From positions 248,001 through 312,000 of the forward strand of contig JAMDHS010000013.1 in the NCBI GenBank assembly GCA_029717555.1: a DNA stretch of 64,000 bases, in the 5' to 3' direction. The notes beneath the pieces are model-generated. The model had not been told where the DNA came from. It made no database searches and saw nothing but the letters and a program-made list of their open reading frames with translations. The stretch comes from Peribolospora baueri. Taxonomy: Eukaryota. The position numbers and the translations under genes were made by a program. Shown one piece after another: positions 1 to 64,000 of the stretch (position 1 is the first letter of the stretch; the number at the start of each line of letters is the position of its first letter).

Positions 1-591
1 ATGGACGCCTTCGGGCCGAGGTGCGGCGGGCGCATCGGAAGAAGCAACGGACACGCTACGGGACGGTGTCAGCGGTGTAGATGTTGATCTAGAGGCGGAG
101 GCCGTCATTCGTTGACGTTTCGGGGAGGGAGAGGTAGAGTAGGACGCAGCTTTACGCTTGGCCGACGATTCTGGGTATCGGGGAGAGGGTAAGCGACGAA
201 CAAAGCACTGCATGAGACTAAAACCACTTAAAACACAAATAAACGGTGAATGACACTCACCACCAGCCAAAGGCTCGTCTGGGGAAGACAGTCGGGAAGA
301 CAGCGAGGGAGACTGGGGACCAGACGCCTTGTCATCGCCACCGTCCGCGCTGGCGGGTGCGGTGGCCTCATCCGAAGGAGTGCCCATCTGGGCGTAAACC
401 AACGCTAGGAGGACGGAAGGAGAGCCAATGTCTGCCCAGGAAGCAACAGACAGAAGATCGGATCAGCCGTCGATGTTGATGTCCATGAGGAAGGGGAGAA
501 AGGAAAGCGATAAACCGTGGAGATGGCGCGCTGCTGCGGTAGCCAAACCTCGCTCGGGCCACCCGTCGATCGGCGCAGAGACGTCTTCCAT
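1..591 (-). CDS. 5' part of an unknown, probably nuclear protein gene (runs off the window edge)
   Basis: ATG at 591. Splicing two GT..AG introns gives MEDVSAPIDGWPERDIGSPSVLLALVYAQMG...ESSAKRKAASYSTSPSPKRQRM..., open to base 1, with a bipartite-NLS-like KRK..PKRQR. Divergent from BET5 across ~95 bp. Confidence 0.6.
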
Positions 592-685
592 TCGCACCCA
601 TCATCACTTCGAAGTCGAAACTACTCCACATTCCTCTCTCGTACTTTTAACTACGGCCTCGTCACTGCAGTGCAAGTCAGTCCAA

Positions 686-1864
686 ATGCGTGAGTTATAA
701 GCATGTGGAGACAGGCGAGGGAGGGCCCGTCCGGAGATTCGTCCTCTTGCCTCACGTGGCGTGCTTTCCCAATTCGTTGACCGGTCCATCCGACAATGAT
801 GCGACTGAACGGACTGTTCACTTGCTTTCTTCCCCCTGCTCTCTGGTTTTCCTATCGATGGCGAATTTGCCCACGCCTCTCCTCTGCTACCTGCACAGGT
901 GCCTGGTCATTGTGGATATTCGATCGACACTGCGAAGCCATTTTTCACGCCGACTGGACCCACGGTTTCGGAACCGGATCAACTAACAATGCGAGGGTGC
1001 CTGGCGCTCCGACGAGGCGCCGGACAGGAGGGACCACCATGCCTTCTGTGACCCGGTCCGTTGTTGTCTCCGGGGCTGACGGGTTGGCCGCCGTGGCCAG
1101 CGATGGTGGGCTTGCGGGAGCAGCGGGGCCAGGGGGAAGTAAAGAGTTGCCGTTCGACGAGGAGGCAAAGCTGGTGTACGGAGTAGTGTTCTCGCTGAGG
1201 AATATGGTAAGGAAGCTGGGTGGGAAGTGAGTATGTTGCTCCATCCGTCCGTCCGTCCAGAAGGGCGCGTGCTGATCATATCGCTCTCGTCTTTTCCCTT
1301 CCGTACCGCGCGCGCAGAGACGAGACATTCCAATCCTATACCACCTCGACGTACACGCTCTCTCATCTCCACACGCCCACCCAATACACTTTTGTTCTCC
1401 TCACCGACCCACTCCCATCCCACTTACCTCCTTCCGCCAACCCGTCCGCATCTTCTGGTGGCGCAGGCGGAGGCTATTCCACAGCCTCCGCCTCATATGA
1501 CCAGCCCTCTTCGGCTAGCCTGCGTAACGTCCTTCGACAGATTTACACGGGCCCCTTTCTCGAGTTTGTCGTTCGAAACCCTATCGGGAGCATGGAAGGG
1601 GAAGGGAAGAAGAGAGAGGAAGGGGTGGATTCGGACATGTTCAGGGAGGGCGTAGAAGCGAGTGAGTAACGTCCGAGTCAGCGCTAAGGCGCGGCCGACC
1701 TACGCCACATAGGAGCGTGTATTCAAGCGTAAACGAGCCGTGTGACGGTCGACGTAAGCTAACCTGCCCGTCTTCCGGTCTCGCCCTTCGCCACATCGTC
1801 CCGAACCACAGCGTTAGCGCACAACAAATTGCAAGCGCCCAACCTAGCGCAAGGCCCCGTCTGA
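686..1864 (+). CDS. BET5: TRAPP complex subunit Bet5/TRAPPC1 (sybindin-like longin domain)
   Basis: Introns 690-898 and 1227-1317 give MRAWSLWIFDRHCEAIFHADW...EEAKLVYGVVFSLRNMVRKLG...FQSYTTSTYTLSHLHTPTQYTFVLLTDP...LRQIYTGPFLEFVVRNP. The last exon is uncertain (stop at 1669 or 1864). Confidence 0.9.
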
Positions 1865-2271
1865 TCTCGTCCACGTACAGGATGCGACGAACGCCACATG
1901 TACTGCACATCTGACTCCGGGGAGGAAACTACAGAGCTGCGATACCCTCGAGGAAGCCTGTGATCGTGGTCCGTCTGAGGGCCGAGTCTTCTCCCACAAG
2001 CCCCATCAAACTTGCTGGGAAGTAGACAGGTTGTACTTACGCTCATCTGCTCCGTCTTCCCCGCCCATCATTATTTTTCTCTGTTGGGGCTCGAGTGAAA
2101 AGACGTGGTAGGCCCATCTAGTCTGGACGCTAGGGCCGATCCGTGCACACAAGGTGGTTAGGTCAATACCTCAGATGGTATTCCCTGGTTATGTTCTGCA
2201 TTAATGTATTGTGCAGGACATACAGATGGTCATCACGAATCCGAACTGAGAGAGGGTATCATCTTAAAGTG

Positions 2272-5200
2272 ATGCGGTCTTCCCTCGGCCCAATCCCAGA
2301 CCGCCTCGGGGTGGCTCGTGCGTCGACTGCGGCCGCTCGTAAGAAGCCATTCAAAAACGACCGCGTCTCGTCGTCTGTTTCCTCTTCCTGCGCCCGTTTC
2401 CCCCGTGTCGTTGAAACTCGAGCGCCGTTGACGCAGATCCCCGGAACGAGATGGACCTCTTAAAGGCCAAAGGCCTGGCTCTGGCGTCCCGTTGCGACGC
2501 CTCCCACACCCTTCGCGGCTTAGCCGAGCGCGTCCAGTTCGCGACTTTGGAGGTGGTAAGTTGCCTGTCGCAAGTTCGCCCCGTTTCAACGCGCTTTCTT
2601 CGTTTCGACGAGGAACCTGAGCGCGTGGGCTCTCCTGTACGTTTCTTTGCTCGCGCCGCTTGGTTTTTCCGCTTGTCGCAGCTCGACCCAGCCTACGACG
2701 CCGCCGCGGTAGACCCGGACATTGAGCGCTTCTTCTCCATCGACCTCGCGCCGGCGTTCTCCTCCTTCCCGGACGAATCATACGCATACCTAGCCGCCTT
2801 CGTAAGATGCATCTGGGGCGACAAGCTCGTAGAGGCAGAGAGGAACCATGACCGCGACGCTGCCCTACGCTGGGACCGGATCCTTGAGCTTGCGCTCGAT
2901 CGCAGCTTTAGCGTCATCAAGCCGGAGCACAGTGAGCCGGTCGGATATTTAAACGCTTTCGGACGGAGTCTTCACGTCGAGTTGAGACAGCGCTCACCCT
3001 TCCTGCTCGGCTCCTTTTGGTATGGAATGGCCGGCGTCAGAGGGTACGGCGGGCGTTCACCTTACCGCCATCCTCTTCGAGCTCATCACCGCCTCTCCAT
3101 TGGAGAGGGTGGGCGACCAGGCAATGGCCACGGTGAGAAGACCTCCACTCCAAACCTCCGCTTACTCTCACGTCTGAAAGTCGCCGTAGCCTCAGTTCAT
3201 CGCTGCGAGAGCCGCTGTATCCGGACCGCCTTCTCATTTCTGTTCGTATTTGCGTGTTGGGCGAGATAGTGCATCGATGCCCTCCTCTGTTTGCTGGAAG
3301 GTCCATCCAGCAACACGGAGCGCCTCCGAGATCCTACCTCCTTCGATGCGCAAGTGGCTCCTCATTTCTGACGCTCACCATCTCAGCGATTATACCTCTC
3401 ACGCATTCATAACCGTCTTGCTCTCCGAACAGGCTGCTCCTCGGACGAGCCACCATGCGCATGCCCAGTGCGCCGCATCCACCACCGTTTTAGCTATCCT
3501 GTCCAGGTCTTCTTTACTGGATACTCACTCCCACTGTTTTTCCCTCCATCGCTTTCGCAGAGTATAGCCTCGCTTTTTCCCTCCTCGAGGTCGCCTTTCG
3601 CATCGGCCAAGCCGCTCCCCCCGCCGACCGACTCCGATTTCACACCCGCGTCTTCTCCGAGCTCGACAACTGGCGCGGGACACGGAGAAGCAAGGCCGAT
3701 GTGGAGGGCTCTAACGAGATGGCACCAGAGGATGCGTTGGCGCGCAAGCTCTCCGACACCCCCAGCGAAGGCTTTGACGCGGTGAGACGAAGCTTAGTGG
3801 AGCGTCGATGGTCGTACCAACAAAAAGAGGCGCATATATTCACCTTGTTCATGTGCTTCTGAGTGCCCGTGCAGACCGCATGCGAGATTCTGATGGAAAT
3901 TAGCACGTTGAGCTCGGAGTGGTGAGAGGGGATCCACGCAAGCGGTTCGTTCAGAGGACGTCGACCCTGACCCGGGGCTCCTTCCGTCATTCCCCATCAC
4001 CAGTCCCATGCCGTTCTCATGCACACGCATCGCCATGCGCTACCGAGACGGAGGCGATGTGCTCCTCGTCCCACCGTACCGGATGCCGAGGCATCTGCTC
4101 TGGCTTAATAGGAACGGTTTCGAGTTCGATTGCAAGGACCCGGACGTGAGCCGCAGAGTTGTCGGTCCGGTAGATCGGCTGAGCCGCCCCAGTTCCCCTG
4201 CCTTGTCCGCCTCTGATTTCCCTTCCTTTCGCTCTCCCCACCGCAGGGCGTACGGGAAAGCGAAGCGCAAGTCGAAAGCGTCGAGACTGTGACTTGGGAT
4301 GGCGGATTTGAGAAATTCATCTCGTTGGCTATAGACGAGCGTGGACGTGAGTGAACGCGCCAGCTGTATGCCTTGTCCACGATCTTAGGCACGCTCTCAC
4401 CTTTTGAATACATCCCTCCCCCGCTTCGCCATACCCTTCCCGCGAACGCAGCCCGCTCCAGGTTGCAGATCGACGTGGGGGAGCCGGTCATTTTCTCCGC
4501 CGTGGTTTCGACGCCACATAGCTGGACGCTCGTATTCGAGATGGAAAAAGAGACGTTTTCGAGGTTGCAAAACGCCCTAGACGAGAGGCTAGACGTGAGA
4601 CCACGGTTCGTCGTCATTTCAGCCAGCTGCGCTGCCTCACCAAATATACCCTTTGGCACCTACACACGTACAGGAAGTTTCTCGCCGCCTCATACCGTCC
4701 ATCACGCCCTCCGAAGTGTCCGCTCAACTGGAGACAAAGGTTCTTCTCGAGCTGGCACTAAACACTCCTTTAGCGGACGTCGAGGTGAAGGGACGCAAGG
4801 CCTCGCAAACTGTCGCCATTTTCATCGAGCGCAAGTCTCCATCGCCTTCTCCGCCTGCCAAGGGAGCTCGGAAGTCCGAAGCGAACGTTGACGGGTCGTC
4901 GAAGGCAACTGGCGAGAAAACCATATGCAACGTTCTCAGCGAAGTAGCCGTTCGCGACCTAGACGGAGACACAGATCAAGATGGCATCGAGGACGTGCCC
5001 TCGCCCGCACCGACTGAGGCGTCTGAAGAGAAAGACGACATCATCCTCAAGATCCTTAGAGCGCCGTCTCCTCCAACTCCCGCCGGTCGACGCGAGATGT
5101 GGGCTCGACCGAAGGTAGCGGCAGACTCTGAGATCTCAGCCCGTCTCGAAGCGCAAGAGCTCGCGCGACCCTGCACTCAGCTCGCCACTCCTCCGATGAC

Positions 5201-6634
5201 GTCTCCACCGAAGGTGCACAAGAGGCCTACCTCGCCTTTGTCGTCTTCGCCCGCGCGCAACCTCCGCAAACGCGGTCGCGACGGTAGGGCCGTCCTCCCG
5301 AGAACTTTGCAGCATCCACTCGTCTCTAAGACGCCCAAGCAGAAGGAGGCAAAACGAGTCAGAAACAAGAAAGGTGCGGGCGTTAGGAAGAAGAAACTTC
5401 ATACGCAAGAGCAGCCGCAGGCGCAGAACGGGTACTCGTCCGATCTATCAGAGCTCTCCGAGCACTCGTCTTCGTCATCCGTTCGACGTATGCCGGAGCA
5501 GCCAGACGTTCGGCCGGTCGAGCCGTCGACAGTGGACGGGGGAGAGTCTAGCACCCGCAAATCGGTTCAGTTCAACGTCTCGGAGAGTCCGTCCGAGTCA
5601 TCGGTTCAGACCTTGTCGCGTCCCGCTCAGGAAGACGAGGTGACGAGTGTGGAGGAGGGGAAGTCTCTTTCGAACAGAGAAATACAGTTCGACGACCTGG
5701 ATCGTGCACGTCAGCCGGTAGTTCAAAGCGCGTCGCAGCCAGCCCACGGCGACAATCGGATGACCGAGGAGGATGATGAGTCTCATGGGCACATGCTGTC
5801 CCAATCCAAGAATCCCGTCCCGGTGCTACAGCTGTCTGCTGCACATGAAACTCCAATGCGCTCGTCGAAGCGCGACGACGATCCGGTGACCGCAAACGAG
5901 GATGAAGAGCCCGAGGACGCGATCCTCTTGCTTGGCTCGCCTCCCCCTCAGGCGTTGGATCGCCGATCGGAGGGCGGTCACGGTCCGACGACACCAGCCG
6001 AGATCAATTGTAGTTCGCGGAAATGGGTCGATTTCGAGCTACCGCCGGCAACAGTACGGTCGTCTTTTCGTGCAGCGCCAGGTCGCCGACAGCAACGCGA
6101 GGATGTATCTCGCTCGCTCGACGGCGTCTTGGACGCCCTTCGAAAGGTCGCGGAGGCGAGTCACGCTCACCTTCCACACTTGTGGTGCCTTTGAAACAGA
6201 AATGAGCTGACTTCCGGGCCTCGGCTCGCTTTGCCAAAGGCGGCGGTAGTACGCATCGCGAGCAAGGATCGGTTCGTGAAAAGCACCTCTGAGGAGAGTG
6301 CCCGTCGCGCGTCCTTGGAGTTCGGAAGCTTGCTCGACAAGTTCTGCGAGAACAGGTACGCTTCCGCTCCGTTGCGGGTGCTACTATAGCGAGCAGCACG
6401 GCGCCGTCTGACCTGCTTGCCGCGGTCCTACGTCCCATAAACAGCGTCGCAGTGCAACAAACGCTCCACGATCGTTCCCTCCAGCGGGATCGCGCTAGCG
6501 CCGAGGTGCGGTCATCTCTTCACAAGTCTAGAGACGGCGTGGAAAGGACGCTCGGCTTGATCGCCGACCTTGAAAATCAGGCGGGCGTGAGCGTAAGGTC
6601 AAGGCTTCCGGCTCATCTCTTCCAGTCGGCTTGA
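2272..6634 (+). CDS. Putative meiotic chromosome-axis core protein (SYCP2/Red1/Rec10/ASY3-like)
   Basis: About 13 exons splice in frame. Helical N-terminal region with KYSLAFSLLEVAFRI and FDATACEILMEIS; PH-like beta region PMPFSCTRIAMRY..LLVPP..HLLWLNRNGFEFDC..LQIDVGEPVIF..WTLVFEM; then RKASQTVAIFI, a ~480-aa disordered exon (ORF 4653-6194) and a C-terminal coiled coil ending RLPAHLFQSA*. The gene is well supported; the family is inferred. Confidence 0.6.
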
Positions 6635-7083
6635 AAGTATTACGTCAAGGATTTTTCATGCCTGCATCGCTCGCATCCATGTCGGACCAAGGGAAAAATC
6701 GTCGAAGGTGGTACGGCAGCGCTCTTTCGTGAAGGATGGCCTGAACGGGACAGCGTGCGGATGGACGAGAGAGAGCGCTGCTGCACCTAGAGCTGATAAA
6801 CGGGGATAAGTCCCACTTCCCCTCCGTCGGCCACGATGCACTCGACACATGACCTAGTTTTGATACGATATCCGAGCCTTTTTCCAAGGGACGATACATG
6901 AATGGGCAGCGGTGGGCAGCGGGCTCCCTCCGAAGAGAGTGAGAGTAGGCTTCGAAAAGCCCTAAGCGAAAGGAATCTGAAGCGGGATATAAGAAGACTT
7001 GCTCCATGGACAAGTTAGCTGAGTTGGGCTCAGCTGGGCCGGTTTGATACGGGCGTGGCTCGATTTGGCTAGACTCTGCACCG

Positions 7084-9262
7084 TCACTTATGCGCCTTGT
7101 CGAGCGCCTGAGCCAGGTCGGCGATCAGGTCCTCGGCATCTTCTATGCCGACCGAAAGACGGATAAGGTTCTGCAGGAAGGGAGAGACACGGGCGTGCAC
7201 ATATACGTGGGGTCAGCCTCCCTCTCGTCCGCCCGATAACCCATGCACCACCGCCGCCGTTACTCGAGTGGAGCATTAACCAACTCACGTGCTCGATGCC
7301 GAGCTTTTTCCTTTCGGCGTTGCTCAAGCCACCGTGCGTCATGAGCGAGGGAAGCTCGGCGAGCGATTCTACGCCGCCGAGAGACTGTGCAGGGGTGGGA
7401 TGGGCGAGAAGAAAAGAGGTGTACGACGTCCCGTCCGTACGTCAGTGTCAGCGGGGGAAGGGGAAAGGGGAACGGATGAAAGGCAATAATGACCTGGAGA
7501 ACGCGACCGGTGCCGCGCCCCCGTCTACCTTACCTCCGCGAGCGTGAAGATCTTCAAGCTGGCCAAGAACCTGTCCGCCCTGACCGGGTCCTCCTCGCCT
7601 TCGTCGAGTCTGAATGTCACCATGCCGCCGTAGGGGAACGCTCCGTCCTCAGCCGTCTCCCCCGACCTCACGGCACCTCCCACCCTCTGCAGGTCCTTCC
7701 TCGCCCTCTCCGCCAATTGCGCCTTCGCGGTCTCGAAGCCGGGATGACTGGGCAGGCCCGGGTAGATGACCTTCCGCACGCCGGGGTGGGATGAGAGGAA
7801 GCGAGAGACGAGGAGGGCGTTGTGGCCGTGCTCGCGCATCCGCACGGCCAGCGTCTTGAGGCCCCTTTGAGCGAGCCAAGCGTCGTGCGGGGATGGGACG
7901 GCGCCGTGACTGCGTCGTCATTGTCGTCAACCGCCGCCATCCAAAGCGGAAGCAGCGAGCGTGGAAAGAGCGAACGAAAAAAGGTCAGAGGGATGTTGGT
8001 CACTTTACTTTACCCTTTGTCCTGCCCGTCAGAGGCGTCAAGTCGACTCACGCATTCTGCAAGAACCTGAGCCTCTCCACCACGTCATTGCTCAAACCCC
8101 TCCTCGTGACGAGGGCGCCCATGACGACGTCGCTGTGTCCGTTGAGGTACTTGGTCACGCTGTGGCTCACGATATCCGCGCCCAATCGGAGCGGCTGCTG
8201 ATAGTACGGGGAAAGGAAGGTGTTGTCGACGACGACGAGAATCGAAGGGTCGTGGGCGTGGACGGCGCTGGCGATTTGAGAGATGGGTGCGATGCGGAGC
8301 GTCGGGTTCGTTGGCGATTCGAGCCACACGAGCTGTGAACGGGGATAAAGAGAGGATGAAGTCAGATCGGTCTAAGATGCTCTCGCTTGGGAGGGGCGGG
8401 AAAGGAAAGAATCTACCTTGGTCTCAGGCCTGATCACGGCTTTCAGCGCGGCCTCTACGTCTCCATCGATGTCCAAGAAGGTCGTCTCGACCTGCTGCAA
8501 TTGTGTGGCGACCTTGGTGAAGTATCTGTGCAAACGCGACAAAATGGACGACGCCAGATTCACCTATGAGTACCGGCGTTCCAAACATAACTTCACCCTC
8601 ATCGTTCCTTCCTTTCTCTCACCGATGCGTTCCGCCGTATACGTCAGCGACGCTGACCACGTGCGCCCTCTTTCCATCGGCCGTGGGGGCGCACAGGGCT
8701 TGAACAACAGTCGCTGTAGCGGCGGAGCCGGAGGCGAAGGCAAAGCCGTGCTCGCCTTCTTCGAGGGAGGCGACCAGTGATTCAAACGCTGCGCGGTTGG
8801 GGTTCGAGGAGCGCGAGTATTCGAAGCCCTGAAGGACGGGAGGGGGACGGGTGGAGAAGAGAGGGGGAGAGCGAAGTGAGGAGAACGCTCGATTCGATAG
8901 AGCACGTAGCAGATATGTCGACGCCAGACAAAAGGCTCAACTCGGAAGACGAACACCGAGCTCACCATGTGCTTGCCAACCCGGGTCTGCTTGTAGGTCG
9001 TGCTCAAGCTGATGCCGGGAATGACGGCCCCCGTCTCCTTGCTCGCTTCCGAGCCGACGTGAATGGCACGGGTAGCGAAACCCCATTGGGCGTCATCGTC
9101 CCCGCCGGTGACACCTTCAAGGGCGGAGGCTGGTGTGGTGACGCCGGTTGCGGAAGAGCGAGGGGCGAAGGAAGGGGAGGACGAGCAGGAGGAGTGGAGC
9201 GAGAGCGAGGCAGGCGTGCTGAGGTCGGTGGTGGGTTCCAAGCGGTGGGCGTTGGCGTGCAT
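7084..9262 (-). CDS. CYS3: Cystathionine gamma-lyase (Cys/Met metabolism PLP enzyme)
   Basis: GFATRAIHVG, VIPGISLSTTYKQ, FEYSRSSNPNR, FASGSAA, WLESPTNPTL, VVDNTFLSPY, PLP-lysine motif SHSVTKYLNGHSDV, FTLAE, LIRLSVGIEDAEDLIADL. Multi-exon; stop TGA at 7086-7084. Confidence 0.93.
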
Positions 9263-9997
9263 GGCGGACGGTGGTGCGGCGAGTTGGGGTCCGGGAGATG
9301 TAAAGGCCTAAGGGTGCTCTATATGTATATCGCAAGGGTGAAGGGTGCGTGAGTGGACGGGGGCAGTTGGTCGTCTAAGTCACCGAGCCGAGACTGTCTT
9401 GTGCAGGTGCGAGAGTCCGTCGCGGGGATTACAAGTCCGTAGGCGAAGGGATGCGGGATTGGGTATGTCAGACCCGTGGCTTATTTTAAATAGAGGTGGC
9501 ACCAAGCCAAGACGGGGGTGGGATGGGGATGGCAGATGGTGGGGAGGAGACGAGGATGGTGGCGAGTGTAAGATGGCCGAGTCGCCGCGTCGTTCGTGTT
9601 TCTTTTGTTTCTCTCCTCCGCCCTCCTCGCCGGCTTTCTTATTCGCCGACGTCATTTTCCTCTCTTCGACATTCCATCCTCGACACCCGTCCAGATGACT
9701 CCATTCGGCCGAGACCATCGACGACGACGACGACGACGATCCCTCGGACTACTCGCGAGCGACGCGGAGAAGATGGCGCCATATCCCCGCAAGCACGTGG
9801 CGGGCACGTGCTTGATGGAAGGATTGGGGGTGGCGGAGGTACCACTCCCGCTTTTCCATGCGCCTGCTCGCTCACACGTGCGCTCGTCCACGTGCATGGA
9901 GACGTGCGAGAATGACGATGAATTCGCTCACGACCGACAGCAGGACGATCCTACAGGATAGGGTTGCGGTTCGCGAGGCGACGCCACCTTCGCCGCC

Positions 9998-11011
9998 TCA
10001 AAGCTCGCCAGCAAGTATCATGGGCCCTTCGATCTCCCTCCTCTTCTCTTGGCCCGCCACGCGCTCGGCAAGGGTGAGAGCGAAGAGGAAAGCCGTCCCA
10101 GGACCGCGACTGACAAGAGAGACATAGAGGAGAAGATCACGAGATGGGCGAGACCGAGTCGAAATAGCGATCGATCGAGAGCTGGCTGTTGTTCCAGCAC
10201 TGACTCGGAGATGGGAAGCAAGGAGCACTCACGAGGTGACGAGGTTTTCGGAGACAACCACACGATCTTCCGAGTAGTCATAATCTGCAGAGCCATGATC
10301 GCGAGGAGAACGTGGAGGAAATGATGAGCGATCCCATCTCCTTTCATTTCATGGGAAGAGATAGGCTTGCTGCTCAGCAGCGCAGAGGCACGCGCTTCAG
10401 ACCGCCATCTCGCCTTTTTCGAGATCTTGCTTCACGCTCGGGTGGCTTGTAACCTTTTTCCCTTTTGCGATACCGCTGGTCTTGGCTACGAGTGTTCCGG
10501 CGCATATCATGCCTACCGTCTTGGCAGGATCACCGTAGTAGGTCTGCACAAGCGATTGCACGAGAGAAGCCTGAGAGAGCGTCGCTGCGCCGGGTCCGCC
10601 GCCGGGAATGACAAGCAGAGAATAGGAGCGCTGCGGAGCAGGATCGAAAGAGGAGGTAAAGATAATAAGGGAAAAGGGAGGGTTCAGTCTCCGCGGGCCG
10701 ATGACCGTCCCACCCATCCTTTTTCATCAAACACTCACGGCCTTCTCCCCTCCTAAATCTTCCAGGTCAACGTCGGGGATAATGCGCAACCCCCTAGAGC
10801 ACACTGCGGGGCCTTGTTTTCCGTTCTTCAGCTGCACGCCCGCAGCGGTGACCTTGAGGCCGGCTCGGACGAGGACGTCGTAGGAGATGGTGAACCTGTC
10901 CGGGTGGGCCGCCCAGGTCTGAGCGTGCAAGAAACGGGTTCGCGAATTGCGTTTGTTCACTCACTCCATCTCCTCCGTCCCGTCTGCAATGAGAATCAAA
11001 GCTGAAGCCAT
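9998..11011 (-). CDS. DJ-1/PfpI family protein (glyoxalase III/deglycase-like)
   Basis: MASALILIADGTEEME|FTISYDVLVRAG..CSRGLRIIPD..LLVIPGGGPGAATL..GMICAG (nucleophile elbow)..VTSHPSVK..RVVVSENLVTSR|GPGTAFLFAL. Confidence 0.92.
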
Positions 11012-11259
11012 TTTCCTTCGATTCAGGCGAAGTTCTGAGGGGAGCGAGGTGTGAGTCTGGCCGGCGAGGCGATCGTCAACGTCGGTCGAATTACATCATC
11101 CGGCTCGCTTACTTTACGTTTACGCGCTTTACAATGAAATTGAAGTCGCGACGGAGCGCGTGAAGCTCCGGCGGACGCGTCGTGACGCTCCGGCGGATCA
11201 CGTCGCGACTGCGGCGCGCGCGCGAGGCTTTTAAGAGTTGGCGCGACCTGTCCTTCCTC

Positions 11260-14200
11260 CTCCCTTTTACCATCACCCACTCCGCGTCCCGGTGTCTGCT
11301 CATACCTCGCCGCCCCTAGACCTGCCGTCGCTCCGCGCACACCACTGCTCGACGAAGATGCACCGCTAGACAGCAGATAAGCCCACTCCATCCGTCCAGC
11401 TAGAGGCTTCTGCCTCTAGGGCTCGCCTTCCGCGTCGCCCACTCGCGCCCCCACCCTTCTCGCCTAGCCCAAGGCCACACGGCTCCTCAGCCCATCCTCG
11501 CGAGGCCTCACTTGCTCGGAAGCACCAACGACAGAGCACGCCGCGCCCCTATGGATTCCTCAACCAGGGCGCATGCCGCGATGTCCGTCGCGAATGTCCT
11601 TCGCCACGCCGCGTGCCGCGCTCTGGGAGAGATTACTAACCCTAAGTGTTTTTGTTGACGCGAGTGAGTTCGCTTTCTTAACATCGAGGACGCGACAAAG
11701 GCCGGGGTGCCGACGCACTCATCCGTCTCGCTGCTTTCCTTGCGCTTCAGGCTGGAGGCGCCGCAGGTCGCGTAGGGAGCACCGCACTTCGCTCAAGAGC
11801 GGGTTTGGGAACCATCAGATGTCATTCGCGGAAGGACTTCTGCTTTCGCAGGCCGCGGCGCACGAGTCAGAACTGTGGACAAGTGAATCGGTGATCGGTG
11901 ATACGATGCACCTGCGCAGCCCCGTACCCGTTCGCTTGACTCGACGGACTCCCCCTCTTCGCTTCGCTACGGGCTTCTTCCCCCGTTCCTCCGGATACCA
12001 AGAGCCGGCTGAGCAAGCCGAGACTCGGTAGAGGATTACGGTCCTGGAAGAAGCGGCGATGAGAAGAGCCGGTGTCCGTCGTCGGCGAAAGCGGGACGGG
12101 GATCGAGACCTGTGCGTCATCGGTCCTTGCTCTCCTATTTTAAAGAAAGGGAGATGCGCTTCTGGGTGGTTCGATCCCATCCGTTCTGCTCGTGGCCACG
12201 GACCGTCGCGTCAGCGTCGTCCTCCGTGGATGCCCTGACGCCCGCTCTAACGTGGTCGCTGGAGAAGTTTCTCACCCTCGCGTTTCACGTCTCTAGCGTT
12301 TCGCTCTTATTTCTCTTCTTTGGAAGGATCGAACGAGTGAGCGCAAGCGTGGAGCCGGGTATCCCGTTCGGCCTCCAGCGATGTTCCTTTGGGCCGCCAC
12401 GAGGCTCGGACGGAGATTCCAACTCGCGAGGGTGGCATGGGCGTTCCGTTCAGCTTCCGGCGAAGTCCTACGGGCCGCCTGCGAAGCTCGAACGGGGCCC
12501 CAGCCCAGACCCACCGCGTTCACAAAGACGAATCGGTCGTTGGAGGAGCCTTCCGGCTCCTCTCCCTTACTTCCCGCGCGTCTCAAGCGTCCCGCTCTTC
12601 GTTCCCTTCTTTGGATAGGCCCGGCGAGCGGGCGCGTCAACGGGCGTTCCATCCAGCTTCCAGCGATGCCCCTCGAGGCCGCCGTGCGGCTCGGATGGGC
12701 GCTCAACCCCGATCTTCGTTCGGATTACCCGAGTTCCCGGGGCTGGCGCATTTTGCGAGCTCTTTTCGGCGCCAGGGACAGCGGCCTTTTTGGTCCATTG
12801 CCCGAGCGCTTCTCCCACCTCTTTTCAGCGCTCGGTGTGAAAGCTGTTCGAGGTCAGTTGGAACCCGCGTTCGAGAGAGGCATGCGCGCCGTGACGGTCG
12901 TGCCGACAAAGCAGTTTTTCGTCGGCCGCTCTGTCGCGAACGCGCTTGGGAAGGCACATCGGAAAGGAGCTCTAGGGCGCGGTGCTCTCGTCGTTGCTTT
13001 CCTTGCTCTCCTCCTCGCGAGGCGGGCTTTGGACGACAGCACAGAGAAGGTGGCCGTTTGTGCGTTTCGGAGCTGGACGATAGACGACTAAGTTCGTCTG
13101 GTGGCGATGTTCGTCGGTGGGTGCGGAGTCGAGCAGTTCGTGCGATGGCACGTTGTCGTGGGTCAACGGGCGCGAGAGTGATGTCGTCTAGGTGACACTG
13201 GCCCGGCGGCTGGATCTTTTCCTTCTTCCCTTCCTTCAACTCGTCTTCCAGTGCCTTCATCCAGGCCATCCTTTTCGCTTCATGGGTTCGCTGCTTCACT
13301 TCTTCCTTCTGCTATGATCGCTGTCCTATCCTCTTCAGTGCCCTTCGTCGGTTGATCGTGACGGCGGGGCACGATCGGTCCCCTCTTCTCGCCTGACGTC
13401 AGAGTCCTCACGCAGGTGTTCTCCTTTTCCTGCCCCGCTCTTTGCCTTCCTCGAACCGTCTCTGGTTGACGATGAGAGTAGGCCAAAGAACGGGAGGAAA
13501 GGCTAGACTCGTTCCCGTCTCTCTGCATTCTCTCTCCCGCTCCAGGTTCTGCTGCCATTGCACGATCCTAGTGCTTGTTCAGGTGTCTTGCTCGCCTCCG
13601 CGTTCGCACCGTGCTATCGTCGGTGACGGGTAACCCTGAAGGTGCGACTTCAGTCTCGAGCGGTTCCCTCCGACCCTTCTTCCACCTTAGTCCATCAACG
13701 TTCCCATTGAGGTCAAGACCGAACTCTGGGACGGGGCTTCCTTGGCGTACTCCTTCGCGACTGGATGCGAACACGGGAAAGTCCGGATTTGATCCCTTTC
13801 GCGCGTCCTTCGTCTCTTCGTAGAACGAATGGCCGCGAAGGGAATCACGGACGGGCAATGCGGCCCCTTCGGGTGTTGGGAGAACCATGAGGGCTCGTCG
13901 ATCACCCCGCCGCGACGGTTAGTCCTCTCCCTCCTGGAAGGACGATCGCAGGGCTTTGCCTGCTCGGGAGCCACGCTTCGCCGAAGCGGGGTCGTCGGAG
14001 TGGTGCAGAGCTCGATGCGCAGATTCGGTGGTCGGCTTGCTTTCGCCGCATTAGAGCTACGTGCTCGCTTCGCCCGCCCGGTCCGGGCTCTTGCCCTCGT
14101 TCGGTCGCTTTATCGTTTTTCGTCCACTTCCAACGCGGTGACTCGCAGGGAAGCTGGGGGCGAACGCGAGGGGCGATACGGATGGGACGTGGAGCTCAAG

Positions 14201-15000
14201 TGGCCTTCCTGCACTTCCGTTCAGGTGCGCGTTGGGGCGATCGCCGCTGTTCTCATGAGCTGCACCTCAGGCTCGTCGGACAGCTGGATCGAGGTGGTCG
14301 AGGAGAAGGTCGGTGGGAGTCTGCGAGGTCCGCGCCTCGTTGTTCCGGTGATACGGATCGGCACGACGTGCGACGGGCGATCTTGGAGGAAGCTTGTGTG
14401 CACCGGCGAAAGCTGGGATGGCGGCTGGACCTGGTGCCGGAGGTGGCTTTGCGAGGAGACGGTCGAGCGAGGAAGACGGCTTCGCGTTCCGCTCGCTTTC
14501 CTCCTGGGAGCGGCGGGAGCGAGGGGATGCCGATCGAAAGCGTGAAGGGCATGGACTCTTTTCGTGCTGAGCGCGTCGAGGGCGCGATCGATGTCTCCCC
14601 TTCCTCTATGGGCTCTCAGGGTGAGGTCGTCGCGATCTCTCACACTTGTCGATTGGGGGCGCCACGAGGTGGAAGGTTTGAGCGGGATGCAGAAGCGCGA
14701 GGGGGGAGGCGGTGTGCTCCTGGGGAGGAAGGAGGGTCCCTGAGCGGAGGGACGAAGACGGGGAGGAGAGAGGTGTGACGGAGGCGCCCTGCCTCTTTCC
14801 GAGGTTCCAGCAAGGGCTAAAGGGAGGAGGGAAGGGAAGGGCCTGAGTCGATCAAGGTCGTCGACGAGGAAGGCCCGTCCTCTGCCCTCCCTTCCTCGTC
14901 GGCGAGGCGGCCCGCCTCGCCGACGTCTTTTTTCAGATGAGTATACGTTCGCTTCTCCGCTTCTGGCTAGGTCCATTGCACAGCGTGCTTATTCCCTCCA
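11260..15000 (+). ncRNA. Candidate telomerase RNA locus (ends uncertain; template at 11636-11645)
   Basis: No spliceable protein gene found in ~3.7 kb. CTAACCCTAA (1.67 copies of the TTAGGG complement) lies 10 nt 3' of a closed multibranch helix (CAGAGC 11532-37 / GCTCTG 11620-25) and is followed by a G-U-rich hairpin (11646-11693) and many further perfect stems. The orientation is divergent from the DJ-1 gene. Confidence 0.5.
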
Positions 15001-15914
15001 CCTTCGTCGTTCGTCGTATCTTGCGTCAATAGGTCACACTCGTTCCTCGTCTGGCGCCTCGGTCCGTGCGGAAAGGCATGCGGGCAGCATTATGCATTGT
15101 GCGTTATGGTGAGTAGCTGTCGGGCTCTTCTCGTTGCTCTGCCTGTTGGTCTGGAGTCGTCCGTTTTCCTCGAGCGAGTCGGAAAGCGCCCGTAAAGTAT
15201 TAGGATAATCGAAAAAATGCCTTTTAACGAATGGTGGCGGCCGCAAACGTCGAGCGTCAGCTGAAGACGAGCAGATAGCAGGCAGAGAGGGCCGCGCGCG
15301 GTATTTGGTATTTGCCGAAAAGTCGCACACCACGAATTCTCCGAAACCTTCCTCGATGAGATGGTCAAGTGTGGCGTTGTGCCCTTCGTCCGCTTTGAGG
15401 CCCCTGACGAGTTGATAGGATCATGGGGTAATAATTGTGTCTTTGTCTCTTGCCTCAATCGCCCGCCTCTCGCTCTCGGTTGCCCTTTGGCATACACGGT
15501 TGAGTACGCGTTCTCACATCACCTCGACTCCTATATAAGTAGACGGTGGTATCCCAGAACGAGAACCGCTGCAACGGCTCCATCCATCCATCCATCCATC
15601 TGCAACGTGGGAAAGAAAATCAAGTGAACGGCCCGGTCCTTGGGAAGTTGTCGGAGATGATACGCGCGGACACTTTGGCTGGCTGGACCTTCTTTACTGC
15701 TTTTTCCTTCTTTTCATTCCCCGCACGACTTTCCTTCTCTCTTCGCGCTCGCGCCGTTGAGTGAAAGATGGAGGCGACATAGCGTAAAGGCGGACGAGAG
15801 AAGAGCTGGCTAGCTACCTTGCCCACTGTTTCGGCAACGAAGATCGCTTCGGAAGAAGGGACGATTCCGTTGGAAATATGGAATATGGGCGATAGGATAG
15901 GGTGCCAACGCTAT

Positions 15915-17018
15915 TCACAGGGCGCTGTTGGCTTTGGCCGCCGCGGCTTGGCGAGCGGCGGCCTTGGCCCTTGCTCGAGCGATGATGGCCTCCTGCGTAC
16001 GGACGGGCGACGGAAGCCATGTGCCTTGGGTGAGTGCGACAATCGGTCGGGACGATGACGGACGAACGGGCGGACGACTCACCTCGTCAAAGGTCTTTGC
16101 CCAACTGGGACGCGCGGAGACGACGTCGAGCCATTTCTTGAGCCTGGCAAACTCGGGGGAGGTAAGCTTGTCGTGAACCTCCTTGGATCCCTTCTCCCCC
16201 GCAAGGAGACCCTTGGAGGTGAGGAGATACATGCGGCCGATGAAAGGCGAGATGGCCAACTCGACTTGCGAGTAGCGCTGGCCGAGGAAGAAGGGGCCTT
16301 GGTTGGAGCTGGAAAAGAGGAGGTCCTGGAAAAGGGCGAGGCCTTCGACCAGTTTCGGAAGGCTGCTTGCGTCGCCGTCAAGGTGAGCTTTAGACCAGTG
16401 CGACCCGACGAGTTGGGTGTAGCGCTCGATGAGATAGCGGATGCGGGCGCGGGTGAGAGGGCTTTGCGGAAGGGAAGGAAGGGGGGACGAACGAGTGAGC
16501 GAAGACGAGTGGCGGAAGGGAGGCACGGGGATCGGAAGAGAAGAGTTGCTCACTCCTCAGGCAAGATCCCGTCCTTCTTCACGTCGGCGATGTACTCGAC
16601 GATCACCAGGCTCTCCGGGAGATTGTACTCGTTCTGCTTGCCAGGGTTGATCACCAGGACGGGCACCTTGGAGGCCTCGTTCACCTTGGTGTACCTGGTG
16701 TGTGGTCGGAGAGGGCCGAACGGGTCAGTGTCTAATCGGATGATTACGATTCAACGCTGGGTTCGCATGAGCGTGAGCGCAATACTCACCAGGAAGGCTT
16801 GTTTTGAAGGTCAACCGCATAAGGCTCATACGTGAGCCCGCTCTCCTCGAGCGCCAGGAGCGCCCGCTGCGCGTAAGGGCAGACCTGTAGCGGAGCCAGC
16901 TAAGTTAGTCAGCCGACGTGATGCGGGGGCGAACACAGCAAGACGATGTTGAGATGGTGCGCACCCCCGCGGTGTAGATGAGGAACTCCTTGTCGGTCTT
17001 TGTGATCCCGTCGGCCAT
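15915..17018 (-). CDS. Glutathione S-transferase, omega-like
   Basis: MADGITKTDKEFLIYTAG|VCPYAQRALLALEE..VDLQNKPSW|YTKVNEASKVPVL..LPESLVIVEYI..RARIRYLIE..GPFFLGQRYSQVELAISPFIGR; catalytic CPYAQR motif. Confidence 0.9.
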
Positions 17019-17984
17019 GGTGGGTTGGGTGGCCGGGGTGATGGTCGGGGGAAGAACTGTGGGGGCCTCCACATGACGGACTGTCTCTCTTTTCCACCTG
17101 CGCGAAGAAGGCTTGAACGCCTAAGATAACTCAAGAGCCAAATCGATCAGCGAAAGGTCCGTCTCCGTCATTCACGGAAAGCGTCATCGATCTTCGATTG
17201 AGATTCACCTCCACTCTTCTCTCGGCCGTTCTCACCCCGAGCAACTCTCGATCACGTCTTTCCGTTCGGCTGAACGTCTGCCCGGAAAGCCGGCAGCCGA
17301 CCGATTGCCGCAGCACAGCCGTTCACGTGACTAACCGCAGCCCCGCAGCGAATGTCTCCGGCGATCCTCATTCGTTCGACTGCGCTTCCCGCCGCGGCGG
17401 TTTTAGATGGTTGGATTTTTTTTGTGGACGGACGGACAGCGACGGGGGGATGGGGGGACGGCTCGGCGATGGACGACGACGTCCGATGGTCGAGTCGAGC
17501 CAAAGTCGACGGCGTGAGCCGGCGCGGCTGTGTCTTGGTCATCTCTTTCGTGCTCGTTCGTCAAAGACGCGGCGCCGTCTGAGTGAGCGAGCGCACTGTG
17601 GAGACTCGGGCGTGAGTTAGACGCTATCCGACAGCCGTCGCGGGGGTGAGGAGGGTGTTCCTTGGCGGCTATCGCGGCCCTCAGTGAAGATGTCTCTGTC
17701 GTATCTATACGTACGGGCGAGAGGGTGAATGGAACGATGTTCGAGGTGCGTCGAAGAGGCGGACGAGATTGCCGTGGGGACAAGCGCGGGACCGACGTTA
17801 AGGAGGACCGCATCTCGGCCCGGTGGAGAGCGAAAGCGAGGGCGAGGACGGGCTACGGGTGAGGTTAGATTAGATGGCTAGCTGTACGTATGTGGGCGAC
17901 AGAGGACTACGGTGGTAAATGGAAATACAGGAGACAGACAGCGGCGGGTGGTGGGCGATATGCGTTGGTGAGGGAGGTGTGGGC

Positions 17985-18004
17985 CACGTGCGGGCGCGCA
18001 CGTT
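17985..18004. promoter_or_regulatory. Paired bHLH (Pho4-type) sites upstream of BTA1
   Basis: CACGTG at 17985-17990 and CACGTT at 17999-18004, ~570 bp upstream of the BTA1 ATG; another CACGTG at 17324. Confidence 0.4.
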
Positions 18005-18565
18005 CGTTGGGATCGAAGAAGAACGTGAACGTGTCGAGTCGTATTCGTCGTATTCGTCGTTGACCACGACGTCGCCCAGCCTCGTTCGTTCGTCGTCTCG
18101 CTAGCTTCGTTCGGCCGTCTTATGAGACATTCGGAGCCCAACCGTCGTTCGGACGGCCGATGCAGGACGAAGCCGGAAGGAAGGGCACTACTAACTTGCG
18201 GGCGGTATCTGATTGACTACAAGATAACGCTGGCTTTACATTCTCTCATCTAGCTATAGCGTCTAGTTACTTCTCTAGCCGTCCGACCCCAGAAGTCGCG
18301 GCGCCCAAGCCACTGTCCAATCTTGCTTGACCTCGCTCGCTCGAACCCCTCCGCCGCTCCAGGATGCTGCGATGGGCGGGCGGGCCGGCGGGATGGGACG
18401 GGACAGGAGGATGGCGGGCTAGAAAAGGCTGCCTTCCTCCAACCACCACCACACTCACCCCCGCCTCGTCCGTCCATCTTCTTCGACAGGTAGACAGACG
18501 TGCGCTCCTTTCGCCAGCTCACGCTCCAGTCTGTCTTCTCTGTCCACCTGTCCCTTCTCTTCACC

Positions 18566-21500
18566 ATGGCTTCCCTTCTCCCTATTCCCCTCAAACTGCC
18601 CGCTTCCTTCCATCTCCCTGCTTCCCTCCACCTTCCCGCTGCCGTTGCCCCCCACTCGGCCCTCCTCGCCATCCCCAGCCTCGCTGTCTTCCTCCTTGTC
18701 ATCCGCAAGCCTCTCGAGCCGCTCATTCGTTTTGCCTGGTCATGCTTCCTCCAGCCGATCGGAAAGACGAACAGCCAGGCGGAGAGGCTGGATAGGTTTT
18801 ATAAGAACCAGGCAGATGGTGAGGTGCTAAACCAAAGCGCCCTCCGTTCGTCGCCCGCCGCTGCGTTCGCAGGCGCGCTCACGCACACTCGTTTTCTTCC
18901 CCGTGGTGCAGTCTACGATACCACCAGGAATCGCCTTCTCCGTGGTCGCCGGACGATGCTCAAGTGAGTCAATCCTCTCTCTTGTCTCCTCGACTGGCCC
19001 TTAGCGGCCGCGGCGGAGCCTGCTTAACGTTTTCCTTCTCCAGGATGTGTGCCGCTCATCTGATGGCCCAACAGCCCAACTGGAAGGAAGGCGGCTTGAT
19101 CTGGGTGGACATTGGCGGTGGTACAGGTGAAATACCATTCATCCTCTCTTTCCCCGCCATCGATCGAGGGGCTCAACCTCCTTATGGTCCCTCTTCGCAC
19201 AGGCTGGAACATCGAAGAAATGGCCTCCATCATGCCTCTCAGTGCATTCTCCCACATCTACCTCATCGATCTCTGCGAGCCTCTCCTCGAGGTGGCGAGG
19301 AAGCGCTTCGAGGCCAAGGGCTGGAAGAACGTGCATGTGTTGTGCCAGGACGCTACCATGTTCGACCTTGTCGGATTGGAGAAAGGTGGTAAGGGCACCG
19401 TGGATTTGGTCACGATGAGCTACTCGCTTTCGATGGTGAGCATAGCAGAGCACAGCAGTTCGCCCGGAACAGAAGAAAGCCAAGTTCGCTCACCTAGCGT
19501 CTGCCCACTCGACGGTTCGTTATGCGCGAGCGCAGATCCCCAACTTTTACCAAGTTGTGGACCGCGTGTACGAACACCTTGCGCCTCAGACCGGCTTTTG
19601 CGGCGTCTGCGACTTTTGTGAGTGAGGTTTTTTCTAGATATTATTATCCAGACTTGCTGCGTCGCTCTCTCGCCCGTTTCAATTTATGCGTCACGCGTTG
19701 TTCTCTCGCTGATCGAACTCTTCGCCCTATGACGGACGCGCCTCGCATTCGTGCCGGATCGTCGTCTTAGACGTCTCCTCCAAGGACCCTTCGCCTTTCG
19801 AACAGGTCGTCGGCGGCAGCTCCTCGCGCCGCTGCCACTGGTTCAGCGGATGGTTCTGGCAGACCTGGTTCTCCTTCGATCACGTCAACTTGCACCCCAA
19901 CAGGCGCGGTGAGTCGCTCGACGCCCGTCCGTCTACGTTTGTCGCCAATCTCATCGACCCTCATGATTCTCCATTACGCCACCCGTAACACGCAGACTAC
20001 CTCGAGTACAAGTTTGGCACCGTGAAATGCTTCAACGGCCGGAACCACTTCCTTCTCCCCTTCATCCAAATTCCTTACTACATCTGGCTCGGCGTCTCTC
20101 GCGAGCGAGACACGTCCGAGGCGGTGAAGAGGTTCGAAATCGAGGCCGGCAACACCGTCGCTTGTCCCCCTAGTTTCCCGGAGCTCAGCTATTCGCACCT
20201 CATCGAAAGCTCGCGCAACAAGTCGCAAGACCCGGGCGCCGGAATCAAGGAAACGCACCTCGGGCAAGCTGGCGTGGCGAAGAACCGCAAGGAATTGGCG
20301 GAGATGTCCCTCGCCCTGAGCCCTACGACCTTCCCCAACAGCTCGTTCCACTACCAGCACAAGCACTGGAGGCTTCCCTACGTGGACAAGGACTTTGACA
20401 AAGAATTCAGGACTTGGATGTGAGACCCGTTTCGGCCTTGTCCGCCAGTTTAATCCTCCAGTCGCTGATCCCACCGGATGAACTTGGGAATCCTTTGTGA
20501 CCCTTTACCGCTCTTCCCTCAGCTACTCCTTCACGTGGGAGGATCCTGAAGAGGACATGAGGCACCTCAATCTCTCGGAGGACGACAGCATGCTCGTCAT
20601 CACTTCCGCCGGCGACAATGCCTTGCACTATGCGATCGAAGGAAAGCCAAAGAGGTGAGTGCACAGGTCACAGTCGTCGTCGGATCTGGACCCTGCCGCC
20701 GAACGCGCACGACTGACGTGCTGCCTCCTCGACCCCCCTCTCTAGGATTCACGCCGTCGACATGAACGCTTGCCAGGGTAGTTTGCTCGAGCTCAAGTGC
20801 GTCACATCTTCTTTTCATCCTATACTCGGTAACTTTCCGTCTTGTCATCCTAATGCTTCCACTCGCTCGCTTGCCTACACGCATCAGGATGGCCGCCATC
20901 GCCTCTCTCCCATACGATCGCTTCTGGCACCTCTTCGGCAAAGGAAAGGCCATCAACTTCCGCGACGACCTGGACTCGAAGATCTCTCCGTTCCTCTCTT
21001 CCCACGCGTACCAGTTCTGGCGTCAGAACGAGCACTCGTTCGACTCTGCTTTCTACCTGCGAGGATACAGCGGCCACGCTTTGCGATTGGCAAAGGTGAG
21101 CGAATCCAGCCGAGGGCGAGCGCGGAGCGCGAAAAACGACTCGAGCCGCTCACACCGTCCTTCCTTCGTTCCATCTCCTCTACTCCATCAACGTCCAAAG
21201 TTCCTCTTCTGGCTCGCCGGCGCTTCGAAGCACGTCGACGAGTTCTGCTCCGCGCCAACGCTCGCGGAACAAAAGCGGATCTGGGAGACCAAGCTCCGAA
21301 GGGTCCTCCTCGGCCGCCAGCTCGTCCGCGCCGTCATCTCCTCCCCGATCTTCACTTGGAACGCCCTCGGCGTGCCTTGCAATCAGCTCGATTGCTTCCG
21401 GAAAGAGGGTGTGACCGCTTTGCAGGTGGGCAACTCCTTTTCTCTTCATTTCGCCAGGCCTTGCAATTGACTCGCGCATTTGCCGTTCATAGTTTTTGGA

Positions 21501-22476
21501 AGACACCATCGATCCCATCATCGGTCGGGCGCTCCTGAAAAACGAAAACTACCACTACTACTTGGTTAGTCTCAAACTTTTTGACATGCAGGCCTGAACT
21601 TGAGCTACCCACCGTTTTGCGAACCGTCCGAGACGCTTACTCTGCCTCTCTCGCTACGTATGCCCACAGTGCCTCAAGCAGCAGTACTCGAAGGAGTGCT
21701 GCCCCCGCTACTTGCAGTCCGACGGTTTCGCCGCGCTCAAGGCCGATAACGCCGCTCTCTTGGATCGGATCATGGTGAGCGTCCTTTCTCGTGTCCACTG
21801 CTGATCCGACTCACGACAAGCCGGGCGTGTCGACTTATTATCGTTCTCTCCGTTCGCCATTCCCTCCCCTCAGATCCACACGGCTAGCATCGTCCAAGTC
21901 TGCCGCGGCCTCGAGTCCGAGTCTCTCACTCGGGCGATTTTGATGGACCACCTCGACTGGGCCGATCCGTTCGACTCGGACGCCACTCCCGCCCCCACTT
22001 CCTCTACCGCCCCGGGCATCTCTTGGGTCGACTCAGAGATCTTCGAGCTGCGCAGGGTCGTCAAGAAGGGAGGAATAGTGTTCTGGAGGTGCGTGACCGG
22101 TCTTTGAGCAGGCCAGCCCAGCGCTGCGAGGTCTTTGCCAACCATGGCCCGGAAACTCATCCCATCCGGTTGGTTGGCTCACACTTGCTTTTGCGTTCGC
22201 ACCTCCACCCATGACATCTGCAGGAGTGCGGCAAAGCACCCTTGGTACAACGCTCGCTTTGCCAAGATGGGCTTCAAGGTGGAGGCGATCAGCATTCGGG
22301 AGAGCGGCACGAGCATCGACAACGTGAACATGTGCGTTTTGGCGGGCAACACCGGTCGTTTATCGTTCCAAATGCTGGCCCGTGTCGTCCGGTGCTGACC
22401 GACGCTTGTTTTCTTTCTTCCCTCTCGCGATGGCAGGTACGCTTCCTTCTACAAAGCAACCAAGCTGGACGCTTGA
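18566..22476 (+). CDS. BTA1: Betaine lipid (DGTS) synthase: SAM-methyltransferase (BtaB-like) fused to DUF3419 (BtaA-like)
   Basis: N-terminal TM, then RFAWSCFLQP..LDRFYKNQADVYDTTRNRLLRGR..WVDIGGGTGWNIEEM..IYLIDLCEPLL..TMSYSLSM..IPYYIWLG..YSFTWEDP..ITSAGDNALHY..HAVDMNACQ..LMDHLDW..DNVNMYASFY. Many introns. Confidence 0.95.
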
Positions 22477-22678
22477 ACGCGGGCTACGCACTAGAATTCG
22501 GATCGCAGTTACAGTACCCGAGTACATGTAACTAATTAAATACCCGCTGAGGGACATTGCTTGTAATCTGCACGCCCGCCCCGGGCGCACTGTGTTCATA
22601 TGATGATGCTGAAGAAGCGAGACCGTTAGTGAGCGAGCGCCCGAGCGATCCTAGTCGGCGTCGCGTGGCCGGGTAGTG

Positions 22679-22760
22679 CACGTGCACTCCACGTGGCATC
22701 GAGGTGAGCGACGTCTCCCATCGCCGGCGCCGCCTCCGCTGCTTTCGGTAACATCACGTG
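22679..22760. promoter_or_regulatory. Cluster of three CACGTG E-boxes upstream of the MFS gene
   Basis: CACGTG at 22679-84, 22690-95 and 22755-60, 130-210 bp before the ATG at 22889. Confidence 0.5.
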
Positions 22761-22888
22761 CTCCGGTCTCACCACTAACATACCATCCACCCCTGGGCTA
22801 GAGAGCAGCCGTCACCCGTTTACTTGGCCACATTCCACAAGCGAATCGAGCGACCGGACAGGGACTTGCCTTGAGCTCGCTCGCCAAG

Positions 22889-25800
22889 ATGGCCCCCCTT
22901 TCCCCGTCTAGCCACCGCTTCCCTCCCGCCACCTCCATGTCCTCCTCGGGCCCCCTCGGCGCTCAGACTCCGGACGGCGACGAGAACGACAACGACAACG
23001 ACGACGACGACGACGTCGACGTCGAGCCGCTCGTCGACCTTGGCGATTCGACTGCTGCTTCCCCCGCTCCCACCCTTCACACGCCCGATCCTCATCTCCT
23101 CTTGGCATTGCCCGACGAAGGGACCCCTGGACGTCTCCAACGTCCTCGCCGTATCAGTTCACCCGTCACCCCCGGCCAGGGCACAGACAAGCGTCGCCTC
23201 GCGGGAAGGATGCTGTCCGAAGGCGCCGGCGGGGACGAGGACGCTGTGGATGACGCCTCTGTCACCGATGCCGGCTTCTCCACGCCCGGCCGCGGAGGCG
23301 ATCGCGTTCGTCGTCTCTCTTTCAAGAAGCGCCGCGCTCCCTCCCGGTCTTTCGCCTCCAACCTCGGCAACCGAGCCAGCCGGCTCCTTGAACGGGCGAG
23401 CTTTGGTACGTTGGGCAGGACGCGCAGCCAGGGGTCTCCCAGGCCGAGCTTCAACGAGGGCATGGACTGGCGGGCTGTCGTTGGGAGCCCCATGAACGAG
23501 AGGCCTCCGATCCCCAGCTTGATCCCCAACGCGAACGCTCCGCCCTTCTCCAACCCCATCCCGACTTTGCCGCTGGTGGTGCTTTGTATCGTGAGTGGCG
23601 CGATAGGGGGCACAAAGAACGCCTGCTGGCGGGCGTTAAGGACGATTCTGGCCTGCGCTCACCTCACCCTTTGCTTCCTCCGTCCCTTTTCAGACGATCT
23701 TTGGCGAGTTCTGTTCGGCTGGTGTGGCGGGACCGTTCATGTTTTTCATGATCAAGGACTTTGGCGTAGGCAACGGCACCGGCCCAGATGGTACGGACGA
23801 CGAGGCGGCCGTCGGCTTTTGGGCCGGCATCACCGGTGCGTACTCCCGCCTCCATGTCCGCTGGCCGTTCAGGCGAGCGTGTTCAAAATCTCATTGGCCT
23901 CGCTTCGTCTCCTTCTGTCGCTCCAGGCTCCGTCTTCTTCTTTGCCCAGTTCCTGACCTCCCTTCTTTGGGCCTCCGTGGCCGAGAAGCACGGTCGTCGG
24001 GCGGTTCTCTTCGTCTCCCTGCTGGGAAACGCTACGACCGTTCTCATCTTCGGCATGAGCACCAACCTCGGCATGGCCATCACCGCTCGCCTCGCCCAAG
24101 GGCTTTTCAACGGCGCCGTCGGCGTGGCCAGAGGAGCGGTTAGAGATCTCACCGATTCGACCAACGAGGGCAGGGCATACGCTATCCTGGGGTAGGTGAT
24201 CGGCGCCGTCGTTGGAGCCTGGGCGATCTGCAAACCGACCATTCTGTCTTCTGTCTCTCAGATTCTGCTGGGGTATGGGCGGTATCATGGGCCCGATCAT
24301 GGGTGGCCTTTTGGAGTGCGTATCGAAAGCCCCTTTTTCATGACGTTCGTCTTGAGGTCGATTTTGATCGGTCGTCCTCGGCTCATTTTCATTTTTTGCA
24401 CACTAATTTTTTTTCCCTTTCCGGGTCTTACAGGCACCCTGCTGAGAACTATCCCGGTCTGTTCGGACGCACCGAGTTGCTCAAGACGTATCCCTACGTT
24501 CTTCCCTGCGCCATCTCGTCCGCCATCGTCTTCGCTGGCGCTTTACTCTGCTGTTTCCTCGGGTACGATGGCGGCGTTCGGACCGGTGCGATTCACCTCC
24601 CAATCGAGAAGGACAACGTCGAGCGTGCAGTCAGTGCAGCGGGCAGCATCAGGCGCAAGGTGTCGAAGAGGCTGAGTGGTTATTTCGTGAAAGGCGGCAA
24701 AAGGACCGATGGGGAGGCCACGCCGTTCAATCTTGATACCAGGCCAGGCAGCGCGGCCTACAGTCCCTTGTCCATGGCAAGGACGGACACTCGGGAGGAG
24801 GTCACCGGCACGCCTGCCAGCCAGCATACCGTCCTGACCCGGACGGAAGACCCCACTTTGGAGGCTCACGGCGGCCGGGGCCGGCACTATTCGTTCGTGT
24901 CGCGAACATCAGCTCGTCATCGCGGCATCCTCGGAGAGGGCTCGGCGTACGGCTACGAGCCGAGGCGCTCGGTCAATTTTGGCCGAACTTTCAGCCAATC
25001 CAGTCTGAGCCAGGGCCTGCATCGCAGGGACACCGGACAGTCCATCTACCGTGACCCACGTCGGGTCAGCTTTATGAGCACCGACCCGTACGCGCCTGAT
25101 ATCGAAGACGTCGAGCGCCGGGAGATGGCACGCCAGCAGCCGCAGAATCTCAACTTTGCACAACGCTTCCTTCTCGCCAACGACGACAACGTCTTCTCCA
25201 TCACCGACCTTTGGGTCTCCGCCGCGATCAACAACGACGAGGGATATGAGTACAGAATCGAGGATGAAGAGGTGTTCGACGACGAGACTGAAGACGACAG
25301 GGACGACGACGACGATTACTTCGATCGTCAGACCCTGGACGCGGACGACGATGATCCATTTGTCGGATCTACCCCCACCGACCTCTCTCCGCTGGGTCAC
25401 CGGCTGCCCGGCAACGCCGTATCCAGGCGCGATCGGCTTCCCTCCGCATCATCTAACTCTGCCTTGAACGCTGGATCACGCGCAACCTCACGTCGCAGGT
25501 CCTTCAGCCCAAACAATGCGCGGCGGCCATCGGCCTCAGCCGGCGGACTCGGACTCCACGTTCCACGACCTGGAATGATGAGACGCACGTCCAGCACGAG
25601 CAATCGCATTCCCAGCATTTACGCCAACACGGGCTTGCAAACTCCTTCAGGTGGCGTGCCCACGGCGACCGCCCCTGGTTCGCCTGCGGCTGGCTCGCTG
25701 GGCGCCGGAGGGTTTGAGCGCGATCCGCTCAGCCTAGCGCCAGGGCTGGGCGTGATCGAGGAGAGCAGACCTGGGATGAGGCTGCCGAGCGGGGAGGTCT

Positions 25801-26964
25801 CCGAAACCAGTCAATGCACGGGTCGCGCGGCCTCGGAGGCGACACAGAGACAAGGAGCGACGGCGGCGGCGGCGGTGGAGGAGAAGAAGCCCCCGAGTCC
25901 GTTCAGCCTCTTGCCGTTGAACGTGATCGCTCATTTCGGCTTTATTGGGTTCATCTCGACCGTGTTCGATCAAGTGTTCATGTGAGTGCATGCGGTGTCG
26001 CCGAACTCGTGGTCAGACGGGGCTCGTCCTGACCCCCTCCCGTCCCGCGTTCGATCATTACGCGCTCGCGCAGGTCTTTCCTCGTCACCAACTATGCCGC
26101 TGGCGGATTGCAGCTCACGGCCGCACACTATGCCGAGCTCATCGCCGTGAGTAAACCCGGTGTGTGAAGAGCAGCGCTCAGTGCGGGAAGAAACTGATCC
26201 GATCCGACATTGCGTGCGTTCCCCTGCAGTGCATGGCCTTCGCGCAGATGTACTTCCAGTTCCGCTTCTATCCCAAGGTCGGCCCCCCTCAGGGCCCGTT
26301 GTCGCACTTGTCGATGTATCGCATTGGCCTGGCCGCGTACGTGCCTTGCTATCTCTTGTTCCCCTTCCTGCGCGCCTTCCTCCACCCGGTGAGTTTCGGT
26401 CGTTTGCGGGCTGCCTTCGACGTCATCGATGCTGAACGGCCTTTCATGTCCTTACGCCTCCCCGGCCACGCAGCACACCGACTTCTTTGTCATGACGGCC
26501 ATGATCTTCTTCACCGCGATCCGCTACTTCAGCAACGTCTGCGCCTTCACCGCCATCACCGTGCTCATCAATGCTCAGACGCCACCGCATCTCATCCCTC
26601 TCGCCAACGGACTCGCTCAGACCGTCAGCTCGGCGGCGAGGTTCGTCGGCCCGATCCTGGGAGGAATGGTGTGTTGGCATCCCCTTCCTGTTGTTGAAGT
26701 GGTGCACAAGCGCTGACGGTGACGGTGATTTGGCTTCTTTCTTTGCCTTGATAGGTTTGGGCATACAGTATCGAGGGTGGCCCGGACGGCAGACCGTTTC
26801 CGTTCAACTATTATCTAGGCTTCTACACGTGAGCGCTGACCGCCCTGTTCCTCGCCTTGTCCCTCTCGACGCGAAACCTAGACGCTCACGTCCCGCTCCT
26901 TTTCATACGCAGCGTCGCCCTGCTGTCCTTCATAGCGCTCGTACACAGCGTCGTGCTACGATGA
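22889..26964 (+). CDS. MFS transporter (YCR023C/ZIFL-like) with a very long central cytosolic loop
   Basis: TM segments with GFWAGITGSVFFFAQFLTSLLWASVAEKHGRRAVLFVSLLGN, motif ARLAQGLFNGAVGVARG, GPIMGG; ~450-aa low-complexity loop; C-terminal TM bundle ..ANGLAQTVSSAARFVGPILGG..VHSVVLR*. Confidence 0.9.
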
Positions 26965-27275
26965 TGATGACCTTTCCCTCGCCCAACTCGGCGTCCGTCT
27001 CTAGTCTCCTCGATCCACCGGAGTTTCTTCTTGAACACTTGTGTACCCCTCTTCCCCTGTACAATCGATTCGTTATTTCTTATTTCTCCACCATCGCAGG
27101 TTCCGAATATCTGCATAGTAATGTGGCTTGGGGGAGAAAATAGCGCCGATGCGCCACGAGGCTATCGACCCAGTAGGGTAGGGCCAAGGTCGGGCGGGAC
27201 CCAGCTCGGAAGCCGACAATCGCACGACCGGGACCTGCTCGCAACAAGCGCCACCAGAGGGACGTCGTCCTTGAC

Positions 27276-30200
27276 ATGACATATATGTACAACGTAGCGG
27301 AGGTAGAGAAAAGGATTGGGCCGGAAGACGGATCTGTACGAGTGAAGAGGAAGTTGGGCGTCTTGAGTCTCACCCCGCCCATGTCTCGTGTCCTTTGGCC
27401 CTTGGCAACCCGGCTGCTCGGGACTTAAAGGCCCCATCGGCTTGTATCGATATGGGCTGTTCGGAAGTGCCCTTGTGCTCCACTCATCATCAACTCGGGT
27501 TTTTCGCCTGCTCCCCCCTCTCCCATGCCCTGCCTAATCATATTTTCTAGTCTTGCGACAGCTGCAGAAAATGACGCGCGAAATGTGACCTCCACTTGTA
27601 GCAAGATCGCAGCGCTGGGTGTACGAGGTGTAGAGAGAAGGGCCTGCAATGTGAGTAGATGGCGGCAAAGTGGCCCGGCCTCGTGTGGCGCTCCGGCCCA
27701 CCGCCGACGTACTTTTTTTCTGACCTCTGGCTCATATTCTGTTGCGGACGACAGGCACCGACGGCTACGTTCAAGGATTAAAGGATAGGAAACTCAACCG
27801 GACTGGCAAGCGGATCGAGTTAGCAAAGTGAGGGTCGCTGAAGACGTTACGATTCGCCATTCTCGATCTTCATCCTTCTGACCATGTTGACGACTGCCTC
27901 GCACGACCTGTGAACGACCATAGAGCGGCATATGGTGATCCTCGCACCTCGTCCTCGCACGGGCCACCTGTTGCCTCCCAGAAGACCCCCGAGCCCGGGC
28001 CTGGCATCGTTGTGACGCACCTCATGTCCCAGTTCGTCGACACGGACCTGGCTCGGAACGCGTTCAATGTGTCCTTCACCTCGCACCTCGTCAACAGCTA
28101 TTTCCACACCGCCAACTTACAGTTCCCCATCGTAGACCGGCGCGCCTTCTACGAAACTTTGGCCGCGGCTCAGTACCAACCCACCAAGATGAAAGGACAC
28201 GGACCGGTCCTCGTGGCCACCATGCTGGCATGGGGTACCAGGTTTACGGACACGCCGATCGTGTTCGATAACAGCATCTTGGCGAAAACCACCGGCTCTT
28301 CGGGCCCCGGATCGAAACCCGATTATGGCTTGGCGCGGGAAGGGTTCTGTTGAAAAATGCTTAAACAAGCACTCGATTTTGCTGACAGGAGGGGGATCAT
28401 GCGGTGAGCACGGGACCTTGCCAAACCGTGCGCTCCCTCTTCCTTGCAGCTGGTTGAACGTCCTCCGAATTTCTTCGCCCTTGTCCCTTTTTGACGCACG
28501 GCCCCGCATTCGCAGGGATCCAACCCCAGAAGGCGTCCAAGCTCTCATGATCCTCGCTATCCTCGTCAACGACCCGTCTCAGTCCGTCCTCATCAACTCG
28601 ATCGCCTGGGAGCAGGTGACGGCGCTGCACTTGGATAACTATGTGGACCTTGGAGGCAGCGAGGTGGAGAAGGTGGACACCGTCTTGTCGAAGATTCGTT
28701 CCAAAAGGATTTTTTGGTGTGCCTGGATCAAGTGAACTCCTTGCCTGGTCGGGCGTCACAGCACATCATCAGATTGTTAAATTGCCCGGCTTGCCGACTG
28801 GCCTTGTGTCATGCTCCTCTTTCCACGGGTACTCCCGCAGTGATGCGATGAATTCTTACGCCTTGCGGCGTCCACCTTACTTGTGCGTACCCATATCCCA
28901 GTCTCCTTTTTTTGTCTCGTCCTGGACGTTGATGGCCTCACCCTGCGGACGTCCACAGCGATTGCGAGAGTCCAGTCCTCGTCGCCCCCGAAGTTTTCCC
29001 CCTGCCGATGGAAATCACTGGACAGGACGCAAACTCGAGTCCCACTGAGGCGATCATGGGCATCAACAAAGACATCCAGCTCACCTCGGATGCGGGCACC
29101 ACCTTTCTCATCATCGGCTTTCCCCAGATCGGTATGATCGCCCGTTTCATAGGCAAGCACATCACCAGCACGCCCCTTTTACGGACCGTTCGGCCTAGCG
29201 GTGGGATAGAGGTGACCCAGGCGAGGGAGCTGGTGAAGACATGCGCACAGGCCTGGGAGTATTTGGAGACTTGCTAGTGAGCTTGGCCGAACTGGACCGC
29301 ATCGTCTTCTGTCCGCTCGTCTTGACCCTGACATCGTATGTCGATCGATCATTCTCTGCAGCACTTTCTTCGACCGATGTGTCGTTCTTGCTCGACCTCA
29401 CATACACAAATTGGTCCCCATGACGCCCGTGTCCTATATTGGTGAGTCGCAAGCATATGTACACATGCTCTCTCTCCGATCTGCAGCTAACTGGTGACCA
29501 CGTCTGATCGGCCGGCGCGCAACAACTGGAATTAAATCGTGCCAGACATCCCTCTACATCGTCACCCACCTCATAATTGAAGAAATCTTCACCAAGAACG
29601 TTCTCGACCGATCAACGGCGTCCGTCCGCCGCTCCGTCCCTACGGCGGCCGGTTTGGGCGATACTTCGCAGGACGAGGCGACGGCGTTGCTCACGAGCGA
29701 TACTCGTCGCATCACACGCTCTTGTCGGTCAGGAGGATGGCCAAACTGGTCTCCCTCCTCCTCCCCACCAAATTCCTTCGCTCCGGAGGACAAGTGATTC
29801 GCAACATCATCACCCACGTCGCCGTCTGGGTCGCGCACATGCCGACGAGGGAGAGTGGCGCGGCGTGGGTGCAGCGCAAAGGTTTGGCGACGGAGGACTG
29901 GACGTGGGAAACGAAATGCCGCGAGGTGGGATGGTTGCTGGAGGGGATGGGAGGTGAGCAGCTCGGGTGCTGTTGGGGCATCATCGGGGAGATGGTGACC
30001 CCAGGTGAAAGGGATCCTGAAGAGTGTCGAGGAGAGGGATACCGGGAGGCTCAGGGCCGCTGCTGCCGCCAGCGCCGCCGTTTCGGGCCCTCCTGTCTCT
30101 TCACTCGCGGGCGCCACGTCGACAGGCGCAGGCCGTCAAGCCGACCGTCACTACCACGGTGGGCGAAACGCGCTGCAGGACGATGGGTTCTCTTTCTCGA

Positions 30201-30352
30201 CCACCGCGGTCAATCTTCCAGACACGATGTTGCTGCCTCCTGCCATGTCGGCCCGCGTCCGAGCCGAGCTGCAGAAGAACCCCATGTTCGATGGTTCGCC
30301 CGGTTCGGACGCGGCCCTGTCTTCTTCTTTGGACGGCGAAAGAGTCGTTTAG
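27276..30352 (+). pseudogene. Disabled Zn(II)2Cys6 transcription factor with fungal TF middle domain
   Basis: The Zn cluster reads SCDSCRK*RAKCDLHL*QDRSAGCTRCREKGLQC (TGA 27572, TAG 27599). A further TGA at 28351 lies within EGFC*KMLKQALDFADRRGIMR. Apparent frameshifts at ~29713 and ~30001, and a CAA in place of a CAG acceptor at 29520-22. Confidence 0.8.
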
Positions 30353-31004
30353 GTCTCGTCCTCCCTCCGTCGCGTGTGCCCCATGTGCGGCGCCCTATTC
30401 TTCCCCGCTCATCGTTCTTTTCCAAGCCGGCGGCGTCGTCGTCCCTGCACGTGTACCCATTGTACTTGATCACCCACCCCTTCTGTGTACCCCTCGTATT
30501 GTAGCTGGGAGCTGCCTGTGTTTGTTCCGTTGGCTTAGTCATCATAGTCGTCATCGTTCTGGTATCTTCTGTGATCGACCAGGCGCGCAGTTAGGCGGCG
30601 CTGCGCACGTCTCTCGCACGCGGACCCACACCGTCACTGGTGCCCGCCCCGCTGGCGGCGAGGCTGGACAGGCCGGAAGAGGGATCGTCGACGTTACCAC
30701 CACCTCCATTCCCACCACCACCTACCCACTTCACCACGCATCCTTCTATACACGAGTGAGTCCATACAGCGCTCGACTCGCCTCTTCTTGCTTCTCGAAC
30801 GCGCCGCCCCCAGCCAGGCGAGGCGGGCGCGTTCGTTGATCGGAAGCCGATCGTCCTTTTTTTCTTTTTTTCCGTTTCTTCCTCGTGCCCACTTCCTTTG
30901 TCCGTTCACCAACTCGCTTCGCGTCACGCTTTGACTTCGCTCGCGCTGCTCGTCTCGTCTAGATCTGCTCCCATCCCTGACCCCTCTGCTGCCCGCTCCT
31001 TCCC

Positions 31005-31619
31005 ATGTCTTTCGCTCGTCGCTTCCTCTCCACAGCTTCAACGGCCATGTCCAACGTCTTCTTCGACATCGTGAGTCCCCATTCCATCTCCTGCTGCCCT
31101 CCTCGTGCAGAGACGCCGCTCGCTCACCTCTCCCGTCTTTCACCACAGTCCTCCAACGGCCAGCCCCTCGGCCGCGTCACCTTCAAGGTGCGTGTTCACG
31201 TTTTCAGCCCTCGGTCGCGCACGTTCTGAAGCGAATCGACGTGTGACCACGTGGGCCGGCCACTTGCTGTCCCTCTCGGCATCCACGATTGGAGTTGCTC
31301 ACCTCGAGTTTCGCAATCTTGCTTGATGAATTAATTGACTTTCGCACATCCAACAGCTCTACGATGACGTGAGTATTGGCTTTTCCTGCTGATCTGCTGA
31401 GAAGGTCACCCGCATGCTGACGAGCTCTATTCTCCCACACTACGTGATCAACCATTCAGGTCGTGCCTCAGACCGCGAGGAACTTCCGTGAGCTCGCCAC
31501 CGGCCAGCACGGCTTCGGCTACGAGGGCTCCAGCTTCCACCGTGAGTTTCTGTCCCCGAGGCCATGCCTTCTTCTTCCCCTCGCTCACCGGACCTCTACC
31601 ATCGATCGAATCCTTAGGC

Positions 31620-31652
<33 letters not shown>

Positions 31653-32265
31653 TTCACCCGCGGCAACGGCACTGGCGGCAAGTCGATCTACGGCGAGAAG
31701 TTCGCTGACGAGAACTTCCAGATCAAGCACACCAGGCCTTTCCTCCTCTCGATGGCTAACGCTGGCGTGAGTCCTGACTCTTGTCGTCGTCCGACGAGAG
31801 CCCGCAGGTCGGCCGACTGCTCAAGAGTTTCTCACCTGTTTACGATAACTGCCCCCCTCCGCTCTGTAGCCCAACACCAACGGCAGCCAGTTCTGTGAGT
31901 CTTATTACCAAGTCTCCACCGATAAGTTCTCCTTGATCTTCACCTTATTTACTGACCTCGACCCGTTTGACCTTGCCGTCGGCTCTGCTTCCGATTCTTT
32001 CAGTCATCACCACTGTCCCCACCAGCTGGCTCGACGGCAAGCACGTCGTCTTCGGCGAGGTCGTCGAGGGCGTTGACGTCGTCAAGCAGAGTGAGTAAAA
32101 AGATGTGGCCGTGTCGTTTTTGAGGACAGCCACCATGGGTCCAGGTCTGACATGTCCTTACGCACTGTGCTCTTCACGCCATCCCCGTCCGTAGTCGAGG
32201 GTCTCGGCTCCCAGAGCGGCAAGACCAAGGCGAACGTCAAGATCGAGCGCTCTGGCACCCTCTAA
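31005..32265 (+). CDS. CPR1: Cyclophilin A-type peptidyl-prolyl isomerase with optional mitochondrial presequence
   Basis: [22 protein letters not shown]|..[90 protein letters not shown]; 12-nt micro-exon at 31357-31368. Confidence 0.96.
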
Positions 32266-33412
32266 ATTCGGACCGGTTGTCAGCCTGTCGGCCTGATGCG
32301 CGGATGACCAGGATATCGTATTCCTTTCGTTTCAACCTCTGTCCACTCCGTTGGGCTGTTTCTCGCTCTCAGTCGTTTAGTCGTAGCGGTCTCTGCCGGA
32401 TGACCGTCGAGTGGACGCTGCATATAGAGCGAGGAAGGTCCGATGACGTCGAATGAAATTGAATCCCAGCGTGACTTGGGCGTCTGTGTGGCGGAGTGGG
32501 GCGACGGGGCAAAGGTGACGTCCGTGCCGGGTTCGAAGCCGACCGTCGTGGTCATGGTTAAGGCCGCTCACGTGGAGGTGAGAAGCGTGGGACGGAATAT
32601 GTGTGAGTACGCCCATCCGACAGGCAGCCGGTCAGGCGTGTGTGCATTCCTTTTTCGATCGGTAGCACCTACCACTGCCTCCGGAGACAAACCTATACGC
32701 GAGGCAGGAGGCGAGCTTGTCAAAGTGCCCGAGGATTCCGTCATGTGCTTGATCCACGGGTGGGTGCCTGCCGTATGCGCCGGCGGCAGAGGGGCGCACG
32801 CTGAGCTTGATGAGATGTATAGATGTCGAGTAGCGCTGCGAGGAAGTAGGCTTTGCTTCAAGACGACGAAGGAATTTGAGGTACGTCGTCCTCCTCCTCG
32901 TCCTCGTCCTCGTTCGTCGCGGTTCCATTTCCTCATCATCGCATCGCAGTGGTGCGGGAGAGACAAGACAGACAGACTGACATCACATCGACGATGACAA
33001 AGACCGAGTCGGCCGAGACGAACGAGGCAAGCCGATGAGACAAGATCAGCGTCCGTCCTCCACCTCCACCGACGAACACCAACCATCTCGTCCCCGTTTC
33101 CGTTCGCCGCCGAAGGCTCGTCCTAGAGCGGTCCTAGAGCGGTCGCACCGGTTCGGAGGACGAACCACCTCCACTCTTCGGCTTGCAGAGCTCGACGACG
33201 GATGAGATAGGAAAGATCGATCGACGAAACCGCTGGCTGGTGAAGGGACGGGACGGAGACAGACATGAATGAAAAATGGGCTCGTCCCTCCCAGATGCCC
33301 CTGCCCATCCCGCTCACCTCCTTTCTCTTTTCCTGCCTTGTGCGTCCTTCTCGCTCACCCACCCATCACTTTCCCGACAGCTTCCTGTTTCGATTTTGTA
33401 AGGCTCGCAGGC

Positions 33413-34938
33413 ATGGCTGACGCCCTCAAGAATATGGTCAACAAGGTTGCCGGCAAGGACGACAAGAAGCTCATCCTCGTCACCGGCGTGTCCGGCTTCC
33501 TCGGGGCACATGTGTGAGCAGCAGTGGCGATTTCTCGATGGGCCCTGCCAGCCAGGTACCAATCACGTCGAGCCAGAACTCTTTGTTGATTTTACCCTCC
33601 TTCCCCATCGCCTTCTCGCTTCGCTACAGCGCCCTGGCCGCCCTCCAACGCGGTCACACCGTGCGCGGCACGGTCCGCTCCGACGCGAAAGCGCAAGCCG
33701 TCAAGGCATCTCCGCATTTCAAGAAGTACTCCGAGGCGGGCAAGCTCCAATTTGCGATCGTCGACGACATCGCCTACGGTGACCTGTCCCAGGCCATCGC
33801 CGGCGTCGACGCCGTCGCCCACGTAGCCTCGCCCTTCCACTACAGAGGCGAGGACTACGAGCGCGACTACTATACGCCCGCCAGGGACGGCACGCTGAAC
33901 GCCTTGAAAGCCGCCGCCCAGGAGCCCAAGGTCAAGGCCTTGGTCGTCACCAGTTCGTTCGGCGCCGTGGGCGACTTTTTCAACGAGTATGACATAAAGT
34001 CGCCCCTCAACGGTATGATCTACACGGAGAAAGACTGGTTGCCCACGACACCGGAGGTGTGTTAATAGCTCGTCCGACCCGACTGACCGACCGTGTGTTG
34101 ACCCTCCACGTATCGCCTCTCGTCCCTCTTTCCTTTCCGCATAGCGAGCCGCCGTCACGCCCATGCAGGGCGAAGCGTACTGCTACTCGAAGAAGCTGGC
34201 CGAACAAGCGGCGTATGACTTTGCACGAGAGAACAAAGTGTCGTACAAGGTCTCCACGATGTGCCCTCCCATGGTCTTCGGACCGGTCGTGCACCCGCTC
34301 TCCAACTTGTCCTCCATCAACGAGTCTAGCACGGTCGTCTTGGATATCATCAACGGCTCCCCGCCGCCCACGAGCTTCCCGGCTTACGCGGACGTGAGAG
34401 ATGCCGCTCTCGCTCAGTGAGTGCCGCTTGATTTCGCCCTTTCCCTTTCCACCCCGGGCACACGCGTCATCGCGAGCTTAAGCCTAACCCCTCCCTTTCC
34501 ACCCATCCCGTCCCGTCCCGTCCCGCCCCGTCCCCAACAGCGTCCTCGCCCTCGAGCAAGAAGCCGAGGGCCGCTTCCTCATCAACAATGGCCCGTGGGA
34601 CACGCAGCTCATCGTTGACTTTATCCGCAAGACCTACGGCGCCAAGGCGGCCAACATTCCCGCCGGCGAGCCTGGACAATAGTAGTGTTCCCTTTTTCCC
34701 GCTCCTTACTTCCTGCCAGAAGAGATGGATGTGTCTCGCTGACCATCCGTCCTCGTCGGCCCTTCCCTCTCCAATCCACGTCCATTCTCCGAACAGCTTA
34801 ACGGCCAACCCGAAGCTTTACAAGCTCGACGCCTCGCGCTCCGAAAAGGTCCTCGGCCTCCACTATCGTCCGTTCGAGGAGACGTTCAAGGACGCCGCCG
34901 ATAGCCTGTACGCCCTGAAAGAGGTCGTTCCTAACTGA
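33413..34938 (+). CDS. NAD(P)H-dependent aldehyde/ketoreductase (extended SDR, Gre2/aldehyde reductase II-like)
   Basis: ILVTGVSGFLGAH Rossmann motif, VRGTVRS, AVAHVASPF, VVTSSFGAV, catalytic YCYSKKLAE, MCPPMVFGP, ADVRDAA, DASRSEKVLGLHYRPFEET. Confidence 0.92.
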
Positions 34939-35441
34939 GGATGGCTGTTTGCTCGCTCGCTCCGTTGGACAAGGAAGCGTCCTATGATCCTTGTGGCTGA
35001 TACATGTATGGTAATCGGAATCGGAACATCTCGACCTCTTTTTTTTTAAGTCGCACGCACGCTTTCAACAATTCTGAACGACGCATGGTTTGCTAAGACA
35101 TCATCCATCGTTCAAAGTCGGCGTGACGTGACGCCACCCGGCGAACGGCCGACCGAGGTAATGAACGCAAACGGACGGTCGAACGCTCCTTCCCAGACAT
35201 CGACGCTTCATCTACCACAAGACGATGGAAAGGAAGTGGATACACTATACTCTGGACATACGTATTTTGTACAGTTTCCTTACTATGATAAAGTTTAACT
35301 TAACTCCTCCCCCCCTTCCCTCTTATTTATGATAAGCAAGCTTGCTATGCAATTCACCCAATTTCGGGACTAGATTTATTTTATAATCCTGCTCGCTCCC
35401 CGCCCATTCCGTTCTCCAGTTCCCTCGGACGAACCCGCGTC

Positions 35442-37423
<1,982 letters not shown>

Positions 37424-37518
37424 GAGGATACGGAACGGACCAGTCGTCCTTCTTCTTCCTTTCCCGCCCGGCTCCCTGGAAGACATCTCATGAAAGATAC
37501 TGATCGGAGAGTGATCAA

Positions 37519-37545
37519 GTCACGTGATCCGCCAATTTTTTTTGG
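37519..37545. promoter_or_regulatory. Bidirectional promoter elements between TGS1 and La (GTCACGTGA plus AATTTTTTTT tract)
   Basis: gtcacgtgatccgccaatttttttttgg sits centrally in the ~250-bp divergent intergenic region. Confidence 0.4.
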
Positions 37546-37676
37546 GCGGGCCTGCCTTCTCTGCGAGAGTCGTACATCATTTGCATCACCATCAACGCCG
37601 CAAAATCTGCTTTCACGTTACCTTCCTGTTCTCCATCTTTCTTCCCTTTCCATTCTCATTCCCTAATTTCACAACA

Positions 37677-39725
37677 ATGGCTGATACTGCCACTGCCGGT
37701 ACCAACGGCACTGGCGTTGCCCCAGCCGCCATACAGACGGAGGACGCTGCGGGCGTCATGAGCAAGGAGGAGGCTGAGGCCGGTGCGCTCAAGCAAGGTA
37801 AGCGGTTCAAACTAAAGGTCTTAGCGATCGACAGGTCTCTACAGAGGCGTATTCCTTCTTGGCATGTTTGTCCGACCATTGCGCGTTTCGCTTTTGTCTC
37901 TTGTCCATCCTGCCATTCTCCATTTCCGTCCGACAGGCGAGTTCTACTTCTCCGACGCGAACTTGCCCTTCGACAAGTTCCTCTTCATGGAGACGCGCAA
38001 GAACGCGGAAGGATGGGTGGACGTGAAGCTTCTGTCGAGCTTTAAGCGCATGCGGCCCTACACCGACGTGCTCGGTGTCGAGGGCGTGGCTGAGGCACTC
38101 AGGGCCAGCGAAGAGCTGCTCGAAGTTAATGAAGAGGGAACGAGGGTACGCAGGTCCACGGAGCTCAAGCCACCGCAGAATGATCCGTTTGGTAGGAGCA
38201 TTTACGCTGTGAGTGCCGTTCTAGTTGAATACCTCAATTGGCAGCTATTATCCGGTCACAGCTGGTCTGGGAAAGAGCGCAGTCGTCTCACAAGTCGTTG
38301 TTTGTCATTGCGCGCTCACAGAAAGGGTTCGGAGAGGAGTATCCGGGTATACAAGAGGACCTCGAGAAGTTTTTCGCCCAGTTCGGTGACATTGCGGCGG
38401 TGAGGATGCGCAGAGAAAAGGACAAGGCCCACGCTTTCAAGGTATGTTTTGTTCTCGACCAATAATGCAAAGGCCAGAGCTTAATACTAAACCGGGGTCT
38501 CATCCATGACGAACTTTGGTTATCTGCAGGGCTCCGTGTTCGTCGAGTTCAAAGAGTTGGACGATATGAAGGCCTTCTTGGAGCTCGAACCCAAGCCGAA
38601 ATGGAAGGACACCGAGCTCCTCACCATGTCCAAGTGAGTTGAGTGACGGACAACGGCGCGTCACTTTTGCACCTTGGCTTGGCTCACCGCTTTGCACGAC
38701 TTGCGTTTTAATATTGGCAGGGACGCGTACGTAGACATGAAGATGAAGGAAAAGGGCATTGATCCGTCCAACAAAAAGCGCGGAATCGGTTCTGGCCCGT
38801 CGTCGATGCGCACGTTCAACGCATTCCGAGACGTTATCAATAAGCCAGACGGCGGCGCCGGCGGCGGCAAGTACAAGAATGCGGAGGCCGGGCCGGTCGA
38901 GTTCGACTACCACGGCAAGACGTACGTCTGCGACGCGGATGGCAAGGTGGACGAGAGTCAGATCGAATACCCCAAGGGATCGGTGCTCAAGTTCTCCACT
39001 GCAGGGCCAGCTGGGCCGAATTGGTGGAGGGAGCTCAGGGTGCGCTATAGCTGCTCCTTATCGTCTTTGCCTACCCCTTGCCGTCATGTCCTTCACTGGT
39101 AAGGCTCGAGAGTAGCCTAAACTGACGTATCTAATTTTCTCCTTTTTCGTCGTCTCACTTGACCTCGCAATTCACAGACGGTGCTTGATAAAGTCGCAGT
39201 GACTTCGTTCGTCGACCTTCCAGAAGGCACAACCAAGGGGCAGGTGGGCTTCAAAGAAAGTGTGACGGACGGGCAGCTGGATAAGACTCGCGAGGAAGCG
39301 TCCAAGGTCGATGGGATTGAGCTGACGTGGGAGAGACTTGGTGGTGAGTCCAAAGGACGCCGGTATCCTTGCGAATGTCGTCCCTTTCTCTCCTTATGGC
39401 GCATTCTGAACCTCCTATTTCTGCTTCACTTCGCCATCCTCCAGAGGAAGAGGAGCGTGCGTTCCACACCGAACGTGTCAACTTCCGTGCTAACAAGGCA
39501 CTCCAGCAGCGCCGCGACGGTGGCGCTCGTCGCGGTGGTCGTGGTGGTCGCGGTGGACGACGAGGGGGAGGACGAGGGGGAGGACGAGGAGGCCATGGTG
39601 GCGGGGCGAACAAGCGGAAGCGCGAGGGCGACGAAGTCAAAGACACTCCTGCTTCGGCACAGTCGGACAAGAGACTCCCGCCGACGATTAGCAAGAAGGC
39701 TAAGACTGAGGGGGGCGAAGCCTGA
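37677..39725 (+). CDS. LHP1: La autoantigen homolog (La motif + RRM1 + C-terminal RRM2 + RGG tail)
   Basis: KQ|GEFYFSDANLPFDKFL..GWVDVKLLSSFKRMR..RSIYA|KGFGEE..AVRMRR..FK|GSVFVEF..YPKGSVLKF..WERLG|EEEERAFH..RGGRGGRGG. Confidence 0.93.
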
Positions 39726-41158
39726 GGCGTCTTCTTAATTGAGCGCCGGTCGATTTGAGCATAAAAATGGCCACAGGGGCCAGTAACGCTTTTGACGCCG
39801 TTCGAAGGCGCGAGCGACGTGAGGGAATGTGCACACGGGATGGATGGCCTACCTCTTCGGCGAGGCGCGCGACGCGAAGGAGGGGAGACCGCAGATGCGT
39901 TTATGCGTACGTGTGCGAGTACAGGACATGTGATGTGACTTGTCCGAAACCCTTGGGGCGCTTCTTCTCTGAACATCCTGGCCTTCGCGTGACTTAGTCC
40001 TGGCATCAGGTAGCAACCACGTACAGCTTCCCATAAGCTCGATTTCATCCTGTGGCTGGTCTGATGACTTCCTCACCTTCGGCTTTGGTTGTAGCATCCG
40101 CTGCTGGCCACAAACCTCGGTGGTAGGATGGGAGGAGAAGGGGTGAGGCGGCAAGCACACTCAATGTCCGCCTCGTCCTCGTGTCACGTGCAGCGAGCGG
40201 CGAGGTTCCGCTGCGGCACGAAGAAGAGACTTCTCTCCCCTCTTCCTCTTTTCTCCTTTCTCTTCTCAACGACGAGCGCCTCGTCCTCGATCCGGGAGTA
40301 CGTGGCTCCCACATTGGTAAGAAGGCTCGTTTCTGTCTATCGTCCAACATCCCTTTCGTCGAGTGTCTCTGTTCTCCGTGCGTACGAGCGATTCGCCTGT
40401 CCTTCGACTATCGAGTAAGCACCGCACCGCACCGCACAGCGTCGCACGCCTTGGCGACATTTTTTTTCTTCTTTCCTACCTCTCCTCCTCTTATTCTTGC
40501 CTTCTTTCCTTCCTTCCTTCCTTCTTTCTTCCTCTCACAAACCCACCCGTTTTGCCTAGAGCCCTCGCCTTCTGCCCTCTCCAGGGCGGAAACCTCCCAT
40601 GGCGAGAGGCTCTCAACTGACGGCAGTGGAACAACGATCCGTCGGGGAGTTCCGAGGGGCGGAAGTCAGACACCGCTCTTCGCCCTGTTCCTTCTTCCCT
40701 CGGACGAGGGAAGAGGTTCGAGACGGAGGCTTCGTCCACGCTTGGCGCACCTGCGTTGGAATCTTCTTCGTTGGATGGCGCGTCGAGTACTAAACGTAGT
40801 CGACACTTTTTCCCATTGATTTGCTACTCGCCGGCTCTGCTTCAACGTATGTATGTACATACCTCGCGCTCTGTAGAAGCCAAAGTCCCGGCCGGCCGGC
40901 GGCGAATAAAAGGAAAGAAAATGAAACCCAAATGAGAGAGCCAGGCAGAATCAGGGGTGGCCAAATCAAGGAAGAAAGAAAAAGAGAGAGAGAGGTGGAG
41001 ACTAGAGAGAGCGTGAGAGAGTGGGGGACGAGGGGAAACCTGCGAATAGATGCTACAGCGAGTGTGGACCATACTTGCAACTAGATGAGTGTTTTCTTCC
41101 CGACAATTAAATGCGAATAATAGCCCAGGGAATAAACCGGTTCCATCGACACTACCTC

Positions 41159-44100
41159 TTAACGTTCTTCCCTCCCAACTGCATCGCCCGCGCCGACGAC
41201 CTGCCTCGCACCCACACCCACACCGCCTCCGAGGCTCCTTCTCAACCACCGCGCCAACTCGGCGCCCCTTAGCCTCTCCGAGCCCGTCAAGCTGAACTGG
41301 AGCTTGACGTACTCGAGCGGCTCAGCACCCGCGGCGCCAGAGAGAGACGGAGAGGAGGATAGGTCGAGCGGCAGGTTGAGCCCGTTGAGGAGCGAGTCCA
41401 ATTCCGGTCCGATCGCCGGTCCCCCACTCGTCGTCCCGGCACTGGGGTGCGCCGAGACGGAGGACGACGACGACGATGGGCGGCGAGCGTCGGCGAGAAG
41501 GAGCGAGCGCAGAGGAGCGAGGCGGGGAAGACCGAAATTGAGCACATCGTTCTTGTTGGCGTTGGCCGGAGGCTTGCGCTCCGAGGAAGAAGCGGAAGAG
41601 AAAGGGTGCTGTCGGCTGGGGGAGAAGACGGGGATGCGCCCGGCGCCAGACCTCCCGTTCGCGTTGTCGTTCGTCGGGCCGTCGCCGCCAAAGTCGGCTT
41701 GCTGCTCCGGCTGGCGCTTCTGTGCGGGCAAGTGCGACGAAAAAGACGGAGCCCGCGAGGCAAAGTCGGAGGCGCGGACGGTGTCGTCCGAAGAAGCGGA
41801 GGAGGGTGACAGAGGCCCGGGAGAGGGAGACGGGGAAGGAGAGATGACCTTGTTCACAGCCAACGCCCCCTCCTCATCCTTCTTCTCGTCCCTCGTGGGC
41901 GCACAAGAAGGTGCAGCGGGTAGGAGGATGGTGAGCTTGGTCGCCTCAGGCGCCGCACACCTGTCCTGGTCTCTGTCTCCTCGGAGCCGCTGCCGAGACA
42001 TGTCATCGTCGACGTCGACGTCCATCCTTTCTCCGTCCTTCTCCTCGCTCTGCCCGTCCGAACTGCGCCCCCTCTCCACGTCGTCGTCATCACCGAGGCT
42101 GCCACCGGCAAGCCCACCATCGAGCAACTCGACGACCGGCGGACCCGCAATGAACAACAAGGCCGCCGGCTGCGCGCCGTTCTCCTCTTCCCTCGACGAG
42201 CTGCCGCCGCTGCCGCCGACGGGCGCGGAGACGGGGCCGTCAATACTGAGCAGGCTCAGCCCGAGCTCGCGGCTCACGCGGTCCCAATCCACGGGCTCGA
42301 ACGTGCGCGGGATGAGGTCCGTGTTCGTGCTCGGACGAGGCGCGTCCGTGTTGCTGTTGCGAGGGACATAGTATGCCACGGCCTTCCTCGTCTCAGGGGT
42401 GGAGCCCCCTGACGGCCTATTAGCTCCAGAAGGAGCGGACGAAGAGATGTTCGAAGCCGCAGCGGCGTCGGGCCAGTCGATGCTGCAGACGGGCAAGAGG
42501 TCAGCCACGTCACGAGGCACGTCGGTGATGGTGCACGAGGCAAGGGAGGCGGAGGTTTGGTCGCTGGACACCGGAGAGATAGCGAGGTCGCGCTCATCGG
42601 AAAGGTGGGAGGTGGGGTGGAGCGAGGAAGGGTCGCCGGAGAAGGAAGAGGAGGCAGCACGGTCTCGCGAGCGAGAGCGGCGCAAGGTGGTCGAGGAGAG
42701 GACGCGACCGAGGGAGAAGGAGGAGCTGAAAAAAATAAAACAATGTAAAGCCAGTCATGTCAGATATCTACTCAGAGCGACCAAAGCGTCCAAGCGCATA
42801 CACGCGCTCTTGGACCGCTCCAAAACCCCGTCCACCCACCTTTCAGTCCCCCAATCAACTCTGGCAACACCGTCGCTGCCACCGAGCCCTCCGGCCCCAG
42901 CGCGCTGCTGCTGATGTCCGCCAGGCAGTCCGAAGAGAGCGAAGCTAAACAAGATAACCATGAGCGCCACCCCGCCGGCACCCTTGCGAGCTGCCGCGCT
43001 CTCGGACTTTATCGTCGAGGTGCCGTCGCGGTGGTGGTGGGAGTGGTGGGAGGTGGAAGGAGAGGGGGAAGGGTAGGGAGAAGAGCCTAGGAAGGCGCTC
43101 TCCTCCGAGCTGCTCATCCCTCCGGCACCGAGGAAGGAAGGAGCCGAACGAGGCGAGGCGGATGAGGAGGGCATCGCTGCCGTCGCCGCCGAAGAGGAGG
43201 AATGGTCAGGGAAGAGCGATGCGAACACCCCCTTTCCGTTTTCCGCGTCGTCGACGAATGGAGAAGGCGGCGGGAAAGGGATTGAGACCATCGCATCCTC
43301 TGCGCCGGCTCGCATGCCGTCGGCGGGGCGACGGTGTTGCCCGTGCTGCTGTGAACGCGAGTGCGAGTGCGCGTAGCTTGGGGAGGTGCTGGAGGTTTCA
43401 ACGCGAAGGTCGGGAGGCTGCGCGGCCTTGCCAGAGGACGAAGTCGTCGAAGCGGGCGGGGTAATGGAGCCTTCCTCCATTTTGACAGCTCCAGCCGGGG
43501 CTCCGGACCAAGCATAAGCGCCAGGCATGAAAGAAGTTTCAGAAGTGGCGCCAGTGTACGACGAAGACTGACCTGAGGCCGAAGCCGGCGAAGAACGCTG
43601 GGAGCGCAGAGAGGCGAGCTCGACTTGCAAGGCAGCCTCTCGCTGCTTGATGGCGTGCAGCTCGGCACGAAGCGACTCGATCTCGCGCATGTGGGCTTGG
43701 CGAGACGGGGAAGGGGAGGAAGACGTCGCTGTGAGCGAGTCCATCTTCTCTTTCTTCACGTTCGCCGTCGTCGCACCGGCCCCCTGCCTTCCCGCGTCAA
43801 TCGCCTCGCGAACCAAAGACCTCGTTTCCTCCTCCTCCTTCTCCAACCACTTCTCCATCCCCTCGGAACAAGCGTCGAACGCGGCCGCCCAAGCGCGATG
43901 GAAAGCCTTGACCCTGATCTCGAGCTCCTCGAACTGTTCCCTTTTACGTTGTCGACTGAGGAAGGCCGCCGCGCGGTTCTTCACCAGCCGAGCCTCGCGC
44001 TTGGTCAGACCGGAGACGTCCGGGGGAACGAAGAGAGAGCTGTGACGGGCAGAAGTGTCGATGACGGGGAGGCGATTGCCTGAAGAGGTGGAGTTGGTAT

Positions 44101-45076
44101 TCGAGTTAGAGACGCCGGAGGAGGAGGCGGCAGACGGTGATGCGAACGACTCGTTGGCCGAACACGCCTCGACGGAAGCGCTCCCGTCGTACGATGGCAC
44201 CGGCGTCATCGACGGCGCCTTGCGCTTGTTCGACTTTTTAGCGCTCTCGCCGCCCTTGTTGCCAGTGCCTTTGGGCGAAGCTTTCAAGTTAGGTCGACGG
44301 GACGAGGCCGCCGAATCTGTCTCCTCGGACTCGAGGCGCCTTCGCTTCTCCCGAGGGCTCTGGCTGCTGACGGAAGCAGAAGAGGTGGTGTCGTCAGTGA
44401 ATGGCGAGGCGAGACGGCCGATGCGCGGTGCGGAGTCAGATGAGCCTTCGTCCTCATCGTCCTCATCGTCGTCGTCATCGTCCGCGGCTCCCCTGCGACT
44501 GGCATTGCCCGCACCGGCGCGGAAGGAGAAGATGGAGGAAGGTGCAGGAGCGATGTCGGCCATGCTAAGGGAGACGGGATCGCTCTCGCTGCCGTTCGCC
44601 GCGCCGCTCCAGGTAGGGTTGGAGGCGGAGGAGGATGAAGACCAAGGGACGGGTGCGATGGAAGGATCGAGCTGGTGAGGCTCGACATGCTTCAAGCCCG
44701 CGCCCGACACGAGGTCCCACGGCGAAGGCGGAGGGTGGGCGAAGAGATGGGAGTCAGAGGCAGGGTCGAGGCGCATGTCGTCGTATCCCGTCTCCGCTTT
44801 CACAGCAGCGTGGGCGGTCCCGGACGTCGAGCCTGTGCTGGCCCAGTCGGGGCCGGAAGCAGAGCCGGGAGACGCATAGCTGATGGGGTCGTCATAAGCA
44901 AGGCTGAAATGGGTGGAGAAAGAGGAAGAGTCGAAGGATTGGGGTTGGTCGAGGAGGTCGTCGTTGATGAAGGACTGAAAGCTGGAGTTGGCGTCGTTGG
45001 CGCTTGCGAGGCCGCCGGCGTTGAGCTGCGGTGTCGAAGGCCTGGGAGGGGCAGCACCGGGCTGGAAGGAGGCCAT
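41159..45076 (-). CDS. Membrane-tethered bZIP transcription factor (ATF6/CREB3/bZIP28-like architecture)
   Basis: bZIP basic region LTKREARLVKNRAAAFLSRQRKREQFEELE and TM GGVALMVILFSFALFGLPG. One 114-nt intron (GTGGGT 42839..CAG 42726) joins ORF 42755-45076 in frame to ORF 41159-42685. Confidence 0.85.
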
Positions 45077-46100
45077 AAGGGGAAGAGCAAGGCGCGGTTG
45101 CCTGCTTGAGGTGAGGGAGCGTGCCAGTAACTGGAATGGGTGTAGGAGTGGATGGTGGTGGAGGTGGTGAGAGAAGAGCGGCCGTTCCAGCCCTCTCCTT
45201 CTTCCTTCTCCTTTCTTCTCCGACCTTCCGGTCTTCTTCCGAGGCGGGAGTGGGGGGCGGTGCGCTAAGGCACGGATGAAACGTGCTCGTTATCGAGCCA
45301 AGGTGGATGGAGTAAGGCTAGGTAAGAAGGGATGGAAGGTATGGGACGTGGTGGCTGCAGGGCGAGATGTGCGGTGGGTGTTGGGAAGGAAAGGAGGACT
45401 TGGACAAGAGAGGGTCGTCGTCGTTGTCGTCGTCGTCTTGTCGTTGTCGTCGTCGTTCGTTGTCGTCAAGTAGAGCGCGACGTGGAAGTGGAAGTGGACG
45501 ATGGCGTCCAGACGCGGGCGCACGAAACGCAGCCCAGACATGCCGTGCTGCGGCACATAGACCGGCACGTGATGCGCGCAACCCTACCCCCTTTTCCCCT
45601 TCCACGTCGACAGCCGCCGTCACCGTCAAGATGTCTCTTTCCAGAGCCTTCCATTTGCATCCATGCCGATAGCGGCAGACTCCTCTCCGTGGCCTCAGAA
45701 CGATGAACGTGTCCCTTGTCTCTCTTCCCTGCCTTGCTTCCGTGACGAGCCTTCCTCCGTTCTTTTTTTGCTCGCTCTGTGCCGGGTCGGCTTCGAACGC
45801 GGAGAAGAGGCGAGACGAGACGAGACGAGATGACTTGCATGCCGTCCTCGGGGAAAAGGAAAGAAAAAGGAAAGCTAAGTGCTGTACGTACGTACATACG
45901 GGATCGGAAAGGAGTATCGCATTTGCACATATGCTTGCCTTGCTTGGTGACCGACCACCCTCACCAACGGGTTGCGGGAGACAAGGCAGACTGACATGAA
46001 AACCCGGCGATCACGTGCCCATCTGTGCATTTTACTGTCCACCTGTCCACCTTCTTCGATCGAGGACTAAGTGCTCTCCGTGCACAACCACCTCGACGGA

Positions 46101-47970
46101 ATGTCGTCGTCGCCCCTCTGGAGCACCTTTCTCGGTGACTCCTCCTCCGTCAGGACGGCGCGTGCCGCCGCTCTCGCGCTCAGCGTCACCACCACCCTCG
46201 CCGCGTGGCTGCTCTACCGTCAAAGCCAAATAGCTTTTGCGGATCAGAAGACGCAGAGGAAGAAAGCACCGAGTCCAGCGGAGAGCGACAACGTCGAATC
46301 CCTCCGAGAGGCCTTGGACGCTCTCGAGGAGCAGGGGGAGAGGAATGCCTTGACGCTGGATAGGGAGAATGTGATGACGAGGAAGAAGGAGGTGGCCGAC
46401 ACAGGTCGGGTAGTTGGGCTGTTCTGGGATTACGATGTGCGAGACCCCCTCTTTTTCTTTTTCAGTCACCACTTTCCTGTCCTGATTTTCTAACCTCTCG
46501 CAACTGCACGCAGAACTGCGCACCTCCGAAAGGCTCCACGGGCGGACAAGTGGTGGGCAAGCTCCGCCAGATGGCCCAGAGCTACGGTACCATCTCTACC
46601 ATGAAGGCTTACCTCGACATCAACCTCATGGAACAAGGCAAGGATGGCGGCTTGCCCCAGGAGAAGCTCCTTTCCCAGTTGGCTGACTCGGGCGTCAGTC
46701 TGGTCTTTACGCCCAAAAGTGGCCGCAAGAACGTGGCCGATCAGAGAGTGCGCCTGTCGACGACCTTTCTGTGCCCGAGAACGCCTGCCTCACTCCTTCC
46801 TTGCTCTTCCTCCTTTCCTCGACACAGATGATCACCGATCTGATGGCCTTTGCAATCGACAACCCCGCCCCAGCCACGCTCGTAGTCGTCTCCGGCGACC
46901 GCGACTTTTCCTATACCCTCGGCACGCTCCGAAACCGACGGTACGAAATCGTCCTCGTGCTGCCGCCGGTCGGCGCTAACGTTAACGTCAAGCAGCAAGC
47001 CAACAAAGTACTCATGTGGCGTGCAGATGTTCTCGGCATCAGCGGCGGCATCGGCACCCACGCCTTGGAGGAAGAGGCCCCGGCTTTGGCCAACAGCGAC
47101 ATGGCACCAAGCACAAGTTCGTTGGCGTCTCCCAAGAAGAGAGAAAACGCCCCTGAGACGCAAGACACGAGGGCCGATCATAAAACTAAGTTCTTTCCCG
47201 ACGCAGTGTCACCCGCTTCACCCAGCACCCGCACACCAGACGTCTTCGCGCCACTTATCGAAACCCTAAACGAATATTCAAAACGCGGTATCACCCGCGC
47301 TTTCCGTAAACCCATGCTCGCCCAACTCGCGAAGCGCTATCCGTTCGCTGCCTCCTCAACGGGCCTGGGCAAGAACGATTGGATGGGCTACCTGGCTTTG
47401 GCGGAGAGCATCGGTATCATCCAGCAAGGGTCCATGCCGGAAAAGCCAGGATCCGAATGGGTATGGTTCTCCGACGAGCGACATCATCGACAGCAGCAAC
47501 AGCTGCCGCTGCAGCAATCTCCGCTGCCGCAATGGCATCAACAGAAGAAGAGCGTGCAGACGAGCGATCCCGTCACTAAGCCCTCTGGCACCGGCGGAAG
47601 CTCCACCCCTTCGACGCCCTTTTCTTCTCCAATTAAGCGCGGCTCCGACCCGACTGTCCCCGACAACCTTCCTTTCGAGCTTCAACCTTTCCTGCCCCTC
47701 CTCTCCATCCTAGAGGCCCGCCGTCTCGTGGGCGATATTCGCCCGCTTTGCTCCTATGTCGGCGCGCAGCTCGGACAGCTCTCCCTCGCCAAAAGCGGGA
47801 ACCGCAAAGACGTGTACGCCCAAGCGCACACGGACGGGTGGAAGAAATATGCGGAGATCGCCCAGGCGGAGGGTCTGGTTAAGATCGTCGAGACGGACAA
47901 GGAGGGCATATTGGCCGTCAGGTTGAAGAGGAAGTGGGTCGGCGTCGTTCAACCTGCAAATATTGTGTGA
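46101..47970 (+). CDS. NYN-domain (PIN-like, MARF1/DUF537) ribonuclease with N-terminal membrane anchor
   Basis: VGLFWDYD|NCAPP..KAYLD..LADSGVSLVFTPKSGRKNVADQ..MITDLMAFAIDNPAPATLVVVSGDRDFSYTLGTLRNRRYEIVLV; two C-terminal helical repeats (FAPLIETL..WMGYLALAESIGII; FLPLLSIL..WKKYAEIAQAEGLV). Confidence 0.88.
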
Positions 47971-48701
47971 GATGTGTGGGGGCCGGAGTGGCGCGGCGTA
48001 AGAACTCGCAAGGTAGAGGAGCTGCGACATACGATGGGAGCTATACCGTGCACGCCAGGCAGGGCAGGGCTCGAAGGGCATTCCGGCGAGGAAGGGAGCG
48101 GGCGAGGGGGCGTTAAGGCACAATGCCGTATCTAAGTAGTACTCGTCTGCCAGCTGAGCCTTGGCTTAGCTCCGCGACGGTAGCATAAGCTTCCTGTAGC
48201 CCACGTCGGGTATAACCTACACGTTGTCTCTCGTCCCTATCGTCCTGGGCTTGTTATCGGCGCTCATGCCCTACCGCGAGGCATCTATCCGGAGACCCGC
48301 CTGTGCGCGGCGTACTTAAATTTTCATTTTCAATATGAAGTCTAAGAGCCGGTCTCAGGTCGATTTCATCTCATCCTCGATTTAGCAATATCGGGGCGGG
48401 TAAGTCGCGTCAGTTTACCCGCCAGTAAGATCGCGACGCACGTCGAACCGGACCCAGCTGGAATTAAGTGCTCATGTCCGCCACTTGAGACTTGCAATTT
48501 GCACGTATCCTTTGCTCTAGACGATGGAGAAAGCTCCGTCCTGTTCATATCGCTCTACAAGCACCGACCTCTGCCCCTTGGGCCCGCCTCGAATCTTCCT
48601 CACCGGCGCACTCGGTGGAACCGAACAGAACCAACCGTGTACAGTAGAGCGGACAGAGCAGAGCAGAGCATAGCAGAGTGAGCGCGGCTAGGCCGGAGCT
48701 C

Positions 48702-50580
48702 TCAATGGTGCCTGCCGTCACTTCGGTCGGACGAGTGGCCCTGTGCCGTTTTCTGCTGCAGCGTCGTGAAATCCTCGTCTCCGTGCTTCGACTGAGATAG
48801 CCACAGGCAAGTACCGGGGGGGGGGGGGGCGAAGGAGATTAGACAGGTGCAGAAGGAAAGGGACGGGGGAGAAGGGAAAGGAAGGAGCAACGAAAAGAGG
48901 TACAGGTCAGATGGTTCCATCTCGATGGGTCTACGCGATTAGCCCGCACCCCAACACCGGGAAAGATCTCGGGAAAAATGTACTCAAGCTCACCCCTTTG
49001 ACCATCGCTTCGCTGTCAGTCGCCTCCCGCGAGTACCCATGAGCCTCATGGTGCTGAATGCGAAGGAGGAAGAAACGCATGTGAACGGGAATGGAATGAC
49101 ACATGATCGAAAAGTGATCAGCGACGAATATATTTAGAAACGATTTCCCGTCTCCACCCTTCCCGACGAGATCGTTTGAGCAGAAATGAGGAAAAAAGAA
49201 AATCGTATCGCCTGACTAACTCACATCGAGGTCGTCCTCGCCAGAAACCTTGTGGACGTGCTCGACCGTCTTGCTCTGCAATGTCTTAACGTCCAACTCT
49301 CCGTTGGGGCTCTAGTTAGAGCCGAGCCGGTGAGCCAGAGAAAGAGCCAATAGGGAAGGACGGAACGAGAAAGTTCACGGGTAATAGATGGAGACCCACT
49401 CACTCGCTCAGCTTTGATCTACGACGATGAATGGATCGACGAAAAAGGGAACGAAAGGAGTGTCTCAGAGAAGGACTCGACGGGCGGAACGCATGAAGAC
49501 GAGGTTCCCATCATATGAGGATACGCCATCCCTCCCTCGCCCCACACGCACAAGCACACGCGCCTGCTCAACGTGACCATCTTACCCACCGTTGCCTCGC
49601 TCTCGCTCGCTAGTCTTTCATTCCAGTTCGGCGCTTGTTCGTAGGGAGAGACGGCTTCCATCTGAGAATGTGGATGGGACAGAAATGCAGTTAAATGTTA
49701 GGTGGGAGGTGGGATCGACAACGTTGAAGGGGTAAGATGATGGTGTTCAAAAGGTTAGCGTCCTGGTTCGGCGAAAGCGGTAGCGTAGAAGAACACGAGA
49801 CATCAGTCGTCCCGCGAAGCGAGCCGAAACTTGTCCTCCGTCCACACGACTCCGAAAATACCCCCATGATCCATCGTCTGAACGTCCAACGCAGCATAAG
49901 TCGATATAAAAGCTGATCCATACCCCGAGCTGCTCCCCGGCATCTCCTTTCTCAACTCAAACGCATGCTGACCGCCGAACAACCCAGCTTCACCTTCACA
50001 CGCGCTTCTCCTAAGAAAGAAAGAAACTAAAAGGATAAGGAGTGGGAGGTCTATAATCGTTGGAAGAAGCGTAGAACGTATACAAACATCCCACGAAAGG
50101 GAAAGGAAGAGGACAAGAGAAAGGAGAGAAGGGGAAGGCAGCAACCGTCCCGGATCATCTCCCGCCTCATCTTGATCCCCTTCGGCCACCGCAGCCATTG
50201 CAAACGGAATAATTTCACGAACTGCTCACCGTCACAGTCTTTTTCTTCTCACGATCGACTGAGATCATACGGTTGAAGTCCGAGTTCGCATTTGAGGGGT
50301 CGACGTCTCTTAGACTGGAAGGCGAGGGAACACAGAAGAGAAAACGGGGCCAGGCCAGGCATCGAGCGCCGTTGACGCCCATCAGTCGCCCAATTCGCTT
50401 CTCTTCCCTCACCTTCATCCTCTTTCCGACTCATTTTTGGCGCTCACGACAAAACACCCACCTGACAGGAGTAGCATGGTATGCCTTCGGCGCCGGCGCC
50501 GGTCGCTGAACGAGGGCAACCGAAGCAAGCGGGGCCCGTGGAGCGTGCAGAGCAGAGCGGAGGACGCGAGAAAGGATCAT
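48702..50580 (-). CDS. Small fungal protein with mitochondrial presequence and a duplicated motif; many micro-exons
   Basis: MILSRVLRSALHAPRAPLASVALVQRPAPAPKAYHATPVR..MEAVSPYEQAPNWNERLASESEAT|IKAER|SPNGELDVKTLQSKTVEHVHK..|HHEAHGYSREATDSEAMVKG|SKHGDEDFTTLQQKTAQG..*; canonical GT-AG junctions. Confidence 0.7.
48816..48829. repeat. Poly-G homopolymer (poly-C tract in the last intron of the minus-strand gene)
   Basis: Run of ~14 G seen directly. Confidence 0.8.
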
Positions 50581-50919
50581 GACCGGGTGACTTTGAGTGT
50601 GTAGAAGGAACACAAGCGGCTACAATGTATGATCGAAGTGAGATGGCGGTAGTCAGACGGCAGCGAGAGACCAGCTTTATTTCTTGTGCGTCGTCACCCC
50701 TTCTCGTCTCTATGAACGCTTGATGGCCGGTGAGTTGATCGAGAGAGCGATCGATCGCCGACATCTGACGTCATCGGCATTAAGAAGGCGACTGTCACGT
50801 GGATCGCAACATGGCACGTGACCATTTAGTTCAGGACGTCCTTCGACGTCGTTTCCATTCTCATTCTACATTCTACCTCTGCAGCTTAACATTTTTGGTG
50901 GATTCTTCTCCTTCCCACC

Positions 50920-52874
50920 ATGTCCACCGCGGCCACTCCAGAAGAGGAAGACGCACCGCACATCACAAAGGGAAAGAGCTCCCGCGCCGCCGTACGCCCC
51001 TTCGACACCGAAGAGGAGTCCTCTTCGAGCGATCACCGCCGCCGCGATGGTCTGCACAAGGGCGACGACAGGGATAGCTCCGATCTAAGCGAGGCTGAAG
51101 ACGGTGAGGGGGAGCAGGAGCAGGAAGCAGGGGCGGATGGGGAACCAGAGGATGAGGATGTGGAAATGGACAATGGTGAGGTAGAGGGTGAGTCGGACGA
51201 CAGCCAGGACTCTCAGGAAGAAGAGGATGCATCGGACGAAGAGGAAGAACAAGACGAGGAGGAGGAGGAAGAGGAAGAGGAAGGGTGAGTTTTGGTCCTT
51301 TTCAGCCCACCCAAGGTTGGTGGCTTAGAGTATATTTGCGTGAACTTTCCCTCTCTCATCCACTATCCCGCGACATTTCCGTACGCACAGAGATGAAGAG
51401 GAGGACGATGACGAAGAAGACGAGCTGGAAGACGAACTAGATGTAAGGGGCGAAGAGGAAGAAGGTGGGCAGCAAGGATTATCCCAGGATGGAACTCCAC
51501 TGAAGGTCACACTCAAGGTCAGCGCTGGAGGTGGTGCTGGAAGCGGAGGGAGAGGTGCGGGGTCCACGGCGGTGAAGGACCGGAAGAAGAAGAAAAGCAA
51601 GAAGGGTATGTGTCAGAAGGGCAAAGCGTCTTGCCTAGCGCGTTCTCAGATTGATTCTTCTCAACGTTATTGCTACCATGTTGTCTTTGCCCATACTAAC
51701 GTAAAAACCGTCGTCGCGTCATGAACCCCACCAATCCAACCCTTGCAGCCAAGTCGTCGGCCAGCTCCACCTCGTCCGATGAATCAGATGGATTCACAGC
51801 CATCGCTTCTCGAAAGACGGCTCGTCAACGCGCAAAGGACAATGAGGACTTGCAGGCCACCTTGCTGGAGTTGCCATTGGGTACGTCCGGTCCTCTGTGA
51901 CCTAAGGTCTGATTGGCTCGCGACGCTCATCTTCTATCCCTGTTTTGTTGTCTTCCGACATTATCCATCTGTTCTTCACCTTTCTTCACCTTCCTCGAAT
52001 TTCTCTTCCCCTGTTCACAGATGACCCCTCGAAAAAGAAACAGCTCACGGAATCGGAGATTGCTCTGAGACGGTCGGAAACTGCCAGGAGGCGGAAGAAC
52101 CAGAGCGACAAGAAACTTGAGGATGACAAGGTCGAGGTGGGTGGGAACCATTCTACGTAAAGTATGTCTCCAGAAGTCAGTCGATCGATCTCATGCTGTC
52201 ATCACCGTCTTGTCGCTTTGAATCACTCGCGTCGCCGAACGCAGACTATTAATCGCCTCCTCAAGAAACAAGTCTCGCGCTCCCGCACAAAAGACAGAGG
52301 CGGCGAGGCGGGAGGGGGAGAAGGCGGTCATGGTTTTGAATTCGCGGAGGCGCACAAACTGTCTAGGGCGGAGGAGAAGGCTCTGCCGGGGGGGTTCTTC
52401 CGATACATCAGCGGGCGGGAGGGCAGCTCTCTGAGTGTGCCCCTGCCCACGGGTTTGGTTTCCGGTGTCGTCGGCGTCGTGGGAGGAGCGGGCGGAGAGG
52501 GGGAGGACACCGTCGTAGCTGCTCCGAGGGAGAAGAGCGAGTACGAGCGACTGTGGGAGGAGACGTTCCCTTCCGTCTCCTCCTCCGCCGTCGGCACGAC
52601 GGCTGTCTCATCGGATTCGATGGACGTGGACGACGTTGGGATGAGAGGGGCTCTCGCCGACGTCAATAACTTGCCCAGGTACCCGCCACCTCGACCGAAG
52701 TGCAGCGTCGCGGGATGCGGGCAGGAGATGAAGTACCGCTCCGTCAAGCTAGCGAAAGCGGTGTCAGCGGCGGAGGCGGCTGGTGCGGCGGACGTGGACA
52801 GAAATCGAGGCGTGAGTGCAGCGGCGGCGGTGGCTTGTTCGATGGAGCACCTCAAGCTACTCGACGCGTCCTAG
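50920..52874 (+). CDS. IES2: INO80 complex subunit B / Ies2 (PAPA-1 domain + HIT-type zinc finger)
   Basis: Acidic N-terminus; RKTARQR..LLELPL|..KKKQLTESEIALRRSETARRRKNQSDKKLEDDKVE|TINRLLKKQ; RYIS; CSVAGC..KYR..ACSMEHLK. Confidence 0.9.
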
Positions 52875-53134
52875 CGGCGTCCACGTTTGTGCCCGTCTCT
52901 TTCTGTCTCCATGCCGTCCGACGCGTTTTCATGCCACCTCGTTCCTGTACATGTACGTGTACTCTAAGACAATGTATGCTTCTTAGACATGGACGTGTTC
53001 GAGCACAGCTGGAGCGAGGATGACAAGGTTGAGAGCTGGGCCTCTCGTCGAGAGGGCTGCCGGTCCATCATCTACGCGTACACGTACAGGCACAATGCTC
53101 ACTTCCCCCCGGGCTCCGTTTATCCCTCCCGCGA

Positions 53135-54750
53135 TCAACCTCTCCGCGCCTTCTTCCGAGCCTGCCCGACAGCTTTGTCGAACTTCCCCTTCACCCTTGC
53201 CTTCCCGCCCCCTCCAAACGCCTCCTTCTCGTCCCTAGTCCCTCCAGCTGTCTCCCGCGCCCTCTCGAGTGCGGAAGTCTTCCTACCGCTCTTGCGCAGC
53301 ACATCGTACTCGTCTCCACGACGACCATCATCACCACCGCCCGTCTTGCTCCTCTTCTTCGCCCGGCCCCCAGTGCCGCCCTCGGCATCTCGATCGTACC
53401 CCCGAAGAAGGTCTCCGAACTCCTCCTCATACCCACCGCCCATCCTCCCATGTCTTCCCTTGCCGCTCGTAAGACCGGCCCCGCCGAGCGCAACGTCCGC
53501 CTCGTCCCTCTTCCTTCGCTTGGCGTCCTTCTTGGTCATTACCAGACGCGTCATATTCTCCTCCTCGTATTGCGTCATGCGCTCCAGGGCCTTTGCACGT
53601 GACGAGCGCAGGTGAGAGGTCTGACCCAGGCCAGAGGCAGAGATGCTGTGCGGGTCGGAGGAGAACGAGCCTGCTAGGGTCGAGAGGAGGCGGGACGACG
53701 GCGCCGACTCTCGGTCCTTGCGTTTGCCTGCAGATATGACAAGTAAAGCGCAAGACCGAAGAGGGTTAGGGAAGCTCGAAGACCCCCGTGTCTACCCGCG
53801 CGATACATACCTCTCTGAGCATTTTCGTCGTACGGCATAGGCGCTAGTTTCGGCGGGCGGTACACCTCTTCACCAGTAGAAGCGGACGCCTTGCCCATTC
53901 GTCCTTTCCCTGCTCCTCCACTCTCCTTGTCCTCGTCTCCCTTGTCCGTGGCGTTGCGCGCTCGTGAAGGAAGGAGAGCGGCAGGATTGGGCCGGAAGGA
54001 AAGCGGATCTGTAAGGCGGCAATGAGCCATGGGACAAACAGTATCGAACTTGTTGAGTGATCGCTTCACCGGGCACATGGGCAAAGCGTACGCCAAATTG
54101 GGCGGACCAGGAAAACGAAGACTCACCGATCTCCCCCTCCTCCTCTTCCTTCCTTCCACCTCCCAGCCTCTCCCTGGTCTCCTGATCCTCAGCAGCGCGC
54201 ACGAGCTTGTCGACCTGGTAGCGCAGCTTGCTCTCCAGCGGACGAATCTTCTCGAGCATGAGCCTGATCTTCACCAGCTGCGGGACGATCAGGTACTCGC
54301 TGCCCTCCTCATCCTTCCCCCCGGCAGATGAAGGCGGTGGGAGAAGCGTGGCGGAGGAGGAAAGTTGGGAAGGGGATACATCGGGAGGGTGAATCGGTCG
54401 ACCGCGGAGCTTGGAGCCAACGATAAGGAGGAGGTGATGGAGGTAGGAGAGCAAGAGGTGGTTCTTGAGAGAGAGGATGGAGACGCCTTCCGAGTAAAGG
54501 AGGGAATCAGTGTCGCGGAGTCTGTCAAAGAGGAGAATGTGGGCAGAAAACCGAGGGGAATGGTTGCCCAGTTGAGCGACAGACCCTGGTGAAGATAGAG
54601 GCTAAGCGATCACCTCCAATCCACTCACTTCTCCAGCGTGGGTTGGGCGGAGCCGTTGAAATTCTTGAGTTCTGAATGAATGCTCTTGACGAGCTGCAAG
54701 AAAGATCGGACCTCTTCTGGAGATCCTGAAGGTTCGTCGGCGGTGCTCAT
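53135..54750 (-). CDS. LCP5: U3 snoRNP/SSU processome protein Lcp5/neuroguidin (Sas10/Utp3/C1D family)
   Basis: GVSILSLKNHLLLSYLHHL..LVKIRLMLEKIRPLESKLRYQVDKLVRAA..DPLSFRPNPAAL..VYRPPKLAPMPY..MTQYEEENMTRL. Confidence 0.92.
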
Positions 54751-55109
54751 GGTTCGGCGAGCTTTTGTCGTCGAAGATGGGGGAGGCGGGGGCGAGGAGG
54801 AGCACGCAGCAAGGAAGCATAGAAAGCTGCATCTCAACTTACTGCGGCTGTCCACCGTCATCCGCCTTCCTCCGCGGTTCTCCGCCACACCAATGCTATG
54901 CGGGACTGCCTAGTCTTCGTACAAGGTTGTCTCGAAACGTATGGATGTCATTCTCGTGCGATGAAAGTATAAGCTGCGCCCTCTGCGGCTACATCTGCGC
55001 CATTATCTACGCGATACCGATGATCCTCGAACCCGTGTGGCCGCTGCAACCCCAGCAAAGTGTCCTTCCCATCGCCCTAAAGAAAGACGCAATAGACGCC
55101 GCTTGTCAC

Positions 55110-56267
55110 CTACCGCCTCCTCTTCGCTTTGGCTCCACCACCCAAGGAAGTCCCAGAAGCAGCGCTACCCTCTTGTTGCGACGTCGGAGGGCCGTTGAGG
55201 AGGCTGTTGAACGCCGAGCCGAAGTCGCCGGACTGAAGTGAGTTGGTCATTTTCGCCATCTGTGCTTGGTTCTCTTGGAAGTCTTTCATCGCGTCCGGGT
55301 CAAGATTATTCTGTGGATGAAGTGTACACCACGGACACAGACGACGGGAATAGGGACGACGAGAAGAGAAACAATTTTAGGGAGGTCCGTCCGCGAGGTC
55401 TCGTCAAACGACGTCGGAAAGGAAACCACGCACCATGAGCTTGGGCAAGACGAACATCATGCCCATGCCCACGACGGCCATGAGCATCATGGGGTTTCCG
55501 AGCAGTCCTCTCAGGTTGAATCCCTCCCTGGGAGCGAAGAAGTCGAACTTGGTTCCGCGAGGCGCGACGATGAGCGGGTAAGGCTGCGCGAACGCCCTTT
55601 CGGTCACCGACCATGGTTGCCCAGGGAAGTGAAGGCGTATAGTCGGAGAAGGGTTTGGTGTCGTGGTAGTGGGACTGGGAATGTCCACGCGGTACTGGTT
55701 GAAAGCGATGTTCCGAGACTGTACCTCCAGCAAGTAGTTGCCCGGCTCAACGTTTGAACTGCAATAGGTGGTAGACCAGGAGCACGTTTGCGCGCGGGGG
55801 TCGACCGTGGTCAGCGGCGGCCAGTCGAACGGCATATCACAAGCAATGGAACTGACAGAACAAAAGAGCCATCTCGTCGGAGCATCGTGCTATGCTTGCC
55901 GCCGTCGAGTACCACTCTCACTGAAGGACCGATGTGACCGGCGTCTGAGAGGACAGACAAAGCAGCGACGCCAGCCATGGATAGGTCAGCCAGCACCGAA
56001 CATCTTCGTACTTGCGTGCAGACATCACCTGAAGGTAGAAGAACACACTAGGCAGAGCTTCGTTCCATTGGATCTGACCCCGGATGTCTGTCGCCGCTAC
56101 AAGAACGAGTGACGGTAGGGCGACGCTAGCCTCGTGAGAGGGAATGCGTTGAAAGGTCCGAGCGCGTGAGCAGACGCACGTATGAAACGCAACGTGCTTA
56201 CCGACGTCTCGTGTTGGTCGGGCACTCACAGCAACAGCAGGAACCGGAATAGCCGTGATTGAAGCAT
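55110..56267 (-). CDS. EMC7: ER membrane protein complex subunit 7 (DUF2012)
   Basis: Signal peptide MLQSRLFRFLLL|LVALPSLVLVA; VVLDGGKHSTMLRRDGSFVL|SNVEPGNYLLEV..YRVDI..YPLIVAP..FFAPREGFNLRGLLGNPMMLMAVVGMGMMFVLPKLM|NNLDPDAMKDFQ. Confidence 0.9.
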
Positions 56268-56592
56268 GCTGTAGTTGAGCGTCGAGCTTTGCGCTGGAAG
56301 GAAGTCTTCTGATCTTGGCGCTGGCAGCAAGCCGAACTGCGATCGACATCTGGCCTCTCTACTGCTGCGGCGCAACACGTTCGTTCGGCTTGCGTTTGCT
56401 TCTCTATCATGAAGAGGTGCTCTGCTACATTCAGCAAGAGGAATGCGTGGGCGAGTGCGACACAGACATACAGGAGTGAAGAGAGCGAGGAGTCGGATCT
56501 CAGAGTCTAAGCAGTTAGTCTAGGCGAAGCGTAGGCGGAATACGTGACGGAGACGCCCATGGCATCTTATGAGAGATCTAACGCTCCCTCCC

Positions 56593-59562
56593 TCAATCCT
56601 TGGACCTCAAACCGGCCAAGATCTCCTTGAGCCTCTCATACTCCGGCTCGTCCTCGAAAGAGTCCTTGGTCCGGCCCAAGAAGGCGCGTACGATGCTCCT
56701 CGCCTGGAACTTCCAGTCCTTCAACGCCGGCTCTGTCCGCCCTTCGCCCTGTCCTCCCTCTCCCGCGGACACCGCCACCTCCCTGGGCCCGAGGTTCTCC
56801 AAATACTCCGCCATCTCCTCCACCTCCTGTGCCGCCTTTCTGAACTTCTCTACACTCGTTTCCGCCCCTCCCGCGTCATCCGAGCCCGCTCCACACCGGA
56901 ACGCCTTCAGGTACGCGTCAATCGCCCCGCGGTAATCGCCCCGCCACAGAAGAAGGCGGGCGTAGGCGCGAAAGGTGCGAGGAGAGGAGGCGATGCGGGG
57001 TAGGATGGCCGTCGTGAACAGGCGCTCCACGCGCGGATACAGACCGTGCCCTTCGTTCGGGTTGTGCTCCACCTTGGTCGCCGTCTCGCCCGCGAGCGCG
57101 GACGGCTCTTGCACGGCATCTTCCTCCCTCGACGGAGCCCGAGTGACGGCGTCGACCAACCTTTCCAGAACATCTTCGTCCACGGCCTTTTCGCCTATCT
57201 TGGGCGCCAGAATGTCCACGAGCCTTGCCATGGCCCGACACGCCTCGGAGAGCTCGCCCACGTCGACAGCGACAATCATATAGTTGGTCCAGATGCGCCA
57301 GCTCTCCTGACTGTGTCGGATGCCTTGGCGGAGCGCGTTGAAGGCGTCGCGCTTTCGAGCGTAGGGCACCCCCGAGGCGGTAGGACGCGTCGAGAGCGCA
57401 CCGTGGCTGAGCGACACGGCTGCCTGCTCTTCATCGTCCTCGTCAAGGGCAGGATCATGAACAGACTGGACTTTGTCCGCACCTTCCTCCCCCATGCGCA
57501 AATACACGCTCGCGAGGTTGTTCCAGCTCTCGCCGTCCTCGTCGTCCAAGGCGACGCACCTCCCGAACGCTGTTGCCGCTTCCTCCCAGTCCTCTGCGCG
57601 CATCGCCGCGCAGCCGAGGACGAACCATGAGCGCGTGTAGAGCGGGTTGATGGATAACGCCGTCTTGAGCGGTTCAATAGACTCCGCAAACTCGCCTCGA
57701 GCATAGTGGTATCCGCCCAGAGAGCGCATGGCACGAGAGCTCTGATGATGAGACACCTCCCATGCCGTATGGTAGTGCTTTGGCTCCTTCTCGAGATCAC
57801 CCAACAGACACCACAGCTTGGCCTTTCTGCCGTCGCTCATCCTGGCCTTGCTCCTCTCCTCTGGAGCGCGCGCCCCCGTCCTGGACTCCGCGATGCGCAC
57901 TTCCACCTCCTTCCTCCTCCCTTCGAGCAAATCCCTGACGACCTCGACGCCTTTATCTTCCCTCTCTAGCAACTGCCAACACGCCACCACGTCTTCCCAC
58001 ATCTCCAGGCGCTCGAAGATCTCCAGCGCCGAGCGCACGACCCCGATGCTGAGGTATCGCTTGGCGAGTTCGTGCTGCATCTCCCACCTCGACGGCAGTG
58101 GCATCGAATGGAAGTATCGCAGTCGCTCCTGAAGCGTCGAGTCTGTCGTCGGCATCTGGTCGATGAGCGCCTGCAGCTGCAACGCCGAGCGCTCGACGGT
58201 GCGAGAGCGGTTGGACTCGAGTCGAGAGCGGAGGAGAAGTGCCATCGTGTGCACAGACCAGTTCATCGGGTTCTCTAGGACACGAGCCACAAACGCCATC
58301 ATCTGCTCCGACGTCAGGCCATGTGAGGGGTTCATGTTGCGGATGTTGAGGCAGAGCGCAAGGAGGACGCATTGGTCAAGCGGATGTAACTTGGGTTGGG
58401 AGCCCGGCTGGATGTGCGAGAGCTTGCCATGCGAAGACTCCGGTTTAGAGGTGGTCGTGTACTTGGTATGTTCCAGGAGCGTATCGTCGTTGAGACTGAG
58501 CGTCGTAGGCACCGCCGCGGCTCCTGTCTCTCCCTCCTTTTGACCAACTACCGTATCTGGAGAATCTTGCTTCTCTTTTCCTTCCGACCGTCGCACCACG
58601 TTCTCCTTGGCCCCTTCGTCTTGATCATTCCTCTCTTCCCGCTCCCTACTTTCCGCAAGCAGGACGAGCTGGCTCAGGTCCTTGCTTTGGAACTTGGTCT
58701 TCCTCCCCAGTGCGCCCGTAAGCACGTACTCCAAGCCACTCTGCCGCGCCGCTTCAACAAACAGATCCGCCGCTTCCCGGTCCTGACCGAAGTGGTGAGG
58801 CACGAGTCCTCGTTCGAGGGTGAGCCGAGCGTGAAGATCTGATCGCCAGGATGGAGGGAATGCAGAAATGTCGGAAGAGGAAGAGGACGAGTCGTAGGCA
58901 AGGGAGGAGAGGAGCTTCTGCACGCGAGAAAGAACGTCTTCGGGAACGGGAACGGGCTCGTCAAGAAGATGCTGATGTACCATTGCGGCTCGAAGTCGCC
59001 ACCAGTGAATAGACTCTAGTCGCTGGAAGGGTAGAGCAAAGACGAGTTGGGCAAGGACAAGGAAGGAGGGGTGTTTGGGAAGGTGGTATGCGGGCTCACC
59101 GCCGTATTGCAGACGGCCGAGCGCGGAGGCGTGCACATCATCTTCGGACGTCGAACTCGACGACGACGGGAGATTCAACACGGCGAGCGGTGTGACGTCG
59201 AGATCAGGGCCGGTCCAGTTGGCTTGAACGAAGGCGTGCAGGGCGGCGACGCCGACGGCGAGCATGATCAGCTCGTTTTCGTCGTCGGAGACGAAGCGGG
59301 TAGACTCCCGGACGACAGAGAGGTTTTCAAAATCGAACACTGAAGACGATGGATCGCGACTGGTCTCAGGAAAAGACGCGGAGAAAAGCTCCTTCGCCCA
59401 CCTCGAGGTCAGCGCTTCAGAAAGGTCTCCGTGGACGACCTGTCGAGCAAGTTGGACGGCTGGAGACTGCGCTGCGTCCTTGTCGTCCACGTCGCCATGC
59501 AGGATCCAAGTACCCTCTATCAAACACCATTGTGCCTCGTTCGGCGAGGCTGAGGAGGCCAT
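56593..59562 (-). CDS. EMW1: TPR protein Emw1/TTC27 (intronless)
   Basis: Single ORF: LHAFVQANWTGP, LTGALGRKTKFQSKDLSQLVLLA, LNDDTLLE, NWSVHTMALLLRSRLESNRSRTVERSALQLQAL, SALEIFERLEMWE and TPR repeats. Likely start MASSASP at 59562. Confidence 0.93.
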   Translation of the reverse strand: MASSASPNEAQWCLIEGTWILHGDVDDKDAAQSPAVQLARQVVHGDLSEALTSRWAKELFSASFPETSRDPSSSVFDFENLSVVRESTRFVSDDENELIMLAVGVAALHAFVQANWTGPDLDVTPLAVLNLPSSSSSTSEDDVHASALGRLQYGGEPAYHLPKHPSFLVLAQLVFALPFQRLESIHWWRLRAAMVHQHLLDEPVPVPEDVLSRVQKLLSSLAYDSSSSSSDISAFPPSWRSDLHARLTLERGLVPHHFGQDREAADLFVEAARQSGLEYVLTGALGRKTKFQSKDLSQLVLLAESREREERNDQDEGAKENVVRRSEGKEKQDSPDTVVGQKEGETGAAAVPTTLSLNDDTLLEHTKYTTTSKPESSHGKLSHIQPGSQPKLHPLDQCVLLALCLNIRNMNPSHGLTSEQMMAFVARVLENPMNWSVHTMALLLRSRLESNRSRTVERSALQLQALIDQMPTTDSTLQERLRYFHSMPLPSRWEMQHELAKRYLSIGVVRSALEIFERLEMWEDVVACWQLLEREDKGVEVVRDLLEGRRKEVEVRIAESRTGARAPEERSKARMSDGRKAKLWCLLGDLEKEPKHYHTAWEVSHHQSSRAMRSLGGYHYARGEFAESIEPLKTALSINPLYTRSWFVLGCAAMRAEDWEEAATAFGRCVALDDEDGESWNNLASVYLRMGEEGADKVQSVHDPALDEDDEEQAAVSLSHGALSTRPTASGVPYARKRDAFNALRQGIRHSQESWRIWTNYMIVAVDVGELSEACRAMARLVDILAPKIGEKAVDEDVLERLVDAVTRAPSREEDAVQEPSALAGETATKVEHNPNEGHGLYPRVERLFTTAILPRIASSPRTFRAYARLLLWRGDYRGAIDAYLKAFRCGAGSDDAGGAETSVEKFRKAAQEVEEMAEYLENLGPREVAVSAGEGGQGEGRTEPALKDWKFQARSIVRAFLGRTKDSFEDEPEYERLKEILAGLRSKD

Positions 59563-59817
59563 AATGGACGGCGGAAAACGAGGGCTGAGTATGTACAAGA
59601 GGGAAGCAACTCTTCTCTTTCCAAGCCAATCCTTCCCGCGTCGCGTTGCACTTCGGCCTTGCCGCAGCACAATTATCAGTATAAAGCTGCGGTATGCGCG
59701 TAATTCCCACGCTGCGACCGCTTTCTGGCGAAGGGAATTTTCACTCCTTACAAATGTCTTGGTCGAGCCATCACCATCCACGAACTCCAACCTCAACAAC
59801 GACCACCCGCCGTCAAA

Positions 59818-61009
59818 ATGGTAGGTTCTGTCGGGCAAAAGAAGGAAGAAGGCAGATGCCAGACGTACTATGATGAAGATAAGGATTGCTGTCGACTCAC
59901 GTCGCTACACATCGTTGCATCTTCTGTCTGTGCTCTCCTACTCCCTCCCGCCCATCTTCGCCTCGCGCCCCCTGCCGGCTTTCCGTCTTCTTCTCCTCGG
60001 CCCCCATAGCCCAAGGCCAAGTCCGGTTCCAGCAAGAAGCCCGCGCCCGCCCCCTACTCCAAGGGCAAGGCTGCGCCCAAGACGCCTAAGAACCCTCTCT
60101 TCGAGGCCAAGCCCCGCAGCTTCAGCGTCGGTGAGTATCGTCACTGGTGTTGCGCAACAAGTTAAAGATGGAGCGAGTTTGGAGTAATGTTGCATGCTAA
60201 CTCGCTGAACGTACACCCTCTTAGGCCAGGACCTCCAGCCCGCTCGTGACCTGACCCGCTTCGTCAAGTGGCCGGAGTACGTTCGCCTCCAGCGCGCTCG
60301 GGTGATCATCAACCAGCGCCTCAAGGTCCCTCCCCCGATCGCCCAGTTCTCCCACACCCTTGACAAGAACACGGCCACTCAGCTTTTCCGTCTCGTTAAC
60401 AAGTACCGCCCTGAGTCGAAGCAGGAGAAGAAGGAGCGTCTGGCCAAGCAGGCTCAGGAGGTGGCCGATGGCAAGAAGGAGGACCCGAAGAAGGATGGCA
60501 AGAAGCCCCTCTTCGTCAAGTCCGGCCTTAACCACGTCGTCGCCCTCGTCGAGGCCAAGAAGGCCAACCTCGTCGTCATCGCCGACGACGTCGACCCCAT
60601 CGAGCTCGTCATTGCTCTCCCCGCCCTTTGCCGCAAGATGGGCGTGCCCTACTGCATCGTCAAAGGCAAGGCTCGTCTCGGCGCTGTCGTCCACCGCAAG
60701 ACCTCGTCCTGCCTTGCTGTCCAGGACGTGCGTTCCGAGGACCAGAAGGAGCTTTCTACCCTCGTCTCTGCTGTCAAGGCAAACTACAACGACAAGTACG
60801 AGGAGCACCGCCGCCACTGGGGTGGTGGTGTCCGTGGGCAGAAGAGCCAGCGTAAGTTTTCACTCTCCCTGGATGAATTGAGGAAAATGTACGGACCAGA
60901 CCGAGAATTGCTGACCTTTGTCCTCTATTTCCCTGGCTTCTGTTCTGCAGAGATGCTCCGCAAGAGGGCGAAGGCTACCGGTCAAGCTCTCAAGGATGTC
61001 GCGCTCTGA
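59818..61009 (+). CDS. RPL8: 60S ribosomal protein eL8 (L7a/L8)
   Basis: ATG|intron|[87 protein letters not shown]. Confidence 0.97.
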
Positions 61010-61661
61010 ACGAGCTGCAGCGTCCGCACCCTTCCGTTCATCCTCGTTTTGCCATCTCTGCATCCATGATTGTACGCTTCATCATCATGCCTCCTCTCTC
61101 CCCTATTCATCCGTGACGTCCCTCGCCAACCACGTAAAACTCATGGGCGAGAGGAGAAAATCCCATGTATGCCCTCTTCTTTTCTTCCTTTCAGTTCCGA
61201 GTGATGCCTCCGTTGTTGAGCTGCTCGAGACGAATTGAAAATGGGCCTCTGGTCCCTCTCGCTCTTTCACTGGCGGATGCGTCGAGACGGGGTAATGAAA
61301 AGGGTTCTGTATATTTGTTTGCGGATGTATGTGAGAGGGAGATGTGAGGCACCGCTCGTATTTGACGTGTCACGTCCCCGTTCACCTGGGCAAACCGACA
61401 ATAGAGCATAGCAGGCGTTATTTACATCGTCTTGTAGTGGGTGAAGGCTCGAATGCGTCGCTCTTTGCGTCTCTGCCGTCTCCTTCCCAACCCCTGTTAC
61501 TCCTCGTTTGGTCGTTTGTTCAGCCCCAGTTCTAGCCTCGGCCATCATCGTCGGTCATCGGACATCGTTTAGGCTCGTAAAGCCGTCTAGCGTTCGCCAT
61601 GCGACCGACTGTCGCTGAGCATGCATCACACTCCATTCCGATCAGACAGATGCAGGTCAGA

Positions 61662-63790
61662 TCACATCCGCGCCCTCTTTAACCCCCTACCATTGTCCGG
61701 GCCCGACTCCCACTTCTCCAGCTCCAATTCGAGATCCTCCTCCTCCTCCCCCTTCCCCTCGTGATGATGGCGACCTTGGTTTGGGTATTGCTGTCGCTCC
61801 TGCTGCTGCTGCTTTTGTTGCGCATATGTGTACCGCTCTCTCTCCATCTCCCATTCACCGTACCGTTGGCCTTGGCCTTGTCCTAACCCTGGAAATGGCG
61901 GAGACACAGCGTGTCCATACCCATGCCCATTCCCGGAGTCGTACTCAGAGGGAGGTGGGCCCGTCGTCCTTCCATTCGCGCTCCTACTACCGTCTCCAAT
62001 GTGATAAGGACCGGAGAAAGAAGCGGGAGGCCTTGACGACGGCTGTCCTCGTTCTTGTCCTTGTTCTTCTCCGCGCGAAGAGGAAAGTTTGGCCATGACA
62101 CCGTCGCCGTCGTAGTCCATGGATCTCGGACGTTGTCGTTGGACAGTCTTTCGGACAGCTGTTGACGTCGCTCCCGTTCCCGTTGCGGCGCCGGACGCGG
62201 AAGAGGCTGAAGAAGCGCTGCGCGATGTGGGAGCTGGTGCTGATCCTGCAGACGCACGGCCAGACATTGGGGGAAGTGCCGGCGACGGCGCTCGCGTGGA
62301 CAAGGATGCTGGTAGCGTGGAGGCGGCGGCCGAAATCGGAGGTCGCAATCTGGTCGACGAGGCTCGAGATGGCGGTGGTGCGGCTGCCGTTACTGCGTCT
62401 CCGCTTCCTTGGCCACTTTCATCTATCATCGTTGCCGCCGCCGCCGCTGTTCCCAGAACGATAAAAGGTATGCCGTCACTCTTCCTGACAAACGCCGGAC
62501 ATCATAAACCTCCAGAGTCCGTTATCCTGAAAGGACGTCTCACCACCTCGTCCCCCACCTCGTCCCTTCCCTTTTCCTCTCGTTCCCGTCCCTCCCCTTC
62601 CTCTGCTGCTGCCATCGCTAGTTGAAGTAGATGCTCGGGCTGGCGCTTCTTGATCCTGCTCCAGGTCAACGTCCATGGGTATGCCTACCCATGCTTCGAG
62701 GCGCTCGAGACGTTCTCCCATAGCCATGAGGAGAATTTGGATCTGCAGCGTTGCGGCCGAATGGTTGTGGATGGAGTTGATCGATAGACGAGGTGGAGGT
62801 GAACGAGGTGTGAGACAACGAGAGGACAACGAGCACTTAGCGACGTGCCAGAACACAAAACATGAAAACAGAGAACGGACCCACCTTCCCTATCATCTCC
62901 GCATCCACGACGCTCCTTATCTCTTCATCTTTGCCCTTGCCCTTCCCATTCACATTCGAGGATAAGGGGCGGGCGGGAACGTTGGCTTGGGGTAGGCGAT
63001 TTGACGTCGTACCTAGTGGATAACTGAAGAGGATGCGAGCAATGGACATGGTAATGTGTCTTATGAAAAACATGAGACCAAGACAAGAGACTCACATCGA
63101 GACGGCCTGCAGAAGGAGAGTATACGCATCTCTAGTACCCGACGGGACATTAAGAACGCGTCAGGTCGGGGAACCGAATGTCTCGGGAGCACAGCACGAT
63201 AGGAAAAAAAGGCTCACCGAATTCCATCAAGCTTCGTGGATGTCGTCCTGTAGATCTTTCCCACTCGGGACTTGCAGCCCACGCAAGCTAATGGAGCGTA
63301 GGTGCTGAGAGGAAGGAAAGAAAAGATCGGCCGGTGCAAGATGTTTCAGTCCACAAAACGCTAGTGTGTGCCCGATAGGAATACGGAGCGGCGAACAGTA
63401 CCTTCCAAGGTCAGGAGCGTCCCGATCCCTCGATGTAGACAGCTCGGACAGTTTATCGATGTTATCGGTAACAGCTGTGGAATCCGACGACATATACGGC
63501 CAAAGCAGTCAGTGAAATCTCACGCACGCGCACCAGGGTTTCGATTGCTGCGCAGTACCGCTCTCACCTCTCAAAACGACCGCCTGGAGCTCCTGTTTTG
63601 CACAGATCCAGTTCCAAGAGTCGCCCAGAATGAGCCTGCAAGCTTTGCACTGAAAGATAAGAGGGTTGTGCACTGCCGTCGACGTCAACGTCTCCGAGCG
63701 TCGTTGCCAAAGAGCGTCGCCGTCCCCGTGGCCGTATGTGTATACTTGCGAGGCCTCCCCTGCTGGACGAGATGAGGACGAACGGGCCAT
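61662..63790 (-). CDS. MIS18: Centromere protein Mis18 (Yippee-Mis18 zinc domain + coiled coil + disordered tail)
   Basis: PLIFQCKACRLILGDSWNW..VVLR|..GS|TYAPLACVGCKSRVGKIYRTTSTKLDGIR|DAYTL..YPLG..EMIGK|IQILLMAMGERLERLE; two CxxC pairs. Confidence 0.85.
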
Positions 63791-64000
63791 AGCCTGTCGC
63801 CGCCGTTATTGCCCGGCAAAGTCAATTAAAGACGTCCAGTGACGATGCCTTCGTCTTGAGTTGTGCCCGATATGGCGCTAAAGACGCGCCTCTTTCCACG
63901 GTCGTGTACGATGACTGCGGCAAGCGAGGCCCCGGCTCGGCGCCTTATTTCTCCACGGCCGCCGCCGGTTCGCGAGCATTGTCACTTCGCCTCTCCCTTC

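What the first reader, a model, noticed from the sequence alone, without database searches (positions are those of the whole stretch)
11260..15000. Candidate telomerase RNA gene hidden in the only gene-free block
Seen: CTAACCCTAA at 11636-11645 is the only full copy I found in the window, and it lies in the only multi-kb stretch where no gene can be spliced. A multibranch helix closes 10 nt upstream (CAGAGC 11532-37/GCTCTG 11620-25, enclosing GCGCCC/GGGCGC 11543-72 and CGCGA/TCGCG 11577-92). A G-U-rich hairpin follows directly (GTGTTTTT..GAGGACGC, GTTGA/TTAAC, GCGA/TCGC; 11646-11693). A TTTTAAG box (~11229) and a pyrimidine-rich stretch lie divergent from DJ-1. Known: vertebrate and filamentous-fungal telomerase RNAs use a (C)UAACCCUAA template behind a template-boundary helix, fungal ones are 1-2+ kb Pol II RNAs, and few are described in basidiomycetes. 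Inference: this is the telomerase RNA. The 3' end and CR4/5 domain were not located.
Basis: partly seen in the sequence, partly recalled or inferred. Interest (0 to 1): 0.92.

Follow-up and report, generated by a model that had tools for sequence, protein, structure and literature searches.

The report
Possible telomerase RNA gene, unproven
A 4-kb protein-free stretch of a basidiomycete fungus carries a telomere-template-like motif followed by a strongly folded RNA-like region, so it may encode the RNA part of telomerase, which is not yet described for this branch of fungi, but nothing here proves it.

Summary
CTAACCCTAA sits at 11636-11645 (+), and that 10-mer occurs once in the window. The window also holds a second 10-nt TTAGGG-type permutation (53762, minus strand) and two 9-mers, so such motifs arise by chance.

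The block ~11080-15000 looks non-coding by Pfam, codon usage and one homology search.

Three new points favour a plus-strand RNA:
- The motif stays unpaired in all four long-range folds.
- Positions 11900-12760 fold far better than shuffles (z -6.5).
- Duplicated hairpin modules at 12285-12705 keep their pairing through compensatory and G-U changes, and do so much better on the plus strand.

Several things could not be found or checked:
- No pseudoknot, conserved P6.1/CR4-5, Sm site or 3' end was located.
- No Rfam family matches, and there is no likeness to the Ustilago telomerase RNA.
- No RNA data were available, the only relative is ~98% identical, and no genome was held to confirm TTAGGG telomeres.

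The host is a basidiomycete whose best protein hits are Agaricomycotina at ~50% identity. My literature searches found no telomerase RNA described for that subphylum.

Verdict: a credible but unproven candidate, about 40% likely.

The parts
11229..11290 (+). TTTTAAG box (11229-35) and a CT-rich tract, a possible promoter/start region shared divergently with DJ-1 (ATG at 11011, minus strand)
   Evidence: Read directly from the sequence; DJ-1 N-terminus. The promoter role is inferred, not tested.
11529..11657 (+). Predicted template-enclosing helix (11529-39 with 11646-57). It contains a boundary-like helix, CUC..CCAGGGCGC (11559-72) with GCGCUCUGG..GAG (11618-31).
   Evidence: Minimum-energy fold of 11280-12800. 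The local fold is not better than shuffles (z -1.0).
11636..11645 (+). Template-like motif CUAACCCUAA (1.67 TTAGGG repeats) within the unpaired stretch 11632-11645
   Evidence: Unpaired probability is 0.62-0.98 against a mean of 0.33. It is unpaired in the 3 further fold ranges.
11646..11693 (+). It competes with the enclosing helix.
   Evidence: Complementarity seen. It is not used in the minimum-energy folds.
11913..12101 (+). Long, very stable hairpin arm
   Evidence: Inverted repeat I1. The 200-nt window 11900-12099 has z -5.1 (+) and -4.4 (-). Structure.
12128..12158 (+). The only A/U-rich hairpin in the block (CUCUCCUAUUUUAAAGAAAGGGAG)
   Evidence: No pseudoknot partner was found.
12285..12420 (+). 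Module A: a hairpin with a CUUC-UUUG-GAAG tip, followed by hairpin H1
12432..12502 (+). Hairpin H2, a third copy of the H hairpin. It lies in the 12401-12600 window, the lowest plus-strand z of the whole-window scan.
   Evidence: z is -4.8 on the plus strand and -0.8 on the minus strand.
12576..12705 (+). Module B, a paralogue of module A (70% identical)
   Evidence: In the plus-strand consensus fold, 35 pairs are predicted and none is broken; 4 changed on both sides and 10 on one side.
12785..12793 (+). Weak Sm-like site CCUUUUUGG, a guess for the 3' end region
   Evidence: The flanking hairpins are not significant (z -0.56).
14858..14933 (+). Double G+C hairpin followed by U6 at the right edge of the block. 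It may or may not belong to the same RNA.
   Evidence: z -5.1 on the plus strand, -3.6 on the minus strand.

Best explanation
The left part of the block, roughly 11300 to 12800, is a stand-alone plus-strand gene for a long structured non-coding RNA, transcribed divergently from DJ-1. Most likely it is the telomerase RNA of this fungus. On this reading, CUAACCCUAA (11636-45) is held single-stranded between a boundary helix ending at 11631 and a downstream helix, and is copied by TERT into TTAGGG repeats. The long hairpin (11913-12101) and the duplicated hairpin modules (12285-12705) would serve as scaffold and protein-binding arms.

Shown: the motif, the lack of coding signal, and the plus-strand-biased structure with compensatory changes between paralogous modules.

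Inferred: transcription, the RNA ends, that the motif and the structured domain lie on one RNA, any link to telomerase, and that the telomeres are TTAGGG.
For: - The exact 10-mer is unique in the window.
- The block is non-coding and is not a dispersed repeat: no match elsewhere in the window with E below 0.2.
- The motif is unpaired in 4 of 4 fold ranges, and a helix ends 4 nt upstream of it.
- 11900-12760 folds at -412.9 kcal/mol against -359.7 for shuffles (z -6.5; 0 of 20 shuffles as good).
- In the whole-window scan of 319 windows on 2 strands, 12401-12600 (+) has the lowest z of all (-4.8), against -0.8 on the minus strand.
- Modules A and B, 70% identical, give 35 consensus pairs with none broken, 4 changed on both sides and 10 on one side. 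The consensus energy is -42.75 kcal/mol on the plus strand against -23.95 on the minus strand.
- The three H hairpins keep 33 of 36 cells paired, with 3 compensatory pairs; sliding the partners gives 50% or less.
- The size and the template position (~330 nt from the putative start) resemble the 1,291-nt UmTER (PMC9564094, sections 5-6 read).
- TTAGGG-like repeats are said to be typical of basidiomycetes (PMC13234504, passages).
Against: - The window holds 4 loci with TTAGGG-type permutations of 9 nt or more, and 2 of them are 10-mers, so hundreds are expected genome-wide. U. maydis has 248-782 such loci (PMC10035886, PMC9564094).
- The local boundary helices are at chance level.
- No triple-helix pseudoknot signature was found (0 hits; shuffles average 2.2, so the descriptor has little power).
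- P6.1-like hairpins occur at chance density: 5 in 3.76 kb against 0.76 per kb background. The one best placed (12528-40) is hit by a 4-nt deletion at 12533 in the sister species.
- There is no canonical Sm site and no splice-type 3' end.
- No Rfam telomerase hit appears even at E up to 10.
- The Ustilaginales elements CE1-3 and the Emi1 ORF are missing.
- With only 3 hairpin copies, 69 of 500 shuffles reach the observed covariation.
- The consensus structures were predicted from the same sequences on which the pairs were counted.
- Another stretch of the window (56601, inside a gene) has an equally low running z.
- The right-hand 2.2 kb of the block is unexplained.
Confidence: 0.4

Rival explanations
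1. A structured long non-coding RNA with some other role, for example a scaffold whose repeated hairpins bind a protein. The telomere-like 10-mer would be a coincidence.
For: The structural evidence speaks for an RNA, not specifically for telomerase. None of the telomerase-specific elements was located.
Against: Long, highly structured non-coding RNAs are few in fungi, and telomerase RNA is the main known class of this size (my own knowledge, no call). The motif lies in an unpaired stretch with a helix just upstream.
Confidence: 0.3
2. A non-functional or merely regulatory intergenic spacer: a shared DJ-1 upstream region plus decayed local duplications and palindromes. The motif would be chance or a telobox-like promoter element.
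For: There are 4 template-like loci in 64 kb. The local fold at the motif is at chance. Divergence from the sister species is ~1.8% in 10954-15542 against 2.0-2.5% in the flanks (my arithmetic), so the block shows no clear extra constraint. 3.9 kb is long for one RNA.
Against: The plus-strand consensus structure is far better than the minus-strand one, with many G-U pairs, and 12401-12600 has z -4.8 against -0.8. Neutral decay of DNA palindromes should treat both strands alike. A neutral spacer should also diverge faster than exon-rich flanks, and it does not.
Confidence: 0.22
3. One or more unrecognised, fast-evolving protein-coding genes.
For: The block has 5 ORFs of 250 aa or more, against a mean of 0.6 in dinucleotide shuffles (0 of 300 shuffles reach 5).
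Against: The long ORFs overlap one another in different frames and on both strands. Their codon-usage scores run from -0.075 to +0.003, against 0.058-0.148 for real genes. None has a Pfam family. ORF 13891-14778 has no homologue among 5,339 candidates. The translations are R/S/P/G-rich. Only one of the five ORFs was searched for homologues.
Confidence: 0.05

Closest known systems
Ustilago maydis telomerase RNA (UmTER / ter1; PMC9564094, PMC10035886)
   Same: A basidiomycete TER with a UAACCCUAA-type template in the 5' third, about 1.3 kb long, highly structured, and containing internal repeats (TRR1/2 in U. maydis).
   Different: UmTER is cut from the 3' UTR of the Emi1 mRNA and lies between rbf1/emi1 and an ornithine aminotransferase gene. 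Here there is no Emi1-like ORF upstream, and the neighbours are DJ-1 and a GST. CE1, CE2 and CE3 are not upstream of the template, and there is no AAU5-6CY site. No sequence similarity could be tested directly because no UmTER sequence was held.
Putative Malassezia telomerase RNA (PMC12506658, passages read)
   Same: A stand-alone intergenic candidate in a basidiomycete, proposed from a template motif plus synteny, with a boundary stem upstream of the template.
   Different: It is about 500 nt long, has a CACTAA-type template, lies between NDK1 and a DUF1115 gene, and is supported by 19 species in which template changes match telomere changes. No such comparative support exists here.
Vertebrate / Pezizomycotina TER core (PMC3592445, passages read)
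   Same: The template permutation CUAACCCUAA equals the first 10 nt of the human template (the human sequence is recalled, not from a call). A helix lies a few nt upstream, and long helical arms follow.
   Different: The defining P6/P6.1 (a 4-bp stem with an NUNGN loop) and the U-rich triple-helix pseudoknot were not located. There is no Rfam hit.

Membership tests
Telomerase RNA (any lineage) | A template complementary to at least 1.5 telomere repeats of the same organism | tested here: inconclusive
   CUAACCCUAA is present. The organism's telomere repeat could not be read because no genome is held and the window has no TTAGGG array. That basidiomycetes typically have TTAGGG-like repeats comes only from the literature (PMC13234504); Cryptococcus/Kwoniella use TAAC(4,5) (PMC11185503).
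Telomerase RNA (any lineage) | A template-boundary helix just 5' of the template | tested here: inconclusive
   A helix ending at 11631, 4 nt upstream, appears in the long-range fold. The local fold is no better than shuffles (z -1.0), and there are no relatives to test covariation.
Telomerase RNA (any lineage) | A template-proximal pseudoknot with a U-rich triple helix | tested here: inconclusive
   My descriptor gave 0 hits in 11646-12900, but shuffles gave a mean of 2.2, so the test has little power.
Telomerase RNA (vertebrate / non-budding-yeast fungal type) | CR4/5 three-way junction with P6.1 (4-bp stem, 5-nt NUNGN loop) | tested here: inconclusive
   There are 5 P6.1-like hairpins in the block at background density. 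None sits 3' of a P6 hairpin within a closed junction. 12528-40 is disrupted in organism B. The vertebrate-like motif at up to 3 mismatches gives 18 matches against 22 expected.
Telomerase RNA (any lineage) | A stable transcript bound by TERT | not testable with these tools
   No RNA run was available, so no transcript or TERT-binding data could be examined.
Telomerase RNA (any lineage) | Template invariant and helices covarying at the syntenic locus of relatives | tested here: inconclusive
   Only one other species was found, at ~98% identity, and the variant table was cut before the block. The metagenome scan gave only a hit at 23% identity.
Ustilaginales-type TER (UmTER family) | An Emi1 ORF upstream on the same transcript, CE1-CE3 5' of the template, and an AAU5-6CY site | tested here: not met
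   No twin-Cx9C ORF appears in any frame of 11200-11636. There is no CE3, and CE1 and CE2 occur only downstream of the template. There is no AAU5-6CY site.
Rfam telomerase families | A match to a curated covariance model | tested here: not met
   The permissive scan of 9000-17000 gave 7 matches, all with E of 0.6 or more and none a telomerase family. The whole window gave 0 matches at gathering score.

The most novel reading that the evidence does not exclude
This is the first telomerase RNA gene identified for a basidiomycete outside the Ustilaginomycotina. The lineage's nearest protein matches are Agaricomycotina. The gene would be stand-alone and divergent from DJ-1, not derived from an Emi1 mRNA. 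It would carry a human-like CUAACCCUAA template, and its scaffold would have grown by tandem duplication of hairpin modules that still covary.
Probability: 0.4. Interest if true: 0.75.

Novelty: new member of a known kind. Interest (0 to 1): 0.5.

Why it matters
Telomerase RNAs diverge so fast that each fungal lineage has needed its own discovery. In the held literature, basidiomycete TERs are described only for Ustilaginales, Urocystidales and Violaceomycetales and, as a proposal, for Malassezia. The Kwoniella TER is stated to be unidentified (searches; PMC11185503 passages).

A confirmed locus here would give a seed for finding TER across a large, economically important subphylum. It would also show whether the mRNA-derived biogenesis of U. 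maydis is a smut peculiarity. Even if the RNA is not TER, a ~1-kb plus-strand RNA domain with covarying duplicated hairpins would be an unannotated structured RNA.

Tried and rejected
- No whole genome is held, so telomere repeats, TERT and rival loci could not be checked.
- No RNA holder was listed among the 4 runs found.
- Read laying printed only the first 40 of 184 substitutions, all left of 10954. The positions inside the block are therefore unknown, apart from the 3 indels printed inside it, at 11180, 11832 and 12533 (12 of 53 indel rows were shown for the whole 9000-17500 stretch).
- The metagenome scan with the DJ-1 exon gave one locus at 23% identity, L001, which was of no use.
- A 15-bp helix joining 11282-96 to 12768-84 appeared in one fold but vanished in 3 other fold ranges. 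I rejected it.
- The T>A skew of the block (-0.19) was considered as a sign of transcription direction. Skew does not track the sense strand in 11 known genes, so I did not use it.
- ACGCGT (an MCB-like box, recalled) in the DJ-1 intergenic region is not enriched: 14 matches against 18.9 expected.
- The covariance model of the H hairpin finds only its 3 training copies, plus one hit at E=5.
- DJ-1 synteny with U. maydis is rejected: the ter1 neighbours there are rbf1, emi1 and an ornithine aminotransferase gene.
- An earlier scan note of a TER candidate beside DJ-1 in another fungus could not be retrieved by sequence and remains an untested lead.
- The supplement of PMC9564094 (alignments of 18 basidiomycete TERs) could not be read. 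It could bear on the homology tests.
Full report
**What is there.** The window reads ...GAGAGAUUACUAACCCUAAGUGUUUUUG... with CTAACCCTAA at 11636-11645 on the plus strand.
- That exact 10-mer occurs once in 64 kb. Shuffles give a mean of 0.03, and 3 of 100 have at least one copy. The 8-mer core is expected 0.28 times.
Counting all permutations of 1.5 TTAGGG repeats, the window has four loci: 11636 (+), 36561 (-), 53762 (-; itself a 10-mer, CCCTAACCCT, inside what looks like an intron) and 61882 (+).
- Such motifs must therefore number in the hundreds genome-wide. This agrees with the 248 and 782 loci reported for U. maydis (PMC10035886 section 19; PMC9564094 section 5).
- There is no telomeric array in the window.

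**The block is non-coding.**
- DJ-1 (PF01965, E 1.8e-16) is on the minus strand. Its start, MASALILIADGTEEME, is at 11011.
- A GST-like gene lies on the minus strand right of 15100, with weak GST_C matches.
- Between them, none of 8 long ORFs has a Pfam family.
- All 25 block ORFs of 80 aa or more score 0.051 or less in a codon-usage log-likelihood trained on seven genes of the window. Those genes score 0.058-0.148, and the five block ORFs of 250 aa or more score -0.075 to +0.003.
- The translations are R/S/P/G-rich and overlap in several frames.
- The 295-aa ORF at 13891-14778 has no homologue among 5,339 candidates.
- The excess of long ORFs (5 observed against a mean of 0.6) is best read as local A-poverty, because the ORFs overlap each other.
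- The block is not a dispersed repeat.

But 11520-11700 folds no better than shuffled sequence: z -1.0 on the plus strand and -1.56 on the minus strand. The minimum-energy structure uses CCAGGGCGC/GCGCUCUGG rather than the CAGAGC/GCTCTG closing helix.

In a fold of 11280-12800 the stretch 11632-11645 (AUUACUAACCCUAA) is unpaired, with probabilities 0.62-0.98 against a mean of 0.33. A helix ends at 11631, and 11529-39 pairs with 11646-57. The motif also stays unpaired in three other fold ranges. A terminal helix seen did not survive those changes of range, so I dropped it.

**New evidence for a plus-strand RNA.**
- A scan of 200-nt windows shows strong structure from 11900 to 12700.
- Across the whole window (319 windows, both strands; mean z 0, sd 1.2) the lowest value of all is 12401-12600 on the plus strand: -4.8, against -0.8 on the minus strand.
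- 11900-12760 folds at -412.9 kcal/mol, z -6.5 on the plus strand and -5.5 on the minus strand.
- The region contains a 190-nt hairpin (11913-12101) and a tandemly duplicated module: A at 12285-12420 and B at 12576-12705, 70% identical, plus an extra hairpin copy at 12432-12502.
- The consensus fold of A and B on the plus strand has 35 pairs. None is broken, 4 changed on both sides and 10 on one side, and many are G-U. Its energy is -42.75 kcal/mol. The minus strand gives 29 pairs and -23.95 kcal/mol.
- The three H hairpins keep 33 of 36 cells paired, with 3 compensatory pairs. Slid controls reach 50% at most, but 69 of 500 shuffles reach the observed score, so three copies alone are not significant.
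- Caveat: the structures were derived from the same sequences on which the pairs were counted.

**Telomerase-specific tests.**
- No Rfam family matched.
- The vertebrate/fungal P6.1 core at up to 3 mismatches gives 18 matches against 22 expected.
- Hairpins with a 4-bp stem and an NUNGN loop occur 5 times in the block, against a background of 0.76 per kb. None sits in a P5/P6/P6.1 junction.
- The best-placed one (12528-40) coincides with a 4-nt deletion in organism B.
- A U-run/UUU...AAA pseudoknot descriptor found nothing, but it is unspecific.
- The only Sm-like sites are CAUUUUGC (12749) and CCUUUUUGG (12785). No 5' splice site follows them, and their flanking hairpins are not significant.
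- The Ustilaginales elements and an Emi1 ORF are absent.
- The U. maydis neighbours (rbf1, emi1, ornithine aminotransferase) differ from those here.

**Organism and relatives.**
- A TTC27-like protein of the window has its best matches, at about 50% identity, in Agaricomycetes, Dacrymycetes and Tulasnella. No Ustilaginomycotina, Pucciniomycotina or Tremellomycetes appear among the 120 listed (phylum).
- Four DNA contig runs of one study hold the locus. Two are the likely source, and two are a second organism at about 98% identity.
- Organism B differs by 124 substitutions over 9000-15542. Forty of them lie before 10954, so about 1.8% remain for 10954-15542, against 2.0-2.5% in the flanks. This is my arithmetic on a truncated table, and it shows neither extra constraint nor faster decay.

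**Literature.** Searches found basidiomycete TERs only for the smut orders (PMC9564094, PMC10035886) and Malassezia (PMC12506658). The Kwoniella TER is called unidentified (PMC11185503, passages). Basidiomycete telomeres are described as typically TTAGGG-like (PMC13234504, passages).

**Verdict.** The locus combines a template-like motif in an accessible position with a genuine-looking plus-strand structured RNA in a non-coding block. That is what a fungal TER gene should look like. The motif class is common, none of the TER-specific core structures could be shown, and expression, telomere sequence and conservation are untested. I put TER at about 0.4, another structured RNA at 0.3, spacer or regulatory DNA at about 0.2, and coding at 0.05.

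Noticed in passing
window 14858-14933: Two adjacent G+C-rich hairpins (one a perfect 14-bp inverted repeat) are followed by T6. The fold has z -5.1 on the plus strand and -3.6 on the minus strand. They lie at the right edge of the gene-free block, facing the 3' end of the GST gene, and could be a 3'-end structure for either transcript.
   Followed up: partly
window 12800-14850: The right-hand ~2 kb of the block is non-coding by the same tests and is largely unstructured. It contains a long CT-rich tract at ~13215-13345. It may be a second transcription unit or a long 3' extension; I could not explain it.
   Followed up: partly
window 11152-11205: A 22-nt unit repeated 2.5 times (CGGACGCGTCGTGAAGCTCCGG) lies in the DJ-1/candidate intergenic region. 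It may be a transcription-factor site array.
   Followed up: no
window 35442-36200 (-): An ORF matches the RNA cap guanine-N2 methyltransferase family (Tgs1-like; PF09445, E 2.6e-10). This is the enzyme class that makes TMG caps on snRNAs and on many fungal telomerase RNAs. It sits 24 kb from the candidate, which is probably coincidence.
   Followed up: no
window 53762-53771 (-): A second 10-nt TTAGGG-type permutation (CCCTAACCCT) lies between a GTATGT and a TGCAG, apparently inside an intron of a minus-strand gene.
   Followed up: partly
window ~34500-34550 (+) and 41209-41224 (+): There are short C-rich simple repeats: (CCCGT)n-like after 34483, and a CACCCA/CCCACA run at 41209.
   Followed up: no
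window 15670-15756: One run of organism B (X4) joins across 85 nt here, with one other letter in between, while the other run (X3) does not show this joint. It may be an indel polymorphism in or near the GST gene.
   Followed up: no
window 56601-57400: A stretch inside the TTC27-like gene has a running fold z-score as low as that of the candidate's structured domain.
   Followed up: no

Follow-up and report, generated by a model that had tools for sequence, protein, structure and literature searches.

We identified, on the minus strand of the window (the whole 64-kb stretch of DNA that was analysed, from a smut-related fungus; all coordinates are positions within it), a two-exon gene at 45076..41159 that encodes a 1267-aa protein with the layout of a membrane-tethered bZIP transcription factor (Table 1). 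Judged from its sequence, the protein would be a type II membrane-tethered bZIP, released by intramembrane proteolysis without a site-1 protease (S1P) and probably linked to ER stress, a reading that we hold with slightly more belief than doubt. ATF6/CREB3 and plant bZIP17/28 are type II ER proteins that are released by site-1 and site-2 proteases (S1P and S2P). The original prediction had called the gene ATF6/bZIP28-like; the type II membrane-tethered layout in that reading stood, and the S1P step that it placed at an RVLS motif was not supported. Our claim is that the protein may function in the manner of ATF6 and bZIP28; to place it in the ATF6 family itself would go beyond that.

Table 1. 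Features of the bZIP gene, its product and its upstream region (aa, full-length numbering unless exon 2 is named; AF2, AlphaFold2; TM, transmembrane segment).
Feature	Position	Strand	Remarks
UPR-element-like site 1 (CGACGTGGAAG)	45599..45609	-	523-533 bp upstream of ATG, in the gene's sense orientation
UPR-element-like site 2 (CGACGTGGAAG)	45478..45488	+	402-412 bp upstream of ATG, opposite orientation
Exon 1	42840..45076	-	745 full codons + 2 bases of codon 746
N-terminal acidic/hydrophobic motif, aa 31-43	44948..44986	-	matches family consensus 'FDSFI..D' near N-terminus
12-residue D/E run, aa 199-210	44447..44482	-	
Invariant block, pre-basic extension + basic region, aa 337-382	43931..44068	-	family alignment
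Second coiled-coil-like heptad stretch, aa 463-493	43598..43690	-	kept in family consensus; seen in relatives
Dibasic pair RK, aa 697-698	42983..42988	-	4 residues N-terminal of TM
Transmembrane segment, about aa 702-720	42917..42970	-	hydropathy, predicted
Intron	42726..42839	-	114 nt, phase 2, GT-AG, in-frame TGA at 42757-42755
Exon 2	41159..42725	-	last base of codon 746 + 521 codons + stop
Juxtamembrane block 'SLGRVL', aa 750-755	42698..42715	-	in 12 of 16 tails of at least 60 aa
Block 'PTSHLS..DL'	42584..42616	-	most widely kept tail motif
Block 'DVADLLPVCSID'	42476..42511	-	BLASTP vs Microstroma P0074
Conserved helix-plus-strand block, exon-2 aa 145-160	42245..42292	-	AF2 H147-154, E157-160; aligns with relatives' 'DY.AFAKDLG.SL'
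Hydrophobic strand block 'ALLFIAG', exon-2 aa 187-195	42140..42166	-	AF2 E188-191; aligns with relatives' 'GFLVLG'
Strand block 'EATKLTILLPAAP', exon-2 aa 260-272	41909..41947	-	PSSM block score 22.7; AF2 E261-268
C-terminal strand + helix block, exon-2 aa 471-498	41231..41314	-	PSSM block score 28.7; AF2 E471-478, H487-498

A basidiomycete-wide bZIP family

Sequence comparison places the protein in an uncharacterised family that is basidiomycete-wide, spanning Ustilaginomycotina and Agaricomycotina, with members in smuts, Malassezia, Exobasidium and mushrooms, including UMAG_10519 of Ustilago maydis. We found no description of this family in the open-access full-text literature (subscription journals were outside the scope of the search). 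The predicted order of acidic N-terminus, bZIP, single transmembrane (TM) segment and long tail, which is a type II layout, is conserved in the family.

Both the acidic N-terminus and the bZIP are present in the protein. The motif at aa 31-43 is a candidate activation motif, which would give the N-terminal region an activation function, and the bZIP was recognized by Pfam bZIP_1 at aa 358-393 (E 7.3e-7; 29.6 bits, with a cut-off of 27.6), in a match that spans only profile positions 4-39 of 64 and adjoins the basic region. Among the 18 aligned family members 48 positions are invariant; within the block covering the pre-basic extension and the basic region, 41 of the 46 positions are identical in all of them. 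An insert lies between the basic region and the second heptad stretch. In the basic region the sequence is NRAAAFLSR (invariant in 18/18), with an alanine at the serine position of NxxSAxxSR, the basic-region signature given for the OASIS-ATF6/HAC1/proto-B cluster in a passage of PMC4736632; since it departs from this signature by a single residue, it is weak evidence either way.

Proposed release from the membrane

In the mechanism we propose, the activation motif and the bZIP would face the cytosol and the tail would lie in the ER lumen; the protein would be held in the ER until cleavage within the membrane frees it for the nucleus, with ER or secretory stress as the likeliest signal. The likeliest proteases would be the basidiomycete S2P (Stp1) or signal peptide peptidase, and there would be no canonical S1P step, another luminal event first removing or unmasking the tail. 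Such a scheme indicates how a factor of this kind could work where S1P is missing: for basidiomycete yeasts, a passage of a review (PMC8549280) reports S2P/Stp1 as present and an S1P homolog as absent. No protease gene is found among the 17 large ORFs of the window. In plant bZIP28, disordered tail regions are bound by BiP and the tail-less form needs S2P and not S1P (both stated in a passage of PMC3935173), and a passage of PMC9237531 describes the first cleavage as independent of S1P. The disordered tail with hydrophobic islands found here may resemble the regions by which BiP retains bZIP28.

An unlikely alternative is that the protein is membrane-bound and never released by proteolysis, either acting in place as a bZIP of the ER or nuclear envelope, or having its activity set by splicing, with intron retention yielding a short-tailed isoform. 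Membrane-bound bZIPs active at the nuclear envelope are described in a passage of PMC12652670, and in relatives the intron lies between the TM and the tail at the same codon; since it carries an in-frame stop, the product of a transcript that kept it would end after a stub of ~25 residues and 28 read-through codons. However, most retained introns carry stops, so the intron here is not special, and its position is not general in the family: in Agaricomycete members a single exon encodes both the TM and the tail, or there is an intron at another place, and UMAG_10519, with 2020 bp for 672 codons, is without an intron.

We consider it improbable that the protein is a strict ATF6 orthologue, that is, an ancestral sensor with a homologous luminal domain, cut by S1P at RVLS and then by S2P. 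The predicted LGRVLSS does follow the intron, with its arginine (R753) at 42706-42704, and RVLS, about 33 residues past the TM, fits the loose pattern R-x-hydrophobic-x; in addition, the domain order is identical to that of ATF6, the tail has three conserved hydrophobic strand-like blocks, and a part of PMC4736632 puts animal OASIS-ATF6, fungal HAC1 and the plant proto-B group together in a single ancient cluster of bZIPs. As an S1P site, though, RVLS was not supported: of the 12 tails bearing the motif, only 8 have K/R at the arginine position (the other four have Q, G, S and Q), and RVLS does not match Rx[LIT][KL] (the S1P consensus as quoted in a passage of PMC9237531), for which the only strict match in the protein, RSLL at aa 1152, is inside a non-conserved insert. 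The reported absence of S1P from basidiomycete yeasts, the NRAAAFLSR in place of NxxSAxxSR, and the nearest solved bZIP, CREB, which is found at only E 0.12, also speak against orthology, as does a passage of PMC4736632 that saw no ATF6-specific domains in fungal bZIPs. Furthermore, hhalign detected no similarity between the tails of one basidiomycete subphylum and those of the other (probability 0.2), so a likeness of eight residues, such as the one proposed to the luminal motifs of vertebrate ATF6, could be fortuitous.

The predicted membrane segment

As predicted, the protein has one hydrophobic segment at about 42920-42970, with a Kyte-Doolittle (KD) mean of 2.35 over 17 residues; nowhere else in the protein does the mean rise to 2.0. 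Across orders, its sequence is almost the same. Among the 120 family hits, 75 have a segment with KD19 >= 1.6 after the bZIP and only one has such a segment before it. We checked the TM for the helix-breaking motifs of S2P substrates listed in a passage of PMC9237531 (NP, NxxP, PxxP and GxxN), and none of the four is present; the TM holds only a conserved serine at its middle, a glycine, and a terminal GLP (in 'FGLP' at the predicted luminal end), and Agaricomycete members have a mid-TM proline.

That this segment is not a membrane anchor, and that the bZIP is instead soluble and nuclear, its C-terminus being long and disordered, seems to us very unlikely. The segment is marginal in Ustilaginaceae and Malassezia (KD19 1.3-1.8, or 1.3-1.9 in Ustilaginaceae), and KD19 falls below 1.6 in 45 of the 120 hits, truncated predictions among these; against this, its KD values over 17-19 residues are 2.0-2.35 in the window protein and the relatives nearest to it, where no other part except the basic region is so well conserved, and a [KR][KR] pair lies no more than 12 residues before it in 30 of the 31 distinct family TM regions.

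Gene model and predicted luminal tail

The two exons come from two minus-strand ORFs in the same frame (45289..42755 and 42754..41159), with the ATG at 45076, and the N-terminus encoded by exon 1 is alignable with those of relatives. The 114-nt in-frame intron that had been proposed at 42839-42726 was borne out by its GT-AG ends (GTGGGT...CTGAC...CAG), its in-frame TGA, and its dip in GC (0.49, compared with 0.65 in the exons). Unspliced ORF calls of relatives terminate at the homologous codon, spliced NCBI models of relatives go on into the conserved post-intron motif, and exon 2, which encodes most of the predicted luminal tail, contains the tail blocks of the family, and their order is unchanged; we therefore conclude, as was predicted, that the two ORFs are spliced together.

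The tail after the TM has ~547 aa and is mostly disordered. AlphaFold2 gave pLDDT values below 50 for 433 of the 521 residues of the exon-2 product, with strands only at the conserved blocks, and a second model built on a relative showed the same pattern (mean pLDDT of the models, 42-44). The three short hydrophobic motifs pointed out earlier in this ~520-aa region correspond to strands E188-191, E261-268 and E471-478 (exon-2 numbering; low pLDDT, about 50-65) and coincide with blocks that are conserved in relatives. Searches of the tail against Pfam, PDB sequences, PDB folds and the Atlas returned no match.

The tail blocks are conserved in order within Ustilaginomycotina. P[ST]SHLS is carried by 11 of the 16 long tails and, with the short-tailed Ustilago proteins included, by 32 of the 120 hits; BLASTP aligned the tail with the Microstroma protein P0074 over the blocks 'PTSHLS..DL' and 'DVADLLPVCSID' (E 7e-4), and the C-terminal block with P0016 (E 0.027). 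When PSSM blocks from nine relatives were chained colinearly along the exon-2 product, the chain scored 122.7, compared with a mean of 79.0 (sd 7.3, maximum 110.1) for 1000 composition-preserving shuffles, none of which reached the observed score (z 6.0); the reversed product scored 73.7. The possibility that the gene model is mistaken, the two ORFs being separate genes or a pseudogene, can hardly be right: whole-profile and single-sequence searches (HMMER, phmmer) did not see the exon-2 similarity, but exon 2 holds the family blocks in colinear order, with the C-terminal block at the extreme end as in relatives, its GC3 in the gene frame (0.78) is equal to that of exon 1, and four NCBI-annotated relatives (1011-1163 aa) have both parts.

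Comparison with known systems

Animal ATF6 (alpha/beta) has the layout that we predict here, in which an activation region and bZIP in the cytosol are joined through one TM to several hundred residues of luminal tail, and is retained in the ER and released through intramembrane cleavage, both of which we presume here. In contrast to ATF6, the family studied here has no conserved S1P site and has NxxAAxxSR instead of NxxSAxxSR in its basic region, and in the window protein the zipper is split by an insert and the tail is mostly disordered and low-complexity. Plants have both S1P and S2P. By analogy, plant bZIP28/bZIP17 would be the closest functional match: these are type II bZIPs with luminal tails of more than 300 aa (with disordered BiP-binding regions in bZIP28) and paired basic residues directly before the TM, as described in a passage of PMC3935173, whereas the window protein lacks their RRIL site and shows no detected sequence similarity to them outside the basic region. 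Animal CREB3/OASIS proteins are also membrane-tethered bZIPs, with shorter luminal tails, that are cut by regulated intramembrane proteolysis; an extension N-terminal of the basic region, given for OASIS in a part of PMC4736632, has a counterpart in the invariant aa 337-357 here, but their signature NKxSAxxSR is absent from the window protein.

In Basidiomycota, Sre1 (with Stp1) is the only membrane-bound transcription factor for which cleavage by S2P is known, and this occurs without an S1P homolog, according to a passage of PMC8549280. Sre1 is a bHLH-zipper protein with two TMs and with its N- and C-terminus both cytosolic, unlike the window protein, for which SREBP/Sre1 identity is ruled out by the bZIP (not bHLH) and the single hydrophobic segment. 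Hac1/Cib1 is a bZIP of the UPR, a role that the window protein may share, but it lacks a TM and its control is through unconventional splicing that depends on Ire1; the TM and the conventional GT-AG intron exclude Hac1/Cib1 identity, and U. maydis has Cib1 and, separately, the family member UMAG_10519. The architecture may descend from an ancestral membrane-bound bZIP shared with ATF6, OASIS and plant proto-B, which Hac1-only fungi would have lost; the family bears on whether the ATF6/CREB3/bZIP28 layout goes back to the ancestor of eukaryotes or had several origins.

A possible second UPR branch

The textbook fungal UPR has a single branch, Ire1-Hac1. A conserved tethered bZIP is a concrete candidate for a second one, in lineages reported to keep S2P. 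It is conceivable, though we would sooner doubt it, that Ire1-Hac1 is not the only ER-to-nucleus pathway of Basidiomycota, and that in a second one an ATF6/bZIP28-style tethered bZIP is freed by Stp1 or signal peptide peptidase with no S1P. Such a pathway would bear on the stp1 deletion in Phaffia, for which part of PMC12732919 describes an added, Sre1-independent DTT sensitivity and postulates membrane-bound factors yet to be identified; if it is real, the family would be the postulated Sre1-independent Stp1 substrate. Similarly, it would bear on which substrates are cut by the virulence-linked U. maydis Spp1 (a passage of PMC6490947), for which the family could be a candidate substrate, and in the window lineage the two UPR elements upstream of the gene would place it, too, under UPR control.

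Both upstream sites are exact copies of the U. maydis Cib1 motif (YGACGTGGAAG; T/CGACGTGGAAG as given in a passage of PMC6490947), and they are the only two YGACGTGGAAG matches in the 64-kb window, where 0.12 would be expected. Site 2 is assigned to the bZIP gene only tentatively, since a divergent NYN-domain gene shares the intergenic region. The pair is not family-wide: in 80 metagenome loci of distant Agaricomycete relatives, YGACGTGG was counted six times in the 3 kb upstream of the bZIP match (165,423 bases in all) and is no commoner there than elsewhere in these loci. UMAG_10519, a genetically tractable member, is expressed, yet tunicamycin does not induce it in wild type (log2FC 0.13, p 0.30), as given in the part of PMC6490947 that includes its S1 Table row; in wild type the normalised mean there is 68.5 without and 75.4 with tunicamycin, and in the cib1 deletion it is 87.5 without and 172.1 with the drug.

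Gene Structure and Splicing

We identified two open reading frames (ORFs) of the same frame that meet at a stop codon (see the table) and are spliced as one gene, as the original prediction had proposed. The intron (114 nt, phase 2, with an in-frame TGA inside) has a 5′ site AG/GTGGGT at 42,839, a CTGAC branch-like box, and a 3′ site TTTTTTTCAG that ends at 42,726; its GC content is 0.49 compared to 0.65 in the exons, and GC3 in the proposed frame is 0.78 for exon 2 and 0.73 for exon 1, like that of other genes in the window. Exon 1, counted from the ATG at 45,076, has 745 codons and exon 2 has 521, giving with the split codon a protein of 1267 aa. Unspliced gene calls in many relatives stop right after “…G-S/N-T/A-E/D-E”, one codon beyond the end of exon 1 in our gene (“WGTE”), and NCBI-annotated spliced relatives (1011–1163 aa) go on with “x-L/V-G-R/K-V-L/I”, as does the window product after splicing; thus the intron position is common to the window gene and its relatives, and apparently so is the phase.

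Whole-profile and single-sequence searches did not detect similarity in exon 2: its product had zero matches in a word-indexed search with longer lengths, none by phmmer against 1.84 billion representatives, and no usable match in the Atlas; the tail profile had zero matches at E ≤ 1 in a 5.8-billion-sequence collection; and in an hmmsearch with the relatives’ profile, run on the exon-2 product and 1000 shuffles, the real sequence did not score above the shuffles. We therefore used a block-chain test, in which PSSM blocks from nine long relatives are chained in order along the exon-2 product. The score was 122.7, compared to a mean of 79.0 (sd 7.3, maximum 110.1) for 1000 shuffles and 73.7 for the reversed sequence. 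The tails of these nine relatives align with the window tail on colinear blocks, namely a juxtamembrane block, “P-S/T-S-H-L-S..D-L”, “D-V/I-x-D-L-L”, a helix, three hydrophobic strands, and a C-terminal helix. Pairwise BLASTP matches of the tail are weak yet colinear (E-values of 7e-4, 0.43, and 0.41 for the Microstroma protein, and 0.027 for the listed relative P0016). By these alignments, exon 2 is part of the bZIP gene.

A 402-codon open frame (41,163–42,371, plus strand) lies antisense to exon 2; its GC3 is 0.78 because its third positions fall on those of the sense frame, and we take it for a shadow ORF in GC-rich coding sequence. The neighbors of the bZIP gene are ordinary eukaryotic housekeeping genes, and no protease gene was found among the 17 large ORFs of the window that were scanned.

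Table. Coordinates of ORFs and candidate unfolded protein response (UPR) elements in the window
Feature	Coordinates	Strand or orientation	Remark
RNA cap guanine-N2 methyltransferase ORF	35442-36200		
ORF 2 of the bZIP gene	42754..41159	minus	same frame as ORF 1
ORF 1 of the bZIP gene	45289..42755	minus	same frame as ORF 2; the two meet at the stop codon
Candidate UPR element 2	45478-45488	opposite to element 1	match to Cib1 motif
Candidate UPR element 1	45599-45609	opposite to element 2	match to Cib1 motif
NYN domain ORF	46687-47970		
PAPA-1 ORF	52161-52874		
Sas10/Utp3 ORF	53870-54601		
TPR protein ORF	56593-59904		
L7Ae ORF	60209-61009		

A Family of Predicted Membrane-Anchored bZIP Proteins

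The predicted layout, a bZIP followed by a single putative membrane anchor, holds for the window protein, and the anchor is a feature of the family. Pfam bZIP_1 matches aa 358–393 (E 7.3e-7, exceeding the curated cut-off), and no Pfam domain was found in exon 2. Residues 702–720 form a strongly hydrophobic segment with a 17-residue Kyte-Doolittle value of 2.35, and nowhere else does the protein reach 2.0. The tail after this transmembrane (TM) segment is 547 aa long, rich in S/A/G/L/P, and contains one N-x-S/T sequon and four cysteines.

A search with aa 330–745 scored 7,997 candidates, 346 of which reached E ≤ 0.001. Among the best 120 of these matches, a 19-residue window of Kyte-Doolittle ≥ 1.6 follows the bZIP in 75 and precedes it in one; of the remaining 45, several carry this hydrophobic segment in weaker form or are predictions that have been cut short. 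The 18-member family alignment has 48 invariant positions, nearly all within the block from the pre-basic extension to the basic region. In Ustilaginomycotina members, Pfam covers just the first 35–36 positions of the bZIP profile, with a second heptad stretch beyond an insert; in Agaricomycete and Cantharellales members the zipper is contiguous. Comparison of 31 distinct TM regions caught by a sequence pattern revealed that the segment is almost identical between orders, with a dibasic pair at most 12 residues upstream in 30 out of 31 and a [KR]-hydrophobic-G at most 25 residues downstream in 23. Since a mere anchor is not expected to be so conserved, this points to the TM segment being recognized by something in the membrane.

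The named matches among those listed are from Basidiomycota throughout, except for two plant-labelled records (Adiantum and Cichorium), which we take to be fungal DNA within plant assemblies. The genera listed include Exobasidium, Microstroma, Ceraceosorus, Violaceomyces, Ustilago, Sporisorium, Malassezia, and Tilletia in Ustilaginomycotina, and Serpula, Schizophyllum, Psilocybe, Tulasnella, and others in Agaricomycotina. With 46–47% identity across 40% of the query for the best match listed, the lineage of the window itself has no close representative. Every listed relative carries the annotation hypothetical or “bZIP domain-containing”, and the bZIP-TM part matched only fungal bZIP clusters in the Atlas (scores 0.82–0.89). 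In the open-access full-text literature searched, we found no description of the family, nor any paper with its U. maydis member, UMAG_10519, named in the main text.

The UMAG_10519 gene is without an intron. In Ustilaginaceae members (P0015–P0048 of the listed relatives), the hydrophobic segment is weak and Ala/Gly-rich, and the tail, just ∼100 aa long, retains “GQPSSHLSDDDLL” and two dibasic sites 12–31 residues past the segment. The Agaricomycete branch (P0091–P0120 and metagenome loci L005–L080) has its own conserved tail, including “RKLEF” and “GKIRVRIH”, with a nearly invariant C-terminus (“RRVRIALKSMP..GGEGGEWEVQ-V/I-C”) that reaches up to 93% identity in soil and root metagenome contigs. 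In several Agaricomycete loci (L039–L043, L055, and others), tblastn segments with the Serpula protein split near residues 292/293, in the TM-coding part, which suggests an intron placed differently from that of the window gene.

The Tail and Its Possible Likeness to ATF6

We ran AlphaFold2 on the window tail and on one relative’s tail, in both cases from an alignment of 10 rows. The models have a mean pLDDT of 42.3 and 43.6, respectively, with 433 out of 521 and 270 out of 348 residues below 50; secondary structure is confined to the conserved blocks, where three to four strands plus a helix at the C-terminus are drawn at pLDDT 50–65. These models suggest that the tail is largely disordered and interspersed with a small number of hydrophobic islands, which could perhaps form a small sheet. 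Foldseek of the relative’s model against the PDB gave two rows (E > 6), meaningless at this model confidence. The tail profile matched only T4-lysozyme and uteroglobin among PDB sequences (best E 0.022), noise over an Ala-rich helix, and the sole match of the full-length family profile there was a coiled coil of designed sequence (E 0.73). Pfam on the tails of the window protein and eight relatives gave zero matches. Dibasic (Kex2-type) sites occur in the first 80 residues of 33 out of 43 distinct Ustilaginomycotina tails, against about half by chance on a rough, uncomputed estimate; their possible relevance is a lead only.

ATF6, to which the protein had been likened, has strand-like motifs toward its C-terminal end whose pattern may be similar. 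Tails are conserved within Ustilaginomycotina and, separately, within Agaricomycotina; because the two sets are not detectably alike (hhalign of Ustilaginomycotina against Agaricomycete tails, probability 0.2), the likeness of short tail motifs to a vertebrate protein could be chance. Among bZIPs of known structure CREB comes closest, with an E-value no better than 0.12. The basic region, NRAAAFLSR, is one residue off NxxSAxxSR, the signature given for the OASIS-ATF6/HAC1/proto-B cluster in a study that reports that ATF6-specific domains were not found in fungal bZIPs (PMC4736632).

The Proposed Site-1 Protease Site

The original prediction also took RVLS (R753), in the juxtamembrane block past the membrane segment, as a site-1 protease (S1P) site, and this part does not stand. 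The juxtamembrane block is present in 12 out of 16 distinct tails of at least 60 aa; in these 12, where conservation of RVLS was looked for as specified beforehand and not found, the arginine position is K/R in eight and Q, G, S, and Q in the others. RVLS does not fit the S1P consensus Rx[LIT][KL], a motif described as too short to be predictive (PMC9237531), and the tail’s sole strict match (RSLL, aa 1152) is inside a non-conserved insert. In addition, a review describes Cryptococcus and Xanthophyllomyces as without an S1P homolog and using the site-2 protease (S2P) homolog Stp1, and ascomycetes as without S1P and S2P (PMC8549280). The first cut of plant bZIP28 is described as S1P-independent (PMC9237531), and its tail-less form as requiring S2P alone (PMC3935173); thus the proposed release mechanism survives without S1P. 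We file the family as putatively S1P-independent, membrane-tethered fungal bZIPs whose tail matches no known family.

Possible Links to ER Stress

Several observations tie the family to ER stress, indirectly. The target motif of U. maydis Cib1 (Hac1), T/CGACGTGGAAG (PMC6490947), has two matches in the entire window, both 403–533 bp upstream of the bZIP gene’s ATG (0.12 expected per window; two reached in 2 out of 100 shuffles). The region is common to the divergent NYN-domain gene, with the sites nearer the bZIP gene. The 8-mer core showed no upstream enrichment in 80 metagenome loci, which are distant Agaricomycete-type relatives; by this comparison the two-site arrangement is not a trait shared across the family. 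In the S1 Table of the same source (PMC6490947), UMAG_10519 is expressed and flat under tunicamycin in the wild type (68.5 to 75.4, log2FC 0.13, p 0.30), is doubled by tunicamycin in the cib1 deletion (87.5 to 172.1), and has a log2FC of 1.19 (p 1.6e-41) for wild type against cib1 deletion, both with tunicamycin; constitutive expression would be expected of a sensor under post-translational control. Spp1 of U. maydis is presented there as a UPR-induced signal peptide peptidase required for virulence, with substrates unknown (PMC6490947). In Phaffia, stp1 deletion atop sre1 deletion is reported to bring extra DTT sensitivity, and its authors propose that the substrates of Stp1 include membrane-bound transcription factors yet to be identified (PMC12732919).

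Three GACGTGG cores (45,345, 45,479, and 45,602) lie inside a 265-bp stretch of the bZIP-gene promoter (45,345–45,609); the whole window has 23, compared to 11.4 expected, and 0 out of 100 shuffles reach this number. There are also two CACGTG boxes near the promoter, at about 45,570 and 46,015, and a run of GAC/GACAAC-like triplet repeats (45,425–45,470) between the UPR-element-like sites and the ATG.
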